A DNA stretch of 63,055 nt, counting the filler, from Octopus bimaculoides (taxonomy: Eukaryota), in NCBI RefSeq assembly GCF_001194135.2. It is 7 parts of 6 records of this genome, joined end to end, with 100 filler letters (N's around TTAATTAATTAA, not from the genome) between each part and the next. Parts side by side here need not be neighbours in the genome. Positions count along the whole stretch, not along the records: positions 35,053 to 43,057 come from NW_026439786.1; 6 more parts are not named here. The stretch is one strand, 5' to 3'. Shown here one piece after another: positions 1 to 63,055 of this stretch (positions within the stretch are counted from its first letter, which is position 1; the number at the start of each line of letters is the position of its first letter). A program made the translations under genes and the position numbers. Below the pieces are notes generated by a model. The model was not told the DNA's origin. It saw nothing but the letters and a program-made list of their open reading frames with translations, and ran no database searches.

Positions 1-147
1 GTGTTTGTCTCTGTTTAAGTTTGAGTACACACACACACACACGCTCGCACGCACGTGTGTGTCCATAAAGTAAAGTGGTTTGGGATCTGAAAATATATTT
101 ATTTAACCACGTGACATCCAGAAGATTATCGCCGTTTCGCAGCCTAC

Positions 148-148
<1 letters not shown>

Positions 149-228
<80 letters not shown>
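149..228. repeat. (AGAT)n microsatellite
   Basis: Perfect tetranucleotide run. Many other (CA)n, (TA)n, (CATA)n, (GA)n and (TTA)n runs occur throughout and are not all listed. Confidence 0.95.
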
Positions 229-229
<1 letters not shown>

Positions 230-634
230 TGCCTTTCTTTATCTAGACATCATTCTAAATAGTATTTTTTGAGAATGATAGTCTCTGAGGACGGAAATGT
301 ATAGTCTTGTCAGTATCTCTCTGTTGTTTTAAGAAGATAGACACTTCTCAGTTACAGTATTTTCTTCATCTGCTGGCAGAAGATCTGTGTTTTTAACCCT
401 ATCGATGAATGACACCTAATAACGGAATGCTTGAAAAAAATTAACGGCTGTGGATTGCTGAATTGTAACATAAGCTTTCAGTTACGTAACAGTACCAATA
501 ATAACCTCTGACGCAGGCAGAAGGCTACAGAGTTAAAGAAGAAGAGTCTGTCCATAATATTGATCTCCAGCACATGACTAGCACGTTACTTTATCCAGTC
601 CAGAAGGATAACCAGCAAAGGCGCTTTCGTAATA

Positions 635-843
635 TTCTGAGTGCGTTAGAACACCGGGCGATATGCTTAGCAGTATTTCGTCTGCCTTTACGTTCTGAGT
701 TCAAATTCCGCCGAGGTCGACTTTGCCTTTCATCCTTTTTCGGGGTCGATAAATTAAGTACCAGTTGCGTACTGGGGTTGATCTAATCGACTGGTCCCCA
801 TCCCAAAAATTTCAGGCCTTGTGCCTAGAGTAGAAAAGAATAT
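635..843 (+). mobile_element. tRNA-derived SINE, family S1
   Basis: B-box-like GAGTTCAAATTCC followed by the core GCCGAGGTCGACTTTGCCTTTCATCC...GGGGTCGATAAATTAAGTACCAG. The same core recurs inverted at 6039-6400. Confidence 0.8.
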
Positions 844-949
844 GTTGAGTGCGTATATGTAAGCGTGCGCTCTTACTTACATGGCTGGCAGGATGGATGG
901 ATGGATGGATGGATGGATGGATGGATGGATGGATGGATGGATAACTTAG

Positions 950-1460
950 TTAACTTAGGTTTCCATCATTCTTGGCTCGGATCATGTTTCACTTAATAGC
1001 AGCATTTGGGGTAGACCTTTAAGCTATGTTTTGAGACATGGTAGTCCTCTCGAGTTGAGAGATGTTGTCTACCGATAAGTATCCGGTGGGGGAGGGATAC
1101 ATATCAGTTGATTTCTCTAGTATTTGTTGGAGGAGTTTGTCCAGGTAGCGTTTGAATGTTACGGGGTCTTTTTCTTTCTTTCTGGATGATGTTTACCGAG
1201 GCAGGACCAGTTGAGGTAAAAAGTTGTGTCGCAATGACATTTTGTAATGTGAGCGCGATCTTTGAAGAGAGCATATGAAGTCTAGCCTTGACTCGGGAGT
1301 CTAGCTTTGACTAACTTGTAAACTTGATACTGGCATTGGTTGATGGAATATTTTCTACATTGTACAAATTATATAGCGCTCATAATGGAGTTGGAAAAAA
1401 TACTGTGGACTTTCTGAGTGATACCAATAATCAAGGTCTAGTGTACCATTTATTTTTTTC
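950..1460 (-). mobile_element. Decayed CR1-like LINE, 3' end of ORF2
   Basis: Minus-strand translation KDPVTFKRYLDKLLQQI is typical of the CR1-group RT C-terminus; stops are present. Confidence 0.55.
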
Positions 1461-1769
1461 CTTTTTATTTTGAGATTGATCTCTGGATGTTTCAGTCCTC
1501 ATCATCATCATCACCATCCGTTTCCTCATCACCATCATCACCATCACCATCGTCGTCGTCGTCATTATGCGTTGTCTGCAAGCAGACGTTGATGCCCGTC
1601 GATATGAAATGCGACGGAATCGTAGTATCAGGAGTGAGTTGTCCTCCTCTGTTAGTTTTTGTCCTCAGCTGCTGTGGTTCAACTTCGAGTATCAAAGTCC
1701 AATCTTCTCCTGATATGTTAAGCCATATCCTTGTATCTCAGTTCGGATTTACCTTGATTCCACGTACAA

Positions 1770-1980
1770 CTAGGCAAATATGAAGAGAATACATATTTCA
1801 AACGATACTGTTCCAGAACAAATCATGGAACAAATTATAACCTTCAAACACTCCCTGGACAAATTCCTTCATGGAATATCATACAAACCACCGACATCCG
1901 GATATATTTCATTCAACAACAACTCATTGTTTGATTGGTCTATGGTGTCCTTAGACACGATTTAGGCCAATACAAGCCGA
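1770..1980 (+). mobile_element. Decayed CR1-like LINE 3' fragment
   Basis: FKHSLDKFLHGISYKPPTSGYISFNNNSLFDW (ORF 1780-1965) resembles the CR1-group ORF2 C-terminus. Confidence 0.6.
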
Positions 1981-3960
1981 AACCTAACGTTCTATATACG
2001 TGTGTGTAGGTGTATGTGTATGTATGTGTATATCTTAGTGTGTCTGTGCATGTGTACACGCATACATAATGCACAAATACGTTTAAATATGTAAATAGTT
2101 GCGCGCGCGCGTGTGTGCATGTGAATGTAGCATTTGCCTAAGATATCTGAGAACAAGTAGAGATAGTTGTAACAAAATAAACTCGTAAACAAATCTCACT
2201 GACAAGCTAGTAACTAGATCCGATATATGCCAAGGGAAACAGTTCCATGATGCGGTTAAGACTTCTGTTTTATAACTTGTAACGGAAAATGCTAAATATG
2301 GCACATTTATTAAGGTTTACGACACACCCACGTGATTAGCGTGTGTTTGACATGACAAATTACCCAAATTTATTTCAAAGTTCATAAGAACGTTGGTAAC
2401 CCGAGAATATTCTTCACTCACTTGATTCTAAGCGTTCTTGTTAGTTAGCTTATCAGTTTCTTAAATTAAATATCAGAGGAGTTGTAGAGGGTTAAGTTTA
2501 TTAGGGTATAGAATGACCGTGTGTTCGTATCTTGTTACCGGTACTCACATTGCAGTCTTCGTCACACGGGTGCACGTACACACACACACACACACATCTA
2601 ATTTCCCTGAAAAACCCCTTTTAATTCGAAGGCATGACTGTGTAGTTATGAAGTTCTCTTCTCAACCATGTGATTCTGTGTTCAGTCTCACTGTGTCTTC
2701 TGCAATGATATCAAGTAGATCAATATCTTGTAAGTGGGACTTTTGCTTGACGAAAATTGTGATGAAGCCTTTCATATAAATACTTATAAATATGTATATA
2801 TATTTTTTCATCCAATATATATCAGCGAAGGATAGACAACAGCGAGAAATCCGCTATAACAAGCGTTCTTCCAATGATATGCTATATAGAACTTATTCTA
2901 CAACAAGTTATAGACACTCGCTTGGCAGTTGTGTCGTCAGAAATTCAGTGATCCTATGAGTGGTCTTTTGGAAATCTGTTACACAAAATATTCTCGTGTT
3001 ACGATATTCTTGTCAACATTTAAATAATTTTCGAAAAATCGTCGCGTCAAACCCAAGCTCTCTGATCTTGTGTGTATATAAAGCTTAATAAATGTGCCAT
3101 ATTAGGGTTTACGAATTGTTTACGAATTGCCTAACATGTAGAAACATTTTTTGCGACATCCTACTTCAATACTTCATTTTGGTGCAACAGCAGCATTGAC
3201 TGTTCACTAGCATGATAGCGGGGTATATGTCCTAGCAGGTCCTAGAAGCTACAAAAGTACCTGATTACTGATCCTACAGTAAGACTGCCTAACTGAAGCG
3301 TGCACGTAGTCTATTCGCAAAAGGTTGGAAGCCAGCAAAACTGAGGAAGTAATCAAATGGCCTCCCAAACAGGGAGGTTTCATTTTAAAAGCTAAAGAAA
3401 TGGGCCTCAATATCTGCGGGTCAATCGGATCGCTTCATGGCGGCGAAGTGAAATCCGAGGGATCAGAGGCTAAGAATCTCAAATACTCATAGACCGCTAA
3501 GGAATCGGATAACGACCTTTGCAATATGTACCTACAACTGCAAGCCTTTGGCAGGGAGAACCCATCTAATTGGAGAGAAAAAGGAAATCAAAGACGATGT
3601 AGTTGGGATCTTTGAAACATGTTGAAGGAAAGAGATAAATGTGAGATGGACAGATGGAAACGTCGTGAGACTGAGAAAAACAGAAGGTGCGAAAACAACA
3701 GAAAGTATAGGGTTCATCGTAAGCAAACAGGATTCGAAATTTGTTTCTTGCCAGATGCCTTCTTCGTGCATCAGTATGCTAAACGTTATCTCTCAAGAAA
3801 TGTCACCCAGATCATTCAGATCTATCCTCCCGCTAAAGCGAGCAAAGATGAAGTTGAGGAATTCTAACAAGAGCTAGAGAAAGCGCTAAATCACAAATCA
3901 ACTTAAACCGTAATGATGGAAGATTTCAACGCAAAGTTGGAAAAAGGCGAGAGGGTGAGA

Positions 3961-4119
3961 AATACACATTATTTACATTATTTACATTACATTTTACGGA
4001 TATTTGTCCTCATCCTGCTTGTTATTAACACAACGTTTCGGCTGATATACCCTCCAGTCTTCATCAGGTGTCTTGGGGAAATTTCGAACCTGGGATCTCA
4101 TTTCTAAGGTATTTTTCGA

Positions 4120-4159
<40 letters not shown>

Positions 4160-4230
4160 TTATGCTTGACTTTTGCTTTGCATTTGTACAAGTTGGATCC
4201 AAGTCTCACCCAGAGACCTCAAGAGACAAC

Positions 4231-4305
<75 letters not shown>

Positions 4306-4469
4306 TCACTGCCTGGAATCGAACTCGGAATCTTGGGGTTAGTAGCTCGTGCTCTTAACCACTACGCCATATACCTGTGTATTAACAACAAACAAGATGA
4401 GGACAAATATCCGTCAAATGTAAATAATGTAAATAATGTACATAATTCCTCATCTGTTAAATATAGAAC
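3961..4469 (-). mobile_element. Composite non-autonomous Penelope-like insertion with ~70-bp inverted ends, a tRNA-like head (4301-4370) and (TTA)n tracts
   Basis: 3965-4031 is the near reverse complement of 4377-4442. GGTGAGA at 3954-3960 and 4470-4476 is a possible target-site duplication. A box TGGCGTAGTGG and B box GTTCGATTCC lie on the minus strand. Confidence 0.6.
4027..4072 (-). ncRNA. Minimal type I hammerhead ribozyme motif
   Basis: Minus strand reads GACAC-CUGAUGA-A-GACUG-(GAGGGUAUAU)-CAGCC-GAAAC-GUU-GUGUU. Core boxes are intact, stem I is GACAC/GUGUU, stem II has one mismatch, and palindromic AACGUU replaces stem III. Confidence 0.6.
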
Positions 4470-5589
4470 GGTGAGAGATATGTTGGTAAGTTTGAGAATA
4501 TTTGGTTATCCTAACAGAATCAAGAAGACTTTACATTGGGAACAGCCTATTCAGGAAGCAACGTGGAAGGAGATGGGCCTGGATAGCTCCAAACGCTCAA
4601 TGCAAAAATAAAATTGACTACATCCGGGTCGATAAACGGCGCATACTGCAGTGCGTCACAATAATGGTGTCATCCAACGCAGGCAGTGATCATCGCTTGC
4701 TACGGGCGAAGATGGTGATCAATGAAATCAGAGCAAAAAAGGCTGTGCATATTTCACTGAAGAATCATTGCATCAAGGCCTTTAATGTGAAGCAGTTGCA
4801 GGAAGGTATCAAAAAAGAAAACTCGGAGTCAATTTGAAGAACTCGATGAGGACAACAATTTGCTGGGCCAGAAAATTAAAAGCTGTATATGGAAAGCAAG
4901 AGCTACAAATCAGAGGGAGCATGAAGGAAGAAAATGCAGGAGAAACGGAGCGGAGTGGACGATGTGATCGCAGAATGACGAAAACACAAATTCAGCTGGG
5001 CCAGGTATATCACAGATAACAGGTAGACCAGCGCAGTTACCAAGTGGTATCCAAGAGATCGAGAAAAGCTACTTCGAAGGCCTCCATGATTAATGGAAGT
5101 TGATTTAGTTAAGCGATCTGGGTCAAGATGGAAAAGAATGGTGCAAATAAGACAATTAGAAGTGCTCTGTGACCAGCAGTGTACAACAGCCTCCGATGAT
5201 CGGCTCGATACTGCGATACCGCGATAAAAAAAAAGTGAGAGAAACGGTATAGATCAGGAGGCTGGAACAAGGGATGCTACTGATGGGTTTTTCCAACCAG
5301 ATCTAAGTTTTTTTTTATCAATGATGAGTTTATGGGTTTTAATTTCCAAATTTACATTAAATCTGGGTTTTTAAGTTAGTTTTGATTGCAAACCTATCTT
5401 TTAAAGAGAATTCGGTGTCATACTCTTTGTATGCAATATGTACCAAAGTTGCACCTCTTCTAATACTTTGTAAACTTTCTATATATCATCCATAATCATC
5501 TCACGTAATGAATTTGTCGATACAAATATTGTATGTGACATAATTACCGATCGCACGCGTTCATTATTTGTTTATACTTGTATCATACC

Positions 5590-5905
5590 GGGTAACTACA
5601 AGCAGTTGCATGCCTAGTAAAGAGCCTCTTCGGTCATGAATGACCATGGGATTGCACCCCTCCAAGGCACAAGTCTGGGCAAGGTTGTTTATGGAAGACC
5701 AGCAGTCGCCTATGCACGCCAGCCTCCTCCCTCCACGCCACTGACGTTATCCAAGAGAAAGGCAAAGGCCGATACAGTTGGGCACCAGCGACGTCGCAAA
5801 TCATTTCAACAGCAAAGTGAACTGGAGCAACGTGTAATAATGTCTCGTGCTCAAGAACACAACACACAGCCCGGTCCGGGAATAGAACTCACTACACTCT
5901 GACCA
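5590..5905 (-). mobile_element. tRNA-derived SINE, family S3-related
   Basis: Reverse complement of the family at 11125-11400; partial copy at 22046-22262. Confidence 0.7.
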
Positions 5906-6038
5906 CGTAAAATTAAAAATTCATTATTATTCTCAACTCAGGTGTGTTTCCATAGGATCCTATGTACATGCAATTCGACCCTGGTGCTAAAAAGGTTCCC
6001 CACATTTTATATAGAATCCTCGACATATATACAATAAT

Positions 6039-6400
6039 CCTTTCTACTGTAGGCACAAGGCCTGAAATTTGGGGGGAGGGGGTTAAGTTGATTGCATCGA
6101 TCCCAGTGCTCAACTGGTACTTATTTCACTGACCACGAAAGGATGGAAGGCAAAGTTGACCTCGGCGGAATTTGAACTCAAAACGTAGCGACGGGCGAAA
6201 TACCGCTAAGCATTTCGCCCGGCGGGCTGGGGCTACACACAGAGGGGACAAACAAGGACAGACAAACGGATTAAGTCGATTATATCGACCCCAGTGCGTA
6301 AATGGTATTTATTTAATCCGAAAGGATGAAAGGCAAAGTCGACCTCGGCGGAATTTGAACTCGGTGGAAATTGAACGCGCTAACGTTTCTGCCTTTGCCA
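6039..6400 (-). mobile_element. Two adjacent S1 SINE copies, the second partial
   Basis: AAGGCAAAGT(T/C)GACCTCGGCGGAATTTGAACTC occurs twice and is the reverse complement of the 635-843 core. Confidence 0.8.
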
Positions 6401-7296
6401 TATATACAATGACGTGATAGAAGAGCAGATATATTGGGAATCAGACACAACTGAACAGACAATCAGATTTTTAAATAGATAAGCTAACTAACACACACGT
6501 TATGACAATGCCAATAGATCTTATCCCAGGTATAATAATAAACAACATTATTATGGATCAATGGAATGTAGATGCACACACCCGTCTACTCTCACCAGGA
6601 TATTATTAGATATATGGGTGTGTATGTATGTGTATGTAGAGAGAGAAAGAGAGAGAGAGAGGGAGAGAGAGAGAGGGGGGAGAGAGTGGGAGAGAGAGAG
6701 AGATTAGGAGAGGGTGGCATCTTAAGAGGAACAAACGGGTGTGTACTTTTACATTCCATCACCAGAGATATGTATGCANNNNNNNNNNNNNNNNNNNNNN
6801 NNNNNNNNNNNNNNNNNNNNNNNNNNNNNNNNNNNNNNNNNNNNNNNNNNNNNNNNNNNNNNNNNNNNNNNNNNNNNNNNNNNNNNNNNNNNNNNNNNNN
6901 NNNNNNNNNNNNNNNNNNNNNNNNNNNNNNNNNNNNNNNNNNNNNNNNNNNNNNNNNNNNNNNNNNNNNNNNNNNNNNNNNNNNNNNNNNNNNNNNNNNN
7001 NNNNNNNNNNNNNNNNNNNNNNNNNNNNNNNNNNNNNNNNNNNNNNNNNNNNNNNNNNNNNNNNNNNNNNNNNNNNNNNNNNNNNNNNNNNNNNNNNNNN
7101 NNNNNNNNNNNNNNNNNNNNNNNNNNNNNNNNNNNNNNNNNNNNNNNATATATATATAAGCAAATGAAAAATAAATAAAGAAAAAGAAATGAATGAATAA
7201 AAATAAATGAGTGAAAAATTACTAAACTCTTACAGCTGTTTCTACTATAGGGTTGTCCAATCTGCCAAGTTTCCATATCATACCAGTAATATACAC

Positions 7297-8436
7297 GGAT
7301 TGTACAAAGGTTGAACAAGCATTGGACAGGAGTCGGACAATGATTGAGCCCCAAAGCTTCATCAGAGAGCCTATAATGTTATGAATCTAACATGTGAGGA
7401 AGTAAAGTAAAATAATAAAATAACAAAAGAAATAGTGAGGAATGGTAAAATCGTCAATTCCAAGGTAATATCCATAAGCTATGAGATTACATCTTATGGT
7501 AAATTCATAAGATTACATCTTATGGATTCTTTAAATCATACGCAGGTGCTGAGGCTAAAATTTTCCAATGAAGACCATAACTAATACCCTTATCTTTAAG
7601 GCCCCATATATAATTACTTAAACCAGTGGAATTCTTCCTATTTCTGTTTCTGAAGGTATACAGATGGTAATTCAGACTACGTTTCATATGGTTTTGGGTG
7701 GAACCCACATATACCTTATTACTCGATTGAGTACTTACTACCCATTGGTAAACTATTTCCTTTTTATTGCAATTATTACTAAAGACATAATCGTTACTAT
7801 TTCTACAATTACAAAGTCTAAACTGTTGTGCGGGGTCCTCGAATATTTTCTTTTATTTTCTCTTATTTGTTTTGTATTTTATTGATACATTTAACCGACC
7901 TGAACAACGCCATTGTTTTCAAATATTAACGGACCAATTAAGTTGTAGGATTAACTTTGGCTTCACCCTACTCACCATAGGAGTATTAGGATGAGTTTTT
8001 TGTTAATAAGTAATAACAGCACACTTAATTTTTACTCAAATTATTTCTTCATTGATATAGTTATATACTGATTTCCCCAAATAAGTTCACAATTTAACCT
8101 TGTTAATTCTATGATATCCTATTACATAGCCGTTAGCTTCTAACTTTTGACCCTTGTGATATGGACCATCCCATTAATCCCACTCCACTACGTCCTACCC
8201 TTGTTATATCCTGCAGTAAATTGAAATAAGATGTATTCTCATAACCTATGGATATTACCTTGGAATTGACTTTTTACTATTCCTTAACTATTTATATTTT
8301 ATTATTTTATCATTTTATTATTTTATTTTACTTCCTTACATGTTAGGCTCCTTACATTATGGACTCGCTGATGAAGCTTTGGGGCTCAATTATTGTCCAA
8401 CTCCTGTCCAATTTTCGTTCAACTTTCGTACAATCC
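7297..8436 (-). mobile_element. Penelope-like element remnant: GIY-YIG endonuclease fragment flanked by ~200-bp inverted repeats
   Basis: Minus translation CNCRN...NCNKKEIVYQ...NKVYVGSTQNHMKR...NSTGLSNYIWGLK. 7297-7496 and 8227-8436 are diverged reverse complements. Confidence 0.75.
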
Positions 8437-8697
8437 CTTGACATTCAAGATCACTTGGAATTAGATTCATCTTTATGAGTCAGTAGTGAACTTCTTTTGA
8501 GAGAAACGATAATTATTTTGTTATTGTTGTGATGTCTTATCCAGCAAACATATAATTAAAGCGCTCTCATCATGACCATCCCATATTTGGGACCACATTA
8601 TACAATAAAATTCCTTTTATAAGACGGTAAATATTTGATATATTCTAACTGCTATATTTAGCTGGGTAAACAGCAACCTTAGAGAATCTCTCTTTAG

Positions 8698-8701
<4 letters not shown>

Positions 8702-8785
<84 letters not shown>

Positions 8786-8792
8786 CGTGTGT
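8702..8792. repeat. (GT)n microsatellite leading into a partial S2 SINE (about 8790-9060)
   Basis: Perfect dinucleotide run, then GGGCCGACCAAAGCCTCGTGAGTGGATTTGGTA. Confidence 0.85.
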
Positions 8793-9209
8793 GCACGGGC
8801 CGACCAAAGCCTCGTGAGTGGATTTGGTACACAGAAACGGATCAAATACTGTCGTGTATGTGTCTCTGACCCTCTGTTTGTTTCCCACCACTGCTTTGTT
8901 TGTTTACGTCCGTGTAAGATAGCGGTTCGACAAAAGAAAACGATAGAATAATTACCATGCTCAAAAAACATAAGCACTGGGGTCGATTCGTTCAACTAAA
9001 ACCCCTTCATTACATGGCTACAGTCTAATGTCTGAAACAAATAAAACGTATACGCAATTATTGTAATGTTCATGATTAGCAGATGGAATATGCAAAAAGT
9101 CGCGGATATGCAACCACGGATTGCGTATCTATGACATTTTGCACATATATATGTATGTATGTATGTTTATATAGATCAAGCCTAATCGAGTTTATCTGCA
9201 TCACTATCC

Positions 9210-9262
<53 letters not shown>

Positions 9263-10025
9263 TGCCGACCCACACCATTTGTCGACCAGTACTGATTCGT
9301 TTATGACCCTCTAACTTAGCCGTTCGGCAAAAGAGACCAATTGAATAACTGACAGACTTCGGAAAATAGTAAAAATAGTACTGGTGCTGATTTCTTCGAC
9401 TAAACCCTCTAGAAGGCAGTGCCCCAGCGTGGCCACATACCCATGACTAACACGAAGGAAAAGTAGTTAAAGGGTGTATTGTATGCCAGTCGAAAACTAG
9501 AAAGATGAATGTCTATTTTGCGAATAACTAATGAGAATCATTCTAAATACTCCTTAAATATTCATGGAGATGTCTAACCTTTAACAAAGTTTCCCCACCA
9601 ATGAATCTGTGTATAGTGAGAGTAGGATATGTGTCTGGCTACAACATCAATTTAACACTGAAAGCCTTACTTTTTATCTATCATCAAATATTGAGAAACG
9701 CATCAGAGTTTCAGAAAAAAATCTTGACATCAAACGCAGTAATCAGACGCATGGCCATCTCTTCAGTTTTATATAGACATATTTGCGTACACACACGCAC
9801 CACACATACATACATACATACATGCATACACACAAACATACATATATATACGCATATACGCATATACACATGTACACACTTACAAACATACATATATATA
9901 TATATATACAAATATACACATATACACATCTACACACACACTTACAAACACATATATATACGCATATACACATGTACGCACAAATATATGTGGGTTACCT
10001 ACATATGTAACAAATTTTGTGTTTC

Positions 10026-10080
<55 letters not shown>

Positions 10081-11124
10081 GGGAGAGAGAGAGGGGGAGA
10101 GGGAGAGAGAGGGAGTGAGAGAGAGAGAAAGAGAGAGAGAGTGAGTGTGTGTGAGTGCGTGTGCATGTATTCGTGTATGTATGTATACATCCACACATCT
10201 ATATGTATATATCTGTGCTTGAGCGCGTAGATGTCTATTTATAGATGCATGCTTTGTTGAAAACTCTATTGCTTGAAATACTTTCACAGCACCTTGAATA
10301 TATGTAAATAATGATTTCTACCCTGGCAGAAGATCAAATATTTGTAAGGGAGCCGCATAATCGCTTGAAACTACTTGTGTGGTATTTATTTTATCAACCA
10401 TGAAATGATGAAAGGCAAGTTCGTTCCACCTTCACTTAAATGCAGGATGTAGAGGGCCGAGATATCGAATATTGTTGGACATCTGCAGACCTCCCTAAGG
10501 CGCTTCGATCATTTCACTAATTTTGTCTTTATTGTAGCTGTTTTTGTTGTTATTGTTGTTGACGTTGATAGTGTTACTGCTGCTGTTGTTGTTGTTTGTT
10601 GTTGTTGTTTAGCCACCGGTTATCCCGACTGAGTAAGCCTATCATCAAGGTGTCCCAACTATGACCATCTCTTCTATTCGATATCCATGGTTATATTTTC
10701 GAGTGTGTCCATCCTTTTTTTAAAGAATGCAATGCAGGATTTGATGGAAATTTGGGTGTGCTTTTTTTTTTGTTTTGGTTTGTTTTTCTAGCCTTTCGAG
10801 TAACCGGATAGAAAAAGGACTCCTCGTTCGTTGTTAAAGCTATGAATTTGTAACAAACAGAATTGCTAATTAATTCGACCTCTTAACACTGTTAATTTAA
10901 ATACTGTGTAGAAAGTTCACTTCATCTCTTCTCGGTACCATTTGAACCCAGAACAGTGGTTCCAAATCTATTCTAACTCAGCAGCCTCTTTCGCTGATGA
11001 AGTTTTGCAAATGGTTCTCTCATATTTTGCCAGAAGAAACAAAATGTAGAATATTTTAATCAAAAGAAGCTCATTTTTCGCAGTGCTTCATTATCAATAC
11101 TTCCTTGTATCAATGTGAAGGATC

Positions 11125-11400
11125 ATGGCTCAGGTTGTGAGTTCGATTCCTGGACCGATCTGTGTGTTGTGTTCTTGAGCAAGACAATTTATTTCACGTT
11201 GCTCCAGTCCACTCAGCTGTAGAAATGAGTTGCAGCGTCACTGATGCCAAGCTGCATCGGTGGAGAGAGGAGGCTGGTATGCATGGGTGACTGCTGGTCT
11301 TCCATAAATAACCTTGCCCGGACTTGTGCCGCGGAAGATAACTTTCTTACTGCAATATTATGGTCATTCATGACCGAAGGGGGTCTTTACCCTTATATCA
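11125..11400 (+). mobile_element. tRNA-derived SINE, family S3-related
   Basis: GTGAGTTCGATTCC B box, then TTGAGCAAGAC...GCTCCAGTCCACTCAGCTG shared with 58950-59270. Confidence 0.75.
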
Positions 11401-12870
11401 GTACTTTTTTTATATTGTCCCATATAGCATATTCCCCCTTTTTAGATATTACAGTGAGCTAGTTTGGGGTTGTTGTTTTTTTTTTGATAATTTTTTTTCT
11501 TAAGCCCTAGGACTCATAAACCCGGTAACCCAGTTTCTATGGCGTATAAGTGACCGAGATCACAACAATTCTCTTGAACGGAACGCCGACCCGTTGCAGG
11601 GTTCAAGTTCGGCAATTTTTGAAGGTAGGGAACAAATCAATAACGTCGACTATGACCGTGCTCCTTTATAAGCTCACAACGCCCCTTAGAAGGACGACCA
11701 CCCGTGTTACGTACTACCTACTTCTACACCTACCCATTAAATGTGTATGTAAATACTACTACAGCTGAGCCAGCGAGCGAGCCTCAACATGTTTTTTTTT
11801 ATCTGCTAAAAGTTGCGCCCATGTCACCAGCATAAACATCCTAGTCTTTAAAATAAGTCACATTCGCCAATGTAGTCCTAGATATACTATATGTCAAAGT
11901 AAGGTATGATGTTGATGACTAGAAAAACTATGACCGTTGGACGGCTTGATCAACGTTGATATGGGCCCATGTAACGAGCTAACGAAGGAGACTTTCCGTG
12001 GTCACATGAATTGCCAGAAATAGCAATCAAATTTCTTTAAAATCACGTGCTAACTTCTCAAAGCATGATGGTGATTTGCTTTGGATAATTTAATCCTACA
12101 TAGTCTCTCTGAAAAAAGACCGGATGGTTGTTGGTGTAGCATTTTTAATAGTGGGTCTGCTCAATCGGAGCTGATCGGGGGCTAAAACATTCGGCAATGA
12201 CATCTGCAACATCACGTTAACACGCACTCGCACGCACACACGCGCGCATACACACACGCACAGCACACTTTCACACATATACACACATATGCATACACAC
12301 ACTCATGCATATATATACATACACACACATACATACATGTATATATATATATATATGTATGTATGTATGTATGTATGCATGTATGTATGTATACACACAC
12401 ACAATGCGTCCTGCCCTAACTCTTCGAAACGCCTACTTTTAGAATGGTGGCAGCTGATGAAGGAAATGTTCTCTATGTGGCCTGTATGTTTTCTGTGCTC
12501 TGTTTATCATTTTGTCCACGTTATTTTGCGACGTCCTGTACCCAGATATGCATCTATATATACATGTAGATGTAGGTATGTACATACATGTACGAATATA
12601 TGCATATACTCACATATTATTTGTATTATATATATAACAGATACAAATGTAACATATATCAGAAACGAGTAAAGTTCTATCATATAATAGAATCAACTGT
12701 TAGTTTACAAAGGTTTACAGTGACAGACTGTTTCGTGCATTATGTACTGATTGCAGAAACAGTATTTCGCCCTAAAGCATTGCAAAGTAACATTTGATTA
12801 AATTACACACACAAACATACAGGCATAATGCATACCTACATATGTACATGTATAAGATATAATATAAATA

Positions 12871-13450
12871 CAGATTGAGTCAAACGTCTTTTCGGATTTT
12901 CACTGATGATTTTGGCAACTTGTATCTTCATGTTATGTCATTAATTTGATACAATTTATTGTCAAATCGTAGCTGAATTATTAGTATTTTATCTTCATAT
13001 ATAATATATAAACTTTAGTTATTCTTTATTTTACAGCTTTAATAATGAGTGGGGGAAATATTGCAATTAGAGCCATTTTATGCTACATGAGGGTATCAAA
13101 ACTGAGTGTAAAGGCGGTAGTGAATGAAATTAATGATGTGGACAGCCCAGGATCTGTCGACGAACGTGAGGCACAAAAGTGGTCCAGACGTTTCAAGGAA
13201 GATGACATCAGCCTCGAACACAAAACCTTGGTCAGGGAGACATTTAGTTGTGGAAAATGAGGCCTTGTTTGAAATAACTGAACAACAACCAAACACATGC
13301 ACTCATACATTGTAAGCAGAACTTATTCCTTTGCAAAGTACCATCAGTTGACACTTTCATAAACTCAGCCTTGTGAACAGACGCAGTCGAGAAGTTCCTC
13401 AATGACCAAACTCAACGAAGTGAGGACATTTGCAAACAACAGCTGGCGCA
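12871..13450 (+). mobile_element. Decayed mariner-type transposon, left end and N-terminal HTH
   Basis: TA-CAGATTGAGTCAAA terminus. MSGGNIAIRAIL...AVVNEINDV...VDEREAQKWSRRFKEDDISLEHK resembles the Mos1/SETMAR-type HTH; frameshifted. Confidence 0.7.
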
Positions 13451-13453
13451 GGA

Positions 13454-13842
13454 GTGGCTATGTGGTAAGTAGCTTGCTTACCAACCACATGGTTCCGGAT
13501 TCAGTCCCACTGCGTGACACCTTGGGCAAGTGTCTTCTATTATAGCGTCGGGCCGACCAAAGCCTTGTGAGTGGATTTGGTAGACGGAAACTGAAAGAAG
13601 CCCGTCGTATATATGTGTATATATATGTGTGTTTGTGTGTCTGTGTTTGTCTCCCCCACCATCGCTTGACAACCAATAGTGGTGTGTTTACATCCCCGTA
13701 ACTTAGCGGTTCGGCAAAATGGGCCGATAGAATAAGTACTAGGCTTCCAAAGAATAAGTCCTGGGGTCGATTTGCTCGACTAAAGGCGGTGCTCCAGCAT
13801 GGCCGCAGTCAAATGACTGAAACAAGTAAAAGAGTAAAGAGA
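13454..13842 (+). mobile_element. Composite tRNA-derived SINE, family S2, near full length
   Basis: GTGGTAAGTAGCTTGCTTACCAACCACATGGTTCCGG head, internal (TA/TG)n, and tail GGCGGTGCTCCAGCATGGCCGCAGTCAAATGACTGAAACAAGTAAAAGAG. Further copies or fragments at about 9260-9460, 14370-14580, 17485-17680 and 21770-21970. Confidence 0.85.
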
Positions 13843-15381
13843 GTAAATCCTCGAGATGCCCGTTTCTGGTGTCGAATTGTAAGCGGTGAGAAAAAAATGG
13901 ATGTATTTTCATAACACCAATAAGAGAAATCAGTGACTTCGTCCTGGCCAGAATTAAGAACCTGTTATCAAACGAGGGCGGTTTGAACAGAAGGTTGTCT
14001 TGTATATTCGGTGCAATTTCGAGAGGATGTTGCACTTTGAGCTTGTCTCAGACGTTCATGCTGTGAATGCTAAACTTTATGCTCAACAAATAGTATATGT
14101 GTGTGAGTCTATGTGTGTATGTATGTATCTATGATTCTATGCATATAGGTATTTATATATGTACACATGTATTGGGAGGGTCTCTCTGTCAATAAAGACA
14201 CACGGACTGGTTGTAGTTCGCTTCTTCATTAATTGATCTGCCAGTCTTACGTTATATGTTATATCTCTGTGATTTCAAATACATAATCACACATACAAAA
14301 AATATGCGCGTGTGTGTGTGTGTGTGCGTGCGTGCGCGTGCGTGCGCGCGCCTATATATATTTTATCTTTCACTTGTTTCAGTCACTGGACTGCGGTCAC
14401 GCTGGAGTACCGCATTGAAGGGTTTTACTCGGATGAATTCACCCCAATACGCTTTTTTTTTTTAAATTCTGGCACTCATTCATTCGGACCCTTATGCCGA
14501 ACTGCTAAGTTAAGGAGACGTAAACAAACTAGCACCGGTCGTCAATCGGGGGAGATGGGAACAAACATGAATAAAAGAGCACACACACGCACGCACGCCC
14601 ACACATGCACACATACACACACATACACACATATATAACTATCAGTATATATGAGAAGAAGAAAGAAAGAGATATCTATATGTGTGCTTGCAAGAGAAGA
14701 AGAGAAGGAGATTAAGAAATTATGTATATACACATTGTGCTACCTGTAAACTGACAAGTTGTCTGTATAAATATGATAAAAACAGAATGTGCTAAGGGCA
14801 AACATAGAAGAAAACAGCCACAGAATTTTGAAGCATGTGTGTATGCGCATGCGTGGTAGTGTGTGTGCATGTGAGAGAAAGATAGGCAGACAGACGGACG
14901 GAGAGGCAGACAGGCAGACAGGCAGACAGAGTGTGAGAGAGAGAGAGAGAGAGAGAAGAACGTTAATGGTCTGGTTTTGTAATCAACAGTTCAGCTGATC
15001 TGATCTGTTCGCTGGAATAGTAAACGGTAGATTGTTCCCACAATGAAGGAGCCAGCACACTCTCACAGCCTTATACATACAAACATACATACATACATAC
15101 ATACATACATACATACATACACATACCCCTCACACACATACACACATACACACACACTTATGCAGACAAACACGCTACACCCTCACACACACACATACAC
15201 ATACATGCATATACGTACATGTATTTATGAGTTACATAGAGAAGTATTTTAGATTGGTATACATACAATCTCATGTATGTGTATACACATACACACATAT
15301 ATAGATACATTCATACATGCAAAAGTATATACACATACACATTCGCACGTGTGTACCTACATACATACATGCGTAACAGAA

Positions 15382-15416
<35 letters not shown>

Positions 15417-15516
15417 NNNNNNNNNNNNNNNNNNNNNNNNNNNNNNNNNNNNNNNNNNNNTTAATTAATTAANNNNNNNNNNNNNNNNNNNNNNNNNNNN
15501 NNNNNNNNNNNNNNNN
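15417..15516. other. Artificial scaffold spacer N44-TTAATTAATTAA-N44 (assembly artefact)
   Basis: The same 100-nt construct appears six times, with the 12-mer at 15461, 30251, 34997, 43102, 51797 and 61756. It is palindromic, with TAA in all six frames. Confidence 0.95.
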
Positions 15517-15994
15517 CAACCACTCCGAGAGTGTAGTGGGTGCTTTTATGTGCCACCAGCACGATGGCCAATCAGGAGGTACTGGCAACGGCCACGCTCG
15601 AATGGTGTATTTTATGTGCCACCGGCACAAGAGCCAGTCCAGGGGCACTGGCAACGACCTCGCTCGAAATCTACCAAATCTACTCACAAGGCTTTGGTCG
15701 GCCACTTTGGAAGACACTTGCCCAAAGTGCCACGCAGAGGGATAAGGATTATATTTGACAGAGTAATCTGAGGTTAAAGGGTTAAATTAACAAATATTTT
15801 CATAGTTGAGTGTTAGCTGTCATAAGACAGAGAACGTTTAAAGCATACTTTTGGGCATCATGGGACATCAGCAAAAACAATCGATTGAAACTTATTATCA
15901 GCTTTGTTTCAAAAGAGATAAGAATGAAAATCTTGTCTTATCACCAAACTATAAATTGTGAACAAGAAAATGCTGCAAGATGTACTTTAGACAA

Positions 15995-16350
15995 TCATTG
16001 TTGGCACTCCGTCGCTTAACGACGTCGAGGGTTCCAGTTGATCCGATCAACGGAACAGCCTGCTCGTGAAATTAACGTGCAAGTGGCTGAGCACTCCTCA
16101 GACACGTGTACCCTTAACGTAGTTCTCGGGGGATATTCAGCGTGACACAGTGTGACAAGGCTGACCCTTTGAATTACAGGCACAACAGAAACAGGAAGTA
16201 AGAGTGAGAGAAAGTTGTGGTAGAAGAGTACAGCAGGGTTCGCCACCATCCCCTGCCGGAGCCTCGTGGAACTTTTAGGTGTTTTCGCTCAATAAACACT
16301 CACAATGCCCAGTCTGGGAATCGAAACCTCGATCCTATGACCACGAGTCC
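15995..16350 (-). mobile_element. tRNA-derived SINE, family S3
   Basis: Closely matches 18446-18820 and the reverse complement of 58950-59270. Confidence 0.85.
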
Positions 16351-18445
16351 GCTGAGTAAATGAATGTTTCTTTTTCCTTTTTTTTTTTTTGTACTGAAAG
16401 TACCTTTTGATTTAAATGTGTAAGTTGTGGCTGTATGGTAAAGAAGTTTGCTTCTCAACCCTGTGGTTTCAGGTTCACTTCCCCTGCTTGGTATTGAACT
16501 CAGAGCTACATGACTGCAAAGCGAGCTTCTTAGATATACACAGCCATCATGGGTCTTCTCCACTGGATATGAACGGGAGCTAAAGACTCGTCCCCACACT
16601 GTCATTACCCTCATCTATACCGCAACCACCACCAACAACAACTACCACATATATCACCACCAGTACTACTGCAACCTAGACTATCATCACCACCACTACC
16701 ACTAACACCTTCACCAGCAACAACAATATTGCTCCTACCACTGCCACCAACACCATCACAAACCTGTACTATGATCAACGATAACACCACCACCACCACC
16801 ACCACCTACACAAATATCAACACCACTTCCAACTACTTCAAAAACCACTAAAACTACAGCTATAACTACTACCCCATTGTAAGCAACACCACCACCACTA
16901 TCAGCGCAACCATAAATACCGCTGCCACCAAGGCAAACGCAATCATCACCACCACTACCACAACCTTCACCACCACCACCACAACCTTCACTATCACCAC
17001 CATGACCACTACCACCACTACCTTTTATCAAACTACTGTCTTTACAGCTGAAAGTAAGGTGATGATAATCTTAACGAATTAATTAAAGTAAGATGAAATG
17101 ATAACGAGACACAGCTATTGTCGTTAAACGTTGATATGCATCTGTGTACCATCTTGTAATCTGTAGATCTGTGTCTGTCTGTGTGTCCCGCGATGGTGAG
17201 ATGATGTAATGGGGTCAACGTTGTCTAGCCACAGGTAGCATTTGATCCATTCACGACCATCCCATGTTTTATTCAGGCATAGTGTATCTCGGACTACATT
17301 TACTAATGTATAGTATTAGGGGCTACACTTGTTGTTGTTGTTGTTGTTTAACCCTAGGTCAGTCCTGATCCAGACGGACACATGATCAAAGATGCTCCAC
17401 CTGTGACCATCCCACCTTTTATTCAGGCATAGTCCATCTAGGACTACATTATCTAATGTTCATTATTCTCTTTTACTCTCTTTTACTTGTTTCAGTCATT
17501 TGACTGTGGCCATGCTGGAGCACCACCTTAGTTGAGCAAATCGACCCCGGGACTTATTCTTTGGAAGCCTAGTACTTATTCTATCGGTTTCTTTTGCCGA
17601 ACCGCTAAGTTAAGGGACGTAAACACACCAGCATCGGTTGTCAAGCGATGGTGGGGGGGACAAACACAAACACATAAATGTATATATAGGCGTCGCTGCA
17701 GCCTAATGTGCAGTCATGAAGAACTTTAATCTTATTACCATTGCAGCATTAACTGATGGTCTGAATACAACTGGTATTGAACCACTGACACACATGGCTT
17801 CGAAGTGAACTACTTACNNNNNNNNNNNNNNNNNNNNNNNNNNNNNNNNNNNNNNNNNNNNNNNNNNNNNNNNNNNNNNNNNNNNNNNNNNNNNNNNNNN
17901 NNNNNNNNNNNNNNNNNNNNNNNNNNNNNNNNNNNNNNNNNNNNNNNNNNNNNNNNNNNNNNNNNNNNNNNNNNNNNNNNNNNNNNNNNNNNNNNNNNNN
18001 NNNNNNNNNNNNNNNNNNNNNNNNNNNNNNNNNNNNNNNNNNNNNNNNNNNNNNNNNNNNNNNNNNNNNNNNNNNNNNNNNNNNNNNNNNNNNNNNNNNN
18101 NNNNNNNNNNNNNNNNNNNNNNNNNNNNNNNNNNNNNNNNNNNNNNNNNNNNNNNNNNNNNNNNNNNNNNNNNNNNNNNNNNNNNNNNNNNNNNNNNNNN
18201 NNNNNNNNNNNNNNNNNNNNNNNNNNNNNNNNNNNNNNNNNNNNNNNNNNNNNNNNNNNNNNNNNNNNNNNNNNNNNNNNNNNNNNNNNNNNNNNNNNNN
18301 NNNNNNNNNNNNNNNNNNNNNNNNNNNNNNNNNNNNNNNNNNNNNNNNNNNNNNNNNNNNNNNNNNNNNNNNNNNNNNNNNNNNNNNNNNNNNNNNNNNN
18401 NNNNNNNNNNNNNNNNNNNNNNNNNNNNNNNNNNNNNNNNNNNNG

Positions 18446-18820
18446 TTGCTGTTGGCACTCCGTCGCTTACGACGACGAGGGTTCCAGTTGATCCAATCAA
18501 CGGAACAGCCTGCTCGTGAAATTAACGTGCAAGTGGCTGAGCACTCCACAGACACGTGTACCCTTAACGTAGTTCTTGGGGATATTCAGCGTGACACAGT
18601 GTGACAAGGCTGACCCTTTGAATTACAGACACATCAGAAACAGGAAGAGTGAGAGAAAGTTGTGGTGAAAGAGTACAGCAGGGTTCGCCACCATCCCCTG
18701 CTGGAGCCTCGTGGAGCTTTTAGGTGTTTTCGCTCAATAAACACTCACAACGCCCGGTCTGGGAATCGAAACCCTGATCCTATGACCGCGAGTCCGCTGC
18801 CCTAACCACCAGGCCATTGC
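18446..18820 (-). mobile_element. tRNA-derived SINE, family S3
   Basis: Ends in CTGGGAATCGAAACC...CCCTAACCACCAGGCCA, the reverse complement of a tRNA-like head. Confidence 0.85.
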
Positions 18821-19316
18821 GCCTCCTTGATATTATTTAAGGTGAAAACTTACACCTACTTGCCTGTTTGAACATGTGTGTGTGTGTGCGCGTGTGAGAA
18901 TCTTTTTACATATACACAAACACATAAATGTATATATAGGCGTCGCTGCAGCCTAATGTGCAGTCATGAAGAACTTTAATCTTATTACCATTGCAGCATT
19001 AACTGATGGTCTGAATACAACTGGTATTGAACCACTGACACACATGGCTTCGAAGTGAACTACTTACCCACTGCGCCAAAACCCCCACACAAACATAAAT
19101 CTATGTATTTGGTGTATTTGGATGACAGATAACAGGGTTTGTTTACTGGTACAACTGCACCAGTAAATATTTCAGATGTTAAATGCACGAAGGTGACACA
19201 AACATCAAGATATGTAGCTTGCTTTGTCTAATATTTATTCTGACTGGACAAAAATACTGCTTTTAAAATACAAGTCATTGAAATTTGAATGACATAGAAC
19301 AGGATATGTACACACT

Positions 19317-19356
19317 GGCCATGACGAAGGGAAATAGCCCTGAAACTCGAGTCGCC
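19317..19356 (+). ncRNA. Degenerate type I hammerhead ribozyme motif
   Basis: GGC-C(A)UGACGA-AGGG-AAAUAG-CCCU-GAAAC-UCGA-GUC-GCC. Stem II is perfect, with a GUC triplet and a 3-bp stem I, but an extra A interrupts the CUGA box. Confidence 0.4.
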
Positions 19357-19782
19357 TTTATATATATATATTTATATTTATATATTTATATATTTGATCC
19401 TTTATATTGAACACTCAATATTTCATCTACATTCAATACTTTCTTTCATGGTGCCATCCATTCTTATTTTATTTTATTTTATATTGTATATTGTATATCA
19501 TATTATATATTGTATATTCCATATTCTATACCCCACATTAGTTCTGCAGGAATATAAATAAAACATAAAAAACAGACAGTGTTGGAACNNNNNNNNNNNN
19601 NNNNNNNNNNNNNNNNNNNNNNNNNNNNNNNNNNNNNNNNNNNNNNNNNNNNNNNNNNNNNNNNNNNNNNNNNNNNNNNNNNNNNNNNNNNNNNNNNNNN
19701 NNNNNNNNNNNNNNNNNNNNNNNNNNNNNNNNNNNNNNNNNNNNNNNNNNNNNNNNNNNNNNNNNNNNNNNNNNNNNNNNNN

Positions 19783-19816
<34 letters not shown>

Positions 19817-20212
19817 GAGTGGCTGTGTGGTAAGTAGCTTCCTTGCCAACCACATGGTTCCAGGTTCAGTCCCACTGCGTGGCACCTTGGGCAAGTGTCT
19901 CCTACTATAGCCTCGGGCCGACCAAACCCTTGTCAGTGGATTTGGTAGGCGGAAACTGAAAGAAGCCCATCGTCTATATATATATATATGTATAGATATA
20001 TATGTTTGTGTGTCTGTGTTTGTCCCCCCCCCCACCATCGGTTGACAACCGAAGCTGATGTGTTTACGTCCCTGTAACTTAGCAGTTCGGCAAAAAGAGA
20101 CCGATAGAATAAGTACTAGGCTTACAAAGAATAAAGACCCGGGGTCGATTTGCTCGACTAAAAGGCGGTGCTCCAGCATGGCCGCAGTCAAATGACTGAA
20201 ACAAGTAAAAGA
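19817..20212 (+). mobile_element. S2 SINE, near full length
   Basis: Colinear with 13454-13842. Confidence 0.85.
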
Positions 20213-21977
20213 ACATTACATTTTACTGAGTAATCTGAATGCTAAAGGGTTAAACTGGGTCTGTTGTGCATCCAAGTAATCCCACGGTCTTTGCTTTTGA
20301 TTGCTATCCATCATGCCACATCGAGAATATTTATTCTAAAGTTCATAAGTTATTCGTCCTCTATGCATCATCCTGTCAGACTAAGTTTATTTTTCTAGTT
20401 TAAGTTTCCAATGGAATTGTAATCAATATGCTTTGTCAGTGTCGATAAAAAAGGTCAGGGATCTTGTTTTGAACTGCAGGCAGCTGTTTCAGGGGTTTCC
20501 CCCTCCTCAACTTCATTCCTCCTCGTTTGTGTGGCTGTGTGGTAACAAGCTTGATTCCCGGCCCGTATGGTTCTGGGGGGTCAGTCTCACTGCGTAGCAC
20601 CTCGGGCAAGTGTCTTCTATTATTGCCTCCAGTCGACCAAGCCTTGCGCATGGATTTGACAAACGGAAACTGAAAAAAAGCCCATTGTGTGTGTGTATAT
20701 ATGTATATATATTCTTTTACTTGTTTCAGTCATTTGATGCAAACACACCAACATTGGTTGTCAAGCAATGGTGGGGAACAAACACACATACACAAATACA
20801 TCATCATCATCATCATCATCGTTTAACGTCCGCTTTCCATGCTAGCATGGGTTGGACAATTTGACTGAGGACTGGTGAAACCAGATGGCAACACCAGCCT
20901 CCAATCTGATTTGGCAGAGTTTCTACAGCTGGATGCCCTTCCTAACGCCAATATATATATATATATATTTACTTTGTTTAGAAGAGGAGAATATTATCTT
21001 TGTTTTTTTTTTTTAAAGGTGGAGAGNNNNNNNNNNNNNNNNNNNNNNNNNNNNNNNNNNNNNNNNNNNNNNNNNNNNNNNNNNNNNNNNNNNNNNNNNN
21101 NNNNNNNNNNNNNNNNNNNNNNNNNNNNNNNNNNNNNNNNNNNNNNNNNNNNNNNNNNNNNNNNNNNNNNNNNNNNNNNNNNNNNNNNNNNNNNNNNNNN
21201 NNNNNNNNNNNNNNNNNNNNNNNNNNNNNNNNNNNNNNNNNNNNNNNNNNNNNNNNNNNNNNNNNNNNNNNNNNNNNNNNNNNNNNNNNNNNNNNNNNNN
21301 NNNNNNNNNNNNNNNNNNNNNNNNNNNNNNNNNNNNNNNNNNNNNNNNNNNNNNNNNNNNNNNNNNNNNNNNNNNNNNNNNNNNNNNNNNNNNNNNNNNN
21401 NNNNNNNNNNNNNNNNNNNNNNNNNNNNNNNNNNNNNNNNNNNNNNNNNNNNNNNNNNNGATTTACCCCTCATACCCTGTATATATAAATGTGTGTGTGT
21501 GTGTGTGTGTTTATCCCCCATCACTACTTGACAGGTTAGAGGACTGGGTCGGGGTATCCAATGCAGGGATGGGGGGGGGGCATCTCATCTTGGCAATTAA
21601 GCTAGAATTAGTTCTGTTTATCTTTCAATTCAATTCAACAAGAGTCTCAGAGTTAAAAGCAAAATACAAGGTCACCCAGTTATTCATATTACCTGTTTAA
21701 CAGCGTTTTATCTGCCCGCTTTATTGCCAGAAAGATATAGGATAGAGACACAAAGTCGGAGATTCTGCTATATCTATGTTTGTCCCCCCACCACTGCTTG
21801 ATAACTGGTGGTGGTGTATCTGCGTTCCTGCGACTTAGTGGCTCAGAAAAGAGACCGATAGAATAAGTACCAGGTTTCCAAGGTAATAAGGTTGATATAT
21901 TTGACTAAAACCCTTCAAGGTGTTGCCCCAGCATGGCTGCAGTGAAGTGACCGAAACAAATAAAAGATATATGTATA

Positions 21978-22035
<58 letters not shown>

Positions 22036-22569
22036 NNNNNNNNNNGATTGCACCTAGAAAGTTACCCTCCGAGGCACAAGTCTGGGCAAGGTTATTTAGG
22101 AAGACCAACAGTTACCCCATGCATACCAGCCTCCCCCTCTCTACACCACCGATGTTATCCAAGGGAAAAGCAATAAACACTCACAACGCCTGGTCTGGGA
22201 ATCGAAACCACGATCCTATGACCGCGAGTCCGCTGCCCTAACCACTAGGCCATTGCGCCTCCACCTAAACAAGGTAACGGCCGACTAAACGAAGTACTTG
22301 CATGTTGTGGTAGCACTAGATGAAGACACGGCAACGAGGCTGCTGGACATTTTAACCCAACCCTCAACAAAGCAAAAAATGCCACGTTGAAAGTTAGGTT
22401 AGGGGATACATTCCGACCCAGTGGAAGAGAAGCAGCAGCTAAGAAGATACTGGAGGAATAATTAGGCGATTCCAAGCCTTCGGAACTGATGGACAGGATG
22501 TTGGCATTAGTTCCATCCGGTGAGTCACTCTCCGTTTTGTTTAAAGAAATATTCCCTCGTGCGGGTGAC

Positions 22570-22760
22570 ACGTAAAAGCACCCACTACACTCTCTGAGTG
22601 GTTGGCATTAGGAAGGGCATCCAGCTGTAGAAACTCTGCCAAATCAGATTGGAGCCTGGTGTAGCCATCTGGTTTCACCGGTCCTCAGTCAAATCGTCCA
22701 ACCCATGCTAGCATGGAAGGCGGACGTTAAACGACGACGATGATGATGATGATGATGATG
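22570..22760 (+). mobile_element. RTE LINE 3' end with (GAT)n tail
   Basis: GGCATTAGGAAGGGCATCCAGCTGTAGAAAC...GGCGGACGTTAAACGACGACGATGATG, the same 3' UTR as the element at 40200-41115. Other short copies at about 15517-15660, 20800-20950, 23073-23225, 35545-35880 and 42745-43020. Confidence 0.8.
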
Positions 22761-22904
22761 AAGGTGTCACCCCAGGTCCAGGCCCTCATAACTCAGACTG
22801 AAATCAAAGACCTGCGGCAATTAGCAAAGGCAGCTGATAAACATTTTTTTATCCATAGGGTCGGGGCCCGAGAGAGGGTAGAGTTAAACAAAATGACACA
22901 AGGT

Positions 22905-23535
22905 GTCAGGCAACAAGACTCTGAACCATGCTATGCAATCAGGAGAACCCAGTCATGGCTGTCAGACAATTTTTCCGATCACATCACCCCTAACATCTGG
23001 CCACCTAACTCCCCAGACTGCAACCCCTCTTCATTATTATGTGTGGGGCACAACAATATATATATATATTTTGGCGTTAGGAAGGGCATCCAGCTGTAGA
23101 AACTCTGCCAAATCAGATTGGAGGCTGGTGTTGCCATCCGGTTTCACCAGTCCTCAGTCAAATCGTCCAACCCATGCTAGCATGGAAAGCGGACGTTAAA
23201 CGACGACGATGATGATGATGATGTATTTGTGTATGTGTGTTTGCATCAAATGACTGAAACAAAACTCCTTGTAACACCAAAGATGAACGGAAGGCAAGGA
23301 TTATGGTACCATTCACCAACTTAACCAAGGAGACCGTCCAGAAGAGTTGCAGAAGATTCCAAAGTCGTCTGGGGGCTGTGGTTGAAGCCAATAGCGATTT
23401 TATTGAATAGATTTACTCTTTAGTATTTCAAAGCTGATTTTATGTAATTTTGGTAAATATATCTGTTGAAATGAAATGTCAGTGTTATTTTCATTTTTGC
23501 AGAATTTAGACGACAATTTATTCACCCCACCCTGA
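22905..23535 (+). mobile_element. Decayed DD37D (maT-like) Tc1/mariner transposon 3' part, interrupted at about 23060-23260
   Basis: QQDSEPC...WPPNSPDCNP with 37 residues from the second D to the third catalytic position. The right end reads TTATTCACCCCACCCTG. Confidence 0.75.
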
Positions 23536-24517
23536 AAACACACACACACACGCACATACACCTGCATATAAACACATATAAATTCACAAACATTTACTAC
23601 ATGTTCCAACAAACGATAAACACACACATTTACACACACACACATACAGTGTGTGATACTTTTTATTTCTGGTTTCTCAAGACTGCGAGCTGATTTCTGT
23701 TCTGTTTTGTTCTGGCTGGCTGGTGTGTCTGGCTGGCTACTGGCTGCTTTAGGGGGCGTTTATGCTAAAGTACTCTCTCTCTCTCTCTCTCTCTCTCATA
23801 CACATGCGTGTGTATGTGTGTTTGCGTGAGTGCATGTAGCTACACGTGTATGCATTGACAGTTCATCTACTGAAAGGAGCTATTCATTAATTCATACAAA
23901 CATACATACATACATACATAGAGAATATACATACATATACAACAGATAAAGAACATACATAAACACACACACAGAGATATATAAAACATAGATACACTAC
24001 CTACATATAGAGCATACATACATACATACATACATACATACATACATACATACATACAGAACATGCATATACAATATACATATATACATATACAGAATAT
24101 ATAAATACAGAACCAACAAACATACATATACAACATAGGTATAGAACATACATACATACATACGCACATACGTTCACATACACACACATATATATACAGA
24201 TTGATAAACATAGTTACAAATACATATACACACGCACGCACAGATACACATACGTGTACATACAGTTAGCCAAGCAGTGTACATAGATCGACATACACTC
24301 ACAAACGCATACACACTCAAGCACACAGGCACGCTCACACATACACACACACGCAGACACACACGTGTATAATCAGTCGCTCTCACACACACACACACAC
24401 GTACGTAATCAACCCGTCTCTCTCTTTCTTTCTCTATCTGTCACACAGACACTCGCACGCACATAAACAGTAACGTACACGCATTGTCAATTTCATAGAC
24501 CCAGGCATTTACACACG

Positions 24518-24553
<36 letters not shown>

Positions 24554-24589
24554 CGTTTACATACACATTGACATTTACGCACACATACA

Positions 24590-25210
24590 CTTACAGAACC
24601 GTTCACACCTACACACACGCTCTTCGAGACAGACAGACAGACACGCACACACACACAGCCATCCACACACGCACACACACAGAACCGTTCACACCTACAC
24701 ACACGCTCTTCGAGACAAACACACACACACACACACANNNNNNNNNNNNNNNNNNNNNNNNNNNNNNNNNNNNNNNNNNNNNNNNNNNNNNNNNNNNNNN
24801 NNNNNNNNNNNNNNNNNNNNNNNNNNNNNNNNNNNNNNNNNNNNNNNNNNNNNNNNNNNNNNNNNNNNNNNNNNNNNNNNNNNNNNNNNNNNNNNNNNNN
24901 NNNNNNNNNNNNNNNNNNNNNNNNNNNNNNNNNNNNNNNNNNNNNNNNNNNNNNNNNNNNNNNNNNNNNNNNNNNNNNNNNNNNNNNNNNNNNNNNNNNN
25001 NNNNNNNNNNNNNNNNNNNNNNNNNNNNNNNNNNNNNNNNNNNNNNNNNNNNNNNNNNNNNNNNNNNNNNNNNNNNNNNNNNNNNNNNNNNNNNNNNNNN
25101 NNNNNNGAACCGTTCACACCTACACACATGCTCTTCGAGACACAAACACACACACACAGACCCATTCACACTTACACACGCTCTTCGAGACAGACAGACA
25201 CACACACACA
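24590..25210. repeat. Complex minisatellite spanning a gap
   Basis: The unit GAACCGTTCACACCTACACACACGCTCTTCGAGACA followed by (CA/GACA)n occurs at least four times on both sides of N 24738-25106. Confidence 0.8.
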
Positions 25211-25483
25211 CAAACAAAGCTAACTGTATCGTACACTGCCAAATATAAACCTCACACACAAACACATACACATACACACAACCAAACAGACAAATACAAG
25301 CAGCAGCGCGCGCGCACTGTCACACGCACACGCGCACGCATTGACAATCTGCCTTGTAGTAAATATTGTCAACTACACATTGTCTCCAACAGAAGCCCAG
25401 TTAGCCGCACCGTAAATAGTCTGCTATATATATCCATATATACACAACCAAGTTCTCACATAAACACATACTCACACGGACGG

Positions 25484-25516
<33 letters not shown>

Positions 25517-25657
25517 GATTTACACACACATAGTATACAGCTTACAACCTGTTGACAGTCTGAAAGCGGAAGAAGTTAAGTTATATATCAATGGCTCTTC
25601 GTATTTCTAATCATATTTCGGTGAGTATATTATCTATAGAAGTATATACACGGGCCC

Positions 25658-25703
<46 letters not shown>

Positions 25704-26032
25704 GCACGCATAGACGAACGTATACTCAAATATACGTAATGATGTACTTATAGCACAGTACACGTACATGTACACAATCCCTGAAGAATGTTTATATGTA
25801 TACGTGTGTCTATCTATCTATCTATATGTCTGTCTGTTTGTGTCTATCTGTTTATCTGTCTGTCTATCTATCTATTTGTCTGTCTGCGTGTCTGTCTATC
25901 TGTCGATCTCCGTTTCTCTGTCTTTCTCTCTCTCTCAATATCTATCTATTTTTCTATCCATCCATTTATCTACCTATCATTCATTCTATCTATATTCACA
26001 CACACACACACACACACACACGTACTATCTAT

Positions 26033-26076
<44 letters not shown>

Positions 26077-26339
26077 ACTATCTACATACACATAAACACA
26101 ATGACACACACCCCCCGCACACTCACAGTCAAAACCATGTTATCAAACTATTATTCGTCAAATGCTGCTGTCCTACATGGAACCGTCCCATCACAATTTT
26201 TGATATTTGTGNNNNNNNNNNNNNNNNNNNNNNNNNNNNNNNNNNNNNNNNNNNNNNNNNNNNNNNNNNNNNNNNNNNNNNNNNNNNNNNNNNNNNNNNN
26301 NNNNNNNNNNNNNNNNNNNNNNNNNNNNNNNNNNNTATC

Positions 26340-27205
26340 AATCTCTTGTGCCTAACCGCTAAGTTACAGGGATGCAAACACACCAACACCAGTTGTCAAG
26401 CGGTGGTGGTGGGGGGTGCCAAACTCAAGGGGATACATACACATATTTAGTCGAAGAAATCGACCCCAGGACTTATTTTGTTGTAAGCCTAGTACTTATT
26501 CTATCGGTCTCTTTTGCCGAACTGCTAGTTTACGGATGTGGTCTACACATCAACACCAGTTGTGACAAACACAGGTACAAACATAAATATGTCTGACGGG
26601 CTTCTTTCAGTTTCCATCTACCAAATCCACTCACAAGGCTTTGGTCGGCCCGAGGCTATTGTTGAATAATACATTTGTCCAGGTGCCATGCAGTGGGACT
26701 GAACCTGGAACCATGTGGTTGTGAAGCAAGCTTCTTACAACACAGCCACACCTGCACATTTATATGTGTGTGTGTGTGTCTTTTATTCTTTTACTTTTTT
26801 TAATCATTTGACTGCGGCCATGCTGGAGCACCACCTTTAGTCAAACAAGTCAATCCCATGTCTCTTATTCTTTGTAAGCCTGGTACTTATTCTATCAGTC
26901 TGTTTTGCTGAACTGCTAAGTTACAGGGACGTAAACACACCAACATCGGCTGAAAAGCAATGGTGGGGGGATAAACACAGACACACGAACATACACACAC
27001 ACACACCCGTGTATGTGTCTGTGTGTATATATATATAAATATATATATGACAGGCTTCTTTTAGTTTCCATCTACCAAATCCACTCATAAGGCTCTGGTT
27101 GGCCCCAGGGCTATGGTAGAAGACAATTGCGTAAGGTGCCACGCAGTGGGACTGAACCTGGAACCATGTGGTTGGAAAGCAAGCTTATTACCACACGGCC
27201 ACGCA
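26340..27205 (-). mobile_element. Two tandem S2 SINE copies
   Basis: Each ends in GTGGGACTGAACCTGGAACCATGTGGTTG, the reverse complement of the S2 head. Confidence 0.8.
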
Positions 27206-27505
27206 CACACACAAATCAAATTGAAAGGTCGACGTATATATTCATTTAATTCATATTAACAAACTTCTCCATGGCATACAAAGTACATACATAGATGCAT
27301 TCATCTATATGATATATAAACATTTCTAGGAATTTATAAATACATACATATACACGAAAATCTATAAATATATAAAAATTCATAGACATATAAAAATTCA
27401 TAAACACATAAAAATTCATAAAATTGAAATATATAAAAATATAAGTCCAAAAATGTTCTTGCGTATACATATATATATATATATATATATATCTGTATAC
27501 ATTAT

Positions 27506-39432: not shown

Positions 39433-40199
39433 GTAAGTTTCGATATATTCCTTTAAGTATTATGCATGTTGTGTATTGTGACTGGGTACATTGTGATTGT
39501 GTGTGTATTTGTATTGCCAGTGTTATATGTTTGTTGTGTTTGTATATTGTGAGAATATTTATTTGTGTTGTTTGTTGTTAGTGTCTGTGATGTTAATATT
39601 TTCTCTTTTATGAGTATGTATCCATTATCAACTAACATTCACACACACATACACAAACACACACACATGCATTTATTCATGAACTTGCATAGATGTGTGC
39701 ATGCATGCTCATTTGCAAGCACCAATATGTGCAAGCTGATACAAATATTAAATACTTTTGCATGCCTATATAGATACTCTTGCCAACTTTCAGAAGCCTT
39801 CTTTTAATACGCATACGTATGCACACCTGTGTGGCATCCCTGCACACACATACAAACTGATGCACAAAATAGGGATTCAAATGTTTTTCATGTATGTGCT
39901 CTCAGTGTACATGCATATGTACATGTAATGCTTGCATGTACATGCACACTTGTATGTTTTTATATTCATTCTTATTTTCAATCATAAGTTGATGAAGAAA
40001 TGCAAGATAATTTATGTAATTTACAATGAAAACTAAACAAAGGCACTATGTAAGTTGCAATAAGAAACAAGGAATGAATTTGAACAAGTTGAGATGTGGT
40101 AAAGTAGATGAAATAAACTGGTGTTAATTTGGAAATAAATGGTGATAGTGAAAAATGATAAATAGTAAAAGAAAATAAATTGGTTGTAGAAAAATTATA

Positions 40200-41115
40200 T
40201 TCATCATCATCATCATCATCGTTTAACGTCCGCTTTCCATGCTAGCATGGGTTGGACGATTTGACTGAGGACTGGTGAAACCGGATGGCAACACCAGGCT
40301 CCAGTCTGATTTGGCAGAGTTTCTACAGCTGGATGCCCTTCCTAACGCCAACCACTCAGAGAGTGTAGTGGGTGCTTTTACGTGTCACCCGCACAAAAAC
40401 GGCCAGGCTCGAAATGGTGTCTTTTATGTGCCACCCGCACAAGCCAGTCCAGGGGCACTGGCAACGATCTCGCTCGAAAATCCTACAGGAGCCAGTCAGG
40501 CGGTACTGGCAACGGCCACGCTCAAAATGGTGCATCTCATGTGCCACCCGCACAAGAACCAGTCCAGGGGCACTGGCANNNNNNNNNNNNNNNNNNNNNN
40601 NNNNNNNNNNNNNNNNNNNNNNNNNNNNNNNNNNNNNNNNNNNNNNNNNNNNNNNNNNNNNNNNNNNNNNNNNNNNNNNNNNNNNNNNNNNNNNNNNNNN
40701 NNNNNNNNNNNNNNNNNNNNNNNNNNNNNNNNNNNNNNNNNNNNNNNNNNNNNNNNNNNNNNNNNNNNNNNNNNNNNNNNNNNNNNNNNNNNNNNNNNNN
40801 NNNNNNNNNNNNNNNNNNNNNNGGGTCTTCTCACGCACAGCACATTTCCAAAGGTCTCGGTCAGTAGTCATCGCCTCGGTGAGGCCCAATGTACGAAGGT
40901 CTTGCCTCACCACCTCAGCCCAGGTCTTCCTGGGCCTACCTCTTCCACGGGTTCCCTCAACTGTTAGGGTGTGGCACTTTTTCACGCAGCTATCCTCATC
41001 CATTCTCACCACATGTCCATACCAGCGCAATCATCTCTCTTGCACGCCACAACTGATGCTTCTAATGTTCAGCTTTTCTCTCAAGATACTTACACTCTGA
41101 CGGGTATTCACATTG
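40200..41115 (-). mobile_element. RTE LINE 3' portion (RT C-terminus, repetitive 3' UTR, (GAT)n tail), spanning a gap
   Basis: RWYGHVVRMDEDSCVKKC...GRGRPRKTWAEVVRQDLRTLGL...DRDLWK. Confidence 0.9.
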
Positions 41116-42246
41116 ACATATATTGTAGTACAAAAAAAAAAAATTAATAATCACTTGGATTATTGGATGTTACTTGTTACTTGGATGAATGTGGGAAGTA
41201 GTTGTAAGTGGTAGGTTTAGTTGGTGGATAAAGATGGAGGAATGATTAATGATACATGAGTTTGGAAGTTGGTATGAGGGTGTAGATAATGATTGATAGT
41301 ACAGAAGAGAAGGAAGAGCAGCATAATGGCAATATTACAGCAGACAAAAGGAAAATCTGAGAAAGAGATGACATGCGGGTGTATAGGTTGCATAAGAGGT
41401 AAAGGCAGGCAGAGTGCATGGCAAAAAAAGAAATATAAGGTGTCACACAGTGAGACTGAACCCAGACAATGTGGTTTGGTCACGATTTCCATTCAAGGGA
41501 TAGAATTTCCCAGGTTTGATATTATACTTGTGTTTAGGAGGACAGGTAGTCGACAGTAATTATCTGTAGTATCTGACAGGGGTGTGATGAGAGGTTTGGC
41601 TCTAGTATCTGACTCATTTATGGGGGTTGTGGTAGTATCAGAGTCAGCGGCAGTGGGAAATACCCTTGACTGCCCACTGGAAGACTCAATCTTAGCTTCT
41701 ATTTCTATGAGACTCAAAGTACTATACCTTGAAGTTTGGGGCTTAATTTTCTCTCATTTGCAAACAGAGTTCGTGGTGGTGGTTGTGGTGGGGAGTAGTG
41801 TTATGTGCTATTTAGCTTGTACTTATTAAATGCAACTACAACAAGTTTCCAAATTCAGGGTCACAGAATAATATGATTTAATGGTTTTCTATCAAAGATT
41901 ATGTAATATCTATGTTGAAGGGAGAAGTTTCTCTCTGATAGGTTATTAAAGGTCCTTGTAATAGGATCTTTTGTGTTATAAGCAAAGGGACAGTTACACC
42001 AACATATTTGATGCTTCCTAGATTTGCTGGTGTTTTTATTCCTATGACATCCTACTCCCCTAGGGTTTAATATGTTGTTGGACGCTCAGCATTCTGGGGG
42101 TCACCACTACCTCCTTGTTTACCTTTTTGTATCATTTGATCTTAGATTATAGTTTCTATTGCCTGTATGGGTTGCTAATTATTTCCAGACTTATGAGATT
42201 TAGAAGATGTATCAAATGTAGTTAGTCCTTGGGAGGTTGTCTTACA

Positions 42247-43057
42247 GATGCACATATATGCATACATATAGACATACATATACATATGTGTATATATGTG
42301 TATATACATATATGTACATATTTATGATAGGTACACATACATAGATTCATACACATTTGTACACATGTGTATACATACATTTACATGCATACTGACACTT
42401 TCATATGCTTTTCCACATACCAAAATCCATATATGTATATATATGTATTCATTCTTATCACTCATCCATTCATTAGAACTGATTACATGATTATATTTTC
42501 ATTTCCTAATATTTTTTTTTTCTTTTTGCAGATGGAGAGCAACGCCCTCCTTCATCTGGTATGAATTTATTTTAGTATTATCATCCCTTTACCATGTTCT
42601 CTTTGTTATTTTGTTGCAAGTCTGCCCTAATCAAATAGATTTATGGTTAAAAGTACTCCATTCATGACAATCCTGTTGTATGTTTAAAGACACAATTTAT
42701 GTAGGAATCAAATTTATGCATTCATAGATTCATACACATATCTCGTCATCATCATCATCATCATCATTTGACGTCCACTTTCCATGCTGGCATGGGTTGG
42801 ATGGTTTGACTGAGGACTGATAAACCAGGAGGCTGCACCAGGTTCCAATCTGATCTGGCAAGGTTTTTACATTCCACCAGCATGGGAACCAGTCAGGCAG
42901 TACCGGCATCGACCATGCTCATATGGTGCTTTTTATGTGTCAGCACCACAGGAGCCAGTCCAGTGACACTGGCATCGACAACACTCGAATGATGCTTTTC
43001 ATGTGCCAGTCAAGTTGTACTGGTATACTTTTATACACACACACACACACACACACA
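42247..43057 (+). repeat. Duplicate of 35053-35921 (exon A unit)
   Basis: Colinear from ACATATATGCATACATATAGAC to CTGGTATACTTTTATACACAC; both ends run into or near scaffold spacers. Confidence 0.95.
42532..42558 (+). CDS. Micro-exon A2, 27 nt, phase 1-1, peptide (x)GEQRPPSS
   Basis: TTTTTGCAG|ATGGAGAGCAACGCCCTCCTTCATCTG|GTATGA; flanks nearly identical to A1. Confidence 0.75.
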
Positions 43058-43499
43058 NNNNNNNNNNNNNNNNNNNNNNNNNNNNNNNNNNNNNNNNNNN
43101 NTTAATTAATTAANNNNNNNNNNNNNNNNNNNNNNNNNNNNNNNNNNNNNNNNNNNNTGTTTACCATATATATATATATATATATATAGATATGCAGGGC
43201 AGGGAATCGTCAATTAGTAATAAAATTAATAATCAACAATTTTGCCGGGTAGCTCAGTATGAAAAAACCTTCTTCGGTAAAAAATTTATAATCATAAATA
43301 TATAGGGATTGACAGTAACCTGCTTCTCCAACATACTGAGAATTCAGAAATAGCAGTCAAAGAACTACTGATTTCAAAACTACAAATTATTACTCCAGAT
43401 TGATAGCGATATTTTTGATACACACAGAACAAAAAACAGTAGAGAAGAGTAAAAAACACTTGCCTATATATATATACATATATATCTGTATATATATAC

Positions 43500-45590
43500 G
43501 TCGCCATCATCATCATCATCGTTTAACATCCACCTTCCATGCATGCATAGGTAGGACAGTTCACAGAAGCCAGCCAGGTAGAAAAATTACCTTATACTAC
43601 TCTACTTTAGCAGGGTTTTTATGACTGGATGCCCTTCCTAACACCAACCACTCTGCAGAGTGGATTCAGTGCTTTTTATGTGGTACTAGCACAGGCCAAG
43701 TTAGTTTTGACATGATTTCTACAGCTGGATGTCCTTCCAAATGCCAACCACTCTAAGTGTGGACTGGGTGTTTTTTACGTGGCACCAACACTGGCAGGGT
43801 CACCATGTAACTCACAAGACAAAGAATTATGAGAGGGGCAGGGGTATTTGAGTAGGAGAATTCGCGTCAGTGGGCGAAAGGTTAGAGTATGACAAAGAGA
43901 CAGAGAGGTAGAAACAGGTGTCTTGCTATAACGGAAGGAGGCATTGGAGGTGGTGATCCAGTATCAAATGATGAAAATTTAGAGTGTGACAGAGAAATAG
44001 GGAGGCAGAAATAGGTGTCTTGGTATAGAGGAGGTACATGGTTACCCAGTGAAAGGGATAGAGAGATTGAGAGAAAGAGAGAGAGAAAAAGTGAGAGAGT
44101 GACCAAGAATGAGGGCAGAAACAGGTGTGCTGTTGTAGAGGAGATACATGGCTACCCAACCAGAGGGAAGAGCAAGGGAAAGAGAGAGAGAGAGAGGGAG
44201 TAGGAAAAAGAGAGAGTAAAAGAGAGATGGTGATGTGCCAGGGTATATTCGCAAGTAACAATGATCGGAGAATAGATGTGATGATAAAGAAAAGAGAGGT
44301 ACGAAGGTCGTAATATACACGGTCATGTGTTGCCAAGAAGGTGCAAGCAGGGAGTGGGGATTGCAGTAACTAGTGAAAACCTGGGTAGAGGGCAGTGAGG
44401 ACAGGAAAGGGGATTGGAAAACAATCATAGTTCATGAAAAGGAAATGCAAGGAAGAGAAAGATGCTGTTTAGAGATGTAGTTCAGTTTCTTGAGATAGGA
44501 TGTATGAAAACTTTGTTGTTACACGTGGGTGGAACATAACTTTTCTAGCACTCAGTTTTGCAGACGTAGGCAGGTCTTCTCTAGAACCTCATATCGCCAA
44601 ACATCTCGGTCGGTCCATTGTCATTTCCTTCATGAGCCCTAGTATCTTAAAACTAGTTCTCACCACTCCATCCCATGTCTTCCTGGGTCTCCCTCTTCCA
44701 CAGGTACCATCCACTTTCAGTGACAGGCACTTCTTTATACAGCTGTCTTCACACATATGCATCACATGTCCAAACCTATGCACTTGCCTCTCCTGCATAC
44801 CACATTTAATCCCTCTCATACCTAACTTTTCTCTCAACACAGTTGTACTTTGTCAGTCATACACACTGATGTTGTAAATCCAATGGATCATACTACCTTC
44901 ATTCCTCTCCAGTCGATGCATTCCTCTGCAGTCATAGACTATGTCTCACTACCATGTAATACAGCTGTTCTCACACAGGCATCATACAATATGCCTTTCA
45001 CTCTGAGAGTGTCCTCTTGCTGCCTACAAAGGTAGTAGCTCTCTGAACTTCCTCCATCCTGTTCTTATTCTAGAAACAATACTTTCAGAGCATCCACTGC
45101 CTTTACTAATTTGGTCAATGAAACAGCAGAAACTATTTCCTACTTCAAGAGAGCTTCCTGGGCACTTGAGAGAGTTTAAGTCCCTCGTACCCTTAGTGCT
45201 TATTGTTCCAGTGCATCCGCCACACACGAAAGCGACCTTGTCTGTTTTCTTTCCTATGATTCCATTGCATTTCTTATGCATCCATAGCTTACACTTGGTA
45301 CTGCAAATGAAATTATGTCCCATTCCTTTCCTACATACTGAGCAAGGCCATTTACCTGATGGAAGGAGAGTCTTATTTGCTTTCTTGCTAACAACAACTT
45401 TAGTCTTTACTAAGTTAATTTTAATTCCAGGTTTTGCTTCCAAACCCAGAACTTCTCCAATTCTGCTTCAGAATTTACAAATAGAACAAGATCATCAGCG
45501 TACAGTAGTTCCCATAGGTATCCAGTTTTAAAGTCCTCTGTTATGGTCTGGAGAACCATGGTGAATAAGAGTGGACTAGGAACTGTTTTA
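43500..45590 (-). mobile_element. 5'-truncated RTE LINE with a long, internally repetitive 3' UTR
   Basis: LYADD at 45491-45505, then KINLVKTKV, a Cys/His finger, and FGHVMHM...GRGRPRKTW; (CAT)n tail at about 43505. Confidence 0.9.
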
Positions 45591-45599
45591 GCTATATGC

Positions 45600-45870
45600 C
45601 GAGGGTCTAGTCCTCATAGCTGAATCTATATGGGAAATAGAGAAGAAGTTCCATCCATAGAAACTAACCTGAAATTGAGGGGCCTCAAGGTTAATCTGTC
45701 AAAGACTAAGGTTTTAGTAAATTTGAAAGATGACAGGACTCTGGCACCTTCATGGAAATAGCTTCACTCAATATGTCGAAAAGGGGTAGGTATAAACTCC
45801 ATATGCTGTACTTGATATAAGCTATGGCCACACAAGAAATTTAGTGTCAAACTGCGCAGCTAGCATAGAA
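45600..45870 (+). mobile_element. Fragment of a second, diverged RTE copy in the opposite orientation
   Basis: GLKVNLSKTKVLV...SICRKGVGINSICC...LWPHKK with stops. Confidence 0.7.
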
Positions 45871-46299
45871 CATGGATATTAAATGATGATGTTGTTGATG
45901 ACGACAACGACAACGATTGTGATGATATGTATTTCTATTAAATGCATATGTATATATATGTGTATACATATGTGCAGGAACATAGAAATACTTGGATTGA
46001 TGCCTGGGGTTGCAGTAAGCCCTCTGAGAGTGAGGGACCCTGAGATTCTGTCAAGGCATTCCCCTAGGTAAAAGAAAACATACATAAAACCCATGTCTGC
46101 ACAGGGCTGGATATCTTGCTCTTGTTGGACTTTCTCGATGCTGCTTGTGCGAGTCATTGTGGTATTTTGCAAGCTGTACTTAACTATAATATTCACATGG
46201 GCATAGCTGACAGTTTGACATCTCTGTTTGGCTCCTTTTTTCTTAAGTTCAATGGTGATGGGAAAGTGGTGACATACAAGTGTGATGGACTGGAAATAT

Positions 46300-47480
46300 G
46301 TAGCTCCTGACATGCTCATTGGTGGTCTTTGGCAGATATAAAGTAACTTGTTCATCAACTGAGGCAGTGATGACATCTGGTTGCTGCAAAGGTGACTGAG
46401 CAGCCCTTTTTCGGGGTAGCACTGCTTACCAGACATCCGGAGGAATCTATCAACAAGTCAAAACCAACAATTTACATCTCAAGCTGGAATGTTAGAACTC
46501 CAGTTGACAATCTGAGTGGAATATCCCCCAAGCAGTGTACTTCCCTGATCTCTCAAGAACTTAGTTGATACAATTTAGACAATGTTGCTTTCTCTCTCTG
46601 AAGCAAGATTGTCTGATGATGGACAACTTGAAGAAATTGAAATGGTATATATTTTTTCTGAAAATGGAAAACATTTTAGGGAATGGAGAAAGGCAGCTGT
46701 TGGTATAGCCATACGTCAAACCTGGTATCTTATCTAAGTAAGTATGCTACTGTTGAAAGTTAGCTTTGTGTTGCTATCGGTAGTTCATCATGATGATATT
46801 AGCTCAATTCAGCTGCTGCCCATGTATATTTGTCATTTCATCTGCCAGTTTTCTCTGATATATGGCAAAGCTCTCCAAGTCTGGCAATTGCATGTGTTGA
46901 TTTTATACCAATTGAGAGATTCAGAATGGAAACACATCAAAAGTTGATATTAGTCACTGGAGCCTATTCCATGTGAAGTCATGATAGGCCAGATCCCGTC
47001 GATCATGTGGGAAATATTCTTGAAATCCTTTTGGAAGAATCAAAATGTGATGCACAGCAGAATCTACATGCCATGCAGGACACCTGGTGGTGTTGAAATC
47101 TTGGAGCCAAAATGCAAACTGCAGCAGACAGCAAGAAAAGCAAAGAGCTCTACAATTTTATGAAACATGTCTTTGGATCAAAAGCAGCAACTGTTGCTCT
47201 TCACTCTAAGGATGGAAAAAAGCTCTACACTAGTATGGGGATCTCAACATGATTGAAACAGCAATTCTCTGATCTTCTCAATAGATGCAGAGGTAGATCC
47301 TTCAGCACTGTCCAGAAGCCTCCACAATCCACCAACTACTGACAAAGTAAAATCAGTTATTAGTCAGCAAAATACTGGCTATGTGGCTGGTAAGGATAGC
47401 ATCTTTCTGAGATTTATCACTATGGTGGTGAGCACACGGTGTTCCTTATGCATGGGATAATATGCAGTGTCTGGGCATTG
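46300..47480 (+). mobile_element. Decayed RTE (BovB-like) LINE: endonuclease start and pre-RT region
   Basis: ISSWNVRTPVD...SQELS*YNLDNVA..SEARLSDDGQLEE resembles the WNVRT / ELxRYxIDIAALSETR motifs; heavily disrupted. Confidence 0.65.
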
Positions 47481-48299
47481 TAGGAATTAATTTAACTGCA
47501 TTTTCTCAGCCATTTGCTATCTGGAAGATATGAGTCCACTGCAAATTAAGTTGTTTTTTTTTCCCTTAGTTTATTGTGCAAGAGTAAAGATCTGTCCTGC
47601 TTGAATGCCAATATCACTCTGCAGCATTTGCTTGGCCCTTTGCTATCTAGAAGGTGAAAGACAAGAGACATGAGTCTGCCATAAATTGTTAAGCTGCTTT
47701 CTTAGTTTGCTGCACAATAGCAAAGACCTGCTCTGCTTGAATACCAAGATAATTCTGCTGTGATTTAGGTACCAAACTGCTTAAGTAGGAAAAAGGAGAT
47801 GAATCTCCAGAATGTTCAAGATGATGTTCATGGAATAACTTCAGTCTGATTGGTTGATTTTTAGGTTGTTCATGTGAGACTCATATAATCTGATTGTGAC
47901 TTACTCATGATCATGAACTGATAATTTCAGGGTTGAGGTTCAAATCCCTACATATGTTTGAACTAGATTTAGATCCAACTAGGTTGCAAGTTTCACTTGT
48001 TATTTACATCTATAAACCACAATTCAAGCTCGTCAGGAAACCTTAGATATTTAGTTTTAAAAACATCATAATTGAAATCAGAACAGTTTATTGAGATATT
48101 AGATAAATTCACCAGGATCTCAATATTTTTACGAAAACAAGTTGTTAACCATCCTTTGTTGCAGAAGTTTAAGATGTTTGAAGTTTTATCTTTTCTCGAT
48201 AATAATTTAAGACTAAGTATCTAACACTGTTCTTTTAGGACACATTCAATGAATATAGAAAAGGGACAATATTCATTTTTATTAGCTGCCTCAGAAATT

Positions 48300-49150
48300 G
48301 GGAGTGGGCAAAATTGGTAACTGGGGCAAAATGGGTAATGTCTGATTTCTTGTTTTCTTCCTATCTGTTTGAAACTACTACATTGCAAGTATTGCATTAT
48401 CTGTGGTTAGCATAGTTGTTGTTCAGAGTTTGGAACATAGGTAACCAGTACTTCGCTTTCCAAGAAATTTTTCCTCAACTTTGACCTGATTGTAATTGAG
48501 GTTGGTAATAAAATATCTTGATAATTTTTGGTATTTAACAACCAATATTCTTTTCTCTGTTGGATTCCAAGTCAATTTTTACCTCACGCTAACGTCTAAT
48601 CTGAAAATTTTCAACTTTAAGAAAAATTATGTCTGAATCGGGGCAAAATGAGTAATGACTAATTTCAATAATTTCTTTTCTTTAATGGCATGGTGTGCGA
48701 ATATATCACAAAGGAAGTCACTCCAGCAGGTCATGAAGAAGCTATAGAGAATACTTTATGTTGAACTTTTAGATTTAGTCAAGTTTCCTTAATTTCATAT
48801 CATGTGCCATTTTTCTATGATCCTCTTTGATTTGACCAAGATATTTTCAATTTTTGTTGCATTTTGTGATCTTTTGCAGTCTCTGGATGGATTGATGTGT
48901 ATGAGTCATTTTTCAAACGTAATTCTGGAGAATTGAAAAGGCAAAGTTACATATCTTGTCTCACTCATTTTGCCCCAGTTAAATTTGTCTTTTTTATGCT
49001 CAAAGAGAACAGAGATAGTTTTCTGAAATAGTGTTCTGAATATGTCAAAGTGTTTTAAAGCATTTAGAGAAGGTCATTTGCTTAGCTGATATAGTTTTTG
49101 TAAGGTAAGTCAAAAATACAGTAAATCTCACTCATTCTGCCACCGCCCCT
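48300..49150. mobile_element. Probable non-autonomous DNA transposon
   Basis: GGGGCAAAATG(G/A)GTAA motifs at about 48320 and 48640 are mirrored by inverted copies at about 48960 and 49128. No coding trace seen. Confidence 0.4.
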
Positions 49151-51656
49151 TTATTATATAGGTGAAACAGGAGATTTTTAAAACAATATATTCATCAGGT
49201 CATGAACCAAAATCAAGATAGGAATTCCATTTGTGAATTTTATGCACCTTTTGTTTTGATAGCCACATCCTGTAAATGTCAACTCATGAACAATATTCAA
49301 TTAAAAGGCAGCACAGAAAAACAAAGATTGAAAAGTGGCCTTTAGTCACTCTGGAATATTGCACACGCACACACACAAACACACACAGATTCCTTTACTG
49401 AAAGGTGCAGTAAAACAACAATAGTAAGTCATAGTCCAAAACGTCAGATACAAGTTGTGTTCACCGTTTAGTCTACAATTAATTCTGACCATTGCACTTT
49501 ATGATGCAACACAAAATGTGAAAGAAAATTGAGTCAACCATTTAACTTCATTTATTCTGATTGATATGAACAACTAGAGTTGGTTTATTTTCACATTCAT
49601 AAACGACGTGTTTACAAAAAAAAAAAAAACTAACACGAAATTCAGGTAAGTACAACTATATTATTATGACTATTGTTAGAGCAAGGTGACGGGTTGGTAG
49701 AATCAGAATATCGCTAGGCAGAATATACCTTGCAGTGTTTAATTACATTCCTTTACATTCCAAATTAAAATATCACCTAACAACTCTGATTTTCTTCCTT
49801 TCTGTGTTATAACACAAGTTTTAATTGACTATTGGTTGGATTTAATTGATTATACTTTTTCTGGTATACCACCTGTTAGAAGAAATCTAAACCATCATTA
49901 AGAGGATGACTAATTGCAGTATTGCTTTGCAGTATTTAGTTAAAACTCTTTTTCAGTGTTTATGCAATCAAATGTACTATTATTATCATTATGTTTGGAA
50001 GAGTTTCAGATCAACATGTTCACATAGGTTGGAATTTTCGTTTTTCACCATGGCCTTTGGAATGATAGAGAGGGGGAGCATTTTATCAAACAGAATTTTT
50101 CACCTTATCCCCACTTCAGACGGATTTAGTTAGATCTCTCAGGATCGATTTTGACGAATGTTTTATGCTATTAAAACAAGATTTGAAAATGCACAATTTT
50201 TTTCAACCCCACTCCTCCTCCTCCATTGTTTGTTTATAATTTAAATATTGGAGATCCTGAGAAGGTCATTGCTGAGATTTATCCACAGTGATTTAAGAAA
50301 GGAGCATAACTACAGATGTATACCCCACCCAACTTTGTTGCCTCATAACTTCCAGAAAAATGGATACTTTTTAACGAAACTTTCAACAAATCGATTAGAT
50401 CCTGTAGATCGAGTGTTTGTAAAGATTTGTCGGAAAAAAAAAATATTCTGAGGAATTTGTGAGAGGAGTTTCTGAAAATTCACACAACCTGACATTTTCC
50501 CCCTCATAACTTTCAGAAAAATGGGTATTTTTTAATGGAATTTTATACAAATATCTTTCAAACGATGTAGATTACGATTTGTAGGCAGAAAGTTTTGGAA
50601 GGGGTGGGGAGAGTGGAGTTTCTGGAAAACGGAGTTTCGGATCTGACGACCTACATAAATTGGAATTTCTCTGTTTTGATGGGGATTTTTTCCCATTTTT
50701 TTTTGTCAGCACAGTTTTCAGAATGATGGGAGGCATCTTTTCACATCTCTTGATGCTTTTTGATATTTTTCTCCCCATAAACACATTTTATGGAATGATG
50801 ATGCCAAAGTAACATGCGTAGTCCATTGCTGGGATATAAGCAAAGAAAAAAATGGTAATTTAAATTTTTAATCGCACCCCAACTAAGCGAGGCTGTGTAT
50901 GTGTGTGTATAAGAAAAAAACATTTTCTAACAGAAAATTATGCTATCAAAATAAATCATCTTTTACATACCACTTATTTCAAATCATTCTGGATAAATCC
51001 CAGCAACAATCTTCTCTGGCTCGCCAATATTTTAAAATTATATAGACAGAAACAATTGGGGGCAGGGAGTGTGGCTAAAAAAAATCATAAATTTTCACAT
51101 TTTTCTTTTTTTATATAACATAAATGTGTTTATTGGGGAAAATATTGAAAAATATAGATACGTATTTGACTAAGAAAAGAACAAGGAGGGTGATCTTGTG
51201 ATGTGCTAGAAACAACAGCCAAATCTCCCTTAAATCATACACTTATTCCTCTGAAAAGTCAAAAATTTTTTTTAACCGAAAATGTTCCATGTTTTTTAAG
51301 TATGTAATGAAAAAAAAAAGGCCCAAATCGGTCTGACCTGGGGTGGTGGGAGTAAAAAAAATCATAAATTTTCAAAATATCTTAATCTATACCATTTGAA
51401 AGGCATCTATATATATAAAACTGAGAATGTGTGTGAGTGTGTGTGTGTGTGTGTATGTATGTATATGTAAATATATATATTTATGTATGTATATTTGTAT
51501 GTGTATATATATATGTATATATATGTATGTATATTTATGTATATATATGCAGGTATATATATGCATATATATGTATATATATGTATGTATATATGTGTAT
51601 ATATATGTATGTATATATGTGTGTATATATATGTATATGTATGTCCATATTTGTAT

Positions 51657-51702
<46 letters not shown>

Positions 51703-51936
51703 GTATGCATATAAATATATGCGTGTGTGTTTGTGTGTGTATGTATATGTATNNNNNNNNNNNNNNNNNNNNNNNNNNNNNNNNNNNNNNNNNNNNTTAA
51801 TTAATTAANNNNNNNNNNNNNNNNNNNNNNNNNNNNNNNNNNNNNNNNNNNNATATATATATATATATAAAGGTCAGCAATTGTGCCCTTTCCCTTTAGC
51901 GGACACAACAATATAAGGTCATTTAACAGGGCTCTC

Positions 51937-51996
<60 letters not shown>

Positions 51997-52668
51997 TATC
52001 TCTCCTTTTCCTTTTATATCAGTCTTTCTCTCAAACACACACATACACACACAAACACACCCACAAACGAGTACATGCATGCAACACGCAAGCACTTAAA
52101 CACTCACACTCATGCGCATTGATACACATGCGCACGCTCACATAATCCGTAACACAAACCTTATAAATATCAATCGTCTTTATTGTTATTAATCTACATC
52201 GGATCTATTTGGTTTGATTGCCAGCATTTCAAAATTTAAAGTTAACGAAAATTTTAAAATTTGACACATTAATATACTTTTCCAAGCTGAATTGCTGGAG
52301 TTATTTCACTTTTTCCAGAAAAATGTCTTGAAAAAGTTATAGAAGTTTAAAGTGTGATCATTTTCACCCAGTCAGGAAACAGGATTGGAAGCTGTCATTT
52401 TGTGCGTGACTGTACATTTTCTCAACATCCTGAAAATAGCACGTGTTGTCAAGAAAGAGTAAACAGCACATCTTTTGTAGTTTTAAGCATTGCGATAGCA
52501 CGAACTTAAAAGATTTATCCCAAAATGTTTTGGGGTATAGCGCCAAACCGAATAGATCGCTAAAACATACGCTCTTTCAAGCAAGCAGCAAGATTTCTTA
52601 GTATGTGCGCACGCGCACACACACACATACATACACACACAAACACGCAAAGGAACATATTTACATAA

Positions 52669-52729
<61 letters not shown>

Positions 52730-55059
52730 NNNNNNNNNNNNNNNNNNNNNNNNNNNNNNNNNNNNNNNNNNNNNNNNNNNNNNNNNNNNNNNNNNNNNNN
52801 NNNNNNNNNNNNNNNNNNNNNNNNNNNNNNNNNNNNNNNNNNNNNNNNNNNNNNNNNNNNNNNNNNNNNNNNNNNNNNNNNNNNNNNNNNNNNNNNNNNN
52901 NNNNNNNNNNNNNNNNNNNNNNNNNNNNNNNNNNNNNNNNNNNNNNNNNNNNNNNNNNNNNNNNNNNNNNNNNNNNNNNNNNNNNNNNNNNNNNNNNNNN
53001 NNNNNNNNNNNNNNNNNNNNNNNNNNNNNNNNNNNNNNNNNNNNNNNNNNNNNNNNNNNNNNNNNNNNNNNNNNNNNNNNNNNNNNNNNNNNNNNNNNNN
53101 NNNNNNNNNNNNNNNNNNNNNNNNNNNNNNNNNNNNNNNNNNNNNNNNNNNNNNNNNNNNNNNNNNNNNNNNNNNNNNNNNNNNNNNNNNNNNNNNNNNN
53201 NNNNNNNNNNNNNNNNNNNNNNNNNNNNNNNNNNNNNNNNNNNNNNNNNNNNNNNNNNNNNNNNNNNNNNNNNNNNNNNNNNNNNNNNNNNNNNNNNNNN
53301 NNNNNNNNNNNNNNNNNNNNNNNNNNNNNNNNNNNNNNNNNNNNNNNNNNNNNNNNNNNNNNNNNNNNNNNNNNNNNNNNNNNNNNNNNNNNNNNNNNNN
53401 NNNNNNNNNNNNNNNNNNNNNNNNNNNNNNNNNNNNNNNNNNNNNNNNNNNNNNNNNNNNNNNNNNNNNNNNNNNNNNNNNNNNNNNNNNNNNNNNNNNN
53501 NNNNNNNNNNNNNNNNNNNNNNNNNNNNNNNNNNNNNNNNNNNNNNNNNNNNNNNNNNNNNNNNNNTATATATATATATATATATGTCTGCGTATGCATA
53601 TGTATAATTATGTACATCTGTATGTGTATAATGTATATATACATACATACATATATACATACAAAAAATACTCTGTTAATGTTGTTGAAATTGCAATGAA
53701 GGAGCCTTGGATCTAGACTAGAAACCGGCTCCTTCTCTATCGGCAAGAAATCTTGAAATATAACTGAATAATCACATACATACGTACATATGTGCATACA
53801 CTCGTACATGTATACATTGATTTAGTATTTTAGCAAAACAAAACGAAAGGACAGAGCTCCAAGTAATGTTCAGTAGACCCTTCTTTCGGCGCGATTTTAT
53901 CCCTCCAGTAGCAGATAGCCTAAACCCAACAAGAATAAGACAGAATATATTGGATCCAGCTACAAACTCACAACAACCCACCTTTTCTTGAAGCACCTTA
54001 CACGGTCATCTTTTTTAAAATCATTCTAATAACACTCTGTGTCACACAAACCCTACCGCTCTAAAATGGTACAGAAACGGAAGAATTTGTTACAACGCTC
54101 ACATGAGAAAACAGAACCCGATGGCTCCATTTTCTTTCCAACCTAACTGTTTTAAATGTACGCTCCCTTTCATCAATCTGGCGAATATCTTTCACCACAA
54201 TATTTCGATTGCTTTGTTATTCTAATAGGATATCCATTTGTTGCTTATCAGCACCATACCAGCCCTGTGCTCAATACCTTTTACTGCTTTCATTTCCAAG
54301 TAGTCCTCAACCACCTCAAGTGAGTTTTTCACGTCAATCTTTTTTTTTTCCTCTCAATTTTATTGGCTGAGCCAAACGAAGAATAGTATCCTCAAAGTTC
54401 CGCAGCCATAAATGGATATAGTTACTGATTAAATACATTTGAGCCTGACAAGGAAGGAAATATCGGAGGGAAATATCGTCATGACATAATTTTGCACTTT
54501 ACGTTAGTATGCGTTTTCATCATTTTATTTCTACAGTTATTAGAGGTTAGTAAATGGTCCTGTGCATCTAAAATAAAACATCCTCTTTATGCTTTAGTCC
54601 GGGACTTTGAAGTTATTGTTGGCGTTCGTCCTGGTTTATTTCCTCTCCATTGAATTTCACATAATATTCGCTACAGAGTGTTTTATCTCGGCCTGTTTCC
54701 AAATTCTGTTTTGATTTCATCATCTGCTTTCATTTCCAAGTAGTCCTCAACCACCTTTTTTATTAAATATTTTTGTTGGTCCTTCAAGCCTGAAGTTTAT
54801 TGTTTCCTTAGAAATAGAGAAAGGCTTGTTCTATAGTCTATCTTTCGTCGAAGATGACTTTGCGTTTCATCCTTATCGGTTCGATGAATATATACCAATT
54901 GCATACTGTGGTCGATGTAACCGACTAGCCCACTCCCTGCAAAATTTCAGGCTTTATGCATATAATGGAAATAATGATCATAAATAATATTGATAATAAT
55001 AATAATCCTCGTCGTATATATGTATATATATATATATATATATATGTTTGTGTGTGTAT

Positions 55060-55285
55060 ATGTTTGTGTGTGTATATGTTTGTGTGTCTGTATTTGTTCC
55101 CCCAACATCGCTTGACAACCGATGGTGGTGTGTTTACGTCCTCGTAACTTAGCGGTTCGGCAAACGTGATCGATAGAATAAGTACTAGGCTTACAAAGAA
55201 TAAGTCCTGGGGTCGATTTGCTCGACTAAAGGCGGTGCTCCAGCATGGCCACAGTCAAATGACTGAAACAAGTAAAAGAGTAAAA

Positions 55286-55286
<1 letters not shown>
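55060..55286 (+). mobile_element. S2 SINE 3' half
   Basis: Colinear with 13620-13842. Confidence 0.85.
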
Positions 55287-55331
<45 letters not shown>

Positions 55332-55335
<4 letters not shown>

Positions 55336-55430
55336 GGAAATAGAGATAACTCGAATGTGGAATCTAAAAACAGAAACAATTCCTATCATAGTAGGTGCCT
55401 TAGGTATAATAAAAAAATATTCAGACAAAT
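55332..55430 (+). mobile_element. R4/Dong-like non-LTR retrotransposon C-terminal fragment within (AAT)n
   Basis: LEIEITRMWNLKTETIPIIVGALGIIKK matches the typical end of RLE-type ORFs; runs into a gap. Confidence 0.6.
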
Positions 55431-56109
55431 NNNNNNNNNNNNNNNNNNNNNNNNNNNNNNNNNNNNNNNNNNNNNNNNNNNNNNNNNNNNNNNNNNNNNN
55501 NNNNNNNNNNNNNNNNNNNNNNNNNNNNNNNNNNNNNNNNNNNNNNNNNNNNNNNNNNNNNNNNNNNNNNNNNNNNNNNNNNNNNNNNNNNNNNNNNNNN
55601 NNNNNNNNNNNNNNNNNNNNNNNNNNNNNNNNNNNNNNNNNNNNNNNNNNNNNNNNNNNNNNNNNNNNNNNNNNNNNNNNNNNNNNNNNNNNNNNNNNNN
55701 NNNNNNNNNNNNNNNNNNNNNNNNNNNNNNNNNNNNNNNNNNNNNNNNNNNNNNNNNNNNNNNNNNNNNNNNNNNNNNNNNNNNNNNNNNNNNNNNNNNN
55801 NNNNNNNNNNNNNNNNNNNNNNNNNNNNNNNNNNNNNNNNNNNNNNNNNNNNNNNNNNNNNNNNNNNNNNNNNNNNNNNNNNNNNNNNNNNNNNNNNNNN
55901 NNNNNNNNNNNNNNNNNNNNNNNNNNNNNNNNNNNNNNNNNNNNNNNNNNNNNNNNNNNNNNNNNNNNNNNNNNNNNNNNNNNNNNNNNNNNNNNNNNNN
56001 NNNNNNNNNNNNNNNNNNNNNNNNNNNNNNNNNNNNNNNNNNNNNNNNNNNNNNNNNNNNNNNNNNNNNNNNNNNNNNNNNNNNNNTTATTATTATTATT
56101 ATTATCATT

Positions 56110-56436
56110 ATTATTGTTATTCAGTGAGAGAGCAGTGCATGCCATCAAAGTGACACTGGGGTAAACTATACGAAGCCTAGTGTACCGATCATGACTACCC
56201 GTCTGATAAGGGTACACCAGGCACATGCATCACAACTATATGTGCGCGACATGGTGATCTCATATCAAGATAAACAGCACATGACCTTGCAAGTGGGGCC
56301 CACTTGTCAGCCACTAAGGGATATGCTCAACTGGTTAAGCAACTGACAAGCAAATTTGTGGTATTGAGCAGAATATTTGTTGTAGCCCATCTTTTATACC
56401 TAAACAAAAGAATGTACATGATAACACAACCGATCA

Positions 56437-56499
<63 letters not shown>

Positions 56500-57055
56500 G
56501 AGCGAGAGAGCAATGCATGATATCAAAGTGACACTGGGGTTAAAATATACGAAGCCCAGTATACCCATCATGACTACCCATCTGATAAGGGTACACCAGG
56601 CACATGCATCACAACAATGTGTGCGCGACACAGTGATTTCATATCAAGATAAACAGCGCATGATCTTGCAGGTAGGGTCCAGTTAGGATTTTCTTCAGAT
56701 CGAGTTGCCCTTTCCTGCTCAAAGGGTCCCTGAATAAGGGTTGTTCAAGGATGTTCAACAGAAGACCCACGTTTCCAAATTTGTATGATCCAAACCCGAA
56801 AGAATTCCTCTCAACACATGGCTATGATGCTCCCCTACTACTTCTACTCGTAATCAGGGATGCACATATTGTCAGCCATTAAGGGACATGCTCATTTGGT
56901 TAAGGTCAAGCAACTGACTAGCAAATCTGTGGTATTGAGCAGAATATTTGCTGTAGCCCATCTTTTATACCAAGACAAAACAGTATACATGATAACACTT
57001 CTAATCAGTTAAGATCAGAAGCTATGAGAACTACTGCCTGGTACTGCATCAGGGC

Positions 57056-57060
<5 letters not shown>
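56110..57060. mobile_element. Two tandem copies of an unclassified element, each bounded by (TTA)n; the first is internally deleted
   Basis: 56110-56437 and 56499-57060 share GAGAGAGCA(G/A)TGCATG...TCAAGATAAACAGC and GTGGTATTGAGCAGAATATTTG. A related segment lies inverted at about 37620-37790 and 39015-39180. Confidence 0.7.
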
Positions 57061-57122
<62 letters not shown>

Positions 57123-57239
57123 TCCGCCTTAGCGAAGGCGAAGGTATTGTTTTCAGTCGTGTTTGTTTGTCTGTTTATCCGTGGACAAGATATCTCAAGA
57201 ACCACTGAATTCCCAGTGGATTCCTAGCAAAGGGGCTCT

Positions 57240-58720
57240 AGCTAGACCGATTTAGATACTCTTCCAGAGCTTCCCCACAACAGGGAGACTTCCCAAAAAG
57301 TTAAGGGAAGGCATAATATGTCCTATCCGTAAGAGAGGTAGCAGATCAGACGCTAAGAATTATAAGCCTGTCTCCCTAATTTCCCATGTCAGCAAAGTTA
57401 TGGAGCGCATTGTCAGGAAGAAACTAATTGCGTTCCTTGAAGATAATGACTTGCTTCCTAACACCCATGGCTTTCACTCGGTAAGAAGCTGCCTTAAACA
57501 GCTTTTGCAACATTATTACTGGGTGTTGGAACAATTAATGAATCGCTCAAACGTTGATGTTATATATCTCGATTTTGCAAATGCCTTTGATAAAGTTGAT
57601 CATGGGATATGTCACTAACTACGGAGACTCAGCATAACTGGGAAAATCGAAGAGTGGATGCATGACGTCTTAAAAGACAGAAACCAAGCTGTAGCAGTCA
57701 ACGGAGCCCTTTCCACGGAGACATTAATAGAAAGTGAAATGCCTCAGGGAACTGTATTGGGGCCGCTGCTGTCCATGGTGGCTCTTTCAGACATGCCATT
57801 AGTTACACAGACAGCCACACTTACTAGCTTTGCCGACGACTCAAAAGTAGTACAAGCACTCATGAAACCTTTTGAAGCAAATTCCAAGCTCTCTACTACC
57901 AGCTAAATCGTGCTCAGAAGTCACAACAACGATACTTTGGACCAAGAAGAGCGGCAATCCTAGAATCACATATTGTGCGTGATCTTGGGATTGATATATC
58001 TAGTTTCACATGCATGCCACTAAGATGGTGATAGTGTGCAGGCGAATGACCGGATGGATTCTGAGAACCTTCAGAACAAGGAACCAGGAAACTATGTTGG
58101 TCCTATGGAGGACATCTGTCCTCAGCCGTCTGGACTACTGCTCTCAAATGTGATCACCTTACAGTGTAGGATTAATAGCAGAACTTGAGGCAGTTCAGCG
58201 ATACTACACGAGGAAGATTACATCAATGGAAGAGCTGAGCTACTGGAAGAAACTTAAAGAGCTACGACTCTACTCCCTGGAGCGAAGACGGGAGAAGTAT
58301 GCAATGATATATGTGTGTGGAAGATACTGGAGAGGTTGGCATCAAACTTTGGAATCGATAGTTATACCAAACCTCGAATTGGACGTCACTGCACTGTTCC
58401 AGAAGTTCAAGGTGTCTCATCTAAGGTGAGGGCCGTGTACTGCAATAGCTTGAGATTCAAGGGCTCACAGCTTTTTTTTAACTCCTTGCTAAAACATCCA
58501 TGGAGTGAAAGTATATGTTTTCAGGAAGCAACTTGACCTCTTGCTATCCAAGTGACCAGATGAACCAATATCAAGGCAGAAAACTCAAAAGAGGGCTGTG
58601 GATTCGAACTCCCGCCTTCACCAAAAGCCAATACCATAGAATTAGCCAATTAAAAGGTGATTACACTGGCGGTGCGACAGCATGGTCACAGCCTCAGGGC
58701 TGGAACATATAAAAGCATAA
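57240..58720 (+). mobile_element. Decayed CR1-clade LINE, RT domain to 3' end
   Basis: NYKPVSLISHVSKVMERIV, VDVIYLDFANAFDKVDHG, PQGTVLGPLL, FADDSKV and YSLERRREKY; frameshifts and stops. Confidence 0.92.
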
Positions 58721-58914
58721 GAGAATACACACACACATACCTATATGAAAACATACACGCGCGCGCGCGCATACACAAGCATCGTGATAAAAGCTTTGAG
58801 AAACAACAAAACATTTACTGATGGTGATCCACTATACTTTTAATAGACTTGTATTTAATAACAATATTGAACTGACTGGGATTCCTGCTTCACTATTAAC
58901 GGCTTATTCAACCA

Positions 58915-58946
<32 letters not shown>

Positions 58947-58949
58947 GTG

Positions 58950-59270
58950 AAGATGCATGGCTTAGTGGTTAGGGCATTCGGCTCACGATCATAAGGTCGT
59001 GAGTTCAATTCCCGGCGACGCGTTGTGTCCTTGAGCAAGTCACTTTATTTCACGCTGCTCCAGTCCACTCAGCTGGCAAAAATGTGAAGCATTTGTATTT
59101 CAAAGGGCTAGCCTTGTCACACTCTGTGTCACGCTGAATCTCCCTGAGAACTACGTTAAGGGTACACGAGTCTGTGGAGTGCTCAGTCACTTGCACGTTA
59201 AATTCACGTGCAAGCTGTTCAGTTGATCGGATCAGCTGGGACCCGCGTCGTCGTAACCGACGGAATGCTC
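58950..59270 (+). mobile_element. tRNA-derived SINE, family S3
   Basis: A box TGGCTTAGTGG, B box GAGTTCAATTCC, and a (TATG)n tail. Confidence 0.85.
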
Positions 59271-60973
59271 CTATATGTATGTATGTATGAATGTATGTAT
59301 GTATGTATGTATGTATGTATGTGCGTATGTATGTAAAAGGCCTTCTAAATATACAAACACTCGTGTCGTTTATTATATCGTTATTATCACGTTACTGTCG
59401 TTGCTTATATATTTTATATATTTTCCCGTTCTCTTAACTAGGGACCTTCGTCTGCTTCTCTTCTTATTTGTACTTATCATATTCTTTCCTTCATGTTCCC
59501 TCATTTATATTCCAGCAGTTATTGTGCTTTTGATGCCACCAGATTGTCGAAATTGTGATGACTTTTGGTCAATAACTGATGAAGGATGAGCATGTCCATT
59601 CCTTGGTGTGTTTTTTTCTTGTTTCCCGCATGTTCTTACGTCGTCCTCTCGTGACACATTTTACTATATCTGTGTGTGTGCGCGTGTGTATATAAATATG
59701 TTTGTCGCACTCTTCTACTATCTCTTCTCTGTCTATCTCTCTCCCTCTCTTGTTCTTCATCCTCTGTTTTTCTCTCCCACCCTTTCCCTATTCTTCTCTC
59801 CCTTTCACCGTTCCCTCTTTCTTTCTCGCTCTTCCTCCTTGACTCTCTCGTCGCTAGCACGTGACGAAAGGGGATCTCTCTTTCTGTCCACTGCCTTCCT
59901 AAAGAAAAGACGTGTTTTTTCTGTCTCCTTTCTCATGGCACGTCTACCTAGTGCTCATAATAATTTTTCCATCGTCTTGGCTCAATAGCCCTCACCATTT
60001 TTATTACTGTCTTGTTCTCATTGTCCTGTTCTTGTTAACACTTTCACCCTCCGCAAAAAATCCCAAATTTTATTTAATTTGCTTTGCGGGAAGGAGTGTT
60101 CCAACGAAGTCGCGTATTGTCCTTGCCTTCGAAACGCGGAGTAGATAGAACAGGGACAACTGACGAAAGGGTATACTCTTTATGTTGCATGTTTCGTTTC
60201 TCTGTTTGTTTTTTTCGCTGTTCGAAAAAAGTTCGTTTTCTGTTTTCGCTTTTATGCTTTCGTTTCTCATTGTGTTTAACGTTTTTTTTTTGATGTCCTG
60301 TATCCATATATGCATGTATGTATACATATAGATGTAGGTATGTATATATATATGTATGGNNNNNNNNNNNNNNNNNNNNNNNNNNNNNNNNNNNNNNNNN
60401 NNNNNNNNNNNNNNNNNNNNNNNNNNNNNNNNNNNNNNNNNNNNNNNNNNNNNNNNNNNNNNNNNNNNNNNNNNNNNNNNNNNNNNNNNNNNNNNNNNNN
60501 NNNNNNNNNNNNNNNNNNNNNNNNNNNNNNNNNNNNNNNNNNNNNNNNNNNNNNNNNNNNNNNNNNNNNNNNNNNNNNNNNNNNNNNNNNNNNNNNNNNN
60601 NNNNNNNNNNNNNNNNNNNNNNNNNNNNNNNNNNNNNNNNNNNNNNNNNNNNNNNNNNNNNNNNNNNNNNNNNNNNNNNNNNNNNNNNNNNNNNNNNNNN
60701 NNNNNNNNNNNNNNNNNNNNNNNNNNNNNNNNNNNNNNNNNNNNNNNNNNNNNNNNNNNNNNNNNNNNNNNNNNNNNNNNNNNNNNNNNNNNNNNNNNNN
60801 NNNNNNNNNNNNNNNNNNNNNNNNNNNNNNNNNNNNNNNNNNNNNNNNNNNNNNNNNNNNNNNNNNNNNNNNTGTGTGTGTGTGTGTGTGTGAGTGTAAG
60901 TGTCTGGGTGTCTGGGTGTATATATACATATAGACACATCTGCACAGGCTCGCTTAATGTGTGTGTGTGTGTG

Positions 60974-61013
<40 letters not shown>

Positions 61014-61350
61014 CGTGTGTGTGAAGAATAACTATAAATCATTGAACGTCGGGAAACTCCATCAACATACACCCTACCCTCATCACCCCCGTTCACTTAC
61101 CAGCTCTCCAAAACTCCGTGAAACTATTTTAACAAGCAAAAGAAACGTCCGCCAGCCACGCATAATACCGGCCAGATGTCAGGAAGACAAAGAAGTCGAT
61201 CGGCTCAGCATCAGCTCTATAACTCTTTTTCTCTTTTTCCTTCCCTTTTCTGTCTGCCTGCCTATCCGTCTGGCTGCCCATCAGTCTGTCTGTTTGTCTG
61301 TCTGATTTCTCCCTGTCTGTCTGATTTCTCCCTGTCTGTCTGATTTCTCC

Positions 61351-61411
<61 letters not shown>

Positions 61412-61507
61412 CAATTCTCTTGATTTCTCTGTCTCTCAGATGCCTCGCTTCCTCACAAAATTCTGACACGCATCAAGTTTTTGTGTGTGAGCGCGTGCGC
61501 GTATGTA

Positions 61508-61551
<44 letters not shown>

Positions 61552-62270
61552 TGCGTGTGTATTTGCCAATGATTATGAAGATTACGAGAATGGCACTGAT
61601 AATGCTCATTACAATGATGATTAATGACTGGTGCTGTAAGGAATCTTTCATACTTCAAATAGATAAGGTGGTGAGTTGGCTGGATTCTTAGTCCAACGGG
61701 TGAAATACTTGNNNNNNNNNNNNNNNNNNNNNNNNNNNNNNNNNNNNNNNNNNNNTTAATTAATTAANNNNNNNNNNNNNNNNNNNNNNNNNNNNNNNNN
61801 NNNNNNNNNNNTATGACCAGTGAAACCTTTATATTCTAATACATTTTATAGCCTTGTCCATGCATACTGCTTACACCTTCCCTCTCTTTAGAAGTAATTG
61901 TCCCTTATGCTATCACCACTAGATAAGAAACAATAAAATCTGAGACAGTTAAAACTTTTGTCTAGAATCAATTACTAGCCTGATAGACTCGGCTATGTCA
62001 AGATGGACTTATGTATTCTTCCTCACATTTGGATTTTTATGTATTCTCTCTCCCACTTGGATTTGAAATGTTGCCACATTTATAATATGTCTTTTCTACA
62101 GTAATTTTCTGCATTTTCGTGCAGCTGAAGATTGCTCTTCATATTGCATTTAATGTAATGCTCGCATTACTTAAATAAATTGGAGTAGCATGAAACGTGT
62201 GTACTGCAATTACCTTTGAAATCCGTGTTGCTTATTTTTTGATATATATATATATACATATATATATATA

Positions 62271-63055
62271 CAGGGGTTGGACAAAATAATGGAAACACCT
62301 TAAAATTTCAAATTTATTCTAACATGGAATAGGACCACCTTTGGCAGTAATTACTGCTTGAATTCTACGCGGTATTGACTCGTACAAAGTTTCAATTGTT
62401 TCCAAAGGAATTTTGTCCATTCTTCAGCTAAAACAGTCTCCAGTTCTTGTAGTGATGACGGTGGAGGCTCTCGACTCCTTACTTGTTTTTCTAAAATGCA
62501 CAATAAATGTTCAATAATATGGAGATCTGGGGACTGTGGTGGCCAGATAAGATGTTCAACTTCATTCAGTAACAACTTTAGCTGTGTGAATTGGTGCATT
62601 ATCATCCCGAAAGATTGCGTTTCCCTCCGGAAACAGTTCTGCAACCATAGGGTGAATTTGATCAGATAAAATGCTCGAGGGACCAATTCCACTGCTCGAG
62701 GGACTAATTCTGTAGGTTTTTACTCCACTCCAAACACATTGCAACGTTTGTTTTTGAAAGTAGTGGTTTTCTAATTGCAGCCCATCCGTGAAATCCGGTT
62801 TTGAGCAAGCTCCCGGCGAACAGTTTTTGTGAAAACTGGGTTCTCGACGTGGTCACTAAGCTCTGCAGTAATTTTGGGAGCTGTACTTTTGTGAGCCTTT
62901 CTAACAATTCGCGTTAAGCGTCCGACAGTCCCTATCTGAAAATTTTTGTTTTCTTTCGGAGTTTTGTTTCAACGAGGAAATTTTTCTCACTTTCTGAAAG
63001 GCTGTCATTACTTTCAACACTACTTCTTGATAAACCAAACATTTCGCTTGTTTTC
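62271..63055 (-). mobile_element. Decayed Tc1-like transposon running off the window end
   Basis: TA-CAGGGGTTGGACAAAATAATGGAAACACC terminus. Minus translations DDNAPIHTAK and IWPPQSPDLHIIEHL (DD..E type); frameshifted. Confidence 0.88.

Follow-up and report, generated by a model that had tools for sequence, protein, structure and literature searches.

Exon 2 of SmPoMuc in Schistosoma mansoni is carried by genomic repeats of about 1 kb, each of which contains a single 27-bp exon (PMC2576457). The repeats are separated by imperfect dinucleotide microsatellites and their introns are more than 94% identical. The copies of exon 2 in one gene belong to a few types (r1, r2 and r3), which are reiterated up to 20 times. 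The authors of that study attributed this pattern to conversion restricted to the introns, with the differences between the exons being kept by selection. They also found that the repeats break short-read and trace assemblies (PMC2576457).

Two other systems share parts of this design. The coding sequence of the schistosome micro-exon genes (MEGs) consists mostly of symmetric exons of 6-81 bp, the lengths of which are largely multiples of three, separated by long introns (PMC4350168; PMC10526429). This design permits cassette splicing, and the genes also have a high dN/dS, are enriched in SINEs and are hard to annotate (PMC4350168; PMC10526429). The flagelliform silk gene (Flag) of Nephila is built of iterated exon-intron pairs, whose introns are nearly identical and more homogeneous than the exons (cited in PMC3563967 and PMC2576457), and the authors of the SmPoMuc study pointed to this likeness themselves.

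The locus described here lies at positions 35053-43057, from record NW_026439786.1, of the window, which is the whole 63,055-nt stretch of Octopus bimaculoides DNA, filler included. The explanation that we prefer, with about even confidence, is a micro-exon array in which the intron modules evolve in concert whereas distinct exon cores are kept. It is based on one 8-kb piece with two gaps.

Repeat anatomy and splice signals

The piece is eukaryotic DNA with an A+T content of about 63%. It is soft-masked throughout and rich in repeats, with abundant microsatellites and three SINE-like copies. The source scaffold is apparently of the gapped, short-read type, and its contigs are separated by runs of N. 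The features of the piece are listed below.

35053-35921, + strand: repeat unit A1, aligning over its full length with 42252-43057; the left edge is the end of the piece
35331-35357, + strand: micro-exon A1, 27 nt, phase 1 xNGKFYPSSx
35545-35890, + strand: SINE-like element in A1, with an orthologous copy in A2 at 42743-43030
35896-35921, no strand: (AC)n microsatellite that ends the A unit, with its counterpart in A2 at 43035-43057
35935-36135, + strand: core of unit B, an older paralogue of the A core, holding exon B
35993-36016, + strand: micro-exon B, 24 nt, open in phase 1 only (xDPVKKIKx)
36371-36988: first N gap
37137-38400, + strand: repeat unit C1, in the order minisatellite, intron, (TG)n(AG)n, exon C1, intron, (CA)19
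38049-38069, + strand: micro-exon C1, 21 nt, phase 1 xTPDDTLx, frame 0 LHPMIPC
38480-39737, + strand: repeat unit C2, which duplicates C1 in tandem (period about 1.39 kb)
39415-39432, + strand: micro-exon C2, 18 nt, phase 1 xKTKVLx, frame 0 LKPRSC
37934-37992, 38287-38324, 39328-39365 and 39640-39667: microsatellites bordering the C exons
40198-40578: third, independent SINE copy, beside the LINE tail and truncated at the second gap
40579-40822: second N gap
40823-41030, - strand: 3' ORF fragment (tail, ...GRPRKTW... type) of a LINE
42252-43057, + strand: repeat unit A2, 7.2 kb downstream of A1; the right edge is the end of the piece
42532-42558, + strand: micro-exon A2, 27 nt, phase 1 xGEQRPPSSx

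Unit A1 begins with a TA/CA-rich simple repeat, which is followed by an intron, exon A1, a second intron, the SINE-like element and (AC)13. The C units open with a 20-nt minisatellite (consensus about TGGATCACATTCTTCAGGTG) at 37142-37292 and 38488-38683. The copy number is 7.4 in one unit and 9.6 in the other, a difference that points to unequal exchange between the C units. With a predicted protein of Octopus vulgaris, the ORF of the LINE tail shares 81% identity, which marks the source as an octopod. No tRNA genes were found in the piece and no Rfam family reaches its gathering score. Matches to mir-297, mir-3149 and mir-466, located at the starts of both A units (35053-35127 and 42243-42326) and far under the gathering scores, are almost certainly low-complexity artefacts of the TA/CA simple repeats. 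Pfam searches found no match for the ORFs of the unique region 41110-42246, for those of the repeats, or for any larger ORF in the 8-kb piece.

Five segments emerged as the only clean short candidates from a scan for acceptors and donors on both strands. Each has a pyrimidine tract and AG on its upstream side and GT on its downstream side. Exon A1 is bordered by a T-rich tract with GCAG and by GTATGA, and exon C1 by TTTTTTAG and GTAAGT. The acceptor TTTTTTAG and the 15-nt donor region GTAAGTTTCGATATA are identical in C1 and C2. Overall, the bases of the splice sites are invariant across copies, whereas the interiors are scrambled. Each of the five lengths (27, 24, 21, 18 and 27 nt) is divisible by three, for which the chance probability is about 0.012 if four of the lengths are independent. 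The indel that distinguishes C1 from C2 is 3 nt long, itself a multiple of three. Phase 1 is the only phase free of stop codons in all five, although this is weak evidence, having a probability of about 0.17 by chance per phase. Folding of the exons with their flanks gave energies like those of shuffled sequence (z from -0.95 to +1.8), and structured RNA or exon-intron pairing was therefore rejected as the cause of the conserved flanks.

The five segments are probably coding micro-exons of an unannotated gene on the + strand, judging from their sequence. The initial annotation took the A exon to be translated. The splice signals, the lengths, the common open phase and the scarcity of synonymous changes speak for this part of its reading, although the frame itself is not proven. 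The spliced phase-1 peptide was searched against a database of 5.8 billion protein sequences, in which no protein shared three 5-residue words with it and no homology to the schistosome MEG and SmPoMuc families appeared. The likeness to these families is thus one of architecture only. A protein search for paralogous units with the intron-spanning ORF as query returned none, and the ORFs of the window were not on record in an exact look-up in public assemblies.

Further splice-like signals are present in the B and C units. Strong alternative donors are situated 61-65 nt downstream of exon B, at 36078 (GTGAGT) and 36082 (GTAAGT). They are missing at the homologous site of the A unit and would yield exons of 85 or 89 nt, neither of which is a multiple of three. 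A possible 12-nt micro-exon, ACAGATACAGGG, occurs at 37594-37605 and at 38988-38999, preceded by TATTTCAG and followed by a consensus GTGAGT donor. The two C units carry identical versions of it, which have no stop codon in any phase, and its acceptor is weaker. The invariance of this candidate is uninformative because the neighboring intron is also nearly identical.

Divergence of exons and introns

The A1 and A2 exons had been reported to differ at nine of 27 positions, all within positions 3-16. An ungapped recount gave an identical result, placing the differences at positions 3, 4, 5, 7, 9, 12, 13, 15 and 16. The counts for the flanks were also reproduced: two of the 110 positions upstream (-10 and -9) and three of the 102 downstream are not the same in both copies. 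Over this span, a Fisher test of exon versus intron yields p = 1.1e-6; with all 462 aligned non-SINE intron columns (20 differences) the value is 5.7e-6. A scan permutation, which corrects for the post hoc choice of the patch, did not attain nine differences in 14 columns in any of 200,000 permutations. Together, the Fisher test and the scan permutation show that the excess in the exon is not due to chance.

The variable patch differs in composition between the two copies. Its G+C content is 71% in A2 (42534-42547) and 29% in A1 (35333-35346), in a region of about 30%, and seven of the nine differences are A or T in A1 and G or C in A2. The GC-rich patch of A2 fits either selection of Gly, Glu, Gln, Arg and Pro codons or GC-biased conversion. 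An exact inverted 15-nt copy of the A1 core (35335-35349), TGGGAAATTCTATCC, is found at 41498-41512 on the - strand, about 1 kb upstream of A2. It is embedded in otherwise unique, G-rich sequence and covers seven of the nine variable positions. The probability of such a match by chance is roughly 1e-3, and the homology stops at the edges of the 15-mer. The other four micro-exons (B, C1, C2 and A2) have no match of 10 nt or longer elsewhere. The inverted 15-mer could be a coincidence, a site of long-range pairing in the pre-mRNA, or a template of patch mutation.

The C pair repeats the pattern with unrelated flanks. About 98% of the 780 nt upstream of the C exons and 91-97% of the downstream flank are identical. 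The exons differ by seven substitutions in 18 positions and by the 3-nt indel, compared to 29 differences in 1025 positions of the flanks (p = 7.7e-7). Their residual similarity is at the level of shuffled sequence (12 of 18 matches, P = 0.17). The donor region is conserved at every base, but past it the diverged island continues for about 55 nt of the downstream intron. The first 100 nt of this intron contain nine differences, and the exon is nevertheless more diverged (p = 0.003).

Units A and B are a more distant pair. An upstream block of 22 nt is identical at all positions and the downstream 113 nt are 71% identical. The flanks overall are 71-78% identical, while the exons are unalignable and resemble each other no more than shuffled sequences do. 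Thus, exon divergence is far above intron divergence in three comparisons, being 33-39% versus 2-4% in the A and C pairs. A metagenome scan with the 22-nt block of A1, A2 and B gave zero matches. A looser, gapped version of the 22-nt pattern occurred at 15 loci, but these had no real similarity according to blastn and were dismissed as chance matches.

The non-coding part of the A unit is a mosaic. The SINE that A1 and A2 have in common is 9% diverged in its 5' part. In its interior (35666-35830 versus 42864-42965) 31 of 109 positions differ (28%) and A2 has a 56-nt deletion, whereas the tail, consisting of the last 88 nt before (AC)n (35831-35918 versus 42970-43057), has a single difference (1%). 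Interior and tail are distinct at p = 2.5e-8 in this comparison of two copies. Decay of CpG does not account for the diverged interior, because only two of 24 differences are in a CpG context. The switch from 28% to 1%, together with the non-CpG nature of the differences, points to recombination or conversion breakpoints within the A unit. The introns close to the exons have therefore probably been homogenized, and their identity may understate the age of the copies. The exon A as a whole (33%) is indistinguishable from the SINE interior (p = 0.64), although its 14-nt core, with nine differences, exceeds it (p = 0.013), and some acceleration of the exon is possible. An intron identity that understates the age corresponds to conversion limited to the introns, which the initial annotation had mentioned as an alternative.

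The remaining evidence on selection depends on the reading frame. In phase 1, the nine changes in the A pair fall on codon positions 1, 2 and 3 in the ratio 4/4/1, and five consecutive codons are altered (NGKFY to GEQRP) with PSS retained, exactly as had been proposed. The values of pN and pS are 0.48 and 0.06 for the A pair (NGKFYPSS versus GEQRPPSS), and 0.43 and 0 for the C pair. A total synonymous count this close to zero arose in 0.7% of trials with random placement of substitutions (P ~0.007), or at P of about 0.02-0.05 after correction for the choice of frame. The same 4/4/1 periodicity can be reread in frame 0, in which case the depleted class is the second codon position. In frame 0 the A pair (IMGNSILHL versus MESNALLHL) has pN 0.31, pS 0.42 and a pN/pS ratio of 0.7; the C pair (LHPMIPC versus LKPRSC) has a ratio of 0.4, with three synonymous changes at the conserved Leu, Pro and Cys. 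This pattern is neutral to conservative. Frame 0 is excluded only if exon B belongs to the same coding sequence, because B contains two frame-0 stop codons. Phase 1 is likely to be the translated frame on the grounds of the sequence, and the codon-position case for positive selection depends on it. The A and C pairs supply 16 substitutions in total. The exon excess is real, but positive selection, as originally proposed, is only partly supported and is not established, because the non-coding divergence is mosaic, the frame is ambiguous and the substitutions are few.

Origin of the pattern

The favored explanation can be outlined as follows. The piece would be part of one large, unannotated octopus gene transcribed from the + strand, the coding sequence of which would here consist of successive symmetric micro-exons, 18-27 nt in length and in all likelihood of phase 1-1. 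Each micro-exon would be situated within an intronic module of about 0.9-1.4 kb bounded by microsatellites. The modules may have spread by tandem duplication. A and B would be the product of an old duplication, the copies C1 and C2 are adjacent, and a 7.2-kb higher-order repeat would include A1 and A2. Gene conversion or unequal crossing-over, for which the microsatellites may be the starting points, would have homogenized the intron parts. The short cores of the exons would escape because conversions that overwrite them are selected against, and each module would thus retain its own peptide cassette. Since every exon is a multiple of three, the cassettes could be skipped or included without a frameshift. 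The product of such alternative splicing could be a variable, probably disordered, secreted protein rich in Pro, Ser and Lys.

The observations that support this explanation include the excess of exon over flank divergence in three comparisons, the five clean splice candidates with their common open phase, and the sharp switch within the SINE. In addition, the exon divergence is similar to that of the unconverted SINE patch, the C island spills over into the intron, the modules are bounded by microsatellites, and SmPoMuc offers a published precedent. It could be objected that the SINE interior was overwritten from another SINE copy, in which case it would be silent on the age of the unit. A more ambitious version, which we regard as doubtful, is that of an octopus micro-exon gene convergent with the MEGs and SmPoMuc. 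Its homogenized introns would serve as scaffolds for recombination, by which a stock of hypervariable cassettes of 6-9 residues is both shuffled and preserved. Combinatorial splicing would give a secreted protein of high variability, which might occur in saliva, mucus or the suckers. In its extreme form, hinted at by the inverted 15-nt copy of the A1 core, a templated patch mechanism would rewrite the exon cores.

The initial annotation preferred strong diversifying selection, according to which the units are recent duplicates with a true divergence of about 2-5% and the translated cores evolve 7-20 times faster than the neutral rate, in the manner of toxin, immune or gamete-recognition genes. 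Both Fisher tests of exon versus intron (5.7e-6 for A and 7.7e-7 for C) favor this account, as do the phase-1 substitution pattern (P ~0.007), the excess of the A core over the most diverged non-coding patch and of the C exon over the neighboring intron patch, and the unusually high dN/dS of schistosome micro-exon genes (PMC4350168). It requires, however, that the intron be a uniform clock, which the mosaic divergence contradicts, and the C exons need at least seven substitutions and an indel where 0.4 substitutions are expected. The signal also vanishes in frame 0, comes from 16 substitutions and weakens on frame correction, and we regard this account as doubtful. It nevertheless overlaps with the concerted-evolution model. 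If converted tracts are to end only a few bases from either edge of the exon, and to do so in two families, selection is required in any case. Unless homogenization of the exon is selected against, it is difficult to see how two unrelated families would both have spared an island of 14-21 nt with converted sequence on either side. Conversion and selection for diverse exons thus complement rather than exclude each other.

The other accounts have less in their favor. If the segments were variable cores of a repeat, or exons of a non-coding transcript, the AG and GT would be fortuitous or non-functional. The lack of a match to database proteins or gene calls, the weakness of a single open phase in five segments, and the soft-masked, repeat-rich nature of the piece agree with this, but three unrelated flank families each place a variable patch between a pyrimidine tract with AG and a GTAAGT or GTATGA donor. 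The lengths, including that of the C1/C2 indel, remain multiples of three, the splice-site bases are perfectly kept around scrambled interiors, and neither significant RNA structure nor an Rfam family above its gathering score was detected, making a non-coding origin unlikely. If the clustered differences arose in a single complex mutation or a small number of them, for instance by replacement with a templated patch or by short-tract ectopic conversion from another module or sequence, and not as many independent substitutions, the comparison of rates would be invalid altogether. Nine changes within 14 nt and no indel, the A/T to G/C direction of seven of them, and the inverted copy spanning seven of the variable positions can all be read in this way. 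This origin is quite improbable, however, as the homology of the 15-mer ends abruptly, the two sites are 6 kb apart, B, C1, C2 and A2 have no comparable match, and the 15-mer may be a chance result of many looks at the data. Moreover, the C pair and the A/B pair would be left unexplained.

An assembly artefact, in which a single locus would be represented twice, by its alleles or through mis-scaffolding, as A1 and A2, is suggested by the two N gaps and by the fact that A1 and A2 reside on different contigs of the gapped scaffold. In addition, 148 nt are duplicated at 100% identity across the first gap (36016-36163 and 36989-37136). These copies begin with the last base of exon B, at the boundary between exon and intron, and the sequences beyond them are unlike. 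The duplicate may represent another module of the B type or, alternatively, an artefact of scaffolding or haplotypes, and it is also expected from homogenized introns with variable exons, which create branch points in the assembly graph. Against an artefact, C1 and C2 exhibit the same pattern inside a single uninterrupted contig (37137-40578), and A2 is preceded by unique sequence. The difference between A1 and A2 amounts to about 4% plus several indels, one of 56 nt, which is far beyond the usual allelic divergence. We consider an artefact very improbable.

Comparison with known systems

The octopus piece has the features of iterated modules, namely tandem repeats with one short exon and its flanks, microsatellite borders, and exons less identical than introns. 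It also has the feature that defines micro-exons, that is very small, symmetric exons whose lengths are multiples of three. A literature search found no paper linking octopus and micro-exon genes. The resemblance to SmPoMuc includes modules of about 1 kb, a 27-nt exon in the A units, microsatellites and nearly identical introns. Unlike SmPoMuc, every octopus exon seen is distinct, and the exons range in length from 18 to 27 nt. The 7.2-kb higher-order repeat alternates between modules of at least three types, the animal belongs to another phylum, and the two systems have no sequence homology.

The symmetric candidate micro-exons and the SINE in the unit are reminiscent of the MEGs. The MEG introns, however, are not described as tandem homogenized modules. 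Furthermore, the MEG families belong to the platyhelminths and include an exon for the signal peptide as well as a 3' exon, whereas the octopus piece excludes the ends of the gene and no homology was detected. As in Flag (Hayashi and Lewis 2000, cited in PMC3563967 and PMC2576457), the octopus introns are more homogeneous than the exons. The Flag exons, unlike those of the octopus, are long, Gly-rich repetitive modules, the divergence of which is partly ascribed to slippage.

More distant parallels exist in several other gene families. Conotoxins and viperid PLA2 combine conserved introns with hypervariable mature-peptide exons, and in both the exons evolve faster than the introns between paralogues, which is the kind of precedent to which the initial annotation appealed. 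Venom and toxin genes are separate gene copies with exons of normal size, whereas the octopus modules are apparently within one gene and have a mosaic intron clock. The small exons of vertebrate tropoelastin all split codons in phase 1, which permits in-frame skipping, and neural microexons have unusually conserved flanking intron sequence. Unlike the octopus array, neither of these is known to have hypervariable cores or tandem homogenized intron modules.

The comparison carries a general caution. Where introns evolve in concert, greater divergence of exons than of introns between paralogous modules is not enough to demonstrate positive selection. Loci of this kind also disrupt assemblies from short reads, and one contig of the octopus scaffold starts exactly at an exon/intron boundary. 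If expressed, the array would flag a class of genes that standard annotation has missed. On the best reading, the locus would be a cephalopod example of the known architecture of the SmPoMuc and Flag type. Provided that it is expressed, it would extend to cephalopods an architecture documented mainly in parasitic flatworms and spider silk, in which the variability of a protein is derived from tiny in-frame cassettes set in recombining, homogenized introns.
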